In this document: positions 1 through 20,225 of the stretch, piece by piece
How the letters are laid out: the number at the start of each line of letters is the position of its first letter
Numbering within the stretch: the first letter of the stretch is position 1
Source of the DNA: Treponema sp.
GTDB taxonomy: Bacteria > Spirochaetota > Spirochaetia > Treponematales > Breznakiellaceae
Assembly (NCBI GenBank): GCA_031265825.1
Contig: JAISCD010000019.1
Location: forward strand, 1 to 20,225
Length of the DNA stretch: 20,225 bases
Direction of reading: 5' to 3'
Notes under the pieces: model-generated
The model's database searches: none
What the model saw: the letters and a program-made list of their open reading frames with translations, nothing else
Told to the model about the DNA's origin: nothing
Made by a program: the position numbers and the translations under genes

Positions 1-1190
1 ATGATCGCCAAGTCCGTCTGGATTTCAATCGGTTCAATCACACCTGTTTGCATTTCACCGCTGAATTCCGCCTCAAGCGCGACTCGGACCGCTGCAATAT
101 CCTTAGGCAGAATGGCGAAACAGATAGAGTATTCACTAGAACTCTGGGTTATCAAGATAACGTTGATACTTTTCCGCGCCAGCGCCCCAAAAAGGCGGGA
201 AGAGGAACCCGCGACCCCAACCATACCAGAGCCTTGCACACGCACGAGCGCGGCTTGATTCATCGAGGTAACGCCGCGTATGAGGAAATCGCCGTCTTCC
301 GCGTCGTTCTTAATCCACGTACCGCCGCCCTGCGGATTGAAGGTGTTGCGTATCCATATAGAAACGCCTTTTTCGAGTGCGGGACGCACGGTGGGAGGAT
401 ACAACACCTTCGCCCCAAAGTGTGAGAGTTCCATCGCTTCAATGTACGACATTTCCTTTATACGGAACGTGTTTTTAACTATCTTCGGGTCCGCCGAGAG
501 GATGCCGTCAACGTCCGTCCATATTTCGACCGTTTCGGCTTCGAGAGCCGCGCCGAAGACGCCCGCGCTTAAGTCCGAGCCGCCGCGCCCCAGAGTAGTA
601 GTTATGCCGTTCATAGTAGAACCAATGAACCCCGTCGTAACAAAGATCGTTCTCTGCTGTTCGGCGAAGAAGCTTCTGATATTACCAAAGGTCGCCTGCT
701 CTAGGAATCGGGCTTTACCGAAGTTGTCGTCCGTTTTGACGAGAAGTCTTGCATCTAGGTATTCTGCGTCTATGCCGTTTTCCTTGAATACTTCGGTTAA
801 GACGCAAGCCGAAAACCTCTCGCCGAAACTCATCACATTGTCCAGAGAACGCGGGGATAATTCTTCAAGCGCGAACACGCCGTCCAAGATATACCTCAAC
901 TCCGAGAACGGCTTTTCAATGACAAGCAGAGCCGAATTAAGCGCGTCTCCGGAAAGGAAAGAAGACGCCATATCGTAATGCCTCTTCTTCAAGTTTTCAA
1001 ATATCTCAATATAATGGCTGTCGCGATTTCGGCATTTCCGCGCAAGCTCTATGAGCGTGTCGGTTACTCCGGAGAAAGCGGATACCACGACAACCGCCTT
1101 TTCATTCTTGATAATTTCAATGATTTGTTTTACGCCTGACGGACTCCCTACGGAGGTCCCGCCGAATTTCATTACCTTCCAAGTTTTCAT
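1..1190 (-). CDS. lysC: aspartate kinase (aspartokinase). The N-terminus is at 1190 and the gene is truncated at the window edge
   Basis: Reverse-strand translation from the ATG at 1190 gives MKTWKVMKFGGTSVGSPSGVKQIIEIIKNEKAVVVVSAFSGVTD, the canonical aspartokinase KFGG-S-V nucleotide-binding N-terminus. It continues through a C-terminal ACT-like region (SINVILITQSSSEYSICFAI) and runs open off position 1. The ORF track omits it, apparently because there is no stop inside the window. Confidence 0.85.
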   Translation of the reverse strand, partial: MKTWKVMKFGGTSVGSPSGVKQIIEIIKNEKAVVVVSAFSGVTDTLIELARKCRNRDSHYIEIFENLKKRHYDMASSFLSGDALNSALLVIEKPFSELRYILDGVFALEELSPRSLDNVMSFGERFSACVLTEVFKENGIDAEYLDARLLVKTDDNFGKARFLEQATFGNIRSFFAEQQRTIFVTTGFIGSTMNGITTTLGRGGSDLSAGVFGAALEAETVEIWTDVDGILSADPKIVKNTFRIKEMSYIEAMELSHFGAKVLYPPTVRPALEKGVSIWIRNTFNPQGGGTWIKNDAEDGDFLIRGVTSMNQAALVRVQGSGMVGVAGSSSRLFGALARKSINVILITQSSSEYSICFAILPKDIAAVRVALEAEFSGEMQTGVIEPIEIQTDLAI

Positions 1191-1337
1191 ATCATCTTTT
1201 TACCATATTTTCAATCTTTACTCAATAGACATCATCGTGCTATACGTTGCAAACGAGAATTTAATCGTTTATCACCCTGTAACTTTTTCAATAAAGATAG
1301 TATTATATTTATAAATATCAAATTTTAGGAGAGAAAA

Positions 1338-2861
1338 ATGAGTCTTATGAATAAGCTGTCTTCAAAAACCATTCTTGTTTTCAATCTTGTACTGATTGGC
1401 GTCATCTTTGGGTTCTCTTTGGCGTTTTTATCTTTTGCCCGCGTGTCGCCGTTTAACGGCTCGAACAAAGCGGTTCAGGCGGAGGAAACCTCTGCGGCTT
1501 CAACACTTTCTTCAGCGGACGCGCTTAGTATTGCCGAAGGTTTGCAGACCGCCTTACGCGATGTATCTGACAAGGTTCTGCCCTCGGTTGTGGAAATCAA
1601 TACGGTTTCTATCAGGCAACAGCAAACCCCTAACTTCAACGGAGTCCCTTGGGATTTCTTTTTTGGTCCACGTAACAGGGAACCAGAGGATGGGGGCGAA
1701 AGACGCGAGTTTCGTTCCAGCGGATTGGGGTCGGGCATCATCGTCAGGCTTGAAAAGAACGTCTATTACGTGCTTACCAACAACCATGTGATAGAAGACG
1801 CCAACGAAATAAGCGTCAAGGTGAACAGCGACAAAGAGTATAGTGCGAAACTGATCGGCAGAGACGAGCGCAAGGACCTGGCGATGGTCTCTTTTGAGAC
1901 GAGGGATTCGTATCCGGTTGCGAAGCTGGGCGATTCTGACGCGGTAAGAGTCGGAGACTGGGCTATCGCCATCGGCAACCCGTTGGGTTATATGTCCTCT
2001 GTAACGCTCGGCATCGTAAGCGCGGTGGGGCGCACAGGCGGTCCGGCGAATAATATCAACGACTTCATTCAAACCGACGCTTCCATCAATCATGGCAATT
2101 CAGGCGGCGCTTTAGTGAACATTAGAGGCGAAGTCATCGGTATCAATACGTGGATAGCAAGCAACGGCGTCAGTTCAGGCTCTGTAGGGCTTGGCTTTGC
2201 CATCCCCATAAACAACGCGAAGCGCTCTATCGACGAATTCATTGACAAAGGTGAAATCAGCTACGGGTGGTTGGGCGTATCCCTAACCGACGTGGATAAA
2301 GATTTTGCGAAAGCGTTAGGCTTTGAAGGCGAGCATGGGGCGTTTGCCGGCAATGTGTTCACCGATTCGCCCGCGGAGAAAGGCGGGATCAGACCGGGAG
2401 ACTTCATTACCAAAGTAGACGGCAAAGAAGCGCGGGGTATGAATCAACTCACACGCATGGTAGGAGACCTGAAACCGGGAGACAAGAGCGTATTTACAGC
2501 TATTCGGGATGGTAAAGAACAGAATTTCACTGTTACCATAGAGGCGCGCGACAACAACGTCGCCGCAGACAACAAGAAGCTTTGGCCTGGTCTTTACGTC
2601 ATTCCGCTTACTGATGAAGTCAAGGACAGTCTCAAACTCGACAAGAACGCTCAAGGAATCTACACTGTCCAAGTCATAGATCAGTCGCCTGCGGCAATCA
2701 TTGGAATACAACGCGGCGACCGCATCTTGGGTATCAATGGCAAACAAGTAAAGGATATTGCCGAGTTCTACAAACTCTTACGTGAAACCTCAGAAAGAGA
2801 GCTGCAATTCTCCTTCATCCGCGGCGATTCTGAACTTGAGTCGCTGAAGTTTAGAAAGTAA
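1338..2861 (+). CDS. htrA: HtrA/DegP/DegQ-family periplasmic serine endoprotease (trypsin-like domain plus two PDZ domains)
   Basis: 507-aa ORF with an AGGAG RBS (ttttaggagagaaaaATG). An N-terminal hydrophobic anchor is present. The catalytic triad context is NNHVIED(H), D, and GNSGGALVN(S). Two C-terminal PDZ-like segments follow (GWLGVSL..., GIYTVQVIDQSPAA...). Confidence 0.9.
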   Translation: MSLMNKLSSKTILVFNLVLIGVIFGFSLAFLSFARVSPFNGSNKAVQAEETSAASTLSSADALSIAEGLQTALRDVSDKVLPSVVEINTVSIRQQQTPNFNGVPWDFFFGPRNREPEDGGERREFRSSGLGSGIIVRLEKNVYYVLTNNHVIEDANEISVKVNSDKEYSAKLIGRDERKDLAMVSFETRDSYPVAKLGDSDAVRVGDWAIAIGNPLGYMSSVTLGIVSAVGRTGGPANNINDFIQTDASINHGNSGGALVNIRGEVIGINTWIASNGVSSGSVGLGFAIPINNAKRSIDEFIDKGEISYGWLGVSLTDVDKDFAKALGFEGEHGAFAGNVFTDSPAEKGGIRPGDFITKVDGKEARGMNQLTRMVGDLKPGDKSVFTAIRDGKEQNFTVTIEARDNNVAADNKKLWPGLYVIPLTDEVKDSLKLDKNAQGIYTVQVIDQSPAAIIGIQRGDRILGINGKQVKDIAEFYKLLRETSERELQFSFIRGDSELESLKFRK

Positions 2862-2960
2862 ACGCATGATAAAGAATAGCGGTTGTTATTTAGAAAGCTC
2901 AGCGAAGTTTCAAACAACGACAGCTATTCTTTATCCATCAAAAAGGAATACAAAATATCA

Positions 2961-3182
2961 ATGGAATTAAAATCTTTTCTTGGACAAATACTAACCTCGT
3001 GGCAGGTGATAATGGTAACGGTTGTGGTCGTTCTCTACATACTGTTAGTATCCTATGTGACGCAGTTTCGGCATAGAGCCAAAGTAGAAAAGGCGCCTAA
3101 GAAGAAAACACCTAAACCAAAGAAAGAGGAAGAGACTGAAGAAACGGAAGAAACCGAAGAAAAGAAGAAAGCCTCCAAATAA
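2961..3182 (+). CDS. small membrane protein with one TM helix and a Lys/Glu-rich tail (EETEETEETEEKKK). Hypothetical. An alternative start lies at 2883
   Basis: ORF directly downstream of htrA. It has a strongly hydrophobic stretch (VIMVTVVVVLYILLVSYV) followed by a K/E-rich low-complexity tail. No homolog recognised. Confidence 0.35.
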   Translation: MELKSFLGQILTSWQVIMVTVVVVLYILLVSYVTQFRHRAKVEKAPKKKTPKPKKEEETEETEETEEKKKASK

Positions 3183-3198
3183 ACCTCTTGGGCGATAG

Positions 3199-3228
3199 GC
3201 GGCGTCATAGACAACGCCGATTTCTTTG
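3199..3228 (+). terminator. candidate intrinsic terminator
   Basis: Hairpin cggcgt-catagaca-acgccg followed by aTTTCTTT, 17 bp after the small ORF stop. Confidence 0.4.
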
Positions 3229-3257
3229 CGCTTGACGGCTAATGCTAATATAGGAAA

Positions 3258-4217
3258 ATGACGAAAGAAGAACTAGAATATAAAGTCGGTGCGCTCTTAT
3301 ACACGCCAGCGCTGTATCCCAATATTGCCGAAAAAATACACGACGGACAATTCCGTAGGGTCAATTCTCTTGCGTTTTGTCTTGAAGATTCCATTCAAGA
3401 TGCCTCCCTTGACAAGGCGGAACGCGCCCTGCTTCATTCGTTACGGACGCTCAATCTGACTATATGCAAACAAGATGCGCCGCTCTTGTTCGTCCGTATC
3501 CGTAATCCGCTCCACCTGAAACACATTCACGCCGCGCTTGGGCAAGACGCGCGGTTATTGACAGGCTACATCCTCCCAAAATTCGATGAAACCAATGCGG
3601 ACGATTATGTTAGGCTTGTCCATGAAATGAACGCAGGTGTAGATGAACCTTTCTTCGTCATGCCGATCCTAGAAACGACCCGCGTTGCTTATGTGGAGAC
3701 GCGCCATGACGCGCTCAAGGCGATCAAGCGAAGCATTGACGGCATAAGGGAGTATGTTTTGAACATTCGATGTGGAGGCAATGATTTCTGTAATATCTTC
3801 GGGGTTCGGCGTTCATTTAACCAGACTATTTACGAAATTGGCGTGGTCCGAGACATTCTGGTAGACATTCTCAACTACTTTTCCCGTTCTTATGTGGTAT
3901 CCGCGCCGGTGTGTGAATTTTTTGAAGACGGTGTATCTGACGCATGGAAGGAAATTCTACGAAAAGAGACGCGATTAGACAGGCTTAATGGGTTTGTTGG
4001 CAAGACAGCTATTCACCCTTCGCAAGTTCCGGTGATTGCGGAGTGTATGAAGGTTCCCAAAGCCGACTATGCGGACGCTCTCCAAATCAATCATTGGAAC
4101 GATCCTGAATTGGGTGTATCGCGGGGCGAAAATGGGCGCATGAACGAGGCAAAAGTTCACGGCGCATGGGCGCGGAAGGTTCTCCGCTTCGCCGAAATTT
4201 ACGGTATAGAAGAATGA
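3258..4217 (+). CDS. HpcH/HpaI aldolase / citrate lyase beta (CitE)-like family protein, probably a citryl- or malyl-CoA lyase-like enzyme
   Basis: Family landmarks appear in order: LLYTPAL (cf. LFVPG), AFCLEDSI (cf. DLEDAV), GYILPKFDE (cf. G-LPKVE), VMPILETTRV (cf. IETARGV), and GFVGKTAIHPSQVPVI (cf. GFDGKWAIHPSQI). Confidence 0.7.
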   Translation: MTKEELEYKVGALLYTPALYPNIAEKIHDGQFRRVNSLAFCLEDSIQDASLDKAERALLHSLRTLNLTICKQDAPLLFVRIRNPLHLKHIHAALGQDARLLTGYILPKFDETNADDYVRLVHEMNAGVDEPFFVMPILETTRVAYVETRHDALKAIKRSIDGIREYVLNIRCGGNDFCNIFGVRRSFNQTIYEIGVVRDILVDILNYFSRSYVVSAPVCEFFEDGVSDAWKEILRKETRLDRLNGFVGKTAIHPSQVPVIAECMKVPKADYADALQINHWNDPELGVSRGENGRMNEAKVHGAWARKVLRFAEIYGIEE

Positions 4218-4311
4218 TCGTGTTGACATTTCTCCTCAATTTTGTTAAAAGATTTTGAAAAAGAACTTGATAAAAAATACGGCAAGGATATTATATTTAT
4301 GGAGGAATAAC

Positions 4312-4782
4312 ATGGAAAATTTAGCATATAAAATTATAACCCCAAGGTTTATAGGACGTACAAAATATTCCAAATTGGTTCTCATAATGTCTTTTGTCTT
4401 GGTAGGGGCTTTTATTGGAATAATATATTCCTCCAAAAAGCCATCGGTTGATATTGATAATGGGGTTTTAACCATAAAATCATTGTTTTATGGAAAAAGT
4501 ATACCCATTGGGGAAATAAATGTAAACGGCGTCCAGCAGTTGAACTTAAATATTGATAAAGACTATAACATAAAAATCAGAACAAATGGAATAGGATTGC
4601 CGAATTATCATGTTGGTTGGATGCGATTAAATAATGGAAATAAGGCATTGGCATATTTAATGGATAAAACCAATGTAGTTTTAATTCCAACAAAAGACTA
4701 TGATGTTTTAATCAGTACAAAAGATTTTGACAGAATAAAAGAAGCGTTAAATGAAGGGATAAAAGTTGGTAAAGAGAAGTAA
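4312..4782 (+). CDS. membrane-anchored bacterial PH-domain (bPH_2/YdbT-like) protein. Hypothetical. Strongly AT-rich
   Basis: A GGAGG RBS precedes the ATG at 4312 (the track ORF starts earlier, at 4255). The N-terminus has a TM helix (LVLIMSFVLVGAFIGIIY) and is followed by a beta-rich ~120-aa domain reminiscent of bacterial PH domains. Its GC content is far below that of flanking housekeeping genes. Confidence 0.5.
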   Translation: MENLAYKIITPRFIGRTKYSKLVLIMSFVLVGAFIGIIYSSKKPSVDIDNGVLTIKSLFYGKSIPIGEINVNGVQQLNLNIDKDYNIKIRTNGIGLPNYHVGWMRLNNGNKALAYLMDKTNVVLIPTKDYDVLISTKDFDRIKEALNEGIKVGKEK

Positions 4783-4907
4783 ATGTCCGTCCTCATTTAT
4801 CTCCCCATAAATAATTAAATTGTTAAACAATGTCTCTGGGCGTTGTCAATCAACTGTATCAAATAAATATTCCAGAACTATTTTATTTTTTCCCCGCATT
4901 GCTATAC

Positions 4908-4960
4908 GCCAGACCCCGTTTTCTCAAGCGGGTTGAATGATTGCCGTCTCCGCATTTCCC
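4908..4960 (-). repeat. ~53-bp ghost copy of an internal segment of the endonuclease gene (homolog of 8503-8556), fused in-frame to array A
   Basis: tacgccagacccc(g)ttttctcaagcggRttgaatgattgccgtcYccgcatttcccc is present at both loci. It encodes GEMRGRQSFNPLEK in the endonuclease and GEMRRRQSFNPLEK at the C-terminus of the array ORF. A 1-nt indel then shifts the frame to a stop. Confidence 0.8.
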
Positions 4961-5376
4961 CGTCCACTCTCAAAGACCCGACATCCACTCTCAGAGACCC
5001 GACGTCCTCTCTCAAAGACCCGACTTCCACTCTCAGAGACCCGACTTCCACTCTTAAAGAGCCGACTTCCACTCTTAAAGAGCCGATTTCCTCTCTTTTA
5101 GACCCGACGTCCACTCTCAGAGAGCCGACACCCACTCTCAAAGACCCGACACCCACTCTCAAAGAGCCGATGTCCACTCTCAAAGACCCGACGTCCACTC
5201 TCAGAGAGCCGATTTCCACTCTCAGAGACCCGGCGTCCACTCTCAGAGACCCGACTTCCTCTCTCAGAGACCCGATGTCCACTCTCAAAGACCCGACATC
5301 CACTCTTTGAGAGCCGACATCCACTCTCAAAGAGCCGACGTCCTCTCTCAAAGAGCCGAAATCCACTCTCAGAGAG
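4961..5376. repeat. tandem array A: about 20 imperfect units of 21 bp (consensus tccactctcaRagaSccgacNt)
   Basis: Direct inspection shows strict 21-bp periodicity, with variation confined to a few positions. Each unit carries the palindrome (c)tctcAgaga(g), and many units also contain gacgtc. Both strands are open: + gives DPTSTLR heptads and - gives VGSLRVD heptads. Confidence 0.95.
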
Positions 5377-5384
5377 TAAAATAT

Positions 5385-5430
5385 CGCCGTGCTTTAACGT
5401 TATGCTGTTTTCTGTAGTCTTAATTTTGGG
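5385..5430 (-). repeat. ~46-bp ghost copy of the M1 3'-end / M2 5'-region junction (homolog of 6197-6242)
   Basis: atcgccgtgctttaRcgttatgYtgttttcYgtagtYttaatttt is present at both loci. In the real copy it encodes the last 11 aa of methyltransferase 1, and in another frame KIKTTENNITLKHGD, the N-terminal motif of methyltransferase 2. Confidence 0.8.
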
Positions 5431-5492
5431 CGCCACTTGACGCCTCTTTCTATTGCCGTCAAGGACGGCGGGCGAGACTGAGACTGTTACTT

Positions 5493-6152
5493 CTATAATA
5501 ATGACAATTCCATTGTCGTTTTATTGATCCTATCTTTTGCAATATTAAAATAATTATCATCAATTTCTATCCCAATAAATTTCCTTGCCAATTTCTTTGC
5601 CACTACTCCTGTTGTTCCACTACCCATAAATGGGTCTAAAATTGTATCTCCAATTCTACTACCCAATAATATAATACGCTTTAATAATGTCTCTGGCTTT
5701 TCCGTTGGGTGTTCCGTCAAATGTCTTTCCGCTGGTATTTCCCAAAGATTTTTCATCTGCTTTCCACCGTTTAATTCTTTTGCGGTATCATAATCAAAGA
5801 AATAGTTTTTTGTTTTGCTTGCAAGCCATATTAATTCAGTTGAAGGCGCAAGGCGATTCTTTGACAATAAAGGAGTAGCGTTCCTTTTAAACCATATAAT
5901 ATCGTTAATAATCCAATAATCAAGTTCTTTTAATAATACGCCAACGGAAGGGTGATTATGCAAGGTCCCAGACACCCATAATGTACCAGTATCCGATAAA
6001 ATCCTTTTACATTCTGTAAGCCACGCCCGATTAAAAGCATGAATATCATCAATAACATCCCATTTCCCTTTATCGCAGGCTACAGGTTTACCATTTTTAA
6101 CCGTAAGAAAACCTGCCCCTGACAAATTATAGGGGGGATCAGCAAAAATCAT
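5493..6152 (-). CDS. beta-class DNA amino-methyltransferase (N6-adenine or N4-cytosine), second methyltransferase of the R-M cassette. The N-terminus is anomalous
   Basis: Motif IV DPPYN lies at the N-terminus and motif I DPFMGSGTTG near the C-terminus, the beta permutation of the N6_N4_Mtase family. The gene is AT-rich. The conserved N-terminal segment is encoded upstream of the only ATG, which suggests an indel in the A-run at 6189-6193. Confidence 0.8.
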   Translation of the reverse strand: MIFADPPYNLSGAGFLTVKNGKPVACDKGKWDVIDDIHAFNRAWLTECKRILSDTGTLWVSGTLHNHPSVGVLLKELDYWIINDIIWFKRNATPLLSKNRLAPSTELIWLASKTKNYFFDYDTAKELNGGKQMKNLWEIPAERHLTEHPTEKPETLLKRIILLGSRIGDTILDPFMGSGTTGVVAKKLARKFIGIEIDDNYFNIAKDRINKTTMELSLL

Positions 6153-6211
6153 ATCTATACTTTTATCGGGAATATCTTTAATAAGAGTAAAAACATCGCC
6201 GTGCTTTAGCG

Positions 6212-7072
6212 TTATGTTGTTTTCCGTAGTTTTAATTTTAGACGCTCCTTTGCAACAAGAATATACTGTTCGTTTTTTTCAATGCCAATCCAATGGCGGT
6301 TTAATTCTTTCGCAACTTTCCCTGTTGTCCCTGTTCCGAAAAATGGATCCAGCACTATATCATTTTCATTCGACGATGCTTTAATAATTAACTCTAATAG
6401 TTTTTCCGGTTTTTGCGTCGGATGAACCGCACGCCCATTTGTTCCCTTAATGCGTTCTTTTCCCTGAACAATAGGTATTTCGATAAAATCAAAAAAATCA
6501 CGCATTTGCTTGCTATCACCATCTTTTGTCTTATGTGGGTTAAATTCTTTAACCTCGTTGTAATTAAAAATCCAATTTTTGCCTTTAACAAACCAGCACA
6601 CAAATTCCGTAGAATGGGTAAAAGTTCGTTTTGTAATATTTGGCATAGCATTAGTTTTATACCATGTTAAAATATTATTGAGTTTGAAGCCTACCTTTTT
6701 CCCTTCAATAAGAATTTCGCCGATATTATGTTGAGTACATGAAATATACAAACTGCCATTTGGCAAAAGAATCTTATGGCAAGCCTTCAACCAAGTTGCC
6801 GTGAACGTTACATAATCGAGATAATTAAAAGTATCCCAATCCTCATTCATTTTGTAATATGCACCACCAGTTTTGTTGTTTTTCAAATCAAGCGGCTTAC
6901 CGGATAAATTATAAGGCGGGTCGGCAAACACAAGATTTATTGAGTTTTCTTGTATTTGGGTTTCGAGTATTTGTACACAATCGCCTTGTATAATTTGATT
7001 AAGTGGTAATTTATGCGACAAGGGATATACCCCATTTGTTAATGATAGTCGGAATATTTGCCAACCAATCAT
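6212..7072 (-). CDS. beta-class DNA amino-methyltransferase (N6-adenine or N4-cytosine), first methyltransferase of the R-M cassette
   Basis: N-terminus IIQGDCVQILE...SINLVFADPPYNL (motif IV) and C-terminal VLDPFFGTGTTGKVA (motif I). The ATG at 7072 overlaps the endonuclease 3' end by 62 bp. An in-frame TTG near 7022 would reduce that overlap to 8 bp. Confidence 0.85.
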   Translation of the reverse strand: MIGWQIFRLSLTNGVYPLSHKLPLNQIIQGDCVQILETQIQENSINLVFADPPYNLSGKPLDLKNNKTGGAYYKMNEDWDTFNYLDYVTFTATWLKACHKILLPNGSLYISCTQHNIGEILIEGKKVGFKLNNILTWYKTNAMPNITKRTFTHSTEFVCWFVKGKNWIFNYNEVKEFNPHKTKDGDSKQMRDFFDFIEIPIVQGKERIKGTNGRAVHPTQKPEKLLELIIKASSNENDIVLDPFFGTGTTGKVAKELNRHWIGIEKNEQYILVAKERLKLKLRKTT

Positions 7073-8822
7073 CGGATTTTGTGAGTTCCTTCGATGATAA
7101 AACTATCGATTCAAACAATTCTTGTATCTTTTTATGCGATAGAAAATAGTCTTTGTTTTGTTTCTTTGCATCGAATAAATACTGTAATATTTCAATAAAC
7201 TGCTGAATAGTGATAGGAACGATGTTTTGTTTTTGTCCCTCATATTCATATTTTACGGAAAACCAAAAGGTGTTTCTGGTATCACGGTGGATTTTAGGAG
7301 CGACAAAAAGGCAATATGATTGTTTTTCATTATGCATCGCTTCAAAGTCTCTAAAATGCCGCATCACAGGCTGTCCTTCGTTAAACCATTGCGAACGGCT
7401 GGTTAATAATGTTACTTCACAGATTGAATTAAATGCTTGATAAAAACATTCAATGTCTGGTTTATTTGCCGGCGCGGTAAAGGTTGGCACATTGTCATCG
7501 CCTACAGGATAATTAGGATGAATTTCCAGCGCATCATTTAGGGCGTGTAAGCCGCTGGTAATAATTCGTTCCAATTCAACGGGCTTTTTACCAGCGAGTT
7601 TATGAATATTCTTTAAGTTAGTTATACAACTCTTTATATTTTCCAGTAATTGTAATTCCGCATGAACGCTTGCATCTGATAATTTGCGTCGATAGGAACG
7701 CAAATTTTCAATAGTCTTTTTTAGTGTAGTAGCATTATCATCTTTAGGTTTTATCTGCGGCATTTTGGGAAGGCTAATGCCTTTTGCTTTCATTATGTAC
7801 TCGGTTGTTTCAATGTCGGCGACTAATAATTTAATAACTTCCTGTAACTTCGTTTTATTTTCCCATGGCAATTCTGGCTGTGTAGCATCTCCTAAATACG
7901 TTGAGTATTCTGCTTTTAACGCGAATGTTTTTGCCGATGCGTTATCTGTTTCGATAATTGAATCAATCTCTATTTTTCGTCGCGGCTCTAGATCAATATA
8001 ATAATCATTTCCACGCAGATAAAAAAACCGAGTAAGGTGGAAGTTGCGTATTACATTATCCGCATAGTCTTTTGCGTTCCCCCATGACTCGTATTCGGAG
8101 AAATACTTATAAAAATATTCTTCCGCAAACTTTTCTATGCTTTCAGCAATTTTTACCTTTTGATAATCATTGCGGAATTTTAATATCTTTTCTGCCGTCT
8201 CTTCAATGTTTACATAGCTTGATAATGTTGTAAAGAACAAAGCGAATTCTATTTTTGATACGCCTTTTTCTTTTATACCTTGTCCAGCGCAAAGCGTATT
8301 TACTTTTTTAATTAAATGAAATGTAGCAATAAGTGGTTTAATATTGTAACCATCTTCTGCGGAATATTTATTCAGGTCAGGGTTGGGATATTGCCATTTA
8401 AGGAAACTACGAAAAAAAATATCGCCTAAATCGTAATTTTCGGATAAAAAAGCCTGTCCAAATGTGGTAACTTTTATTTTCTTTTCCGTATCAATATACG
8501 CCAGACCCATTTTCTCAAGCGGATTGAATGATTGCCGTCCCCGCATTTCCCCACCGCCTTTATAGTTTTTAGCGTTCAGTATTTCTTCCGCTTGTTCGTA
8601 GGTAAATGTATCGGAATGAAGCCATTCAAAGTGTTTTTTAGTTAATGTTTTTTCAAATTCGGGAATATTTATTCCGTATATTTTTCTCTGAAGCAGTAAT
8701 ATTTGGTAGCATTTCTGAGTTTCATCATTCCAAACTTCCCCCTCCAATTCCTTAAAAACCTTCAAGAAGGTACGTATCCGCTCGGGGTTTCTAACAGTTG
8801 TTGATATAGACCAAAGTCTCAT
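7011..8822 (-). CDS. putative type IIS restriction endonuclease, AlwI / N.BstNBI / PleI / MlyI-like (603 aa)
   Basis: A large ORF sits immediately upstream of, and co-oriented with, two strand-specific beta-class methyltransferases. That is the typical layout of a type IIS R-M system. Its size matches AlwI-family enzymes (~560-610 aa). Segments LKWQYP, PDIECFYQAFNSICEVT, QPVMRHF and YCLFVAPKI resemble AlwI-family (RE_AlwI) landmarks as I recall them. This was not verified by a search. A GAGGA RBS is present. Confidence 0.6.
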   Translation of the reverse strand: MRLWSISTTVRNPERIRTFLKVFKELEGEVWNDETQKCYQILLLQRKIYGINIPEFEKTLTKKHFEWLHSDTFTYEQAEEILNAKNYKGGGEMRGRQSFNPLEKMGLAYIDTEKKIKVTTFGQAFLSENYDLGDIFFRSFLKWQYPNPDLNKYSAEDGYNIKPLIATFHLIKKVNTLCAGQGIKEKGVSKIEFALFFTTLSSYVNIEETAEKILKFRNDYQKVKIAESIEKFAEEYFYKYFSEYESWGNAKDYADNVIRNFHLTRFFYLRGNDYYIDLEPRRKIEIDSIIETDNASAKTFALKAEYSTYLGDATQPELPWENKTKLQEVIKLLVADIETTEYIMKAKGISLPKMPQIKPKDDNATTLKKTIENLRSYRRKLSDASVHAELQLLENIKSCITNLKNIHKLAGKKPVELERIITSGLHALNDALEIHPNYPVGDDNVPTFTAPANKPDIECFYQAFNSICEVTLLTSRSQWFNEGQPVMRHFRDFEAMHNEKQSYCLFVAPKIHRDTRNTFWFSVKYEYEGQKQNIVPITIQQFIEILQYLFDAKKQNKDYFLSHKKIQELFESIVLSSKELTKSDDWLANIPTIINKWGISLVA

Positions 8823-8931
8823 ATATTCCTCATTATTATCATAAAGTTTTTATTTGTCCTTTATAATTTTCCCTTCAATTCATCAATTTCACTAATTAGT
8901 AAAGCAAAAACATTCTTATTTAATGAGTATC

Positions 8932-9245
8932 TTAATTCTCAGAGAGCCAACATCCACTCTCAGAGAGCCGATGTCCACTCTCAGAGACCCGTCATCCACT
9001 CTCAGAGACCCGATTTCCACTCTCAAAGAGCCGACATCCATTCTCAAAGAGCCGACGTCCACTCTCAGAGAGCCGATTTCCACTCTCAGAGAGCCGACTT
9101 CCACTCTCAAAGACCCGACGTCCTCTCTCAGAGACCCGACGTCCTCTCTTTTAGTCCCGACGTCCACTCTCAAAGAACCGACATCCACTCTCAGAGAGCC
9201 GACATCCACTCTCGGAGACCCGACGTCCACTCTCAAAGAGCCGAC
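8932..9245. repeat. tandem array B: about 15 units of the same 21-bp repeat (consensus tccactctcagagagccgacRt), in direct orientation to array A
   Basis: Direct inspection. The core palindrome ctctcAgagag (5-1-5) is cleaner here than in array A. On the minus strand the array lies 94 bp upstream of the endonuclease start codon. Confidence 0.95.
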
Positions 9246-9286
9246 GTCGGGTCTTTGAAAGTGAGTGGATACTCTCTGAGTATCCG
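9226..9286. repeat. terminal inverted repeat unit and hairpin pair closing array B
   Basis: The last unit is followed by its own near-exact reverse complement (ctcaaagagccgac|gtcgggtctttgaaag). A perfect 8-3-8 palindrome ggatactc-tct-gagtatcc follows, and it embeds the repeat core in inverted form. Confidence 0.7.
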
Positions 9287-9311
9287 ATACCGCGTTCTCG
9301 ATGGGTGCAGG

Positions 9312-9794
9312 TTAGGTTTCCGTCTCAACCTCGCTGGGTGTCCGCTTGCCGCCGGGGAAGCGGGTTCTCAGTTCCTCGTAGACCGCCTTTGCGCCGGGTA
9401 TATCCTGTTCCGCCGCCATTTTGACAGACTTGTAAAACACGAGGGCGGCTTGATAGGCTTCGCTTCCAGCTATCATTTCCGTGTCTTCTATGTTCTCATC
9501 AAGTTGCCGAATACTGTTGGCAAGCGTCCAAAGCCCGTGGGCGTCGTCAAAATCCACGCCGAAAGCGATTATATCAAGGTAGGTTGGGACAAAATTCGGA
9601 TTCTTCTTGGCAAAATCGTAGGATTTCTCCACAAAACTTATGGTTTTCTCACCCATTTTAGGCAATTCGTGCCGTTCAGTCGGGGTCAGAGCCATCACAT
9701 AGGGGGCTAAAAGCGTCTTGACCTCGTCAATCTTGGTCTGCGCCTGCGTCAAAACATCCTGCGGTATGGCTTGGACGTGTTTATTATCCTTCAT
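9312..9794 (-). CDS. hypothetical protein (160 aa)
   Basis: Clean ORF with a GAGGAG RBS (ttgactttGAGGAGattATG). Its GC content matches the housekeeping genes. No recognisable family. Confidence 0.6.
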   Translation of the reverse strand: MKDNKHVQAIPQDVLTQAQTKIDEVKTLLAPYVMALTPTERHELPKMGEKTISFVEKSYDFAKKNPNFVPTYLDIIAFGVDFDDAHGLWTLANSIRQLDENIEDTEMIAGSEAYQAALVFYKSVKMAAEQDIPGAKAVYEELRTRFPGGKRTPSEVETET

Positions 9795-10067
9795 AATCTC
9801 TCCTCAAAGTCAATATATAAAATAGTTTATAGAAAAATACTCTTTTTTACAAGAGGGATAATGTGGCATATCCTCACACCTTTCACACCCTTCGCGCGAG
9901 AAGCGTGTTTTAAAGGCTTCCTGTTCCGCTTGGCGTGTGGTTGGTTTGGGAGTAGCGGCGCCTTTCGAGTGTTGCGGCATTTTTTGCCAAATTTTTGTGA
10001 AAAAACTAGACGAATCTGAAATAATAGGTTAATATGTTAAAGTATATTAGTTTAGAAGGAGTTTTTT

Positions 10068-10574
10068 ATGAAAAATTATTTTAGGTTTACGCTGTTGGTT
10101 CTCGTTGTTTTCTTTTCATTTCTGTCTTGTGAAGGTCTAACGATTGCTACGGTTGATTTTGATTATAATAAATTCAAAATTGAAAGATCGGCTTGGGAAA
10201 ATTCAAGCCCGCTTAATTATCAATATAAGTTATCAAATAGTGGCGGGGGAGAATATGTTCCCATTAACACTTTAATTATTGTTGAAAATGGACAATTTAA
10301 AGAACAAACTCCTCTTTCGGAATATGGAGAAGCAGGGGAAAATTATCAAACAATACATAAAGTTTACGAAACAATAGAAGATATTTATCAAAGATATAAT
10401 AATACCCAGCAATCTAAAAAAGATTTTTATTTAACAAAAATAAAAATAGAATATGATTCAAATCATGTTCCTCTAAAAACAGAGTATTATTATTACATTC
10501 CTCCATATTTAATGGATATGAGCACGTATTGGCGCTACGAAATAGAAAATTATAAAACAAATAGTAATGAGTAA
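10068..10574 (+). CDS. putative lipoprotein (168 aa), AT-rich
   Basis: GAAGGAG RBS. Signal peptide MKNYFRFTLLVLVVFFSFLSC ends in a lipobox-like FLSC with Cys at +1. The mature part is Tyr/Asn-rich and low in GC. No homolog recognised. Confidence 0.6.
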   Translation: MKNYFRFTLLVLVVFFSFLSCEGLTIATVDFDYNKFKIERSAWENSSPLNYQYKLSNSGGGEYVPINTLIIVENGQFKEQTPLSEYGEAGENYQTIHKVYETIEDIYQRYNNTQQSKKDFYLTKIKIEYDSNHVPLKTEYYYYIPPYLMDMSTYWRYEIENYKTNSNE

Positions 10575-10589
10575 TGAGGAAAGATGGGC

Positions 10590-11068
10590 GGGTGCCGCGG
10601 GTGTCAGAGACGTGAGGTGGCGGAGTAGGCGATGTCTGCGAGTGTCAGACGTGCGAGTTTTTTGGGGGTGGCGGAAGACCCGCGCAAGCGGGTCTGGAGA
10701 CAGGGGGGCGCACCGCAAGGGCGTCTGTGTGCCGTCCTCCGTTTAAGGAAAGACGCGCCCCCCTCATACAGAGAACAAATAGTAAAGAGCAGAGAGCAAT
10801 TAGTAAAGAGCAAAGGAAGAAGAGCCGTCCGAGGTGCAAACTGGGCGGCGCTTCGAGTGTCAGACATAAACAACGAATAGGCTCCGCTTGCTTGCAAGCG
10901 CACCCTTCGGGTGTTTTAAAGCGTCCTGCCTCGCCGTGCGTGTGGATTACCGAACATCGCGGAGGTTCCGCTTGCAAGGCAAGCGTAACCGTCCTGTCGG
11001 GGTCAGCGGCACACCCTTTCAAACAATAACCCGTGTGAAGTATTTAAACACCCGTTGGGTGTTTTTTT
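10590..11068 (+). repeat. GC-rich structured repeat element, copy L (inverted partner of 13152-13625)
   Basis: It aligns as a reverse complement with 13152-13625 over ~450 bp. It contains GTGTCAGAGAC and GTGTCAGAC palindromes, several stable hairpins, and an internal AGTAAAGAGC micro-repeat block. It ends in a perfect rho-independent terminator. The last ~20 codons of mazG are read from it on the opposite strand. Confidence 0.85.
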
Positions 11069-11851
11069 AGCTTCTTGCCAATATTTTTCCATGAGCGCAA
11101 GATTTTCATGATTCATCGCTTGAGATGATGCCCGCATTTGCTGTTCAATGTACTTGAATCGTTGAATGAACTTGGCGTTTGTCCGTCTCAGAGCGAGCGA
11201 AGGTTCCACTTTGAGAAAACGGCACAGGTTCACCGTTGCGAAAAGCAGATCCCCAAGCTCCTCTTCGAGGAATTCGGAGCGAGACGGATCGTTTTTTGCC
11301 AATTCCGCCATTACTTCGCCGATCTCTTCTTGGATTTTATCCACGACTTCCTCAGGTTTATCCCAATCAAAGCTCATTTTGGCGGCTTTTTTCTGCAATT
11401 TAAAGGCGCGGTCAAGGGGCGGCAAAGCGTTGGAGACTTCGTCCATGACAGAATCCTTCGGGGCGCGCCCCTCTTGCTCGATCTTTATCTTCTCCCAGTT
11501 ACGGAGAACCTCGGCGCTGTCCCCGACCTCAACGTCTCCAAATACGTGCGGGTGGCGGCGCGTGAGCTTTTCCGCAACACCCGCCAGAACATCGGAAACC
11601 GAGAAAAGCCCCGCCTGCTCGTGCATATAGGACAACATGACCGCGAGGAGAAAGACGTCCCCCAATTCTTCCTTGATATGCTCAGGGTCTCCCTCATCTA
11701 TGGCTTCGATACATTCATAAGTCTCTTCGATAAGCCCCGCGCGGAGGCTCGAAGGGGTTTGTTCCCTGTCCCACGGGCATCCATCGGGCGCGCGGAGTCT
11801 GGCAATGACGTTGTATAAATCCCTGAAGGTTTTTTCTAATTCGTTAATCAT
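11003..11851 (-). CDS. mazG: nucleoside triphosphate pyrophosphohydrolase MazG (tandem MazG domains)
   Basis: N-terminus MINELEKTFRDLYNVIARLRAPDGCPWDREQT with the EExGDxF motif and a second MazG domain (EELGDLLF). The C-terminal ~20 aa lie inside repeat element L. Confidence 0.9.
   Translation of the reverse strand: MINELEKTFRDLYNVIARLRAPDGCPWDREQTPSSLRAGLIEETYECIEAIDEGDPEHIKEELGDVFLLAVMLSYMHEQAGLFSVSDVLAGVAEKLTRRHPHVFGDVEVGDSAEVLRNWEKIKIEQEGRAPKDSVMDEVSNALPPLDRAFKLQKKAAKMSFDWDKPEEVVDKIQEEIGEVMAELAKNDPSRSEFLEEELGDLLFATVNLCRFLKVEPSLALRRTNAKFIQRFKYIEQQMRASSQAMNHENLALMEKYWQEAKKTPNGCLNTSHGLLFERVCR
11047..11068 (+). terminator. intrinsic terminator (aacaccc-gtt-gggtgt followed by TTTTTTT)
   Basis: A perfect 6-bp GC-rich stem, a 3-nt loop and a 7-T run on the + strand. 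On the minus strand the same hairpin is followed by tttaaatactt, which makes a weaker terminator for mazG. Confidence 0.7.
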
Positions 11852-11915
11852 GCTTGATTATACTTCAAGGAAAGGAGGCTTTACAAGACCGCAACTTTGA
11901 ATGTAGAATAGGCTT

Positions 11916-13151
11916 ATGAATACAGCATTAGAAAACCTGAGAGCCCGAGGATTTTTTCGGCAATGTACAGACGCGGAGCGGTTGTCCGCGCTCATGGACG
12001 AGGGTCCTGTTACGTTTTATGTGGGGTGCGACCCTACGGGATCGAGTCTTCACATCGGACACATGGTACCGTTTTTTGCGTTTCGGCACTTGCGCGCCGC
12101 GGGTCATCGTGGAATAGCCCTGATCGGCGGCGGTACGTCCCGCATCGGGGATCCTTCTGGCAAAACGTCCATGCGTCAAATGCTTGATTACGAGAAATTG
12201 GACGAAAACGCCGCTTCTATTACAAGGCAATTGGATGCTTTCTTGAACTTTGACGGACAAAATGCCTTCACCGCCAACAATAAGGATTGGCTCGCGGAAC
12301 TTAATTACATTGATTTCCTGCGCGATATAGGGAGGCATTTCTCTGTCAATCGTATGCTTTCCTTCGAGGCTTATCGTCTCCGTATGGAAACCGGGCTTTC
12401 GTTTCTTGAATTCAACTATCAGTTATTGCAGAGTTACGATTTCCTGCAATTATTCCGTAAACACGGGTGTCGTCTTCAGATAGGCGGGGATGATCAGTGG
12501 GGCAATATTGTCGCGGGTTCGGACTTGATTCGGCGGATTGACGGCGCGGAGGTGTTTGGTCTCACGTTCCCGCTTATCACCACAGCGGACGGCAAGAAGA
12601 TGGGCAAGACCGAGAAGGGCGCGCTCTTTCTTGACCCGTCTATCACTTCGCCTTATGACTTCTTCCAATATTGGCGGAATGTTCAGGACGCGGATATTAG
12701 GCGTTTCCTGCTCATGTTCACGTTTCTCTCTGTCGAAGAATGTACGGCTCTTACTGCGGAGGGCACGAGTCCCAACAACGCGAAGGAAAGGCTTGCCTGG
12801 GAGGTAACGGCTCTCATACACGGGAGGGATGCGGCGAATCGCGCGCTTGCCGGCGCACGCGCGAGTTTCGGCGGTTCGGGTGGCGATAAGTCCGCGGTAC
12901 CGACCGTCTCTCTTGCTATGGATAAGTTCGACGCGGGTTATAACATCGTCGATTTGTTCACAGATGCGGGGCTTTGTTCCACGAAGAGCGAGGCGCGGCG
13001 TCTTGTCCAGCAGGGCGGCGCATTTGTGAGCTGTGACGACGAGGGGTTCGTAGCCATAACGGATCCGAAAGCCGTGGTGGGTTTTTCAGAAGAATTGGTT
13101 CTTCGTGCAGGCAAGAAGCGCACCCTTCGGCTGCACCCGAAGGCTGTTTAA
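11916..13151 (+). CDS. tyrS: tyrosine--tRNA ligase
   Basis: Class I motifs HIGH (SLHIGHMVPF) and KMSKS (KKMGKTE) are present. A C-terminal S4-like domain ends the protein. It is divergent from mazG with a 64-bp intergenic gap, too short for a T-box leader. Confidence 0.95.
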   Translation: MNTALENLRARGFFRQCTDAERLSALMDEGPVTFYVGCDPTGSSLHIGHMVPFFAFRHLRAAGHRGIALIGGGTSRIGDPSGKTSMRQMLDYEKLDENAASITRQLDAFLNFDGQNAFTANNKDWLAELNYIDFLRDIGRHFSVNRMLSFEAYRLRMETGLSFLEFNYQLLQSYDFLQLFRKHGCRLQIGGDDQWGNIVAGSDLIRRIDGAEVFGLTFPLITTADGKKMGKTEKGALFLDPSITSPYDFFQYWRNVQDADIRRFLLMFTFLSVEECTALTAEGTSPNNAKERLAWEVTALIHGRDAANRALAGARASFGGSGGDKSAVPTVSLAMDKFDAGYNIVDLFTDAGLCSTKSEARRLVQQGGAFVSCDDEGFVAITDPKAVVGFSEELVLRAGKKRTLRLHPKAV

Positions 13152-13625
13152 CGACTTCACACGGGTTGTTGTACGAAAGGCGGACCCGCTGTCCCCGCAC
13201 CCTTCGGGTGTTGGACAACTTCACAATGGTTGTTGTTTGAAAGGTTGACCCGCTGACCCCGTCTTGACGGTTACGCTTGTCTTGCAAGCGGAACCTGCTC
13301 GTTGTTTATGTCTGACACCCGAAGCACACCCGAAGCGCCGCCCGGCTTGCACCTCGGACGGCTCTTCTTCCTTTGCTCATTGCTCATTACTAACTGCTAA
13401 TTGCTCTCTCCCCTCTGCTAACTGCTAACTATTCATTACTCACTAGTATGAGGGGGGCGCATCTTTCCCTAAACGTGATTGGCACACAGACGCCCTTGCG
13501 GTGCGCCCCCCTGTCTCCAGACCGCCCCCGCGTGGCGGGTTTAAAAGGGGCGGTCTTCCGCCACCCCCCAAAACTTGCACCTCTGACACCATCGCCTCCG
13601 CCCGCCTGCCGGTGCCTACCCGCCG
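13152..13625 (-). repeat. GC-rich structured repeat element, copy R (inverted partner of 10590-11068)
   Basis: Reverse-complement alignment with copy L. It starts exactly at the tyrS stop. It contains a tandem internal duplication of a ~47-bp module (13154-13200 and 13215-13262), an expanded TTAGCAG-type micro-repeat block, and a hairpin whose stem sequence differs from L while staying complementary. Confidence 0.85.
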
Positions 13626-13676
13626 TCCGTCTTTCCTCTTTGCTATCTGCTTTATTATTTGCTCTTTTTTATTTGG

Positions 13677-13890
13677 TGTCAGGCATCGCCCCGAAACTCC
13701 GCCCTGTGCCTGCGGTGTCAGACATCGCCTTACTCCACCGCCCGGCGTGGTGTCAGTCATTATACTTTTATGTCTGCGTACCGGGGGTGCGGCGGCGTGC
13801 GTGCGGTGTCAGACATGGGCTATTCAGCGTGGTGTCAGACACTATACCTGCGTATCGGGACATAGGCTTATTACGGCTAGGTGTCAGACA
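13677..13890 (+). repeat. row of six direct GGTGTCAGACAY palindromic motifs spaced at 30-57 bp
   Basis: Motif starts at 13677, 13716, 13750, 13807, 13837 and 13881, all in the same orientation. The core GTGTC-A-GACAC is a 5-1-5 palindrome. Confidence 0.85.
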
Positions 13891-14172
13891 TCTTGTCTTA
13901 ACTCTGCGCCATCTTGTCTTAACTCTGCGCCATCTTGTCTCAACTCTGCACCATCTTGTCTCAACTCCGCGCCATCTTGTCTCAACTCCGCTCCATCTTG
14001 TCTTAACTCTGCTCCATCTTGTCTTAACTCTGCTCCATCTTGTCTCAACTCTGCGGCATCTTGTCTCAACTCTACGCCATCTTGTCTCAACTCTGTCGTA
14101 TCTTGTCTTAACTCTGCGCCATCTTGTCTCAACTCTGCGCCATCTTGTCTCAACTCTATGGCATCTTGTCTC
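13889..14172. repeat. tandem array C: about 13.5 units of a different 21-bp repeat (catcttgtctYaactctgcgc)
   Basis: Direct inspection. The array is bracketed on both sides by GTCAGACAT motifs. The left boundary forms a 5-3-5 palindrome agaca-tct-tgtct. Confidence 0.95.
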
Positions 14173-14189
14173 TGTCAGACATCGGGACT

Positions 14190-14282
14190 ATGTTTGGGGA
14201 GGGGGTAGCGTAAGACCGATCCTTTTAAACCAGCTACGCGGGGGACGAGCTGGAGACAGGGGGCGCACCACAAGGATATGAG
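14190..14282 (+). repeat. third, partial copy of the element core (same orientation as copy L)
   Basis: aagaccgatccttttaaaccagctacgcgggggacgagctggagacagggggcgcaccacaagg matches the L/R core (ggcggaagacc...ctggagacaggggggcgcaccgcaagg). Confidence 0.7.
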
Positions 14283-14332
14283 AAAGTCCGCGTGCGCGCG
14301 GATTTGTCTGTTCTGTATTTACTAAATGTTAC

Positions 14333-14343
14333 GGGGGGGGGGG
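14333..14343 (+). repeat. homopolymeric G tract (11 G)
   Basis: Counted directly in the sequence. It is the longest homopolymer in the window and lies ~620 bp upstream of the SPFH operon. Confidence 0.9.
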
Positions 14344-14964
14344 TAGATCGCTCGTATTCCCACAAACAGCCTTCTATAGCGGCTTGCGGGCTTCCAAAGA
14401 CGAGAAAGTTCTCTATGCGCTTGTCGTTTCTGCATAGTATTTACCCAAAAGACAGAAATTGTCAAACGCATTTGACTATAAATGCTTGCTTTACAGATAA
14501 GTTTACGTTATAATAGCAGTACGAGCCAAAGCTGAGGCTTTAGAGCCTCGCGGCGCCGCTCCGCTGGAATACGGCGTGCCGACTCGCAAGGGTTTGTAAC
14601 TACAGACTTGCATGGACTCCGTAATAACGCGGCTGACTTGTCAAGACCGCGTCTTATTATTGAAATATCATCCATGCTCCATGCGTCAGCGTGCGCAAAA
14701 CAAAAGCGCTAAGTCTTAAGTGAAGATCTTAGTAAGCATGGTTAGGAATAGCCTTATTATTCCGCAACGCCGAAGACGGTAAAGGGTCGGCAACCCTTGC
14801 GCGGCACCGGATACCGCCGCTCTGTTTCTTGTCGATGCGCCCGTTTCGAGAAACGCGACTTTCGCTTTTTACAAACGGACGCGGACGCTCAGAACATACA
14901 GGCTCAAAGAGCCGCCCGTTTGTCTGCCTCGACTTCGGCGTTTTATCAGTTTTAGGAGAGAAAA

Positions 14965-16116
14965 ATGCAAATCTTACAAGAAGAACGCGGTCTGCTTTAC
15001 CGAAGAGACGAATATAAAAGACTGCTTATGCCCGGAAAATATTTTATCCCACCCGGCTGTCGAGTGGAACGCTATTGTATCGACGAACCGTTCAACCCTG
15101 ATAATCATAACATCAACGGACTTTTGGAACAGGATAAAGCCATCGCCGAAAATCTTGACGTCATTGAAGTCCCAGATGGACGCCTCCTCCTCGTCCATGA
15201 GAACGGCAACCTCATCGGCGCGTTTCTTGGCGACAACAGGAAAGTCTGCTATTGGAAGTTTTCTCGTTCAGTTGGTAGCGAGAGAACACGCAAGTTTACC
15301 TTGGTTGACCTTAACGATGCGGAAAGCGCGAAAAACTTGGACCGCGCCGTGTTGACTCATCCACTGGTAACAAGGTTGAATATCGTGTTGAGATGCGACG
15401 TCAAGAGCTGGGAGAAAGGACTCCTCTTCATAGACGATCAATTCATCCACCTTTTGGAAAGCGGCGTTCATTTCTTCTGGGACGTGGATATAAACAGCGA
15501 GGGACAGGGACGCATTGAAATAGTAAAGACCGATCTCAGGCAACAACAGATTGATATTTCAGGGCAGGAAATTATGACCGCGGATAAGACGCCCCTCCGC
15601 GTCAACTTCTTCTGCCGCTACCGCGTCATTGATATAATGAAGTCCATACTCAGTATAAAAGACTTGAGAGAACAGTTTTATACAGCTCTGCAAATCGTTC
15701 TCCGCGAATATCTTGGTTCTCTTACTTTCGACGCGCTCATGGAAAAACGGCGGAGTATAGCGACTGAAATGTCCGAAACGCTTCGAGAGGTCTGCGCGGG
15801 TTTCGGGCTTGAATTCATAGGCGCGGGTATAAAGGACATCATCCTACCCGGCGAAATCCGCGAAATCATGAACCAAGTTCTCATCGCGGAGAAGAAGGCT
15901 CAGGCAAACGTCGTTATGCGGCGGGAAGAAACCGCCTCGACGCGGAGTCTCCTCAACACGGCAAAACTTATGGAAGAAAATACGGTACTTGCCCGTTTGA
16001 AAGAGATGGAGTATATTGAACGTATTGCTTTGAATATTAAGGAGATTAGCCTTTCCGGTAAATTTCAAGTATTCGACGAATTACGGACTCTGTTCACGCC
16101 GAAGAGCGGCGGTTGA
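14965..16116 (+). CDS. SPFH/band-7 (stomatin/prohibitin/HflKC-like) domain protein with an uncharacterised N-terminal domain
   Basis: The C-terminal half follows the SPFH pattern (GLLFIDDQ...GVHFFWD...IDISGQEIMTADKTPLRVNFFCRYRVID...ILPGEIREIM). The RBS context ttttaggagagaaaaATG is identical to the one in front of htrA. Confidence 0.75.
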   Translation: MQILQEERGLLYRRDEYKRLLMPGKYFIPPGCRVERYCIDEPFNPDNHNINGLLEQDKAIAENLDVIEVPDGRLLLVHENGNLIGAFLGDNRKVCYWKFSRSVGSERTRKFTLVDLNDAESAKNLDRAVLTHPLVTRLNIVLRCDVKSWEKGLLFIDDQFIHLLESGVHFFWDVDINSEGQGRIEIVKTDLRQQQIDISGQEIMTADKTPLRVNFFCRYRVIDIMKSILSIKDLREQFYTALQIVLREYLGSLTFDALMEKRRSIATEMSETLREVCAGFGLEFIGAGIKDIILPGEIREIMNQVLIAEKKAQANVVMRREETASTRSLLNTAKLMEENTVLARLKEMEYIERIALNIKEISLSGKFQVFDELRTLFTPKSGG

Positions 16117-16134
16117 TTCAAGGAAGTAATAAAG

Positions 16135-17355
16135 ATGAAGAATTTATTTGTAGTAGCGAGTTTTTTCCTCGCGGTTTCATTGAGTGCGCAAGAAAAAGTA
16201 TTTGCGCCTTTTGTATCGCGTCTGGCGGCTGACGTGGACGTGAATAAAAACCTTGTGCATTTAAGCTGGATAGATTCTCCAGACCTGAAGGGTCAGGTAA
16301 CTATTTATAGCTCCGATAATCCCATCAACGTGTCGACGGTAGGCTCGGCACCGGAAGTAAAAGCAGTTCGGGTGAATTACGGGGAGCAATTCTATACTGA
16401 GGAAACCGATTACACGATTCGTCACTACTTTGTCGCCGCAAGCGATGAGAATGGAAGGGCTTATTATTTGGCGATACCTTTCAATAACTTCCTTGCGGTC
16501 AATATGAAGGACTATGTAATACAACGTCCGCAACGTGCACGACCTGCGCAGACTCCGATAATAAGCGACACAGGTTTTCTCTTGAACGCGGTTGCCCAAG
16601 AAAAAGACATCGCTGTTTCGTTTAACACAGCCGGTCATAGTAATTTGGTTCTTTATCGAAGCATTCAGCCTGTACAAAAAATGGAAGACCTCTCAAACGC
16701 GGTCATCATTCAAACAGACGCGGCGTCTCCTTTCCTTGATTACCCTTTACCTGGAATTGCCTATTATTACGCCATAGTTCCTCAGGACGCTCTGATAAGC
16801 GGGGATGTGAAGATTTTACCCGGAGATAACGCCACCATAACACCTGTAATGCTGACTCAATATGAACTAAATATTAGCGATTATGCGTCCATGCGTCCTA
16901 CACCCCTTCCGCTCCTATCCCTATCAGCGCTCATAAGCGGCGCTGGCATCACTAATATATCGCCGCAAGCGCTAAGCCCTGCCGCGGAACGAGCACTCAG
17001 GGATGTTAAGAGGTCTGAAATACCGGTCGTTACGAAACAGCCTCGCGCTCTCAAAGAAGATACGGAAACCTCGATAAATGGAGAAGAACATACGCTTCGC
17101 TCTATTATGCAGACTGCTTTCGCAGAAAAGGATTGGAACTCAACACGGGAACAGCTCATGGACTTTCTGTCCCTTCCCCACACCGATGACATCGAGTTCC
17201 GCACGCACTTCTATTTGGGACAGGTTTATTATTTTCTTAATAAGCCGCAGGAAAGCCTCTTCGAGTTTCTTATGATAAAAACAAAATACCCGGAAGAAAC
17301 CGTCGAATGGATAAACGCGGTATTGGAAATGCTCGTCAGAGAGAATGCGTCCTAA
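16135..17355 (+). CDS. secreted hypothetical protein (406 aa), likely co-transcribed with the SPFH gene
   Basis: There is an 18-bp gap to the upstream gene and an AAGGAAG RBS. The signal peptide is MKNLFVVASFFLAVSLSAQE. No family recognised. Confidence 0.65.
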   Translation: MKNLFVVASFFLAVSLSAQEKVFAPFVSRLAADVDVNKNLVHLSWIDSPDLKGQVTIYSSDNPINVSTVGSAPEVKAVRVNYGEQFYTEETDYTIRHYFVAASDENGRAYYLAIPFNNFLAVNMKDYVIQRPQRARPAQTPIISDTGFLLNAVAQEKDIAVSFNTAGHSNLVLYRSIQPVQKMEDLSNAVIIQTDAASPFLDYPLPGIAYYYAIVPQDALISGDVKILPGDNATITPVMLTQYELNISDYASMRPTPLPLLSLSALISGAGITNISPQALSPAAERALRDVKRSEIPVVTKQPRALKEDTETSINGEEHTLRSIMQTAFAEKDWNSTREQLMDFLSLPHTDDIEFRTHFYLGQVYYFLNKPQESLFEFLMIKTKYPEETVEWINAVLEMLVRENAS

Positions 17356-18794
17356 CAGTCCTTCAAAAACGCCAGATAACCGCGATAGGTTGTCCACAGG
17401 TCTATCTTGCTGATGATTTCAAACGGCGCGTGCATACAGAGAACCGGTATGCCGCAGTCTATGACCTCGACGCCGAGGTTGGCGATGTGATAGGCGATGG
17501 TGCCGCCGCCGCCTCTGTCAACTTTTCCGAGGTTGCCGAATTGCCATTGTACTTTATTTTTGTTTAGAATGTTCTGTATTTTCCAGCAAAATTCCGCGCT
17601 TGCGTCGCTTCCCCCGTATTTTCCACCCCTGCCTGTATATTTTGACAAGACGATGCCTTTTCCACAATAAGAAGCCGTCTTCTTGTCCCACACGTCAGCG
17701 AAGCTGGGATCAAACGCCGCGTTCACATCCGCGGAAAGCATCGCCGATTTCCCCAGAACAAGCCGCGTGTCAATGTCCGAATAGGGCGTATCTACGGATT
17801 TGGCGCACAAGAAGGCGATGAAATTTTCAAATTGCCGCGATTCCGCGCCTGTATTGCCCATTGAGCCGATTTCCTCTTTGTCTGATAAATAACAGACGAT
17901 GGTCTTTTCGGGTACGTCATCTTGGACAATATCAAGGACCGCCTGTAGAGCGGTAAAGGCGCAACTTCGGTCGTCATGCCCATAAGCCCCGATGAGACTC
18001 CTGTCAAGCCCTATGTCTCGCGCTTTTCCGGCTGGCACAAATTCTATTTCAGCCGAGGCGAATGCCTCTTCGGTGATACCATATCTTTCGTTCAAGATGT
18101 TCAAAATGGTGAGTTTGACCTTTTCTTTGACCTTTTCATCAAGATAGGGCTTTGAGCCGGCAAGCACGTCGAGGTCTTCGCCGCGAAAGAACTCGGACGC
18201 TTTTTTTTGCATCTGGTCTTGCGCCAAGTGAGGCAAAAGGTCCGTTATGACAAACACCGGATCGTTCTCGTCCTCGCCAATGCAAATATCACGCCTCTCC
18301 CCATCTTTTGTGAAGATAACGCCGTGCATGGCAAGCGGGATTGTTATCCATTGATAGAGCTTGATGCCTCCGTAGTAGTGGGTATCAAATAAAGCAAAGC
18401 CGCCATCCTCGTACAGCGGATTAGTTTTAAGGTCAATGCGAGGCGAATCCACATGAGCGCCTACGATATTTATACCTTCAGACAGTGGTTTTTTACCAAG
18501 AATAGCGAAAATCACAGATTTTCCCTTGACGTTCAGGTAAACCTTTGCGCCCGACGACAGTTTGCTTCCCTTTAGAATAAGGTTTTCAATGTCAATAAAA
18601 CCTTTCTTTTCGAGAATATTAAGACATTGCGCGGTAAATTCCCGTTCTGTCTTACCCTTGTTGATAAATTCTTTGTAATCAACGGCGAATTTTTCGATTT
18701 CCGCCATATCTTCCTGCTTGGCAGTTTCCCAGCAGGTCTTTAAATCAAAAGACAGTTTCTCTGCGAGTTGCTGTCCATCGGTTTTTTCTTCCAT
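17352..18794 (-). CDS. M18-family aminopeptidase (aminopeptidase I / aspartyl aminopeptidase-like)
   Basis: Start assigned to the ATG at 18794, preceded by AAGGAG. The track ORF extends further without an RBS. Metal-ligand contexts are GAHVDSP, GHDDRS, DKEEIGS and CMHAP. The length (~480 aa) fits M18. The 3' end overlaps the convergent upstream gene by 4 bp. Confidence 0.7.
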   Translation of the reverse strand: MEEKTDGQQLAEKLSFDLKTCWETAKQEDMAEIEKFAVDYKEFINKGKTEREFTAQCLNILEKKGFIDIENLILKGSKLSSGAKVYLNVKGKSVIFAILGKKPLSEGINIVGAHVDSPRIDLKTNPLYEDGGFALFDTHYYGGIKLYQWITIPLAMHGVIFTKDGERRDICIGEDENDPVFVITDLLPHLAQDQMQKKASEFFRGEDLDVLAGSKPYLDEKVKEKVKLTILNILNERYGITEEAFASAEIEFVPAGKARDIGLDRSLIGAYGHDDRSCAFTALQAVLDIVQDDVPEKTIVCYLSDKEEIGSMGNTGAESRQFENFIAFLCAKSVDTPYSDIDTRLVLGKSAMLSADVNAAFDPSFADVWDKKTASYCGKGIVLSKYTGRGGKYGGSDASAEFCWKIQNILNKNKVQWQFGNLGKVDRGGGGTIAYHIANLGVEVIDCGIPVLCMHAPFEIISKIDLWTTYRGYLAFLKDC

Positions 18795-18953
18795 AAAAGA
18801 TACTCCTTGTGATTCTTGATCTTTCCTTCGTGAGTATAAAGAAAAACGGCGTAAAAGTAAAGTGGAGGACTTACGGCTTGTGAACAAAATCGTCAGATTC
18901 TCCCTATCTATCAAACTATTGCATATTCTCTATCTCTATTATACAATACGCGC

Positions 18954-19757
18954 ATGATTATTGGTATAGATATAGGAAGTACGACGACAAAAGCCGTATC
19001 CATTGAGAACGGGAAAATCACGCGGAAGATCAAGACAAAAGCCATTGACGCGGTAACTTCCGCGACCGGCGCTTTGGGTAAGATGCTCTTGGAAAATGAT
19101 ATAAGAATCGCCGAGATAAAGCGAATTATGACTACCGGAGTCGGGGCGACCAAGATAAAGGGCGACTTATTTGACATACAGACGCGCAGAGTTGACGAAA
19201 TGACCGCCATCGGCATAGGGGGTATGTTCCTTGCGGGCAGGGACAATATCATTATAACGAACATAGGAACAGGCTCCGCTATTATTGAGGCGAAAAAAGA
19301 CAAGATTTCCCACATCGGCGGTTCAGGCATAGGCGGCGGCGCCATACTTGGGTTGGCGAAAAAATTGCTTGCCACCTCAAATTTCAACGATATTATGGTG
19401 CTTGCAGAGAGAGGCGACATCAAACAGGTAGACCTGCTCTTGGAAGACATCATGGACACGGATTTAAGTTTCCTCAATAAGGAAGCCACTGCGTCCAATT
19501 TTGGCAAGATGCTCGACTCGGCAAAAAACGAGGACATCGCTCTGGGGATTCTCAATATGGTCTACCAAGTCATAGGTATGCTATCGGTCTTCGCCGCACA
19601 GTCCAGAGGCTTAAACAGCGTCGTGATTACCGGCAATGGAAGCGCGAATTCCATTGGTAAACGTGTGCTCAAAACCATCACAGACATTTATAGAGTCTCG
19701 TTTGAGTATCCTGAAGACGCAGTCTACACCACAGCCATCGGCGCGGGGCTAGGGTGA
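18954..19757 (+). CDS. coaW: type II (Fumble/CoaW-like) pantothenate kinase
   Basis: 267 aa. N-terminal IGIDIGSTTTK, central NIGTGSAII...IGGSGIGGGAILGLAKKLL, then ATASNFG, and a C-terminal AIGAGLG. This matches the acetate/sugar-kinase-fold type II PanK pattern and length as I recall them. Not verified by a search. Confidence 0.65.
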   Translation: MIIGIDIGSTTTKAVSIENGKITRKIKTKAIDAVTSATGALGKMLLENDIRIAEIKRIMTTGVGATKIKGDLFDIQTRRVDEMTAIGIGGMFLAGRDNIIITNIGTGSAIIEAKKDKISHIGGSGIGGGAILGLAKKLLATSNFNDIMVLAERGDIKQVDLLLEDIMDTDLSFLNKEATASNFGKMLDSAKNEDIALGILNMVYQVIGMLSVFAAQSRGLNSVVITGNGSANSIGKRVLKTITDIYRVSFEYPEDAVYTTAIGAGLG

Positions 19758-19790
19758 TTTTCATGAATAAAGAGCAATGAGCAGGTAGTA

Positions 19791-20225
19791 AGGCGTTGTG
19801 GTGCCAGACACCCGCGAAAGTGCCAGACACCAGCGCCTAGCCCCCGTGCCCTGACCCCGCCCGCCCGTCTTTCCTTTGCTAACTGCTAACTGCTAATTGC
19901 TAACTGCTCTCTGAAAAAAGGCGTTATGGTGCCCGCGAGGGCGTTGCGGTGTCTGACACCAGCGCCTAGCCACCGTGTCCTGCCCCCGCCTGCCCGTCTT
20001 TCCTTTGCTACCTGCTACCTGCTAACCACTAACTGCTACCTGCTCTCTGCTAATTGCTAACTGCTCTCTGCTAACTGCTCTCTGAAAAAAGGCGTTATGG
20101 TGCCAGACACCAGCGCCTAGCCCCCGTGTCCTGCCCCCGCCCGCCCGTCTTTCCGTTGCTAACTGCTCTCAGCTAACAGCTCTCAGAAAAAAGGCGTTGT
20201 GGGGACAGAAACCCGCGCCCAGCCG
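19791..20225 (+). repeat. composite tandem repeats of 123, 171 and 102 bp, with a fourth truncated by the window end. Each holds a variable block of CTGCTAA/CTGCTAC heptamers
   Basis: Units start at ~19791, 19914, 20085 and 20187. The module order is aaaaaaggcgttRtggtgcc-agacacc-agcgcctagcccccgtgYcctgMccccgccYgcccgtctttcc-(ttgcta + heptamer x3-10)-ctctctg. The first modules are related to 13575-13680 of element R. Confidence 0.9.

Follow-up and report, generated by a model that had tools for sequence, protein, structure and literature searches.

A three-gene restriction-modification (R-M) cassette lies between two tandem arrays of a 21-bp unit in the 20,225-nt stretch of Treponema DNA analysed here (the window). 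We consider it probable that this is an intact, mobile type IIS cassette occupying a cargo slot beside a conserved gene, p160, and its array, and that the paired arrays were left behind when the cassette duplicated or re-inserted. As a further AlwI-family R-M system the cassette is unremarkable and already carries an annotation; what deserves notice is the p160-plus-array module, which often borders restriction or other defence genes. The features, by position in the window, are:

4881–4961, minus strand: about 80-bp remnant of R, codons ~90–117 (94% homology over 47 nt, then 73%)
4961–5375, no strand assigned: left array, 19.8 units (TRF, period 21, 84% matches)
5378–5438, minus strand: 61-bp remnant, 85% homologous to the M1-stop/M2-start junction
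5493–6152, minus strand: M2, second beta-class methyltransferase, 219 aa from the ATG at 6152
6212–7072, minus strand: M1, beta-class N6_N4 DNA methyltransferase, 286 aa from the first ATG
7011–8822, minus strand: R, AlwI/MlyI/N.BspD6I-family type IIS endonuclease, 603 aa
8823–8936, minus strand: R upstream region, with a promoter-like site (8860–8832) and a ribosome-binding site
8937–9248, no strand assigned: right array, 14.9 units (TRF), 3′ of the p160 stop codon
9249–9311, minus strand: spacer between the p160 stop and the right array, about two inverted array units and a hairpin
9312–9794, minus strand: p160, conserved acidic all-helical protein, 160 aa

The original prediction described three co-oriented AT-rich genes for an AlwI/N.BstNBI-like endonuclease and two beta-class methyltransferases, and both the composition and the profile searches agree with it. 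R, M1, and M2 share the minus strand and have a GC content of 0.33–0.37 over 5500–8800, against 0.45–0.58 in most flanking genes; two genes nearby share the low GC content (4255–4782, 0.30; 10068–10574, 0.28). Direct arrays of one 21-bp repeat do flank the cassette, as had been described, but the cassette does not sit exactly between them: the right array and the start of R are 114 bp apart, and the 117 bp between M2 and the left array include the 61-bp cassette fragment. Among cassettes compared, conservation before the R ATG is limited to about 30 nt. Pfam searches of the large ORFs of the window matched no integrase or transposase family, again as predicted, and found no recombinase gene in or beside the unit of the kind that would mark an integrase- or transposase-borne island. 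The only same-strain contig (L001) ends within the left array, and exact-protein look-ups with R, MazG, and M2 recovered no further contigs.

The reading frame of R is apparently intact, and its product matches Pfam RE_AlwI (PF09491) over profile positions 2–441 of 441 (1.8e-82; 278 bits against a gathering cutoff of 23.1) and the PADLOC REase_II model ‘Type II nicking endonuclease’ over its full length (1e-123); NCBI names it ‘AlwI family type II restriction endonuclease’. The PDB match to N.BspD6I (5.8e-41) covers both the recognition and the catalytic parts with PD...EVT aligned, and at the sequence level KPDIE...CEVT of R aligns with QPDME...GEVT of N.BspD6I. The full-length domain and the PD...(D/E)-x-(K/T) motif conserved with N.BspD6I, an enzyme of proven activity, point to membership of the RE_AlwI family. 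Within this group MlyI, PleI, and AlwI are homodimeric type IIS enzymes, whereas N.BstNBI and N.BspD6I are the large subunits of heterodimeric ones, and the small catalytic subunit of BstNBI/BspD6I is encoded in an adjacent ORF (PMC3017599). Although R resembles N.BspD6I in length (603 against 604 aa), no small-subunit ORF of the BstNBI/BspD6I type (~190 aa) is present in the cassette, where 5493–8822 is filled by R, M1, and M2; R would therefore be either a dimerising MlyI/AlwI-like enzyme or a lone nickase. The small-subunit structure 2p14 matches the C-terminal domain of R only.

Both methyltransferases match nearly the full Pfam N6_N4_Mtase profile (M1, 2.7e-60, positions 1–221 of 221; M2, 1.7e-53), and the adjoining of R by such enzymes recalls the MlyI, AlwI, and N.BstNBI systems with their beta-class adenine methyltransferases. 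The top PDB match of M1 is CcrM (2.2e-50), and the NCBIfam CcrM model matches it at 2.2e-67, under the cutoff of that model. The ATG of M2 at 6152 falls within the SIDMIFADPPY motif, and the open frame extends further upstream, to about 6240, but contains no ATG, GTG, or TTG there, leaving some 27 N-terminal residues with no canonical start; an ATT located 8 nt after AAGGAG is a candidate start codon. In another genome (L082) M2 has an upstream start and is 266 aa long, while the M2 call in L083/L084 is also 219 aa. The two genes are separate here and fused into a 562-aa form in L075. Because both methyltransferases are CcrM/GANTC-like, the recognition site is probably GAGTC-like; M1 and M2 may each methylate adenine on one strand of this asymmetric site, and R would cut or nick unmodified DNA. 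Site counts in the window (GAGTC, 22; GGATC, 17) are both mildly below a crude expectation of ~36 and do not discriminate between the two.

The horizontal mobility proposed for the cassette is supported by its occurrence in at least three unrelated contexts, with 74–80% amino acid identity for R. [quoted passage not shown] In L083/L084 the cassette lies between Peptidase_A24 and isochorismatase genes and has no flanking repeats or arrays. The p160 slot is the location in the relatives L007, L081, and L073. The last of these, a related Treponema, carries R codon ~34 fused to the end of M2 beside a single short array, so that the loss of its cassette traces to an internal R::M2 deletion and not to array–array recombination. 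No second array follows the M2 remnant in L073, so the group did not inherit the array duplication from its common ancestor. An empty site that keeps both flanks was not found, and the single-array loci L010 and L073 have only the p160 flank in common with the window.

The two arrays share their unit, orientation, variable positions, and variant spectrum. All 31 plus-strand matches to CCACTCTCARAGASCCGA with up to two mismatches fall within them, where shuffles expect none. The longest exact stretch in common is 41 bp, and 19 25-mers are shared, but unit order is not colinear beyond shuffles (491/2000), so a recent array duplication is not demonstrated. The right array is dyad symmetric, to a level reached by 2 of 200 column-permuted controls, and the hairpin of the adjoining spacer has an 8-bp stem (GGATACTC-AGA-GAGTATCC). 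As single strands the arrays fold strongly (z = −11.7). They are not CRISPR arrays, as units run head-to-tail with no spacers, and an Rfam search returned no match at E up to 1. A bias of G.T over A.C mismatches, considered as a mark of RNA hairpin against DNA palindrome, follows strand composition, flips between the arrays, and is uninformative. A literature search for 21-bp arrays in Treponema or adjoining R-M systems returned nothing relevant.

A genome search with the array unit gave only two relevant matches (L007 and L010), both directly after a p160 homologue, and the position of the right array is homologous in L007, L010, L073, and L081. The p160 family is large and uncharacterised, with 3580 representative clusters. 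Of the 55 non-redundant p160 loci surveyed (384 kb), 33 have an array after p160, and only four arrays occur elsewhere; the period is 21, 42, 63, or 84, and the unit is locus-specific and mostly dyad-symmetric. An array of period 21n starts 0–100 nt past the p160 stop in 37 of 51 loci, and weaker 21/42/84 periodicity is seen in L025, L043, L046, L076, and L080. The module is present in both Spirochaetes and Bacteroidota. Its 21-bp period, equal to two helical turns, is kept while the unit sequence changes by compensatory, palindrome-preserving substitutions. The right array is therefore the resident companion of p160 and not part of the cassette.

The left array, by contrast with a clean boundary, is flanked by cassette-copy remnants. 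The 61-bp remnant is joined to it at the microhomology TTTTACTCT, and on its other side the R remnant, which reads ...GEMRRRQSFNPLEKTG in frame 1, is joined at GTGG...GGGGAAATG. The left array is thus edged by fragments of a second, degraded or diverged cassette copy, and the junctions at microhomologies mark it as a duplication or re-insertion scar. The sequence of events we favour is that the cassette came to fill the variable slot after p160 and its array, and was then duplicated or re-inserted at the array, after which deletions arose at microhomologies. The left array would then be a second copy of the resident right array, with an M1-end/M2-start piece of the diverged second cassette on one side and an R piece of it on the other, and the arrays would not be a device that the cassette carries. 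Against this scheme, the order of intact M2, M1′/M2′ piece, array, and R′′ piece implies two or more additional partial copies, or else several deletions, and no single simple event explains it.

R-M units flanked by long direct repeats, some of them inserted with long target duplication, have been described before, type IIS examples among them (PMC2853133), and L082 is a textbook case from the same cassette family. The window likewise has an R-plus-M insert below 20 kb (~3.6 kb), direct repeats far longer than 30 bp, and no other mobility genes. With this precedent, and with the single-array state found in L010 and L073, one clean insertion 3′ of p160 could have duplicated the whole array as its target, the gene fragments being unrelated later debris. 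We think this unlikely: the fragments abutting the left array are diverged cassette homologues (85–94%), which would not be expected from a simple target duplication, the arrays lack a colinear unit order, and no locus was found that is empty and keeps the distal flank. The window also departs from the published class in that the duplicated ‘target’ is a 300–400-bp tandem array belonging to a neighbouring conserved gene and the distal repeat copy lies amid pieces of a further cassette copy. The original prediction suggested that the arrays may be the mobility or instability device of the cassette, its own ends, between which recombination would excise or transfer the system. Such recombination is physically possible given the 41-bp exact stretch between two direct arrays of one family; strong single-strand folding could stall replication, and the lack of integrase and transposase matches among the large ORFs fits as well. 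This origin is nonetheless very improbable, since 33 of 55 loci that do not have this cassette still show an array after p160, the cassette lacks arrays in L082–L084, cassette fragments lie on both sides of the left array, and the one loss recorded, in L073, left an internal deletion scar.

It is also conceivable, though doubtful, that p160, array, and cargo form one functional unit, in which p160 or the array regulates, insulates, or recruits defence genes and the array beside R acts as a control or landing element. In the loci inspected, genes beside p160 often encode proteins of restriction, DNA modification, or another kind of defence, such as Dcm and Vsr (L025), Dcm and HATPase_c_3 (L043), Eco57I-type enzymes (L046 and L050), Mrr and a KAP NTPase (L064), HsdS (L066), DndC/D/E-like proteins (L067), the fused N6_N4 methyltransferase (L075), and DUF559 (L076). 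L043 and L046 have flanking genes in common and different cargo, and retention of the two-turn period through changes of the unit also speaks for a function. In opposition, p160 is acidic and has no recognisable nucleic-acid-binding fold (RHH or HTH) or known-structure match, in Bacteroidota loci p160 and the array are parted by a strong intrinsic terminator, and some of the cargo consists of housekeeping genes or lies on the other strand (L048, L069, and L080).

Returning to the duplication or re-insertion scar, the locus would represent one step in a natural series in which the R-M unit arrives (L082, ~120-bp target duplication), duplicates (the window), and decays (the L073 scar). We tentatively propose that p160 and its array constitute an undescribed module, occurring in more than one phylum, that marks and perhaps creates or controls a slot for defence-gene exchange, with the duplicated array seen here as a product. 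If the array or p160 does promote or control gene turnover at the slot, it would offer a new handle on integrase-free formation of defence islands.

Several known systems resemble the module in part. As in iteron/ParR-parC and ToxI loci, a tandem array adjoins a small gene, and the architecture is kept while the unit sequence differs between lineages. The p160 array, however, lies downstream of its gene, not upstream, and has 21-nt units instead of 34–45 nt ones, and p160 has no nuclease homology. A ToxIN-like type III toxin-antitoxin was rejected on this position, on the intervening terminator in L076 and L080, and on a PADLOC search with no toxin-antitoxin hit; an iteron or centromere array was rejected as p160 has no recognisable DNA-binding fold and no partner ATPase. 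Phased binding sites offer a further parallel in the spacing of two helical turns. A coding role was set aside too: the window arrays have an open (D/E)VGSLRV frame, in frame with p160 across its stop and with ~50% synonymous unit differences, but this signal draws on only ~6 variable positions, and at other loci neither an open frame, nor the frame relation, nor an excess of synonymous differences recurs consistently. Nor does p160 appear to be a phage protein, with no IMG/VR relatives, BFVD fold match, or PHROG hit; L025, where it lies between terminase and portal genes, is the only prophage-like locus.

Conserved genes are known to bound sites of defence or immigration-control cargo, as in the E. 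coli hsd/mrr region and at published defence-island hot spots. The p160 loci resemble them in pairing a conserved flanking gene with variable restriction or defence cargo, as in L043 and L046. They differ in that the surroundings of p160 vary as well, as in L025, and in that the p160 boundary bears a tandem array with a conserved period and a divergent sequence.

The window is the complete 20,225-nt contig of the Treponema sp. metagenome-assembled genome (MAG), and its closest relatives are mostly metagenome contigs and MAGs of Treponema, Spirochaetia, and Hollandina, which we take to be termite-gut lineages. The predicted layout, two arrays of one 21-bp unit (CCACTCTCARAGASCCGA) with a co-oriented three-gene cassette between them, was confirmed, the arrays by TRF and by a scan of the window with a degenerate 18-mer of the unit, which gave 31 matches in the + orientation, all within the two arrays, with none expected by chance. 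The locus comprises:

4961-5375, left array: 21-bp unit, 19.8 copies (TRF)
5493-6152, minus strand, M2: methyltransferase (N6_N4_Mtase, 1.7e-53)
6212-7072, minus strand, M1: methyltransferase (N6_N4_Mtase, 2.7e-60; best solved relative CcrM, 2.2e-50)
7011-8822, minus strand, R: 603-aa endonuclease (Pfam RE_AlwI, 1.8e-82, full length)
8937-9248, right array: 21-bp unit, 14.9 copies (TRF)
9312-9794, minus strand, p160: 160-aa open reading frame (ORF; NCBI locus tag LBK25_01295), followed by the right array

The same unit positions are variable in both arrays, which have one rare variant unit and 41 bp of exact identity in common, and their unit order is not colinear. Single-strand folding of the window array is far stronger than that of shuffled sequences (z = -11.7), consistent with a tendency to form hairpins or cruciforms and, through this, with fragility.

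The prediction of an AlwI-like endonuclease with two amino-methyltransferases was likewise borne out by the domain matches of all three proteins. R also matches the PADLOC model ‘Type II nicking endonuclease’ (1e-123) and, in the PDB, N.BspD6I (5.8e-41), in an alignment that includes the PD...EVT catalytic stretch; NCBI already names it an ‘AlwI family type II restriction endonuclease’. The cassette is a further member of the AlwI/MlyI/N.BstNBI family; its two CcrM-like methyltransferases are encoded separately, and it lacks a small-subunit ORF like that of BstNBI/BspD6I. In BstNBI and BspD6I the small subunit is needed for double-strand cleavage (PMC3017599), so R would either dimerise, as MlyI and AlwI do, or be a lone nickase. 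The similarity of the methyltransferases to CcrM suggests a GAGTC-like recognition site. As listed, M2 begins at a Met within SIDMIFADPPY. Its frame is open for ~27 codons upstream of the first ATG (6152-6240, minus strand; KTTENNITLKHGDVFTLIKDIPDKSID), and this extension encodes the expected N-terminal methyltransferase motif and contains no ATG, GTG, or TTG. An ATT lies 8 nt past a perfect AAGGAG in this stretch, and M2 may use it as a non-canonical start. The M2 of a related cassette (L082, below) is 266 aa long and starts upstream, and a degraded copy at 5378-5438 has GTG at the position matching the ATT.

The GC content of the cassette genes is 0.33–0.37. It is also low in a bPH_5 membrane protein gene (4255-4782, ~0.30) and a DUF6174-like lipoprotein gene (10068-10574, ~0.28), which flank the locus on either side, so low GC is not unique to the restriction-modification (R-M) cassette. 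As originally noted, no integrase or transposase family was matched by Pfam among the large ORFs of the window.

An exact-pattern scan across 185,579 species, each represented by a single genome, returned only two relevant matches, one in a Treponema MAG (L007) and one in a Spirochaetia bacterium (L010). Both carry related 21-bp units directly after a p160 homologue; the start of the same R gene as in the window comes after the array in L007 and not in L010. With p160 as an anchor, 48 loci were recovered from metagenome contigs, none of which contains R, M1, M2, or other neighbours from the window. A tandem array of period 21, 42, 63, or 84 begins 0–100 nt past the p160 stop in 37 of 51 loci. 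In a non-redundant census (55 loci, 384 kb; arrays counted from 84 nt up), 33 loci have the array directly after p160, and only four comparable arrays occur elsewhere, two of them in the window. Weaker 21/42/84 periodicity was detected by autocorrelation in five more loci, including Bacteroidota (L025, L043, L046, L076, and L080). Because arrays follow p160 across loci that have no cassette, the right array is, on comparative sequence grounds, the resident p160 array and not an end of the cassette, which leaves the original idea of the arrays as the cassette's mobility device unsupported. Two differently placed 21-bp arrays were also seen: one in L039 (264-520) is inverted and precedes, by 33 bp, a p160 gene with no array downstream, and one in L073 (9-160) lies 10 kb from p160 and not downstream of it.

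Unit sequences differ wholly between lineages (e.g., GAATTTGGGTCTTTTAGAGTC, GAAATTCCTACCCCAAAGGTG, GGAGTTCAGAACTCCGAATTC, and TAGAAATATTTCATGTTTAAA) while the period is kept. Self-complementarity exceeds that of column-permuted controls in ~20 of 30 arrays and, by eye, the consensus units have two dyad axes ~10.5 bp apart, with palindrome-preserving changes such as GACGTC to GAATTC. The p160 family is very large: it numbers 482 clusters when grouped at 90% identity, and 3580 representatives at the 50% level (E up to 1e-3). Its named members come from Treponema, Spirochaetia, Hollandina, Paludibacter, Prevotellaceae, other Bacteroidales, and one Planctomycetaceae-labelled MAG, and all are annotated as hypothetical; no relatives were found in IMG/VR. 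A conserved promoter-like box and AAGGAG precede p160. The associated arrays have no consistent coding frame and no Rfam match. A strong intrinsic terminator separates p160 from the array in two Bacteroidota loci, where the array is thus not simply part of the p160 mRNA. The array may act at the DNA or at the RNA level. When the module was tested as a type III toxin-antitoxin system, an iteron or centromere, or a CRISPR, none matched. That p160 and a phased array, beside cargo often related to defence, span two phyla (Spirochaetes and Bacteroidota) is an unexpected result.

Cargo after the p160 array is variable and, among the loci listed here, often concerned with DNA modification or defence:

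L025: Dcm and Vsr, flanked by genes for a GpA terminase and a lambda-type portal
L042: YafQ toxin
L043: Dcm and HATPase_c_3
L046: 978-aa Eco57I/N6_Mtase enzyme; flanking genes as in L043
L050: ResIII, Eco57I, and MmeI_Mtase
L051: IS1595 transposase
L064: Mrr_cat/M78 and KAP NTPase
L066: HsdS
L067: DndC-, DndD-, and DndE-like proteins
L075: fused 562-aa N6_N4_Mtase, with integrase fragments ~3.4 kb further on
L076: DUF559
L048, L069, L080: housekeeping or unrelated genes instead

In L025 (2277-9125), the large terminase and portal genes are separated by an insertion that resembles a prophage moron and consists of p160, a degenerate array, Dcm, Vsr, and a 169-aa ORF. L043 (10471-13909) and L046 (3717-7832) have p160 and its flanks in common and differ in cargo, L046 also having a 227-aa ORF, which looks like allelic replacement at the slot.

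Close homologues of R are many, and the cassette occurs both with and without p160. The order p160-array-R-M1 is again present in L081. In L082, from a Spirochaetaceae MAG, R-M1-M2 lies between an RlmL-like gene and LepA with neither p160 nor array, flanked by a ~120-bp direct repeat (6529-6649 and 10101-10221, 93–99% identical). The repeat is a duplication of the RlmL-LepA intergenic region, including the last bases of the upstream gene, and resembles a textbook case of insertion with long target duplication, a pattern described by Furuta et al. (PMC2853133). In L083/L084 the cassette lies between Peptidase_A24 and isochorismatase genes without flanking repeats. L073 and L074 encode a p160 79% identical to that of the window. 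After it come an array of 3.5 units, of the same family as the window's, and an out-of-frame fusion of the first ~34 R codons to the last ~30 M2 codons (10550-10855 in L073, identical in L074). These loci represent a cassette-less allele produced by internal deletion, with one array left. TyrRS comes next, on the opposite strand. Since the window has TyrRS at the opposite flank of p160, either the module or the sequence around it has been rearranged.

Two remnants of cassette sequence adjoin the left array:

5378-5438, remnant 1 (cassette side): 61 bp, 85% identical to the M1-stop/M2-start junction (6190-6250)
4881-4961, remnant 2 (outside): ~80 bp, 94% then 73% identical to R codons ~90–117 (8473-8552)

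In alignments their homology ends exactly at the array, with a short microhomology at each join (TTTTACTCT and GTGG...GGGGAAATG). Flanking remnants and microhomology joins indicate that the left array probably lies within the wreck of a second, diverged copy of the cassette. We propose that the R-M unit is mobile and able to insert with long target duplication, and in this lineage it takes up the position that follows the p160 array. The second array and the M1/M2 and R fragments beside it most plausibly mark the junction of one more array-plus-cassette copy, now degraded. Either tandem duplication or re-insertion at the array could have given rise to that copy, and illegitimate deletions at microhomologies would later have trimmed it. 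A simple version of this account is weakened by the fragment order, which demands several events, by the non-colinear unit order, by L073, which has no distal array, and by the failure to find an empty site with both flanks conserved. Recombination between the arrays, which as originally predicted would remove the cassette, is feasible given the 41-bp identity, and no event was observed. The locus as originally described is real but mostly ordinary, and its layout is a variant of R-M systems flanked by long direct repeats in which the repeated segment is a resident tandem array.

Other repeats occur in the window. A third 21-bp array (13889-14172; 13.5 copies, unit CATCTTGTCTCAACTCTGCGC) is unrelated in sequence to the other two, has no dyad symmetry or adjoining p160 gene, and is bracketed by 44-nt inverted repeats (13525-13568 and 14201-14244); the 277-aa ORF over it, with low-complexity RHLVSTL repeats, is probably spurious. 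Around the MazG-TyrRS segment lies an inverted repeat of ~370 bp (10691-11061 and 13134-13523; 80–100% complementary) with a 43-nt perfect core and heptamer tracts within, which may underlie an inversion. Finally, 19820-20225 (also 13317-13444) holds three tandem-like copies of a 100–170-bp element, each with a (TGCTAAC)n heptamer tract and then GAAAAAAGGCGTTRTGG, and the contig end falls inside this element.

Follow-up and report, generated by a model that had tools for sequence, protein, structure and literature searches.

The restriction-modification cassette and its site

The window (the whole stretch of DNA that was analysed, a 20,225 bp contig of Treponema sp. with a G+C content of ~50%) carries on its minus strand, at 5494 to ~8840, a restriction-modification (R-M) cassette that consists of an endonuclease gene (R) followed by two methyltransferase genes (M1 and M2) and has a G+C content of ~35% against ~50% for the host. 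The cassette lies between two tandem arrays of a 21-bp unit, A and B, and array A is bounded on both sides by cassette-derived DNA, here denoted ghost a' and ghost j'. The features are:

4234-4763, plus strand: bPH_5 (bacterial PH domain) gene module, the left neighbour (PF10882, E 2.8e-13)
4764-4880, minus strand: unique AT-rich spacer, matching neither the cassette and its relatives nor the bPH_5 loci in DNA comparisons
4881-4961, minus strand: ghost a', decayed endonuclease codons 91-117 (blastn E 1.2e-19)
4962-5377, no strand assigned: array A, 19.8 tandem 21-bp units (TCCACTCTCARAGASCCGAYN; TRF score 494)
5378-5438, minus strand: ghost j', decayed M1 3' end, M2 ribosome-binding region and first ~17 M2 codons (E 3.2e-14)
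5439-5492, no strand assigned: spacer x, non-cassette DNA rich in G+C that separates j' from the M2 stop (from the sequence)
5493-6245, minus strand: M2, second N6/N4 DNA methyltransferase (PF01555, E 1.5e-54; colinear with relatives)
6190-6250, minus strand: source segment j, with the M1 stop (6212-6214), the AAGGAG box (6245-6250) and the M2 start region
6212-7072, minus strand: M1, first N6/N4 DNA methyltransferase (PF01555, E 2.7e-60)
7011-8822, minus strand: R, AlwI-family type II restriction endonuclease, 603 aa, full length as in relatives (PF09491, E 1.8e-82)
8472-8552, minus strand: source segment a, within R (codons 91-117; from the alignment with a')
8823-8937, no strand assigned: spacer s, AT-rich, upstream of R; past ~8844 not common to the cassette relatives
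8938-9248, no strand assigned: array B, 14.9 units of the same 21-bp family and orientation as array A (TRF score 393)
9228-9280, no strand assigned: palindromic turn (CGACGTCG) followed by ~1.5 inverted units, closing array B (inverted repeats I2 and I7)

The R protein covers positions 2-441 of the 441 positions of the RE_AlwI profile, PF09491, and its gene has the two PF01555 methyltransferase genes directly downstream; the system is predicted to be a type II(S) R-M system of the AlwI family. In type IIS systems whose site is asymmetric, each strand usually has its own methyltransferase. There are 2263 homologues of R, the closest of which are ~80% identical and likewise 603 aa long, and exact-protein look-ups with R and with its 160-aa neighbour (an ORF at 9312-9794 on the minus strand, the 3' end of which adjoins the palindromic turn of array B) return nothing on record. 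A plasmid search identifies just distant AlwI-family genes (at most 26% identical), an Rfam search of the window yields no family, and no integrase or transposase domain is found among the window ORFs submitted to Pfam. The counts of GGATC and GAGTC, the candidate recognition sites, are uninformative. Over the whole window, GATC is found 32 times, fewer than the ~78 copies predicted from base composition, and the count of GGATC is 17 against ~35 expected.

The start of M2 is atypical, with no ATG, GTG or TTG near the true N-terminus (window 6212-6250). Where the relative locus L005 has the classic ATGA overlap with the M1 stop, the window has ATAA, formed with an ATA codon (6215-6213), and an ATT (6236-6234) is located 8 nt past the AAGGAG box. 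This arrangement suggests non-canonical or coupled initiation of M2.

Relatives with the same R-M1-M2 order are present in 18 loci, namely 17 metagenome loci and one locus from a Spirochaetaceae metagenome-assembled genome (L031). The eleven best-matching loci show 69-81% nucleotide identity to the window cassette, and the homology of the relatives to the window is confined to 5494-~8840, with a left limit at 5494-5550 that adjoins the 54-nt spacer x (which contains a hairpin, GCCGTC-AAG-GACGGC, at 5455-5469). Neither the 21-bp array, nor any flanking tandem array, nor any ghost is found in the 17 metagenome loci or in L031. Two of these relatives have flanking repeats of another, non-tandem kind. 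In L031, a 122-bp direct repeat (97.5% identical, 6529-6649 and 10101-10221) abuts the M2 stop, and L005 has a 182-bp direct repeat (93% identical) whose copies occupy 7-188 and 5507-5688; a third one lies at 802-987. Both loci come from spirochaete-community genomes. By sequence comparison, the cassette is shown to be an AT-rich, horizontally mobile module that lies between two direct-repeat blocks. The presence of flanking direct repeats in three independent members of the cassette family is a useful lead on how R-M systems move without a recombinase of their own.

The host site can be delineated by comparison with L021, a related Treponema and the closest syntenic relative (81% amino acid identity in the lyase), in which the lyase and MazG genes are just 272 bp apart. 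The synteny breaks at window position 4213 and resumes at 11066, so that a 6.85-kb island, composed of the bPH_5 module, the arrays, the cassette, the 160-aa ORF and a DUF6174 gene, is absent from L021; the corresponding site of L021 holds a 23-bp x 9.2 tandem array (unit AACTAAGGCAGGCGATACCTACT, L021:10990-11201), which is unrelated to the 21-bp unit of the window. In L022, L025 and L027, other genes occupy the site that corresponds to the island. The lyase-MazG site thus seems, from these comparisons, to be a hot spot for tandem arrays and gene insertion. We infer that the arrays belong to the host and not to the cassette, because the matching site of L021 holds only the unrelated 23-bp array. 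Also bearing on a host origin is the only related array detected in a scan of the genome collection for a two-unit array pattern (a scan of viral contigs found none): it is located in a Spirochaetaceae metagenome-assembled genome (L001:449-758), is intergenic, has a 42-bp (2 x 21) period, reads IGSLREEIGSLRML and is not accompanied by R-M genes. The bPH_5 gene shows ~81-83% nucleotide identity to L028, L029 and L030, the contexts of which are unrelated; the homology ends at 4763, and the last six codons of the gene (4764-4782) are unique to the window. No intact cassette is encoded beside the bPH_5 homologues in these other contigs. The search for a related strain that has an intact second copy of the cassette, or a single array at the site, found none; the contigs L019 and L020, which are 93% identical, end within the bPH_5 gene.

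Further repeats are scattered over the right part of the window. Inverted repeats of ~400 bp (72-83% identity, 10642-11061 vs 13134-13589) flank the MazG-TyrRS gene pair; a third 21-bp array (13889-14172, 13.5 units, CATCTTGTCTCAACTCTGCGC) lies between two 75-nt inverted repeats (85%, 13494-13568 and 14201-14275); and about ten copies of the motif GGTGTCAGACAT are found in 10600-10860 and 13680-14180, the motif also being present in a 153-bp repeat of L027. This motif and the repeats of the third array appear to form a mosaic family of intergenic repeats. The right end of the contig also has heptamer (TGCTAAC) and 21-bp arrays (19877-20186), with related copies near 13368-13444.

Decayed cassette fragments on both sides of array A

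The similarity of ghost a' to the endonuclease gene extends over 81 nt (4881-4961 vs 8472-8552, same strand), with 86.6% identity over 82 columns and two 1-nt gaps, and within it a core (4915-4961 vs 8506-8552) is identical at 44 of 47 positions (94%). The local alignment score is 103, compared to 19.6 +/- 2.2 in 500 shuffles (37 SD above the mean). When translated, a' reads GEMRRRQSFNPLEKTGSGV followed by a stop, the resident R having GEMRGRQSFNPLEKMGLAYID at residues 91-117; a 1-nt insertion near 4914 shifts the frame and results in a stop at 4902-4904. Among 12 relatives, a' is closest to the resident R (81% vs 75% or less, over a padded 89-nt span that includes 8 nt of the array). A preceding reading of the window from its sequence alone had reported a 53-bp copy of an internal endonuclease segment with a 1-nt indel and a stop. 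The copy and the lesion are both real, and the copy is longer than reported; the source segment, given as 8503-8556, ends at 8552 rather than at 8556.

Ghost j' corresponds to the M1/M2 junction (5378-5438 vs 6190-6250, same strand) with 85% identity over 61 nt in an ungapped alignment; an alternative alignment (5373-5433 vs 6184-6245) yields 87% over 62 columns (E 3.2e-14). Its local alignment score, 77, is 25 SD above the mean of 500 shuffles (19.9 +/- 2.2). This fragment, of which the sequence-only reading had recognized the part from 5385 to 5430, includes the stop codon of M1 and ~17 codons from the start of M2 (APKIKTTENSITLKHGD vs ASKIKTTENNITLKHGD in the resident gene), and its ribosome-binding box, as read from the sequence, has decayed from AAGGAG to AAGTGG. 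At the joint between array A and j', AGAG (5374-5377) is in common with the source (…CAGAGAG|TAAAAT vs …TAAGAG|TAAAAA), whereas the microhomology at the a'/array A joint is at most 1 nt.

The 21-bp unit does not explain these similarities because, within the window, the core pattern of the array is confined to 4967-5359 and 8936-9261; the sources are in R and in the M1/M2 junction. The view of the sequence-only reading that the fragments are real cassette relics and record a recombination event is supported. As expected of pseudogene fragments, both ghosts combine significant similarity to the parent with truncation (to 81 and 61 nt) and disabling lesions. The closest match of each is the resident cassette (compared with 11 relatives for a' and 4 for j'), with which they have resident-specific states in common, e.g., GGGGAAATGCGG and CTTGAGAAAA; at one position, j' keeps the outgroup state and the resident has changed. 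The differences from the resident are mostly ghost-specific and include non-synonymous changes and the frameshift. Given this proximity to the resident, these ghost-specific differences and the ~13% divergence, the ghosts are paralogous fragments in decay that stem from the resident lineage or from a sister very close to it. The nearly equal divergence of a' and j' from their sources (86.6% and 87% identity) is consistent with a single episode.

On the minus strand, the order is j' (5438->5378), array A (5377->4962), a' (4961->4881), whereas in the resident cassette the R fragment (8552-8472) precedes the junction (6250-6190). The ghosts are thus circularly permuted relative to the cassette, as would be predicted for the joint between two putative head-to-tail copies. 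The proposal that the left end is a cassette copy with its middle replaced by the array is not supported, given that such a copy would have the R fragment, the array and the junction in the opposite order to that observed.

No other fragments of this kind are detectable in 4764-4880, 5439-5493, 8823-8937 and 9249-9311 in DNA or tblastx comparisons with the cassette, the fetched loci and the window itself. At the protein level, 4845-4777 reads QRPETLFNNLIIYGEINEDGHLL and resembles the KPETLL motif of the methyltransferase; the best protein score, 38, is reached by 11 of 1000 shuffles, and there is neither a Pfam match nor significance at the DNA level. This is suggestive only of a third, very weak cassette relic. 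If real, it is located downstream of a' on the minus strand, so that R followed by M would be colinear with a decayed copy of the cassette.

Arrays A and B (416 and 311 bp) are in the same orientation, with ~84% unit identity, and have in common a longest exact run of 41 nt and nineteen 25-mers; the longest uninterrupted identities between the ghosts and their sources are 16 and 14 nt. The arrays thus appear to be the dominant direct repeats for cassette loss or amplification, and it is the arrays, and not the ghosts, that would be able to delete or amplify the cassette. The suggestion that the ghosts themselves serve as deletion repeats is accordingly hard to maintain, as they are poor recombination substrates. 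Of the deletions proposed on this basis, one is correctly delimited in that the j'/j pair brackets M2, and recombination between these copies would remove M2 together with spacer x. The other, said to remove the endonuclease body plus M1, would in fact take out array A, j', M2, M1 and codons 118-603 of R, almost the entire cassette.

With array A stopping at position 15 of the unit and array B starting at position 6/7, the removal of 5378-8937 would restore an in-phase array via a 9-10-nt overlap, (T)CTCAGAGAG. This overlap alone is not evidence of a target-site duplication because any pair of borders yields an overlap or a gap; it is likewise compatible with one array split by insertion. The order of the units in A and B shows no correspondence (1571 of 2000 shuffles do as well), and the unit distances within and between the arrays are equal (3.4/3.3/3.3), so that neither duplication of an array nor the split of one array is demonstrable. 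The unit can also be described as two small palindromes, GACGTC and CTCTC-A-GAGAG.

Possible histories of the locus

Taken together, the ghosts are very probably non-functional scars of duplicative or illegitimate recombination that involved the cassette lineage and the array. As to the course of events, a history in which array and cassette were duplicated, the joint received a templated filler and the extra copy eroded is tentatively favoured. The cassette would first have arrived beside, or inside, a 21-bp array of the host. The segment that consists of the array, upstream spacer, R, M1, M2 and spacer x would then have been duplicated head to tail, a kind of duplication that flanking direct repeats promote. 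The new joint (x | array) may have gained a 61-nt filler from the nearby M1/M2 junction by a template switch with AGAG microhomology. Subsequently, the distal copy would have been eroded by illegitimate deletions, leaving R codons 91-117 fused to the array and perhaps the methyltransferase-motif scrap at 4845-4777, after which the ~13% divergence would have accumulated and slippage scrambled the arrays.

Such a history requires two copies, one filler and a few deletions. In its favour are the non-random nature of the ghosts, their permuted order, their proximity to the resident and similar divergence, the colinearity of a' and the weak PETL scrap with R followed by M, the presence of the cassette core in 18 loci without this array or any ghost, the array-only spacer of L021, the related arrays of L001 and P0369, the flanking repeats of L031 and L005, and the published amplification of R-M complexes via such repeats (PMC2853133). 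Several illegitimate deletions have to be assumed because tandem duplications normally collapse cleanly, without a scar, by homologous recombination. The lack of correspondence in unit order between A and B, the a'/array joint with at most 1 nt of microhomology and the third relic without DNA-level significance count against this scheme, as does the failure to find a related strain with an intact second copy or with a single array at the site. Moreover, the L031 repeats abut the cassette without ghosts, so that a flanking-repeat configuration can arise without a decayed second copy.

Alternatively, the fragments could have been inserted as a mosaic of patches, [a'-array-j'], in one complex template-switching event of the MMBIR/FoSTeS type, without a full second cassette ever having existed. 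Replication would have copied ~81 nt of R, ~400 nt of array and ~61 nt of the M1/M2 junction before resuming, perhaps in the same insertion event that created the flanking duplication, and a single event would then account for both the flanking direct repeat and the ghosts. The patches are indeed short (61-81 nt), directly oriented, non-colinear, equally diverged and drawn from within 3.6 kb, with AGAG at the array/j' joint, and the MMBIR model describes discontinuous templated segments with junction microhomology (PMC2621351). However, microhomology does not exceed 1 nt where a' meets the array, A and B do not correspond in the order of their units, a decayed gene copy is the better fit for the possible PETL scrap that is colinear with a', and L031 and L005 have flanking repeats but no patches. 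This course of events is considered unlikely.

Serial occupancy of the site is about as improbable. Under this scenario, one or two earlier, closely related cassettes next to the array at the hypervariable lyase-MazG site were mostly deleted, and the present cassette arrived later, possibly anchored by remnant homology. The variability of the site is conspicuous (where the window has the 6.85-kb island, L021 has a 272-bp spacer with just an array, and other genes are found in L022, L025 and L027), the ~13% divergence of the ghosts is not far below the 19-21% that separates the resident from its nearest known relatives, and the outgroup state kept at one position of j' points in the same direction. 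Against this, the ghosts have the resident-specific states GGGGAAATGCGG and CTTGAGAAAA, most of their differences are unique to them, and the permuted order would need at least two earlier partial copies.

It is highly improbable that the region is a functional chimeric gene in which an array-encoded heptad-repeat protein, read on the minus strand, borrows the M2 start and a tail derived from R. A minus-strand frame, (V/I)GSLR(V/E)(D/E), is open across all of array A and continues directly into GEMRRRQSFNPLEK of a'. Unit polymorphism in the window arrays and in L001:449-758 is confined to positions 4, 9, 11, 15, 20 and 21, of which three (9, 15 and 21) are third codon positions of the minus-strand heptad, the change at position 11 being also synonymous (Leu). 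Similar ORFs can be read over related arrays, namely that of L001 and P0369, an ORF over a sister array with an unrelated flank that reads GSLRVDV. However, any stop-free 21-bp unit yields long ORFs, and the in-frame fusion of array and a' carries little weight because two of the three minus-strand unit frames are open. The claim of the sequence-only reading that a' follows the array in frame holds for one of these frames; the start of M2' is in the other, that is, in a different frame from the a' tail. In addition, the ribosome-binding box is degraded, the a' tail is frameshifted, and the array at the same site in L021 has a 23-bp unit and cannot be coding. The array ORF belongs to no Pfam family, and a search of representative proteins yields mostly generic heptad or coiled-coil matches in addition to P0369.

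Least probable of all is a chance similarity or an assembly artefact, which the metagenomic, repeat-containing nature of the contig might suggest, given E-values of 1e-19 and 3e-14, z-scores of 37 and 25 against shuffles, ghosts that are ~13% off their sources where duplication by an assembler would give identical copies, and arrays that have no exact run above 41 nt in common. Derivation of the ghosts from the 21-bp unit, by chance or through assembly was rejected on the confinement of the array pattern, the E-values and the divergence.

Comparison with known systems

With respect to gene content, the window system resembles the AlwI-family type IIS systems in that R aligns with PF09491 over the full profile and has two N6_N4 methyltransferase genes downstream; it differs from the plasmid-borne members in sequence (26% identity or less) and in the lack of a canonical start codon in M2.

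With respect to the surroundings, R-M gene complexes "flanked by direct repeats" have been described, and such repeats are reported, in an account that relies on its references 37 and 84, to support amplification (PMC2853133). The closest parallel is the R-M complex inserted with a long target duplication (Furuta et al. 2010, PMC2853133). As in those cases, a small insert (~3.5 kb) with R and M genes but without integrase or transposase has an atypical G+C content and is located between direct repeats of hundreds of base pairs; the original H. pylori cases are also type IIS-like, and the same configuration is seen in the L031 (122-bp) and L005 (182-bp) members of the cassette family. The definition used there comprises R and M genes within less than 20 kb, no other mobility genes and flanking direct repeats of more than 30 bp, and the insert in the window (5378-8937, 3.56 kb) contains R, M1 and M2 between repeats of 416 and 311 bp. 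The differences are that the repeats in the window are tandem 21-bp arrays rather than unique sequence, that one of them has decayed cassette fragments at its borders, a feature absent from the classic cases, and that no empty site with a single array copy was found: the sole syntenic relative, L021, has the unrelated 23-bp array, and the contigs of closer strains end before the array.

Amplification of an R-M complex via flanking direct repeats (Sadykov et al. 2003, cited as reference 84 in PMC2853133) provides a second parallel. It would yield head-to-tail copies, and the order of the ghosts (M end, repeat, R) is that of an inter-copy joint. In that study, as represented in the citing paper, the amplification is experimental and the copies are intact, whereas the window has only eroded scraps, one extra filler segment has to be assumed, and the amplification is putative. 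The junctions of MMBIR/FoSTeS events (PMC2621351) are similar in the short, nearby-templated, non-colinear segments and in the microhomology at one joint. Here, however, the event would be old (~13% diverged) and its junction signatures are blurred: array and j' meet with 4 nt (AGAG), whereas the a'/array joint, with no more than 1 nt, is essentially without microhomology.

The scars could, although this is doubtful, be the footprint of the proposed "virus-like" cycle of a selfish type IIS R-M system in an uncultured Treponema, with insertion between long direct repeats, head-to-tail amplification via those repeats (here the host 21-bp array) and later collapse. A further possibility is that cleavage by the system itself set off the rearrangement, with repair by template switching. 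Judging from the permuted relics, the locus has already undergone one or more duplicative or illegitimate events, and the ghosts are a small, datable record of a mobile R-M cassette that rearranges its surroundings. The relics have no evident function and do not represent a new kind of system. With a selfish R-M complex placed between long direct repeats, the locus adds a new case to a known situation, and is unusual in that these repeats are tandem arrays, one of which is bracketed by permuted pseudogene scraps.

What the first reader, a model, noticed from the sequence alone, without database searches (positions are those of the whole stretch)
4961..9245. 21-bp tandem repeat arrays with a 5-1-5 palindromic core (cTCTC-A-GAGAg), 20 and 15 units
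A period of 21 bp is two helical turns, and each unit centres on a palindrome. That geometry suits same-face cooperative binding by a dimeric protein, as in iteron or parS-like arrays. The unit often also contains GACGTC. Sequence variation is confined to about five positions per unit, which looks constrained rather than random decay. Array B lies in the promoter region of the endonuclease, 94 bp upstream of its ATG. It could act as an operator or roadblock controlling restriction expression in place of a C-protein. Both strands are open through the arrays, giving heptads DPTSTLR (+) and VGSLRVD (-). A surface heptad-repeat protein is therefore the alternative explanation.
Basis: seen in the sequence. 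Interest (0 to 1): 0.7.

Follow-up and report, generated by a model that had tools for sequence, protein, structure and literature searches.

The report
Conserved gene-linked 21-nt repeat array
The two 21-bp repeat arrays are real, but they are not a switch for the restriction enzyme: one is an undescribed, strictly 21-nt-periodic repeat element that follows a widespread orphan gene family across bacteria, and the other is a second copy left on the far side of a mobile restriction-modification cassette that landed in it.

Summary
Array A (4961-5377, 19.8 units) and array B (8937-9248, 14.9 units) are direct repeats of one 21-bp unit. They bracket a low-GC AlwI-type R-M1-M2 cassette.

The interpretation as an operator for the restriction gene is not supported. 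Array B belongs to the upstream 160-aa gene (9794->9312), not to the cassette. This unannotated helical protein family has over 3000 clusters. It is followed by a 21- or 42-nt-period array in 63 of 83 loci (36-100% protein identity), against 0 of 92 control windows. Unit sequences differ completely between lineages.

The arrays share these properties:
- They show no protein-coding signature.
- They are self-complementary.
- They are G+T-rich on the gene strand.

This suggests a single-stranded, probably RNA-level, element.

The array side of the gene is enriched in defence genes. The same R-M cassette occurs elsewhere without any array, once flanked by a 126-bp target duplication.

Array A is flanked by relics of further cassette copies, which indicates insertion with target duplication or amplification followed by decay.

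The function of the gene-array module is unknown. The most novel reading is a type III toxin-antitoxin-like protein-RNA pair.

The parts
9312..9794 (-). Conserved orphan gene (160 aa; LBK25_01295). It is a member of a large unannotated all-helical family that is always trailed by a 21-nt-period array.
   Evidence: 482 close homologues. The profile finds 3046 clusters at E<=1e-3, nearly all 150-175 aa. There are no Pfam, NCBIfam, PADLOC, PHROG or PDB-sequence hits. The AF2 model is a helical bundle with pLDDT 68 and no significant fold match. It is the only family member in the window.
9228..9285 (-). Leader of the array: one inverted unit forms a palindrome about GACGTC (9228-9263), followed by a short hairpin GGATACTC-TCT-GAGTATCC (9267-9285). 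It lies between the gene's stop codon and the direct units.
   Evidence: Inverted repeats I2 and I4; sequence. The same hairpin is seen in L004.
8937..9248 (-). Array B: 14.9 units of 21 bp, in the native position immediately 3' of the conserved gene. On the gene strand the unit is A(C/T)GTCGG(C/G)TCT(C/T)TGAGAGTGG.
   Evidence: Homologous arrays occupy the same position in L003, L004, L008, L009, L011, L012, L014 and L015.
8823..8936 (-). AT-rich (21% GC) 114-nt spacer between array B and the endonuclease start. It contains a promoter-like site (AGGACA-17-AATAAT, 8860->8832).
7011..8822 (-). R: AlwI-family type IIS restriction endonuclease, 603 aa.
   Evidence: PF09491, E=1.8e-82.
6212..7072 (-). 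M1: N6/N4 DNA methyltransferase, CcrM/HinfI-like.
   Evidence: PF01555, 2.7e-60; NF050803, 2e-67, below cut-off.
5493..6152 (-). M2: second N6/N4 DNA methyltransferase. Its conserved N-terminal residues (ITLKHGDVF...) lie upstream of the first ATG and overlap the end of M1.
   Evidence: PF01555, 1.7e-53.
5378..5438 (-). Y': relic of another cassette copy, consisting of the M1 3' end plus the first ~10 codons of M2. It is fused to array A through an ACTCT microhomology.
   Evidence: 5378-5433 against 6190-6245: 87.5% identity, E=3e-16.
4961..5377 (-). Array A: 19.8 units of the same 21-bp unit. It is a direct repeat of array B on the far side of the cassette.
   Evidence: It shares the rare TTTTAG variant unit with B (A7/B11). 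No other family locus has such a second array.
4881..4960 (-). X': relic of an AlwI-family R gene (codons ~90-116, GEMRRRQSFNPLEKTG) with a 1-nt frameshift, abutting array A.
   Evidence: 86% identity to 8472-8551, E=6e-22, and 88% to the R gene of L008. The junction is reproduced in the independent contig L001.

Best explanation
Array B is this genome's copy of a conserved two-part module. The module is an orphan gene of about 155-175 codons followed, on the same strand, by a tandem array whose period is fixed at 21 nt (often as a 42-nt double unit). The array's sequence drifts freely between lineages.

The array is a host element, constrained at the nucleic-acid level. It is dyad-symmetric, strongly self-complementary, and G+T-rich on the gene strand. 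Most likely it acts as single-stranded nucleic acid read in the direction of the gene, that is, as a structured RNA trailer or separate transcript. The unit length is probably set by a partner that measures it, and the only constant neighbour is the adjacent protein. These functional steps are inferred.

A low-GC, horizontally mobile AlwI-type IIS restriction-modification cassette (R-M1-M2) has landed at the 3' side of this array, which across the family is a preferred site for defence genes.

Array A is a second copy of the host array on the far side of the cassette. The cassette is therefore bracketed by direct repeats of 312 and 415 bp. This is the signature of insertion with long target duplication and/or of array-mediated unequal recombination.

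The fragments of further cassette copies fused to both edges of array A (Y' and X') show that the array-cassette unit was once present in more than one copy and then decayed by microhomology-mediated deletions ending at the array.

The direct repeats can still excise or amplify the cassette by homologous recombination. The arrays are not a dedicated operator of the restriction gene.
For: Shown here:
1. Nine loci with close homologues of the gene all carry a 21-nt-register array starting at or near its stop codon, whatever lies beyond it.
2. In 80 further metagenome loci (36-77% protein identity) plus the earlier ones, the best self-similarity lag after the gene is 21 or 42 in 63 of 83 loci. 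In control windows after other ORFs in the same loci it is 0 of 92. The units are unrelated in sequence.
3. There is no coding signature:
   - Information per codon position is 1.00 / 1.00 / 1.08 bits.
   - The third positions of TCT and AGA are invariant.
   - There is no preferred open frame among 57 distinct arrays, and several are closed in all six frames.
4. Self-complementarity exceeds column-permuted controls (median z -4.4; 80% below -2). The sense strand folds better than the antisense in 36 of 46 arrays. Sense-strand G+T is 0.585, against 0.456 in the gene body. TTTTAG recurs in 13 arrays on the sense strand and 1 on the antisense. In Hollandina the core is GTTnnnAAC instead of TCTnnnAGA, a change on both arms.
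5. Arrays have 0.55 GC and the host gene 0.51, against 0.354 for the cassette.
6. The same cassette sits at other loci without the gene or the array. In L016 it is flanked by a 126-bp, 97% direct repeat. This fits the published class of insertion with long target duplication (PMC2853133).
7. Relics X' (E=6e-22) and Y' (E=3e-16) abut array A.
8. Defence genes are enriched on the array side only:
   - 8 of the first 9 loci have R-M genes or a relic there.
   - Among 34 further downstream neighbours Pfam finds Eco57I x3, C5 methylase x2, Uma2, AbiH, an OLD-like ATPase, Cas6 and Fic.
   - PADLOC matches 202 families downstream and 3 upstream.
Against: - No empty site (single array, no cassette) is available from the same species. 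The distal ends of the closest AlwI-bearing loci (L003, L008, L011) run off their contigs, and the L009 relic has no distal array.
- No other family locus shows a split array, so target duplication at this element is seen only once.
- The order Y' - array A - X' needs several deletions, and no unique history could be derived.
- For the RNA reading:
   - Pairing beyond the TCT/AGA core does not covary within the termite clade.
   - RNAalifold on one subfamily gives no covariation bonus (+0.72; 6 compensated pairs of 64).
   - In distant homologues a strong terminator-like hairpin lies between the gene and the array (17 loci), so the array would need read-through or its own promoter.
- For the protein-partner idea: the protein core is acidic (median charge -5; only the tail is basic), and no nucleic-acid-binding fold was recognised.
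- 21 bp is also exactly two turns of B-DNA, which fits a DNA-level role.
Confidence: 0.6

Rival explanations
1. One reading: the arrays are double-stranded-DNA operators or roadblocks. A dimeric protein binds them cooperatively on one helical face and controls expression of the restriction endonuclease in place of a C-protein.
For: - The TCTnnnAGA dyad occurs in every unit, and the period of 21 bp equals two helical turns, with dyad centres every 10.5 bp.
- Array B is upstream of and co-oriented with R. In relatives the R (or M) start codon lies only about 20-45 nt after the last unit, so transcription of the R-M genes must start in or pass through the array.
- No C-protein gene is present.
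Against: - The array follows the conserved gene irrespective of R-M presence or type.
- The identical cassette type works elsewhere without it.
- In the window a promoter-like site lies between the array and R.
- The arrays contain no recognition-type sites.
- Strand polarity of composition and motifs is not expected for symmetric dimer sites.
- Array A lies downstream of the operon, where it cannot act as an operator.
Confidence: 0.1
2. DNA-level module: the array is a phased binding array (centromere-, iteron- or nucleoprotein-filament-like) for the adjacent conserved protein or a host factor. It may also be an intrinsically structured, fragile DNA that attracts insertions.
For: - The 21-bp phase is kept strictly with no indels, even in arrays whose units are only 55-65% alike.
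- There are two dyads per unit, 10.5 bp apart.
- The gene-array linkage holds across 36-100% protein identity.
- A terminator lies between the gene and the array in distant homologues.
- Defence genes and relics accumulate at the array edges.
Against: - Conserved strand polarity (sense folding better in 36 of 46 arrays; TTTTAG 13 to 1; G+T 0.585).
- The protein core is acidic and has no recognisable HTH, RHH or winged-helix fold.
- No partition ATPase or replication gene is nearby.
- The family was not found in the plasmid or phage collections.
Confidence: 0.2
3. The arrays are translated: either a heptad-repeat (coiled-coil or surface) protein, or a C-terminal extension of the 160-aa protein reached by stop-codon read-through.
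For: - Both strands are open through arrays A and B.
- In the termite clade the DVGSLRV-type frame is in phase with the upstream ORF after a single TAA, and is stop-free in about 20 of 31 close relatives.
- The heptads have hydrophobic residues at a/d-like positions.
- A frameshifted homologue (P0077) reads into its array.
Against: - Conservation shows no three-base periodicity. The third positions of TCT and AGA are invariant, while the second codon positions 13 and 19 are the most variable.
- In-frame stops occur inside the arrays of L003/L008 (TGA), L009 and L012 (TAA every 42 nt).
- No frame is preferred over 57 arrays, and several are closed in all six frames.
- Strong terminators separate the gene and the array in distant homologues.
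- There are no Pfam hits above cut-off.
Confidence: 0.04
4. Functionless minisatellite: a slippage-prone hairpin repeat that happens to sit here and was duplicated by chance recombination.
For: - Unit sequences drift, and copy number varies between related contigs (4 to 20 units).
- This genome carries other 7- and 21-bp repeats.
Against: - Period and position relative to one gene family are conserved in 63 of 83 loci, against 0 of 92 controls.
- Orthologous units are conserved one by one between species (L003/L008; the L062 group).
- Polarity and self-complementarity are conserved.
Confidence: 0.04

Closest known systems
Insertion of restriction-modification genes with long target duplication (Nobusato et al. 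2000; Furuta, Abe and Kobayashi 2010, PMC2853133)
   Same: A small R+M insert with no mobility genes and lower GC than the host, flanked by direct repeats far longer than 30 bp. The first published cases were type IIS systems. Flanking repeats allow amplification. A sister copy of this very cassette (L016) has a clean 126-bp, 97% duplication.
   Different: - The duplicated 'target' here is itself a tandem array (312 and 415 bp; units shuffled; about 84-86% alike).
- Relics of extra cassette copies sit at the array edges.
- No empty site from the same species was available.
Type III toxin-antitoxin systems (ToxIN, CptIN, TenpIN; Blower et al. 2012, PMC3401426)
   Same: - A protein of about 150-170 aa is tightly linked to a tandem array of short repeats on the same strand.
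- Repeat length is kept within a family while the sequence co-drifts with the protein.
- A terminator lies between the two parts in many members.
- The location is chromosomal, among defence genes.
- A 42-nt double unit in 3-6 copies falls in the published range (31-62 nt; 1.9-5.6 copies).
   Different: - The order is reversed: gene, terminator, then repeats. This is reported only as an oddity in one Lactobacillus toxIN locus.
- The basic period is 21 nt, with up to 20 copies.
- The protein is all-helical and acidic, with no ToxN/Kid-like fold or match to any model.
- Toxicity is untested.
Centromere or iteron arrays bound by small dimeric proteins (ParR-parC, omega-heptads, Rep-iterons; recalled from general knowledge, not tested)
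   Same: Short units repeated head to tail at helical phase, with dyad elements, next to the gene of a small protein.
   Different: - There is no partition NTPase or Rep gene.
- The context is chromosomal.
- The protein lacks a recognisable DNA-binding fold.
- The arrays have a conserved strand polarity.
REP/BIME intergenic palindromes at 3' ends of genes (general knowledge)
   Same: Imperfect palindromes placed after stop codons that can fold in the mRNA and are recombinogenic.
   Different: REPs are dispersed in hundreds of copies per genome and are not tied to one gene family or to a fixed period. This unit is confined to one locus.

Membership tests
Insertion with long target duplication (R-M mobility class) | The insert contains both R and M genes, is under 20 kb, and carries no other mobility genes. 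| tested here: met
   The 3.56-kb segment 5378-8936 holds R, M1 and M2 only.
Insertion with long target duplication (R-M mobility class) | Direct repeats longer than 30 bp flank the insert. | tested here: met
   Arrays of 415 and 312 bp in the same orientation.
Insertion with long target duplication (R-M mobility class) | A related genome has one copy of the repeat and no insert (an empty site). | tested here: inconclusive
   Single arrays with no second copy are found in all other family loci, and an array with no R-M gene in L012. These are other species. The nearest relatives' contigs end inside the cassette.
C-protein-controlled R-M system | A small HTH controller gene and C-box palindromes lie upstream of the C/R genes. 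| tested here: not met
   There is no HTH ORF in the cassette. The upstream 160-aa protein has no HTH or any Pfam match.
Operator or iteron array specific to the R-M cassette | The array travels with the cassette. | tested here: not met
   Cassette homologues L016 and L017 lack the array. The array is present without the cassette.
Type III toxin-antitoxin | A tandem nucleotide repeat array lies adjacent to the protein gene on the same strand. | tested here: met
   63 of 83 loci; polarity shown.
Type III toxin-antitoxin | The order is promoter, repeats, terminator, toxin gene. | tested here: not met
   The order is gene, then a terminator in 17 distant loci, then the repeats. Criteria taken from PMC3401426.
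Type III toxin-antitoxin | The toxin is a ToxN/CptN/TenpN-type endoribonuclease. | tested here: not met
Type III toxin-antitoxin | The protein is toxic and is neutralised by the repeat RNA. | not testable with these tools
   This needs expression experiments.
Heptad-repeat protein-coding region | A conserved open frame with relaxed third codon positions. | tested here: not met
REP/BIME or generic minisatellite | Many dispersed copies in the genome with no positional association. | tested here: not met
   The unit is confined to the two arrays in the window. There are 6 single matches in 185,579 species genomes. The association with one gene family is strict.
Described RNA families (Rfam 15) | A match at gathering score. 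| tested here: not met
   There were no hits in the window or in 20 family loci totalling 143 kb.

The most novel reading that the evidence does not exclude
The orphan gene plus its 21/42-nt repeat array is a widespread, undescribed protein-RNA module of the defence-island repertoire. It could be a reversed, type III toxin-antitoxin-like or abortive-infection pair, or an RNA scaffold measured by the protein. In this reading each repeat unit is a processed or bound RNA element that co-evolves with the protein, and the element's recombinogenic array doubles as a landing pad that recruits restriction-modification and other defence cassettes.
Probability: 0.3. Interest if true: 0.9.

Novelty: categorically new. 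Interest (0 to 1): 0.8.

Why it matters
If the gene-array module is real, three things follow.

1. A protein family with thousands of clusters, and a repeat element with a fixed 21-nt period but no conserved sequence, have escaped annotation. They are absent from Pfam, NCBIfam, PADLOC, PHROGs and Rfam.

2. The module marks a site where restriction-modification, Abi, OLD-like and other defence genes accumulate in several phyla. This offers a new handle for finding defence islands, and possibly a new mechanism for how they are acquired.

3. The window gives a rare snapshot of a type IIS R-M cassette caught between two copies of such an array, with relics of extra copies. This bears on the long-standing question of how R-M systems without mobility genes insert, amplify and are lost.

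It also warns against reading repeats next to an R gene as its regulator.

Tried and rejected
- **Coding heptads or read-through.** Rejected on codon-position information, in-frame stops and the frame survey.
- **Colinearity of arrays A and B, as expected for a recent duplication.** No clear diagonal was found. They share only variant types, including the rare TTTTAG unit.
- **Covariation of extended hairpin stems within the termite clade.** None was found beyond the invariant TCT/AGA core. RNAalifold on the L062 subfamily gave only weak support.
- **R-M recognition sites in the arrays as a methylation-sensitive switch.** There is no GAGTC or GGATC.
- **CsrA-sponge idea (GGA or GGAUGU in each unit).** It holds for the termite and L062 or L090 units, but the consensus units of L019, L024, L025 and L041 lack GGA. 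This was rejected by inspection only and was not counted formally.
- **Integron attC, CRISPR, REP/RAYT.** There are no spacers, no integrase or Y1 transposase link, and no dispersed copies.
- **Searches that found nothing.**
   - Exact-protein look-ups for four window proteins.
   - The first metagenome scan, whose patterns were too narrow.
   - A viral-contig scan.
   - tblastn against plasmids and phages.
   - A literature search for 21-bp repeats in Treponema.
- **History of the locus.** No single parsimonious history producing the order Y' - array A - X' could be derived. Several scenarios need three or four deletions.

Full report
**1. The observation**

Tandem Repeats Finder reports two arrays of period 21 with no indels. 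Array A spans 4961-5375 (19.8 copies, 84% matches). Array B spans 8937-9248 (14.9 copies, 84%). Put in register, they are the same unit in the same orientation.

Variation is concentrated at about six positions. Both strands are open through the arrays, with heptads DPTSTLR (+) and DVGSLRV (-).

Three details need correcting:
- The 5-1-5 palindrome CTCTCAGAGAG occurs in only 7 of 35 units. What is invariant is TCTnnnAGA.
- The gap between array B and the endonuclease ATG at 8822 is 114 nt, not 94.
- A third 21-bp array at 13889-14172 has an unrelated unit.

The unit is not a generic minisatellite. It is absent from the rest of the window even with four mismatches. An exact-pattern scan of one genome for each of 185,579 species returned six single matches. 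Two of these are in termite-gut spirochaetes at what turned out to be the homologous locus.

The window is a whole 20,225-bp contig of a termite-gut Treponema MAG. An independent Logan assembly reproduces the left junction and breaks inside array A.

**2. What lies between and around the arrays**

The 3.3 kb between the arrays has 35% GC, against 45-51% in the flanks and 55% in the arrays. On the minus strand it encodes three genes:
- an AlwI-family type IIS endonuclease (PF09491, 1.8e-82);
- two N6/N4 methyltransferases.

The methyltransferases resemble CcrM/HinfI-type enzymes. A GAGTC-type specificity is therefore plausible, but this is only an inference. The arrays contain no GAGTC or GGATC.

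Array A is bracketed by two short relics:
- X' (4881-4960) is 86% identical to codons ~90-116 of the R gene (E=6e-22) and carries a 1-nt frameshift.
- Y' (5378-5433) is 87.5% identical (E=3e-16) to the junction of the M1 3' end and the first ten codons of M2. It is fused to the array through an ACTCT microhomology.

**3. The array belongs to the upstream gene, not to the R-M system**

Downstream of array B on the plus strand, which is upstream on the minus strand, lies a 160-aa ORF (9794->9312). It has no match in Pfam, NCBIfam, PADLOC, PHROGs or PDB sequences. It has 482 close homologues, all from termite-gut spirochaetes.

In every related locus I could fetch, this gene is followed at or near its stop codon by an array in perfect 21-nt register. 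What comes next varies:

| Locus | What follows the array |
|---|---|
| L003, L008, L011 | AlwI-type R gene |
| L009 | Relic in which R codons 1-38 are fused to the last 27 codons of M2 |
| L004, L014 | Unrelated type II methyltransferases |
| L015 | Type IIG enzyme |
| L012 | Convergent transporter gene |

Conversely, the same R-M1-M2 cassette (M2 85% identical) sits at different loci in a Breznakiellaceae genome (L016) and an Elusimicrobiota MAG (L017). Neither has the gene or the array. The operator model therefore fails its key prediction.

**4. The module is old and widespread**

A profile of the protein finds 3046 clusters (representatives at 50% identity) at E<=1e-3. Nearly all are 150-175 aa, and none has a Pfam match. 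One named member is from an Azoarcus MAG.

A second metagenome scan returned 80 loci with 36-77% identity to the window protein. TRF on the 600 nt after each stop codon shows arrays of period 21, 42, 63 or 84 in most of them. The unit sequences are unrelated between lineages.

In a lag test, the best self-similarity lag between 5 and 60 is 21 or 42, with at least 55% identity over 126 nt, in 63 of 83 loci (not de-duplicated). In control windows taken after other ORFs of the same loci the figure is 0 of 92.

TRF yields 57 distinct arrays. None matches an Rfam family.

**5. What kind of constraint acts on the arrays**

*Not protein coding.*
- Across eight termite-clade arrays, mean information at codon positions 1, 2 and 3 of the in-frame reading is 1.00, 1.00 and 1.08 bits.
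- The third bases of TCT and AGA are the most conserved of all, and the second-position columns 13 and 19 are the least.
- In-frame stops occur inside several arrays.
- Over 57 arrays no frame is preferentially open. The counts of fully open arrays are 26, 15 and 28 for the sense frames and 26, 19 and 19 for the antisense frames. Some arrays are closed in all six frames.

*Phase is kept.* Arrays whose units are only 55-65% alike show no indel in 10-15 units.

*Dyad symmetry.*
- The termite-clade consensus is A-W-N-T-C-G-R-C-T-C-T-Y-N-R-A-G-A-G-N-S-G, with dyad centres 10.5 nt apart.
- In Hollandina the core is GTTnnnAAC instead of TCTnnnAGA, a change on both arms.
- Folded as single strands, 80% of 46 arrays are at least 2 SD more stable than controls in which the unit columns were permuted. 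The median z is -4.4.

*Polarity.*
- The strand of the gene folds better than its complement in 36 of 46 arrays, by 13.6 kcal/mol on average.
- That strand has a G+T fraction of 0.585, against 0.456 in the gene body.
- It carries oriented motifs: TTTTAG recurs in 13 arrays on the sense strand and 1 on the antisense, and GGATGT in 7 and 0.

Polarity and G-U-type asymmetry point to a single-stranded, most simply RNA-level, role.

*Evidence against the RNA reading.*
- There is no covariation beyond the invariant core within the termite clade.
- RNAalifold gives only weak support in one subfamily.
- A strong terminator-like hairpin lies between the gene and the array in 17 loci, essentially all of the distant homologues.
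- 21 bp equals two turns of B-DNA.

*The protein.* It is predicted to be a helical bundle (pLDDT 68) with no significant structural neighbour. Its core is acidic and its tail basic. Its role as the partner that 'measures' the unit is therefore an inference from exclusive linkage only.

**6. The array side is a landing site for defence genes**

Eight of the first nine loci carry R-M genes or a relic immediately after the array.

Among 34 further downstream neighbours, Pfam finds:
- Eco57I-type enzymes (3);
- C5 methylases (2);
- N6 methylases;
- Uma2;
- AbiH;
- an OLD-like ATPase with a TOPRIM domain;
- Cas6;
- Fic;
- an IS1595 transposase.

PADLOC models match 202 families in the downstream set and 3 in the upstream set. 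The upstream neighbours are ordinary housekeeping genes.

Either the array is recombinogenic and recruits cassettes, or the module itself belongs to the defence-island repertoire.

**7. How the two arrays in the window arose**

No other family locus has a second, distal array. The split arrangement is therefore a local event.

The sister cassette in L016 is flanked by a 126-bp, 97% identical direct duplication of host sequence. This is the published signature of R-M 'insertion with long target duplication', which was first seen with type IIS systems and is known to permit amplification (PMC2853133).

In the window the duplicated target is the host array itself. The relics Y' and X' at both edges of array A show that further cassette copies once existed and were removed by deletions ending at the array. 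This is what array-mediated unequal crossing-over followed by decay would leave.

Arrays A and B share unit variants, including the rare TTTTAG unit, but are no longer colinear. X/X' and Y/Y' are 86-88% identical, so the events are not recent.

I could not derive a unique history, and no empty site from the same species was available.

**8. Comparison with known systems**

The flanking-repeat architecture fits the long-target-duplication class. Three of its four defining features are met and the fourth is inconclusive.

The gene-array module meets none of the known definitions tested:
- It is not a C-protein system, a cassette-linked operator, a REP/BIME element or an Rfam family.
- Of the type III toxin-antitoxin criteria (PMC3401426), it meets only the adjacency of a ~160-aa protein gene and a tandem repeat array. 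A terminator does lie between the two parts in distant members, but the order is reversed and the protein is not ToxN-like.

It may work like a protein-RNA pair, but it cannot be filed as one.

**9. Verdict**

The proposed R-M operator function is not supported.

What is there is a mobile type IIS R-M cassette caught inside a previously undescribed, deeply conserved gene-linked 21-nt repeat element.

| Claim | Confidence |
|---|---|
| The array is a host module and the cassette is an insertion | about 0.8 |
| The array acts as RNA rather than DNA | about 0.5 |
| The full best explanation | 0.6 |

Noticed in passing
window 13889-14172 (context 13151-14965): A third 21-bp tandem array (13.5 units, CATCTTGTCTCAACTCTGCGC, 90% matches) with a unit unrelated to A and B. 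It lies in a 1.8-kb stretch without a convincing gene between TyrRS and an SPFH gene. It is bracketed by copies of GGTGTCAGACA(T/C) at about 13720, 13750, 13808, 13832, 13882 and 14173. Its + strand reads HLVSTLR, sharing STLR with the + strand of arrays A and B. No family gene is adjacent.
   Followed up: partly
window 19790-20225; also 13340-13440, 13600-13680, 10600-11030: A repeated intergenic element of about 130 bp (GGTGCCAGACACC...GCCTAGCCCCCGTG...CCCGTCTTTCCTTTGC, followed by a run of TGCTAAC heptamers and CTCTCTGAAAAAAGGCGTT). It is present in three tandem copies at the contig end and in fragments elsewhere. This genome is rich in 7-nt-based repeats.
   Followed up: no
L016 6206-6331 and 9678-9803: In Breznakiellaceae bacterium SP9 the same AlwI-type R-M1-M2 cassette is flanked by a 126-bp, 97% identical direct duplication spanning the end of a hydrogenase-like gene and the start of a SpoIIE gene. 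This is a textbook long target duplication.
   Followed up: yes
L017 4333-4580 and 7966-8031: In an Elusimicrobiota MAG the cassette is preceded by four copies of a ~48-bp tandem repeat. It is flanked by 45-nt (91%) and 25-nt (96%) inverted repeats, which is a transposon-like arrangement different from the other two loci.
   Followed up: partly
L009/L010 8653-8842: A relic of the R-M cassette after the array. Codons 1-38 of R are fused in one step to the last 27 codons of M2, followed directly by the 3' end of TyrRS. This shows loss of the cassette by internal deletion rather than by recombination between arrays.
   Followed up: yes
window 6153-6215: The conserved N-terminal residues of M2 (ITLKHGDVFTLIKDIPDKSID) lie upstream of its first ATG/GTG/TTG and overlap the end of M1. 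The gene must therefore use a non-canonical start, or it is N-terminally truncated. Homologues are called as either 219 or about 240 aa.
   Followed up: partly
L041, L047, L050, L053, L061-L069, L075, L077, L080, L082, L085, L093, L094, L097 (33-96 nt after the stop codon): In homologues with at most ~62% identity, a strong terminator-like hairpin plus T-run (dG -15 to -27 kcal/mol) sits between the gene and its array. An example is AGCGCCATTCC-TTTTCGGG-GGAGTGGCGTTTTTT in the L062 group. The termite clade lacks it, and there the array starts at the stop codon.
   Followed up: partly
P0077 (homologue of the 160-aa protein, 212 aa): A frameshifted gene call reads from the C-terminal region into its array (…RAELGSKRPDFDFLREEADSRRPDFGSQRENVGSLREELPS). 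Such calls can make the array look like a coding heptad repeat.
   Followed up: no
L018 1764-5692: In one locus the family gene lies between a lambda-type terminase large subunit (GpA ATPase plus nuclease domains) and a C5 DNA methylase. This is the only phage-like context seen among 34 upstream neighbours.
   Followed up: no

Follow-up and report, generated by a model that had tools for sequence, protein, structure and literature searches.

Inverted repeats capping divergent mazG and tyrS in a termite-gut Treponema probably belong to a modular, apparently undescribed repeat family

The window, a stretch of 20,225 nt that makes up an entire JGI metagenome contig of an uncultured Treponema from a termite gut, was found to carry a divergent mazG-tyrS pair with a related element, L or R, at the 3′ end of each gene. 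The features of this region are listed by coordinates, strand (where one was assigned), and content, with further members of the same repeat family included.

10556..10584, distal end of L: stop-rich heptamer repeats TAGTAAT GAGTAAT GAG..., which overlap the lipoprotein gene's stop codon (10572-10574)
10575..11068, element L: occupies the entire spacer that separates mazG from the convergent lipoprotein gene; order on the plus strand is GTGTCAGAC sub-unit, core, heptamers, second sub-unit, hairpins B′A′, spacer, and terminal module (hairpin B ... hairpin A)
10664..10765, core of L: from GGGGGTGGCGG to GCGCCCCCCTC; nhmmer E 3e-35
10676-10695, variable hairpin inside the L core: AGACCCGC-GCAA-GCGGGTCT
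10703-10711 and 10755-10763, invariant runs in the L core: GGGGGGCGC and GCGCCCCCC, respectively
10885..10913, short hairpin B′ (10885-10900) joined directly to hairpin A′ (10901-10913, CACCCTTCGGGTG): not in R
10958..11068, minus strand, terminal module of L: in the mazG sense, hairpin A (11049-11061), TTTAAATACTTCACA..., hairpin B (10969-10985)
11003..11851, minus strand, mazG: 282 aa, Pfam MazG match, stop codon at 11003-11005
11046-11068, plus strand, intrinsic terminator: hairpin A plus T7, canonical
11857..11909, divergent promoter-like sites of mazG and tyrS: within the 64-nt intergenic spacer
11916..13151, plus strand, tyrS: 411 aa, Pfam match, stop codon at 13149-13151
13118..13665, plus strand, element R in tyrS-sense orientation: the first half is tandem hairpin A, a 64-nt duplication, hairpin B (13274-13290), GTCTGACAC, and a sub-unit; the second half is heptamers (13371-13445), core (13452-13568), and a distal sub-unit with heptamers
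13519-13556, extended variable hairpin in the R core
13660..13900, run of GTGTCAGAC-type motifs: spacing ~45 nt
13884..14170, minus strand, 21-nt tandem array: heptad AELRQDG on the minus strand (ORF 13884-14153)
14192..14279, plus strand, truncated third core in the L orientation: degenerate long-form hairpin and G-run start
19757..20225, three tandem GTGCCAGACACC / C-rich / (GCTAACT)n sub-units belonging to this repeat family

Exact matches to GTGTCAGAC numbered 8 in the window, versus 0.06 expected. The sub-units at 19757..20225 begin directly 3′ of a pantothenate-kinase-like gene, and the contig terminates within them. The distal junction between the lipoprotein gene and L was also found in L002, a related contig in which the third core copy is conserved at 8964-9050.

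Elements L (~10575-11068) and R (~13118-13665) were found to be reverse-complement homologues (BLAST E 2e-48), with ~78% column identity, numerous indels, and a mosaic build. The matching segments were (i) 10642-10908 with 13589-13266, at 72% over 326 columns (E 2e-48); and (ii) 10953-11061 with 13306-13198, at 83%. A perfect 43-nt block was shared between 10691-10733 and 13481-13523. Within R, 64 nt are tandemly duplicated (13133-13196 and 13197-13260) and there are further insertions (an 18-nt hairpin extension, 29 nt, and 11 nt), and ~75 nt of L (10880-10957) are missing from R. The inverted pair of ~470 bp reported in the preliminary description was thus upheld as to reverse-complement homology, but not as a clean 470-bp unit. 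Nor do the elements start exactly at the gene 3′ ends, as R begins at ~13118, inside tyrS, rather than at 13152, and mazG runs 22 codons into L. The third partial copy placed at 14190-14282 was recovered at 14192-14279 (nhmmer E 4e-8).

The last codons of both mazG and tyrS had been suggested to be read from the element, and both stop codons do lie inside the repeat. In tyrS, the last 9 codons and the stop (TLRLHPKAV*) are two tandem hairpin-A units (13121-13133 and 13134-13146). This tail follows GKKR directly, compared with GKKR[YF]C[RL][VI] in 38 of the 38 other relatives inspected, and it keeps the R-x-x-R-[LV] pattern. In mazG, the last 22 codons (..WQEAK-KTPNGCLNTSHGLLFERVCR*) come from element L, while the MazG tails of relatives read WQEAKLN* (L003, element-free) and WQEAKTHPSGV* (L002). 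Element-capped tails were likewise detected in L006 for a helicase (..TLRV*) and an ATPase gene (..HLKGV*), and the stop codon of an MCP gene in L001 lies 1 nt before hairpin A. In total, 5 independent genes have the element at the 3′ end. In the element-free L003, tyrS has its own terminator 30 nt past the gene. These comparisons show that the element has taken the place of the native C-terminal residues, of the stop codon, and of the terminator region that belonged to the gene. They also show that each arm terminates in a short palindromic hairpin, hairpin A, which adjoins or overlaps a gene's stop codon in an orientation fixed relative to that gene. A search for a GntR remnant downstream of tyrS found none. 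The 10-nt GGCAAGAAGC, present at both inner junctions, might have marked a target site or extended the repeat; both ideas were rejected, as it is native coding sequence and encodes GKK in tyrS and WQEA in mazG, both of which are conserved in element-free relatives.

Profile searches with nhmmer over 43 kb of DNA (the window, L001, L002, and L006) identified 7 full or near-full cores, 2 partial cores, and ~10 terminal modules. All core and terminal-module matches on these 4 contigs were positioned outside genes or at gene edges. Further copies of the element had been anticipated, and related copies are indeed present on three other contigs. No copies were found in L004, L005, L007 (T. primitia ZAS-2, 21 kb), L008, or L009, and the viral contig, plasmid, and phage collections gave no family match. 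A pattern search for the core in the genome-contig collection returned L001 as the sole match, two metagenome scans returned no sequence at all, the window's own contig included, and a literature search found no description of the repeat family or its motifs. The modules of the family are (i) hairpin A, a terminal 13-nt palindrome of the form CACCC-NNN-GGGTG followed by TTTAA; (ii) a linker of ~65 nt; (iii) hairpin B, CGCTTG-loop-CAAGCG; (iv) a G6...C6 core of ~105-125 nt bearing the variable hairpin; and (v) the GTGTCAGAC sub-units and heptamer microsatellites, (GCTAACT)n, the latter giving stop codons in all frames. These modules were found to separate from one another, with a core lacking the terminal module (L006:1-80) and terminal modules lacking a core (the L002 R arm and L001:1191-1303). 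Hairpin A-B is found as a short and as a long form, the number of heptamers ranges from 2 to ~17, and the copies differ by indels of 18 to >100 nt as well as by variable microsatellites.

Core identity was 72-89% between contigs of different samples or MAGs, and the core was conserved far better than the rest of the modules (many invariant columns over 7 copies), which could mean a specific function beyond that of a generic hairpin stack. When the arms were compared between genomes, L and R of the window agreed with each other and differed from a state shared by L and R of L002 at 6 sites, while the orthologous pattern was seen at 0. The arms have therefore been homogenised within each genome and must recombine. 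Although TyrS of L002 is 96% identical, its positional R orthologue lacks the entire core. Copies of the family are thus shown to exchange sequence within a genome and to gain and lose modules quickly. Two other readings of the element were rejected. Coding potential was dismissed: ORFs are present in more than one frame, but the copies differ by indels whose lengths are not divisible by three, and the ORFs matched solely other spurious ORFs in homology searches (P0121, P0123, P0124, and P0126-P0128). The core as a mini-MITE of its own was also considered, as L002 R misses exactly the G6..C6 segment, but its terminal repeats, G6 only, are weak, and a duplication could not be resolved.

The variable hairpin had been reported to differ in sequence between the arms while retaining its pairing, and this was observed (10676-10695 versus 13519-13556). 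Two covarying pairs were detected in this hairpin across 6 copies, with two more in hairpin A and one in hairpin B. Changes were double-sided in five pairs, and 92-97% of cells were paired compared with 28-64% when the partners were slid. These data support compensatory change that maintains three local hairpins only. The conserved secondary structure claimed earlier therefore applies to these hairpins but not to the whole element, for which RNAalifold retained local hairpins only and revealed no global fold common to the copies; whole-element folds were not the same from copy to copy or from strand to strand (z −2.0 to −3.6 versus shuffles). The long-range G6CGC/GCGC6 pairing was conserved as described (7 of 7 copies), but as it never varies it is uninformative for or against structure, and an alternative partner, GGGGGGTGGCGG, competes for the helix. 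Rfam 15 covariance models gave no family match in L, R, or the L001, L002, and L006 copies at thresholds of E ≤ 10 in the window and E ≤ 1 in the loci, with sub-threshold noise confined to tandem arrays. The G-U wobbles led to a contradictory strand assignment, with different hairpins favouring different strands. As for the terminator reported in L, the stem and T7 tail are present (11046-11064 plus T7), but this T7 is peculiar to the window copy, and the L002 orthologue of L has GGGTGTGTCTTGG in its place. A stem followed by a T-run was found in L on the plus strand and at L001:820-845, and most hairpin-A copies are followed by TTTAAAT only; in the gene sense, hairpin A precedes UUUAAAU rather than a long U-tract.

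The covarying hairpins, the canonical plus-strand terminator at the end of L, the strong conservation of the core, and folds somewhat more stable than those of shuffled sequences would all be consistent with a structured non-coding RNA gene of ~450 nt, with transcription entering L from the lipoprotein gene and stopping at 11046-11068. We nonetheless consider such a gene improbable, as the covariation is confined to three short local hairpins, the long-range helix is invariant with a rival partner, the T7 tail is restricted to one copy, the wobbles disagree on the strand, the copies vary widely in length, and no promoter of its own was found. The orthologous R arm of L002, in which the whole core is absent, argues against a conserved 450-nt RNA, and with the variable module content and the Rfam and folding results it left the earlier proposal of a ~450-nt structured transcript without support. 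Inversion of the mazG-tyrS segment, which had also been raised, is physically possible: the inverted arms are 2.1 kb apart, share the perfect 43-nt block, and show clear sequence exchange. However, no inverted haplotype was found among the window and L002, which are identical in order and orientation. That the arms exist to invert mazG-tyrS as a phase-variation-like switch is very improbable, given that the divergent arrangement is ancestral and predates the element (L003 and L005), no recombinase gene lies nearby, and elsewhere these elements are found singly or in outward-facing arrangements. Moreover, both promoters are internal to the segment, so inversion would switch no expression.

A non-autonomous transposon of the MITE or mobile-cassette type, targeting gene 3′ ends or terminator hairpins, with composites of 0.8-1.9 kb as the mobile form and L and R as solo arms, would account for several of the observations. 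The composites are laid out as arm, 21-nt array, and arm with the hairpin-A ends outward, and those at L006:2525-4420 and L001:496-1303 are bounded by inverted terminal modules of ~110 nt. In addition, orthologous sites were found filled (the window and L002) and empty (L003 and L005), the core is closely similar between contigs of different samples or MAGs, and the contig end falls within repeats. We still regard this explanation as unlikely on balance. No junction has a target-site duplication (the junctions have no direct repeat in common), no transposase is encoded in the 43 kb that bears the elements, hairpin A is found at just one end of L and of R, which have no second terminal module, and the plasmid, phage, and viral collections gave no match. 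The flanking synteny also differs between the empty and filled sites, so a clean insertion cannot be shown. A more far-reaching version appears distinctly unlikely, namely that the core, with its covarying hairpin, is a functional structured nucleic-acid module (e.g., the recognition site or guide-like RNA of a putative recombinase or nuclease) that, combined with hairpin A and the linked 21-nt arrays that code for heptads, would constitute a new kind of mobile element, homing to gene 3′ ends, rewriting the C-termini of proteins (an essential tRNA synthetase among them), and mediating synteny breaks.

Overall, L and R are probably each an independent copy of a modular family of non-coding interspersed repeats that is restricted to this lineage of termite-gut Treponema, functionally BIME/BOX/SPRITE/MIRU-like, and apparently undescribed; neither a single discrete structured RNA gene nor an inversion switch is present. 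The mazG and tyrS genes have each gained one copy at the 3′ end, and since the two genes are divergent and each is capped at its 3′ end, the copies are inverted and seem to bracket the pair. The GC-rich hairpin stacks may act in RNA as terminators, 3′-end protectors, or insulators of convergent units, with the L copy potentially serving as a bidirectional terminator. The family may have spread via recombination or a putative transposition activity. No target-site duplication, clear single-arm terminal inverted repeat, or associated transposase was found, and the 43 kb in which the family occurs has neither a transposase nor a RAYT (IS200/IS605-like) gene.

There are precedents both for the fusion of repeat families to the 3′ ends of genes and for repeats resembling terminators where genes converge (PMC3184786). 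Like SPRITEs, the elements are interspersed non-coding repeats with a terminator-like stem-loop; however, SPRITEs are of ~105 nt and one module, whereas the elements here are mosaics of 350-550 nt that combine several hairpins with microsatellites and a conserved core. Sequence similarity to SPRITEs was not expected and was found in none of the collections searched. The likeness to BOX and BIME elements includes modularity, variable sub-unit number, intergenic location, stable hairpins, and rapid rearrangement, and the copies are dispersed between genes, combine modules, and have compensated palindromic stem-loops. They differ in their modules, in host clade, in having no RAYT/IS partner found here, and in overlapping coding 3′ ends, where they donate stop codons. 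In MIRU and Rickettsia palindromic elements, as here, the termini overlap adjacent gene ends and codons enter proteins (PMC3184786), but MIRUs are 40-100-bp tandem units inside operons and the Rickettsia elements are inserted internally in frame, while here only a C-terminal tail and stop are replaced. MITEs such as Correia and Nezha are similarly non-autonomous and transposase-free, with long stem-loops and filled versus empty sites; the elements here differ in having no target-site duplication and no terminal inverted repeats on a single arm, with inverted termini of ~110 nt in composites only. Integron attC sites share with them an imperfect palindrome 3′ of or overlapping a gene's stop codon in a gene-relative orientation, yet attC sites are 57-141 bp and lie in cassette arrays beside intI, whereas the elements here are 350-550 nt with no integrase, flank housekeeping genes that have their own promoters, and match RYYYAAC or GTTRRRY in some copies only.

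The present evidence does not open a new mechanistic category. It does reveal a repeat that replaces the C-terminal strand, stop codon, and terminator of the essential gene tyrS, and the family explains break points of metagenome contigs in this clade. If the hairpin stacks are terminators or insulators, they would be useful for the study of 3′-end formation in Treponema, which is poorly characterised. For annotation, protein tails such as HPxGV* or TLRV* should be recognized as derived from repeats.

Gene-end fusion was the most informative result of the analysis. The two genes between the inverted repeat arms (L and R) were placed by Pfam as follows:

11003-11851, minus strand: mazG
11916-13151, plus strand: tyrS

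As the preliminary description had claimed, the last codons of both genes are read from the repeats, with 22 codons of mazG extending into L (read on because an A-run shifts the frame) and the final nine codons of tyrS lying within R. The TyrS C-terminus is ...LRAGKKR[YF]C[RL][VI]xx in 38/38 other relatives inspected; only in the window and in L002 (a contig from another sample that is syntenic with the window and has orthologous L and R copies and a 96% identical TyrS) does it end ...GKKR-TLR(L/V)(H/Q)PKAV*, the tail after GKKR being encoded by two tandem hairpin-A units of the repeat. MazG ends in WQEAKLN* in the relative L003 versus WQEAK-THPSGV* in L002. On contig L006, a helicase gene (..TLRV*) and a convergent ATPase-domain gene (..HLKGV*) are each capped by one copy, and in the Treponema MAG L001 a chemotaxis-receptor gene keeps its own stop codon, with the copy beginning at hairpin A 1 nt past it. 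In L003, which is without the element, tyrS is followed after 30 nt by an ordinary terminator specific to the gene. These junctions indicate that the hairpin-A end attaches at or just inside gene 3′ ends in a fixed gene-relative orientation, where it takes the place of the gene's own tail, stop codon, and terminator region. Copies at both 3′ ends of a divergent pair necessarily result in an inward-facing inverted repeat, and the copies on the convergent pair in L006 face outward. Thus, the bracketing of mazG-tyrS noted earlier as precise is explained by gene-end attachment on a divergent pair. The 10-mer GGCAAGAAGC common to both inner junctions is native coding sequence, and its presence at both is a coincidence. 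The terminator reported at the end of L was recovered by a terminator scan (11046-11064 plus T7). An A7/T7 run where mazG meets L (11045-11075) puts mazG in a different frame from that in L002; in the alternative frame the tail would read KKHPTGV*. The run also generates this canonical plus-strand terminator, and could be either a genuine change or a sequencing error in a homopolymer.

Read in gene sense, a full arm consists of the following parts:

Part 1: hairpin A (CACCC-NNN-GGGTG), then TTTAA
Part 2: ATACTTCACAATGGTTGTTGTCCGAAAGG and a variable stretch
Part 3: hairpin B (CGCTTG-loop-CAAGCG)
Part 4: GTCTGACAC, a C-rich sub-unit, and (GCTAACT)n heptamers
Part 5: the core, GAGGGGGGCGC ... GCGCCCCCC, a variable hairpin, and CTTCCGCCACCCCCC
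Part 6: a further sub-unit

Because the heptamer period is 7 nt, stop codons arise in every frame (TAA on one strand or TAG on the other). The sequence GTGTCAGAC was found eight times in the window versus 0.06 expected, with 8/8 within these repeat regions. The modules occur independently of one another: the core stands on its own at L006:1-80, the L002 R arm and L001:1191-1303 have terminal modules (holding hairpins A and B) but no core, and hairpins A and B are either fused or 65 nt apart.

The arms described as an inverted ~470-bp pair are homologous (BLAST E-value 2e-48; mean column identity 78% by MAFFT for 10560-11100 versus the reverse complement of 13120-13660) but form a mosaic, not a clean pair. 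A repeat search of the window identified inverted arms at 10953-11061/13198-13306 (83%) and 10769-10860/13326-13417 (82%), and a perfect 43-nt inverted pair at 10691-10733/13481-13523. R carries a 64-nt tandem duplication (13133-13196 plus 13197-13260), has one hairpin lengthened by 18 nt, and contains insertions of 29 and 11 nt, while ~75 nt of L (10880-10957) are missing from R. The further copy named at 14190-14282 was confirmed by nhmmer as a truncated third copy at 14192-14279.

When the window was compared with L002, the flanking genes were 93-96% identical and the terminal modules at the same position only 73%. At six sites the two arms within a genome are alike and unlike either arm of the other genome; the orthologous pattern (same arm alike across genomes) was found at 0 sites. 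From this 6-versus-0 pattern, together with a derived ACCGCAAGG common to both window arms (ACCACAAGG in five other copies), it follows that gene conversion homogenises the arms, or the family genome-wide. Sequence exchange between the arms and the 43-nt perfect block are also what inversion of the mazG-tyrS segment, raised earlier and possible in principle, could draw on; yet the orientation is identical in both haplotypes (window and L002), the divergent arrangement is older than the element (L003 and L005, another relative), the promoter-like sites of both genes are internal to the segment, and the neighbourhood holds no recombinase gene. In L002, it is precisely the G6...C6 core that the R arm has lost, and its heptamers have grown to about 17 units. 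Each relative has different genes around mazG-tyrS, so the elements are located at synteny breakpoints; the window end falls inside such repeats. The GntR gene after tyrS in L003 and L005 is absent downstream of the window tyrS, where a remnant was not found.

Secondary structure was examined by RNAalifold with seven cores and eight terminal modules on both strands, with pair counts made on explicitly given structures. Only local hairpins were kept among the copies. Double-sided changes were detected at two pairs of the variable hairpin (GC/CG swaps), two of hairpin A, and one of hairpin B; cells were paired 92-97% versus 28-64% with slid partners, and the covariation observed in the terminal module was reached by 0/500 shuffles. 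In the long-form variable hairpin of R, read directly from the sequence, the AGACCGCC/GGCGGTCT outer stem is retained and encloses an additional hairpin, CCCGC-CAC-GCGGG. The hairpins are thus selected or maintained, in agreement with the original report of internal pairing kept despite sequence change. The long-range pairing cited alongside it does not serve as structural evidence, as the G6CGC/GCGC6 helix never varies and is therefore uninformative, and GGGGGGTGGCGG is a competing partner. The strand favoured by G-U wobbles differs between hairpins. Whole-element folds outdid shuffles only moderately (z -2.0 to -3.6), and they varied from copy to copy; therefore, the proposed ~450-nt conserved structured transcript is unsupported.

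The top match of the window TyrS was the database protein P0001 (100% identity), encoded on a single JGI contig of 20,225 nt, which makes the window an entire metagenome contig. Next in line came Treponema MAGs, T. primitia (75%), and Breznakiella, placing the window in the termite-gut Treponema clade. In the JGI annotation, tyrS starts at an internal Met and is 362 aa long (P0001 and P0003); the full 411-aa ORF from 11916 aligned end to end with relatives, and these database proteins are therefore N-terminally truncated calls. A core pattern scan of species-representative genomes gave one locus, in L001, where a second copy without the core lies 600 nt further in the opposite orientation. L006 was reached via a spurious element-derived ORF, and has a 21-nt tandem array between its two capping copies and a third core after a NifU stop codon. 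In 43 kb (window, L001, L002, and L006), nhmmer found nine matches with the core alignment (A2) and about 10 with the terminal-module alignment (A4), bearing out the expectation of further copies; neither module had a match in the 21 kb surrounding T. primitia ZAS-2 tyrS or in any of four further relatives. A phmmer search of 1.84 billion representative proteins with a core-derived ORF found only five other such ORFs. The Rfam check suggested at the outset matched no family to any copy, nothing similar to the element was found in plasmid, phage, and viral collections, and the family is not mentioned in the searchable literature. The family is thus real, though within the reach of these data its distribution is narrow. 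The only L003 match, a weak one (nhmmer E-value 4e-9), was a diverged terminal-module homologue 3′ of mazG (L003:320-470), in the opposite orientation and accompanied by GTGACAGACAC motifs and a long hairpin of another kind, which points to related repeat families of greater age in the clade.

Repeats fused to gene 3′ ends are an established phenomenon; SPRITE are terminator-like repeats biased to convergent genes, BOX elements are modular, and MIRUs overlap gene termini (PMC3184786). The present family works like all of these but is a sequence member of none. MITE-defining features fail or are ambiguous, as a target-site duplication was not found at the element and terminal inverted repeats are present only in composite copies. 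We infer both a putative role, as terminator, 3′-end protection, or insulator, and the mode of spread.

Two 21-nt tandem arrays in direct orientation (4821-5498 and 8811-9320) flank a low-GC (33-37%) restriction-modification island, which is present with its arrays in L002 and includes:

5493-6152, minus strand: N6/N4 DNA methylase
6212-7072, minus strand: N6/N4 DNA methylase
7011-8822, minus strand: AlwI-family endonuclease

On the minus strand these arrays read as the heptad GSLRV(D/E)(V/I), a frame in which most unit polymorphisms are synonymous or conservative. Arrays with differing 21-nt units adjoin core copies between inverted arms (window 13884-14170; L006:3082-3531; the spurious ORFs P0123/P0124). 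At 13884-14170, one codon phase holds 10/12 minor-allele counts, synonymous in the minus-strand frame AELRQDG, which suggests that the arrays encode heptad-repeat peptides; the ORF, though, has TTG as its sole start and lacks a clear ribosome-binding site. Upstream of an SPFH/Band-7 gene, ~650 nt of non-coding DNA (14300-14965; L002 9080-9730) is about 91% conserved, with no Rfam match and no ORF. A homopolymer tract is G11 in the window (14333-14343), interrupted in L002 (GGGGGAGGGG, about 9103-9113), and C16 at a comparable position in L001 (958-973); a good promoter-like site on the minus strand (14465-14436, TTGACA-18-AATACT) lies ~100 nt upstream of the tract, which could be length-variable, of the phase-variation type.

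What the first reader, a model, noticed from the sequence alone, without database searches (positions are those of the whole stretch)
13677..13890. Iteron-like row of six direct GGTGTCAGACAY palindromes leading into a tandem array
The six copies of a 5-1-5 palindrome GTGTC-A-GACAC share one orientation and sit 30-57 bp apart. They are immediately followed by a 21-bp tandem array. The same motif occurs at 10605, 10649, 10858 and 13312 in the L/R elements, and at 19808, 19827, 19945 and 20104 in the window-end repeats. The density and orientation look like a binding-site cluster, regulatory, centromere-like or origin-like, rather than random recurrence.
Basis: seen in the sequence. Interest (0 to 1): 0.6.

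Follow-up and report, generated by a model that had tools for sequence, protein, structure and literature searches.

The report
Transposase-end repeats clustered between genes
The row of six GGTGTCAGACAY sites is a strain-variable pile-up of a short mobile-DNA end sequence, the same sequence that brackets a family of IS200-like (Y1/HUH) transposase genes in many bacteria; it is not a replication origin, centromere or operator array.

Summary
Six same-strand copies of GGTGTCAG-N-CAY lie at 13675-13891 and run into a 21-bp array at 13889-14172. GGTGTCAG occurs 10 times in the window against 0.31 expected.

The window is chromosomal DNA of a termite-gut Treponema, in the spacer between tyrS and an SPFH gene. 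A sister strain (genes 93-96% identical) has one motif copy where the window has six, and 6.5 array units against 13.5. More distant relatives have no repeats there. The row is therefore dispensable and hypervariable.

The 13-bp palindrome GGTGTC(A/T)GACACC is the conserved core of intergenic clusters in about 40 bacterial taxa. In four candidate-phyla-radiation (CPR) lineages the exact 13-mer flanks a Y1_Tnp gene on both sides. In 55 of 78 homologous loci, GG[GT]G[TA][CG]A[GC] lies 33-54 nt upstream of the start codon. This matches the published TIRtron/TIRYT class, whose TIR consensus is GGGGWSAS.

The best reading is a REP/BIME-like cluster of TIRYT-type end repeats. The 21-bp array appears to be built from the right half of the same element. 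The cognate transposase was not found in the host DNA available, so that link is inferred.

I found no origin, partition or regulator features. I file it as a new member of a known kind, of moderate-to-low interest.

The parts
13675..13686 (+). Row copy 1, GGTGTCAGGCAT (variant at position 9)
13714..13725 (+). Row copy 2, GGTGTCAGACAT. This is the only row copy with a moderately stable ssDNA hairpin (-4.4 kcal/mol).
13749..13760 (+). Row copy 3, GGTGTCAGTCAT (variant)
13805..13816 (+). Row copy 4, GGTGTCAGACAT
13831..13842 (+). Row copy 5, GGTGTCAGACAC, the only perfect 5-1-5 palindrome
13880..13891 (+). Row copy 6, GGTGTCAGACAT. Its last bases (CAT) and the following CTTGTCT form the first unit of the 21-bp array. 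It corresponds to the single left copy in sister strain L123 (position 8799).
13889..14172 (+). 21-bp tandem array, 13.5 units, consensus CATCTTGTCTCAACTCTGCGC. Each unit begins with (C)CATCTTGTCT, the right half plus arm of the extended Treponema palindrome GACAAGGTGTCWGACACCTTGTC. The sister strain has 6.5 units.
14171..14182 (+). Partial motif copy tcTGTCAGACAT closing the array on the right. The sister strain has an intact GGTGTCAGACATC here.
13578..13590 (-). Degenerate motif copy (GGTGTCAGAGGTG on the - strand). It heads a long unit of GC-rich segment, then TTTCCTCTTTGC, then an A/T-rich tail, which resembles the window-end units.
13308..13319 (-). Motif copy in the R mosaic downstream of tyrS
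10600..10611 (+). Motif copy GGTGTCAGAGAC in the L mosaic downstream of mazG
10640..10652 (+). Variant copy GAGTGTCAGACGT in the L mosaic
10856..10867 (+). Variant copy AGTGTCAGACAT in the L mosaic, the inverted partner of 13308-13319
19800..20225 (+). Window-end tandem units of about 130-150 bp. Each starts with GGTG(C/T)C(A/T)GACACC (19800, 19819, 19948, 20099), and one starts with GGGGACAGAAACC (about 20201), which fits the published GGGGWSAS TIR consensus. Each unit continues with a GC-rich segment, TTTCCTTTGC and TGCTAAC heptads.

Best explanation
The row is a BIME-like cluster of short REP/TIR-type repeats. The repeat core, GGTGTCAG(N)CAY (ideal form GGTGTC(A/T)GACACC), is the terminal inverted repeat of 'TIRtrons'. 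These are elements whose gene encodes a RAYT-like Y1 (HUH) tyrosine transposase, called TIRYT or TnpA_REP subclass 2.1. The published TIR consensus is GGGG[AT][CG]A[CG].

Shown here:
- The exact 13-mer brackets such genes in inverted orientation in several lineages.
- Related variants bracket most homologues.
- The motif is the only part shared among heterogeneous intergenic arrays in about 40 taxa.
- In this Treponema the locus differs between near-identical strains by indels whose ends are motif copies.

Inferred:
- A TIRYT encoded elsewhere in the host genome recognises these ends. By analogy with IS200/IS605 and RAYT enzymes it would act on single-stranded DNA. It seeded the copies.
- Recombination or replication slippage between the 12-13-bp direct copies then duplicated or deleted 'motif + spacer' units. 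This made the row.
- The same process acting on the right half of the element plus its arm (CATCTTGTCT + 11 nt) made the 21-bp minisatellite.

The cluster sits 3' of tyrS, as REP-like elements usually sit downstream of genes. I could not test any effect on the host, such as mRNA 3'-end hairpins or the -35-like CTGACA inside the motif.
For: Motif enrichment in the window.

Sister strain L123 has one motif copy where the window has six, and 6.5 array units against 13.5. Both array ends are bounded by motif copies in both strains.

Genome scan: more than 117 stretches in about 42 taxa. The scan carries its own control. Of the four variants the pattern allowed, the palindromic one makes up 82% (taxon-normalised). 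The unspecified 13th base is C in 66% of sites, which completes the palindrome. Nothing beyond that is conserved.

The motif lies between ordinary housekeeping genes, and no neighbouring protein family is shared across loci.

Y1_Tnp genes (Pfam PF01797) are flanked on both sides by the exact 13-mer in L176, L207/L208, L213/L214 and L215/L216. In L207 the stop codon lies inside the downstream copy (GGT GTC TGA).

In 55 of 78 homologous loci, GG[GT]G[TA][CG]A[GC] lies 33-54 nt upstream of the ATG. Chance is about 1.5% per flank.

Homologues on plasmids of R. rubrum, P. aeruginosa, Iodobacter and Sporomusa are flanked by TIRs that start GGGGTCAG or GGGGACAG. The R. rubrum TIR, GGGGTCAGACCCC, is a compensatory variant of the palindrome.

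Tandem half-TIR arrays lie next to many TIRYT genes. The window's 21-bp unit starts with the right half of the extended Treponema palindrome seen in L093.

Literature: PMC3733652 (TIRtron/TIRYT, GGGGWSAS, clustered and self-complementary TIR families) and PMC6006769 (subclass 2.1).
Against: No Y1_Tnp gene is present in the 20-kb window, in the sister contig, or in any of the seven termite-Treponema MAG blocks fetched. The cognate enzyme in this host is therefore unproven.

The window motif has T at position 3 where the published consensus has G. All exact-motif TIRtrons found here are from CPR bacteria, not spirochaetes.

Four to five of the six row copies have a degenerate right half and do not fold as hairpins. 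They may be fossils rather than active ends.

All six copies point the same way, whereas REP doublets are usually inverted.

Both contigs are metagenome assemblies, so part of the length difference could be an assembly artefact. Against that, the row spacers are unique sequence.
Confidence: 0.7

Rival explanations
1. It is a plain decaying minisatellite. An ancestral unit of about 37-50 bp that happened to begin with GGTGTCAGACAY was amplified by replication slippage or unequal crossing-over and then diverged. No dedicated enzyme is or was involved at this locus.
For: Units 1 and 2, and units 3 and 5, resemble each other beyond the motif. Copy number differs between strains. A true 21-bp minisatellite lies directly next to the row. 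Most row copies are degenerate.
Against: This does not explain why the octamer is invariant while the spacers are unrelated and of five different lengths. It does not explain why the same core heads quite different units elsewhere in the window. It does not explain why the identical 13-mer is the conserved core in about 40 other taxa and flanks transposase genes. Slippage probably does contribute as the amplification step, so this rival overlaps the main model.
Confidence: 0.18
2. It is an operator or decoy array for a sequence-specific transcription factor, for example an RHH or GntR-type dimer that binds the 13-bp palindrome. It would regulate the downstream SPFH operon or titrate the factor.
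For: The palindrome is typical of a dimeric DNA-binding protein. In three viral/MGE contigs, two or three motif copies sit in divergent promoter-like spacers, in one case between two RHH genes. In TIRtrons the upstream copy lies just before the TATAAT box of the transposase gene. A -35-like CTGACA plus AATAAT promoter-like match sits at 13682-13654 on the - strand.
Against: Five of the six sites are absent in a sister strain that has the same flanking genes. No regulator gene is nearby. Relatives that do carry a GntR gene here lack the motif. Arrays of up to 26 copies lie between unrelated housekeeping genes in other genomes. RHH genes sit next to the motif in only 1 locus among all those examined.
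Confidence: 0.07
3. It is a set of iterons of a replication origin, or a partition centromere, of a chromosome, plasmid or integrated element.
For: It has directly repeated sites in one orientation next to a tandem array, which is the formal architecture of iterons, sopC or parC.
Against: The flanking genes are housekeeping genes syntenic with other Treponema (mazG, tyrS, SPFH, M18 peptidase). There is no rep, dnaA, parA/B or parM/R gene. There is no DnaA-box cluster. The region is 57% GC and shows no skew turn. The spacing is irregular (26-56 bp). The row is absent in the sister strain. The motif is dispersed over several spacers.
Confidence: 0.02

Closest known systems
TIRtron / TIRYT terminal inverted repeats (Di Nocera et al. 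2013, PMC3733652; TnpA_REP subclass 2.1 of Quentin et al. 2018, PMC6006769)
   Same: The terminal octamer is of the GGGGWSAS type (here GGTGTCAG; one window-end copy is GGGGACAG). Inverted copies bracket a Y1/HUH transposase gene at fixed distances. Some TIR families are multi-copy, extragenic, self-complementary and clustered. All of these features were observed here in related loci.
   Different: The window motif has T at position 3. The cognate gene is not seen in this host. The invariant 13-bp palindrome is spread over about 40 taxa and grows into arrays of 12- to about 50-bp period. In the papers I could read, only moderately abundant TIR families in a few genomes are reported.
REP / BIME / REPIN elements mobilised by RAYTs (E. 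coli, Pseudomonas)
   Same: They are short extragenic palindromes, mostly 3' of genes, in clusters with variable spacers. They are associated in trans with a single-copy Y1 transposase and are polymorphic between strains.
   Different: The window motif has no GTAG or CGTC tag. The palindrome is much shorter (13 bp against 20-40 bp). The row copies are all direct rather than inverted doublets.
BrickBuilt and PgRS MITEs of Porphyromonas gingivalis (Klein et al. 2015, PMC4596501)
   Same: A minisatellite of about 21-23 bp units is embedded between conserved flanking modules. The elements are intergenic and vary in copy number between strains.
   Different: The sequences are unrelated. Their TIRs are of the IS5 type (GAGACCTTTGCA), and the presumed mobilising enzyme is a DDE transposase.
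Neisseria intergenic mosaic elements (dRS3 repeats flanking RS units)
   Same: A short conserved inverted-repeat element punctuates variable 50-150-bp units, forming intergenic mosaics. This resembles the window-end units and the row.
   Different: The dRS3 sequence (ATTCCC-N8-GGGAAT) is different. It belongs to the CGTC class, which has no dedicated transposase. This comparison rests partly on my own knowledge.

Membership tests
TIRYT-associated TIR repeats (TIRtron class) | Terminal motif fitting GGGG[AT][CG]A[CG] | tested here: met
   The window octamer GGTGTCAG matches 7 of 8 positions. The same GGTGTCAG variant is the upstream TIR of 13 of the 55 TIRYT-like genes that carry the element. 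The exact 13-mer flanks L176, L207/8, L213/4 and L215/6. The window-end copy GGGGACAG fits 8 of 8.
TIRYT-associated TIR repeats (TIRtron class) | Inverted copies flank a Y1/HUH transposase gene in the same genome | not testable with these tools
   There is no Y1_Tnp in the window, the sister contig or the Treponema MAG blocks. The feature was shown only in other lineages.
TIRYT-associated TIR repeats (TIRtron class) | Multi-copy, extragenic, arranged as dimers or clusters | tested here: met
   There are 10 exact octamers, all intergenic, in four spacers. Short-read contigs of the same organism break at the repeats.
TIRYT-associated TIR repeats (TIRtron class) | Self-complementary end able to form a hairpin | tested here: inconclusive
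   The canonical form folds at -8 kcal/mol (z = -4). Only one row copy (-4.4) and one of the window-end copies (the only one folded) fold appreciably.
REP/BIME (RAYT, GTAG-tagged) | Unpaired GTAG (or CGTC) tag next to a 20-40-bp imperfect palindrome | tested here: not met
   The bases 5' of the six copies are TTT, TGC, CGT, TGC, CGT and CTA, so no tag is present. The palindrome is 13 bp.
Iteron-type replication origin | Adjacent rep/dnaA gene, AT-rich unwinding element, DnaA boxes, regular iteron spacing | tested here: not met
   spacing is 26-56 bp; the region is 57% GC.
Partition centromere (parS/parC/sopC) | Adjacent parA/parB or parM/parR genes; one site per replicon; conserved between strains | tested here: not met
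   No par genes are present. The motif is dispersed. The row is absent in the sister strain.
BrickBuilt MITE | 23-nt repeat with leader and tail and IS5-type TIR GAGACCTTYGCA | tested here: not met
   The unit is 21 bp with a different sequence, and no such TIR is present.

The most novel reading that the evidence does not exclude
GGTGTC(A/T)GACACC may be a pan-bacterial, essentially invariant end sequence of one TIRYT lineage. It is found from CPR bacteria to Achromobacter/Bordetella, Actinomycetota, Acidobacteriota, Myxococcota, Bacillota and termite Treponema. In this reading it repeatedly seeds intergenic minisatellites with periods from 12 to about 50 bp, and it is still active enough in Treponema to produce differences between strains. 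That would be a family of REP-like elements that the papers I could read do not describe, defined by a 13-bp core conserved across phyla.
Probability: 0.4. Interest if true: 0.55.

Novelty: new member of a known kind. Interest (0 to 1): 0.35.

Why it matters
It removes a false lead: this is not an origin or a centromere. It also explains why assemblies of these termite-gut Treponema break at intergenic spacers.

More broadly, it ties a 13-bp palindrome seen in clusters across about 40 bacterial taxa to the ends of TIRYT-type Y1 transposase elements. That class has been little studied since 2013-2018 and has no biochemistry.

If the link holds, the exact-motif TIRtrons give a compact substrate-enzyme pair for testing how TIRYTs recognise DNA. 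Each consists of a gene of about 225 codons and two 13-bp ends. The arrays would also provide natural markers for strain typing.

Tried and rejected
Rfam search at gathering threshold and at E<=5 on the window, and at gathering threshold on 12 motif-rich loci, gave no family. There are no tRNA or tmRNA genes.

BrickBuilt/PgRS MITEs were my first guess because of the minisatellite, but the sequences and TIRs are unrelated.

A full-text search for the motif string found only primers and similar unrelated hits.

I looked for a protein family recurrently encoded next to motif clusters by all-against-all BLAST of 4403 ORFs. Only generic ABC ATPases and GGDEF proteins recurred.

Integron-like cassette idea: the genes flanked by motifs are housekeeping genes.

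RHH operator idea: RHH genes adjoin the motif in one viral contig only.

GntR idea: relatives carry a GntR gene downstream of tyrS, but the window holds no remnant of it and those relatives lack the motif.

An E. coli RayT/IS200 tblastn hit in L027 turned out to be a LysR gene.

L109 was the lead that pointed to Y1_Tnp, but its own upstream element is GGGGATAAGCCCC. Its two downstream motif copies may therefore belong to another element, and I do not count it as a cognate pair.

The row spacers have no copies elsewhere in any sequence held.

Coding reading: ORFs across the row and array have no credible Pfam match, and the 205-bp indel is not a multiple of three. Some hits of the genome scan are true coding repeats (L091 KPAVPDT heptads, L014 VSDT, and the giant ORFs of L003 and L041). 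These are false positives for this family.

Full report
**Observation.** The sequence at 13675-13891 holds six copies of GGTGTCAG-N-CAY on the + strand. They start at 13675, 13714, 13749, 13805, 13831 and 13880, with spacings of 39, 35, 56, 26 and 49 bp. Only the copy at 13831 is the perfect palindrome GGTGTCAGACAC. The invariant part is the octamer GGTGTCAG. Tandem Repeats Finder gives a 21-bp array at 13889-14172 (13.5 units, 90% matches). Its first unit overlaps the last motif copy, and its right end is closed by a partial seventh copy at 14171-14182. The motif with up to 1 mismatch occurs 13 times in the window against 0.16 expected. The octamer occurs 10 times against 0.31 expected. All copies are in intergenic mosaics: L at 10556-11061, R at 13134-13523, the row itself, and the tandem units of about 130-150 bp at 19800-20225.

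**Context.** The window is chromosomal. It carries htrA-like, mazG, tyrS, SPFH, M18 aminopeptidase and Fumble-type kinase genes and an AlwI restriction-modification island. TyrRS is 100% identical to a JGI protein on a contig of 20225 bp, which is this window. It is 74-77% identical to Treponema primitia and Breznakiella and to many termite-gut Treponema MAGs. I found no rep, dnaA or par gene and no tRNA. There is no Rfam family even at E<=5, no DnaA-box cluster near the row and no turn in GC skew, and the region is 57% GC. ORFs that run through the repeats have no credible Pfam match.

**Comparison of strains.** A sister contig (L123) is syntenic, and its alignable blocks, mostly genes, are 93-96% identical in DNA. 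At the same place it reads ...tttatttgGTGTCAGACACcttgtcttaa..., then 6.5 array units, then ...gtctatgGTGTCAGACATcggg.... It therefore has one motif copy where the window has six, a difference of 205 bp whose ends are motif copies. It has half as many array units, and the array is bounded by a motif copy on each side in both strains. Relatives at 86-87% TyrRS identity have short spacers with no repeats, and in two of three cases a GntR gene instead. The row is thus dispensable and evolves fast. That excludes an origin or centromere and argues against a conserved operator array. One caveat is that both contigs are metagenome assemblies. Against misassembly, the five row spacers are unique sequence.

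**The motif elsewhere.** These include Achromobacter/Bordetella (many loci), Gaiellales/Thermoleophilia, Myxococcaceae, Vicinamibacterales, Aminicenantes, Acidaminobacter, Bifidobacteriaceae, Planctomycetota, Ferruginibacter, Paceibacteria and seven termite Treponema or Spirochaetaceae MAG contigs.

Because the search itself selects for the pattern, I used controls built into it. Of the four variants the pattern allowed, the palindromic GGTGTCAGACAC makes up 82% after normalising by taxon. The unspecified 13th base is C in 66% of sites, which completes GGTGTC(A/T)GACACC. No position beyond that is conserved.

Within these genomes the 13-mer is the constant core of arrays with very different periods: 16, 21, 23-24 and 35-52 bp. 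It also occurs as single sites between ordinary housekeeping genes. A few hits are true coding repeats and are false positives (L091, L014, L003, L041). No protein family recurs next to the clusters. Only three viral contigs carry close pairs.

**Identity of the motif.** A tblastn with E. coli RayT picked up a Y1_Tnp gene (PF01797, E = 1e-13) in L109, followed by two motif copies. Its homologues form a large family of proteins of about 200-225 aa with the HUH motif (HWH) and the YIERNP tyrosine motif.

In 80 metagenome loci encoding them, 55 of 78 with enough flanking sequence carry GG[GT]G[TA][CG]A[GC] 33-54 nt upstream of the start codon. Chance is about 1.5% per flank. The inverted copy follows the stop codon, often with tandem arrays of half-elements such as CCCCATTT... 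or CACCGTTT....

The exact 13-mer brackets the gene on both sides in L176, L207/L208, L213/L214 and L215/L216, whose proteins are 79-88% identical to the L176 protein. In L207 the stop codon lies inside the downstream copy (GGT GTC TGA). In L215 a 95-aa passenger ORF lies inside the element.

More distant homologues (about 30% identity) on plasmids show the same plan. The R. rubrum gene lies between AAGGGGTCAGACCCCTT and GGGGTCTGACCCC, which is a compensatory T:A to G:C version of the palindrome. The P. aeruginosa, Iodobacter and Sporomusa termitida genes have TIRs that begin GGGGACAG or GGGGTCAG.

This is the class described by Di Nocera et al. 2013 as TIRtrons encoding TIRYTs. Its TIR consensus is GGGGWSAS, and some of its TIR families are multi-copy, self-complementary and clustered. 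Quentin et al. 2018 equate it with TnpA_REP subclass 2.1, which is present in 14.9% of the strains they surveyed.

**Link between row and array.** In the termite Treponema MAG L093 the element is the 23-bp palindrome GACAAGGTGTCWGACACCTTGTC, and in L012 it is AAAA(C)GGTGTCAGACACCATTTTTT. The window's 21-bp unit begins (C)CATCTTGTCT, which is the right half of the core plus its arm. The array therefore looks like a tandem half-TIR array of the kind seen beside TIRYT genes. The row consists of left-anchored 'motif + spacer' units. Units 1 and 2 repeat the first 35 nt or so of the long GC-rich unit seen at 13578-13675 and at the window end.

**Mechanism, and how much of it is shown.**

- Shown: the motif is a transposase-end sequence of the TIRYT class.
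- Shown: it is dispersed and clustered extragenically in this genome.
- Shown: the locus changes by motif-bounded indels between strains.
- Inferred: a TIRYT encoded elsewhere in the host recognises the ends. By analogy with IS200/IS605 and RAYT enzymes it would act on single-stranded DNA.
- Inferred: amplification into a row and a minisatellite is by recombination or slippage between the 12-13-bp direct copies.

**Weak points.** No Y1_Tnp gene was found in any Treponema sequence I could reach. Most row copies have a degenerate right half and do not fold as hairpins. All six copies are in direct orientation.

**Verdict.** The row is a new member of a known kind, REP/TIR repeats of Y1 transposases. 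The one less expected aspect is that the 13-bp core is identical across many phyla.

Noticed in passing
window 4881-9300: The low-GC (33-37%) AlwI restriction-modification island (two N6_N4 methylases at 5493-7072, endonuclease at 7011-8822) is bracketed by two related 21-bp arrays (4961-5375, about 20 units; 8937-9248, about 15 units). An 80-bp fragment of the endonuclease gene (8473-8552) is duplicated at 4881-4961. The sister strain L123 has the same island, but the ORFs of its two methylases differ in length.
   Followed up: partly
window 13452-13572 (also about 10658-10763 inverted, and 14198-14275 partial): A 121-bp element capped by GGGGGGCGC...CCACCCCCC is present here but is cleanly absent from the sister strain (cactagtatga|acttgcacc). 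It looks like an insertion polymorphism of a separate MITE-like family. Its copies form the 44-nt inverted repeat that brackets the row and the array.
   Followed up: partly
window 13374-13444, 19877-19908, 20006-20079; L123 8585-8700: Heptamer tandem repeats (TGCTAAC/TGCTACC/TGCTCAT)n follow TTTCCTTTGC in each long unit. The sister strain has a much longer run of about 16 units. They recall cyanobacterial STRR heptamers.
   Followed up: no
window 10556-11061 and 13134-13523: mazG and tyrS, which are divergently transcribed, are each followed by the same mosaic of about 400 bp in inverted orientation. The mosaic includes terminator-like hairpins (ACACCC-TTCG-GGTGT) and a 64-nt unit that is duplicated in tandem at 13134-13261.
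   Followed up: partly
L213-L216 (CPR metagenome contigs): Exact-motif TIRtrons sit inside the ribosomal-protein operon between rpsH (S8) and rplE (L5). In L215/L216 the element also carries a 95-aa passenger ORF. In L213 a second motif pair brackets a 67-aa ORF.
   Followed up: partly
L207 3667-3679; L213 2233-2245: The transposase reading frame ends inside its own downstream TIR (…GGT GTC TGA), so the last two residues and the stop codon are encoded by the recognition sequence.
   Followed up: yes
L120 3802-3838, L121 7815-7945, L122 4041-4123 (IMG/VR contigs): Two to four motif copies lie in promoter-like divergent spacers of mobile elements: next to a RecT/YqaJ module, after an FtsK/TraB-like gene, and between two ribbon-helix-helix genes. 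The motif may double as an operator there, or these may simply be further insertions.
   Followed up: partly
L091 1200-1740: In a Spirochaetaceae MAG the variant GGTGTCTGGCACC recurs every 21-24 bp inside an ORF that encodes KPAVPDT-like heptad repeats and starts MEEAAARF. This appears to be a coding counterpart of the 21-bp arrays.
   Followed up: no
L124 2916-3344, L126 5604-6062: Relatives at 86-87% TyrRS identity carry a short GntR/YtrA-type regulator gene downstream of tyrS (in L124 directly upstream of the SPFH gene). The window lineage has lost it, or never had it, and holds 1.8 kb of repeats there instead.
   Followed up: yes
window 13682-13654 (- strand): The reverse complement of the motif contains CTGACA. 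Together with AATAAT 17 nt downstream, it gives a 10/12 sigma-70-like match pointing leftward out of the row.
   Followed up: no

Follow-up and report, generated by a model that had tools for sequence, protein, structure and literature searches.

A strain-variable, non-coding 21-bp tandem array in a palindrome-rich repeat island of a termite-gut-type Treponema

Short repeats in bacteria and the present locus

The BIMEs and REPs of enterobacteria are extragenic elements that occur in many copies, combine a short palindrome with other motifs in mosaics and lie at gene ends; the REPs are lineage-specific, each an imperfect palindrome, 20-40 bp long, that has a loop and carries a GTAG or CGTC tag. 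In Neisseria, the intergenic units of the NIMEs (50-150 bp) vary by locus and are bounded by 20-bp dRS3 inverted repeats (ATTCCC-N8-GGGAAT), a known phage/recombinase target, while the BOX elements of pneumococcus (boxA-boxB(n)-boxC, with a boxB of 45 bp) and the MIRU-VNTRs of mycobacteria (MIRUs of 40-100 bp) contain a strain-variable internal module and are used for MLVA typing. Iterons and centromere arrays, for example sopC of F (12 x 43 bp, each unit with a short inverted repeat), are built from units of ~20-40 bp with a conserved box and near-whole-turn periods. The Rickettsia palindromic elements (RPEs) are selfish single insertions of 100-150 bp, confined to Rickettsia, that can sit in frame within genes, and the STRR heptamers of heterocystous cyanobacteria are intergenic tandem 7-bp repeats. 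CRISPR arrays alternate repeats of 23-47 bp with unique spacers about as long, and cas genes are usually close by; type III toxin-antitoxin loci place a ToxI-like repeat array directly upstream of a toxin ORF. Clusters of REPs are often reiterated in tandem (PMC3733652).

The locus described here lies in a 20,225-bp metagenome contig of a termite-gut-type Treponema, referred to in its full length as the window. The contig carries chromosomal housekeeping genes, among them genes for an HtrA-like protease, a C-C bond lyase, an AlwI-family restriction enzyme with two N6/N4 methyltransferases, MazG, TyrRS (closest named relatives in Treponema primitia and Breznakiella, at ~75% identity), an SPFH/slipin protein, an M18 aminopeptidase and a Fumble-type pantothenate kinase. 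Between the TyrRS gene (11916-13151) and the SPFH/slipin gene (14965-16116) is a 1.8-kb non-coding gap that holds a 21-bp tandem array, here termed array C, and around it copies of a 13-bp palindrome, GGTGTC-W-GACACC. There is no tRNA in the window, and Rfam 15 returned zero matches at gathering score over the whole window and zero at E<=1 over 10500-15000.

Like BIME/REP sequences, the palindrome repeats of this locus are extragenic, multi-copy, mosaic, tandemly clustered and situated at gene ends. In contrast to the REPs, the palindrome is perfect, 13 bp long, centred on 1 nt, devoid of a tag and of an extended stem, and identical across phyla; the REP hallmark of a stem-loop with a tag is thus lacking from the 13-bp palindrome, and array C itself contains no palindrome. 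As a separate observation, the motif shows in this window the high copy number, extragenic position and mosaic arrangement of REP/BIME-type repeats, with 17 matches in 20 kb against 0.5 expected. Short dyad sites punctuate variable repeat units at 13675-14183, in the manner of NIMEs; the palindrome sequence is different, however, we know of no recombinase for GGTGTC-W-GACACC, and the repeats here include 21-bp tandem arrays. Array C resembles the BOX and MIRU-VNTR modules as an intergenic module that varies between strains (13.5 vs 6.3 copies), yet it bears no sequence similarity to them and comes so far from one lineage and one locus. It likewise shares with iterons and centromere arrays a unit composed of a conserved box and a variable remainder and a period near whole turns, but it is chromosomal, lies between housekeeping genes and has no adjoining rep/par gene in the 20-kb window, and some genomes hold many palindrome clusters. 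A plasmid or phage origin was rejected: PLSDB returned no plasmid match for the window region or for one Achromobacter palindrome cluster, and viral contigs gave no match to the palindrome pair, to the unit of array C or to that of the two other 21-bp arrays of the window (arrays A and B, below). An in-frame 6 x 21-bp palindrome array within a MOFRL-domain enzyme (locus L031) recalls the RPEs; the element here, however, is a 13-bp site arranged in tandem and occurring in many phyla. STRR repeats find a parallel in TGCTAAC arrays beside array C, although the heptamer sequence and the phylum differ and the unit of array C has no heptamer substructure. A CRISPR array was rejected since the units have no spacers, the palindrome is 13 bp, the sequences between its copies are themselves repeated and the window has no cas genes. 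A type III toxin-antitoxin layout was also rejected, with no ORF >=80 aa on either strand in 14282-14964.

Array C and its repeat island

Tandem Repeats Finder places array C at 13889..14172, with a period of 21, 13.5 head-to-tail copies of the unit CATCTTGTCTYAACTCTGCGC (consensus CATCTTGTCTCAACTCTGCGC), 90% matches, 1% indels and a score of 433; a separate repeat search returned 12 in-register copies at spacing 21. Together with the unit list, which has a C/T dimorphism (Y) at position 11, these results confirm the array as it had been described in the original prediction, at a 21-bp period and ~13.5 units. The units abut one another, are imperfect and carry their variants in an ordered pattern. 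Among the 13 full units of the window, positions 1, 11 and 17-21 vary. Positions 3-16 constitute a conserved box, TCTTGTCT-Y-AACTC, in which the window units are invariant except for the Y at 11, and positions 17-21 plus 1 constitute a variable linker; six of the seven variable positions therefore lie within one 6-nt circular block (p ~0.003). The 14-nt box is nearly invariant over 19 units from two strains. The unit has no dyad, the array has no full copy of the palindrome and no 7-bp (3 x 7) substructure was found in the unit (p = 0.28). No further copies of the unit were present in 185,579 reference genomes. A metagenome collection returned a single match, an unrelated AT-rich coding repeat (L004) that was rejected as a relative; the window's own contig was itself not among the results from this collection, so that absence from it is weak evidence.

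Seven palindrome-type sites surround the array. The left flanking site, GGTGTCAGACATC (13880..13892), is GGTGTC-W-GACACC with one mismatch, and unit 1 of the array starts with the last 4 nt of this site (CATC); the right flanking site, TCTGTCAGACATC (14171..14183), is a degenerate copy. Apart from the G-rich module and the hairpin described below, the features of the island have no strand. The array had been thought to be framed by GTCAGACAT motifs, and such motifs are indeed present on both sides (GTGTCAGACA at 13881-13890 and CTGTCAGACA at 14172-14181, with a T after each), but this frame is only part of the 13-bp palindrome family, which had gone unrecognised and is the real organising feature. 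The predicted 5-3-5 dyad at the left edge, AGACA-TCT-TGTCT, is present at 13885-13897. Allowing at most one mismatch, GTGTCAGACA has 17 matches in the window against 0.52 expected. Five more palindrome-type sites occupy 13675..13843 (starts 13675, 13714, 13749, 13805 and 13831; spacings of 39, 35, 56 and 26 bp), in all of which the left arm, GGTGTCAG, is perfect and the right arm variable. At 19799..20112 there is a second palindrome cluster, whose variants GGTGCCAGACACC and GGTGTCTGACACC are embedded in composite repeats of 130-150 bp.

The palindromes and array C belong to a mosaic repeat island whose modules recur at four intergenic regions of the window. TGCTMAY heptamer arrays lie at 13373..13430. 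A G-rich module of ~75 nt (GGGGGTRGCGKAAGAC...CTGGAGACAGGGGGCGCACCRCAAGG) has three occurrences in the window by alignment; copy 3 (14201..14283, + strand) is directly 3' of the array, and copy 2 (13446..13573, - strand) is inverted and has inverted repeats, so that the two copies bracket the palindrome cluster and array C, in the window strain only. Predicted folds of the module are no better than those of shuffled sequences (z = -0.6 for copy 3 and -1.2 for copy 2), and a structured RNA or known RNA family is unsupported. A terminator-like hairpin followed by a T-rich tail, identified by consensus match only, is located 3' of the module (14284..14305, + strand). The island is bounded by a conserved non-coding block (14369..14520) that is likely, judging from its sequence conservation, to be the regulatory region of the SPFH operon.

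Strain comparison and the 21-bp period

A 10,236-bp contig from another sample (L001; TyrRS 96% identical) is syntenic with the window from a bPH gene to the start of the SPFH gene and carries array C at the orthologous place. The comparison of copy number between strains that had originally been proposed gives 13.5 copies in the window and 6.3 in L001; this comparison rests on two alleles, both from short-read metagenome assemblies in which absolute copy numbers could be collapsed. The L001 array is bounded on either side by GGTGTCAGACA, and its right flanking site is the fuller form GGTGTCAGACATC at the place of the window's degenerate copy. The prevailing L001 unit is CGTCTTGTCTCAACTCTACGG (CGTC...ACGG), compared with CATC...GCGC in the window; such strain-specific variants are, as a pattern of sequence, the signature of concerted evolution or within-array homogenisation. 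The presence of the array at the same locus in different copy numbers and with strain-specific variants thus marks it as a fast-evolving minisatellite, and by the usual description of a VNTR it is a head-to-tail array with a unit in the 10-100 bp range, outside genes, untranslated and, in two short-read assemblies, variable in copy number between strains.

The DNA 3' of the array is 94% identical between the strains, and identity reaches 99% over 14369-14520 as against 86.5% at the third codon positions of TyrRS, the neutral benchmark; the repeat island therefore appears to abut constrained regulatory DNA. Upstream of the array, the strains differ by entire modules: the five extra palindrome-type sites (13675..13843) and the inverted G-rich copy occur only in the window, and 15 TGCTAAC heptamers and a 73-bp repeat only in L001. 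In a more distant relative (L002; TyrRS 86%) arrays are absent, and the gap is short and holds a GntR gene. Look-ups of the exact TyrRS, SPFH and P0001 proteins of the window gave no match to further alleles, and a search for SPFH homologues yielded only a continuation of the L001 strain (L120). In this continuation, the Fumble gene is followed by a 21-bp array of AACTTTTCGTACACCTCTCCG (8.3 copies), whose unit is unrelated and which is absent from the window, and by an 18-bp palindrome array of GTGCCAGACACCTGCGAA with 18.7 copies, of which the window has two at the orthologous site. The Fumble locus is thus a further case of array gain or loss between strains.

The original prediction regarded arrays A, B and C as three independent arrays of identical periodicity. 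All three do have a 21-bp period in Tandem Repeats Finder. Array A (4961..5375; no strand), however, comprises 19.8 copies of ACGTCCACTCTCAGAGACCCG, and array B (8937..9248; no strand) 14.9 copies of the same unit (10.3 and 8.9 copies, respectively, in L001); because they share one unit, A and B, which bracket a low-GC AlwI-type restriction-modification cassette, are one family, and the three arrays are not independent. The original suggestion of a common generating mechanism or a common binding protein is thus supported only in part. The recurrence of period 21 stands, as does the view that the units of C and A/B are unrelated, but the ACTCT that they have in common is at chance level. A common origin of the two units was rejected (best circular alignment 10/21, p = 0.57), as was one of unit C and the TGCTAAC heptamer (p = 0.40-0.92). 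The A/B unit has no 7-bp substructure; its variable sites are scattered, with none of the layout of conserved box and variable linker seen in C. A maintained internal dyad was rejected because no more than 13 of 53 units have it in perfect form, and no palindrome copies lie beside arrays A or B.

Among the six window arrays of at least three copies, four have period 21, one period 7 and one, in a coding region, period 18. Over ~35 kb of this lineage, period 21 is found in four unrelated unit families, namely A/B, C, the array of L120 and a TGCTAAC triplet, whereas only 3 of the 50 arrays at ~110 non-Treponema palindrome loci have it. Period 21 is over-represented in this lineage within that ~35 kb; helical phasing, tolerance of multiples of three or some unit-setting mechanism may lie behind it.

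The 13-bp palindrome and the origin of array C

A scan of a 596-Gb genome collection for two 11-mers of the palindrome 20-50 bp apart, for which ~1-2 chance matches are expected by calculation, returned at least 115 stretches in many phyla. Carriers among the matches listed include Achromobacter and Bordetella (Alcaligenaceae), with many loci per genome, as well as Gaiellaceae/Gaiellales/Thermoleophilia, Acidimicrobiia, Bifidobacteriaceae, Vicinamibacterales, Aminicenantes, Acidobacteriota, Myxococcaceae/Myxococcota, several Gamma- and Alphaproteobacteria, Pirellulaceae, Bacteroidota, Clostridia, Firmicutes and five termite Treponema MAGs; Achromobacter agilis LMG 3411 and A. veterisilvae LMG 30378 are carriers that can be cultivated. 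In the pooled logo, two positions that the search did not demand are 97% and 90% C, and conservation ends abruptly at +-7; complementarity beyond the 13-mer (0.28-0.37) is barely higher than in a slid control (0.24-0.30). By these sequence measures, the palindrome has sharp boundaries and does not form the centre of a more extended hairpin. The clusters lie between genes, mostly in tandem arrays whose periods range from 12 to >100 bp, and arrays of many other periods are found in unrelated genomes, isolates included. Only generic families (ABC ATPase, LysR, SDR, MFS, GntR, Bug) recur as neighbours of the clusters; in Treponema the neighbours are unrelated housekeeping genes, and none of the at least 115 loci has a RAYT-like neighbour. 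In a Vicinamibacterales MAG (L031), six palindromes at period 21, each a 13-bp invariant site with an 8-nt variable linker, form an in-frame insertion in a DUF4147+MOFRL enzyme gene, a behaviour to be expected of selfish repeat DNA rather than of an operator. Full-text searches of the literature with 11- to 13-mers of the palindrome found chance primer matches only and no description of it, and a search on repeats of Treponema primitia found nothing. Two candidates from the literature were set aside: one Pseudomonas promoter contains the 9-mer core with differing arms, and the 'Bor' repeats of Bordetella are REP-like stem-loops of 26-30 bp, not the 13-bp palindrome.

A link between the palindrome and array C is suggested by the MAG Cd354_bin125 of the nearest reference species, in which one locus (L080) has 29 copies of a 42-bp unit, GGTGTCAGACACC-TTGTCTGCGAG-TGGCGCACCCGTGTTGTC. 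Of 117 loci, the window, L001 and L080 alone have the junction GACAyC-TTGTCT, in which the palindrome is followed by TTGTCT. Aligned from the palindrome, the initial 21 nt of the L080 unit agree with unit C at 13 of 21 positions and unit 1 of L001 at 14 of 21; since 5 of 811 control 21-mers reach 13 matches (empirical p ~0.006), the homology is moderate. The L080 array also adjoins a TyrRS gene 87% identical to that of the window, but on its 5' side and not its 3' side. With moderate confidence, we read unit C as the palindrome-proximal half of an ancestral palindrome-bearing repeat, re-phased so that only CAYC of the right arm would be left in each unit.

On this basis array C is probably, though by no means certainly, a rapidly evolving, non-coding minisatellite that descends from a repeat anchored on the palindrome. 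The 21 bp directly after one copy of GGTGTC-W-GACACC would have been amplified in tandem, so that each unit would open with CAYC, the final four bases of the right arm, and continue with TTGTCT, and the array would represent an expanded 'spacer' between two neighbours of the seven-site palindrome cluster. Growth, shrinkage and homogenisation would then proceed by replication slippage and/or unequal recombination, a mechanism from which copy number and prevailing variant would be expected to differ between strains that are ~94% identical in the flanks. Array C appears to have no required cellular function. Neutral slippage, however, predicts neither the clustering of the variable positions nor the near invariance of the 14-nt box, so some constraint or directed process may act on the box. 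The recurrence of period 21 in four unrelated units is also unaccounted for by this explanation and is counted against it.

Array C is non-coding. ORFs do extend over it, at 13448-14281 (+, 277 aa), 13501-14208 (+, 235 aa, with SCLNSAP repeats) and 13884-14153 (-, 89 aa). Frames open on either strand, to which attention had first been drawn, therefore exist, but they are a by-product of a 21-bp unit that happens to have no stop codons. A real protein with a heptad repeat (SCLNSAP, RHLVSTL or AELRQDG) would fit a period that is a multiple of 3 and several frames open on both strands; it is nevertheless highly improbable, and was rejected, because the starts, ends and frames of the ORFs all differ between the window and its sister strain, the ORFs run on through palindromes and other repeat modules, the variation within the unit is contiguous with no 3-nt periodicity, and the depositor's annotation of L001 has no gene over the array. 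Pfam matches of these ORFs all fall below the curated cut-offs, with zero significant stretches, and are to unrelated coiled-coil and repeat families. Somewhat more credible, yet still improbable, is that the array lies in a non-coding transcript, for example a TyrRS read-through that would end at 14284-14305 and serve either as a sponge for proteins or sRNAs or as a precursor resembling a type III antitoxin: the array is rich in pyrimidines and predicted to lack structure, the hairpin and T-rich tail follow 110 nt downstream on the + strand, and tandem RNA repeats act as antitoxins in ToxIN-type systems, but between the array and the SPFH gene there is no candidate toxin ORF >=80 aa, the searches gave no Rfam match, no convincing upstream promoter and no structure signal, and unit C is without counterpart in the reference genomes or viral contigs. 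That the array is an assembly artefact of a de Bruijn-graph cycle is scarcely tenable. Both contigs stem from short-read metagenome assemblies, and a repeat period equal to the k-mer size is a known assembly failure mode; against this, the units are imperfect with ordered variants, the array lies inside a 20-kb contig between unique, conserved flanks, an independent assembly of another sample has it at the orthologous site with different variants, and unrelated genomes, isolates included, have associated palindrome arrays of many other periods.

The nearly invariant 14-nt box makes protein binding the main rival to a minisatellite origin. In an iteron- or centromere-type array, the dimeric protein of the flanking palindromes, or another protein, might coat the units, with copy number tuning occupancy or spacing relative to the SPFH regulatory block. 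Consistent with such binding, the conserved box contains the palindrome half-site TGTC and alternates with the hypervariable 6-nt linker, a like layout is found in true palindrome arrays such as that of L031, the palindrome is bounded at 13 bp, which a recognition site on duplex DNA would lead one to expect and a hairpin would not, and full palindrome sites flank the array; 21 bp is about two helical turns of DNA, and in L001 the centres of the flanking palindromes are exactly 147 = 7 x 21 bp apart. In the window, however, the distance between these centres is 291 bp, a multiple of neither 21 nor 10.5, and palindrome spacings show no helical phasing across loci. Furthermore, the 20-kb window offers no candidate DNA-binding gene, no nearby rep/par gene and no plasmid match, no protein family recurs beside palindrome clusters, TGTC within a 21-mer is weak evidence, and the palindrome array that sits in frame within an enzyme gene speaks against the need for a regulatory role of such arrays. 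We consider a binding array of this kind possible but unlikely. Comparably tentative is the idea that GGTGTC-W-GACACC is the recognition site of a horizontally spread DNA-binding or DNA-processing protein, or a self-propagating micro-element, such that the arrays, including the palindrome-less array C and the other 21-bp arrays of the lineage, might be its products and not those of slippage.

Taken alone, array C is a strain-typing-grade VNTR of an uncultured termite symbiont, useful but ordinary; its value is raised by its context, as a probable derivative of cross-phylum palindrome arrays. The lineage's preference for 21-bp units, with arrays gained and lost between strains ~94% identical, offers a natural system for the study of minisatellite unit length in bacteria. 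The most interesting by-product of the analysis is the cross-phylum palindrome, which merits a study of its own. If its proposed nature as a recognition site or micro-element proved true, it would constitute a new cross-phylum class of bacterial repeat, able to colonise coding sequence in frame, and if one factor recognises or propagates it, the two would form a new REP/RAYT-like partnership of unusually broad distribution.

The 13-bp palindrome across bacteria

The palindrome GGTGTC-W-GACACC, which surrounds the 21-bp tandem repeat in the TyrRS-SPFH gap (array C), forms tandemly amplified intergenic clusters in at least 25 unrelated bacterial lineages (loci L005-L119 of our genome collection; for example, L025:7165-7720, L014:4935-5141, L031:1486-1606 and L080:2045-3297). 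Across these loci, the boundary of the palindrome is sharp at 13 bp and no recurrent gene lies beside the clusters; we found no published description of the palindrome in the searchable literature. Within a Vicinamibacterales MAG (L031:621-1832), a glycerate-kinase-like enzyme carries six palindromes with a period of 21 as an in-frame insertion in its MOFRL domain; the insertion yields the peptide VSDTRxx x 6 and is similar to the in-gene palindromic elements of Rickettsia.

Arrays A and B and the restriction-modification cassette

At window 4881-9248, direct arrays A (4961-5375) and B (8937-9248), composed of one 21-bp unit, flank genes for an AlwI-type restriction enzyme and two methyltransferases, whose GC content is 0.33-0.37 vs ~0.5 in the surroundings. 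The segment to the left of array A (4881-4961) is a partial copy of the 5' region of the restriction enzyme gene (8473-8552), with 94% identity over a 47-nt core, and shares its reading frame with the array A ORF. This arrangement looks like a scar, left either when the cassette was duplicated or when it was inserted into an array already present.

Sequences upstream of the SPFH gene

An 18-mer, TTTTAGGAGAGAAAAATG, comprising a ribosome-binding site and start codon, is identical at window 1323-1340 and 14950-14967, ahead of the HtrA-like and SPFH genes. Additionally, ~150 bp of non-coding DNA (14369-14520), located ~450 bp 5' of the SPFH gene, are 99% identical between the window and its sister strain vs a neutral level of ~86.5%. 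The block includes a TATAAT-like element as well as the dyad GTCAAA-cgca-TTTGAC. It probably represents an operator/promoter region or, alternatively, an uncharacterised RNA.

Repeat modules and the MazG-TyrRS gene pair

TGCTAAC-type heptamer arrays, reminiscent of cyanobacterial STRR heptamers, occur at window 13373-13430, 19877-19908 and 20006-20079 and in the sister strain (L001:8595-8700), where they reach 15 copies; in places the heptamers are grouped as 21-bp triplets. The contig that continues the sister strain carries a private 21-bp array (L120:4552-4726; 8.3 copies of AACTTTTCGTACACCTCTCCG), and an 18-bp array of the palindrome (L120:4748-5080; 18.7 copies) reaches the contig end. 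The corresponding site of the window holds two copies of the palindrome together with different composite repeats. A G-rich module, whose core is GGGGGTRGCGKAAGAC...CTGGAGACAGGGGGCGCACCRCAAGG, is present in three copies (10659-10770, +; 13446-13573, -; 14201-14283, +); it matches no Rfam family and shows no significant fold. Copy 3 begins with a stretch similar to an ops-like GGCGGTAGCGTG element (10/12), a resemblance that may be due to chance.

The divergent MazG and TyrRS genes each end 3' in the same ~450-bp composite of repeat modules (10575-11061 and 13134-13573, respectively). As a result, these composites make up long inverted repeats (as long as 109 nt at 83%, and 43 nt at 100%), through which the MazG-TyrRS pair could be inverted. 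The nearest reference MAG (L080:226-3297) has a 1.25-kb palindrome array ~590 bp upstream of TyrRS, separated from it by a short, signal-peptide-like ORF, and MazG is not adjacent to TyrRS in this MAG. Hence, rearrangement around these repeats has affected the TyrRS neighbourhood.
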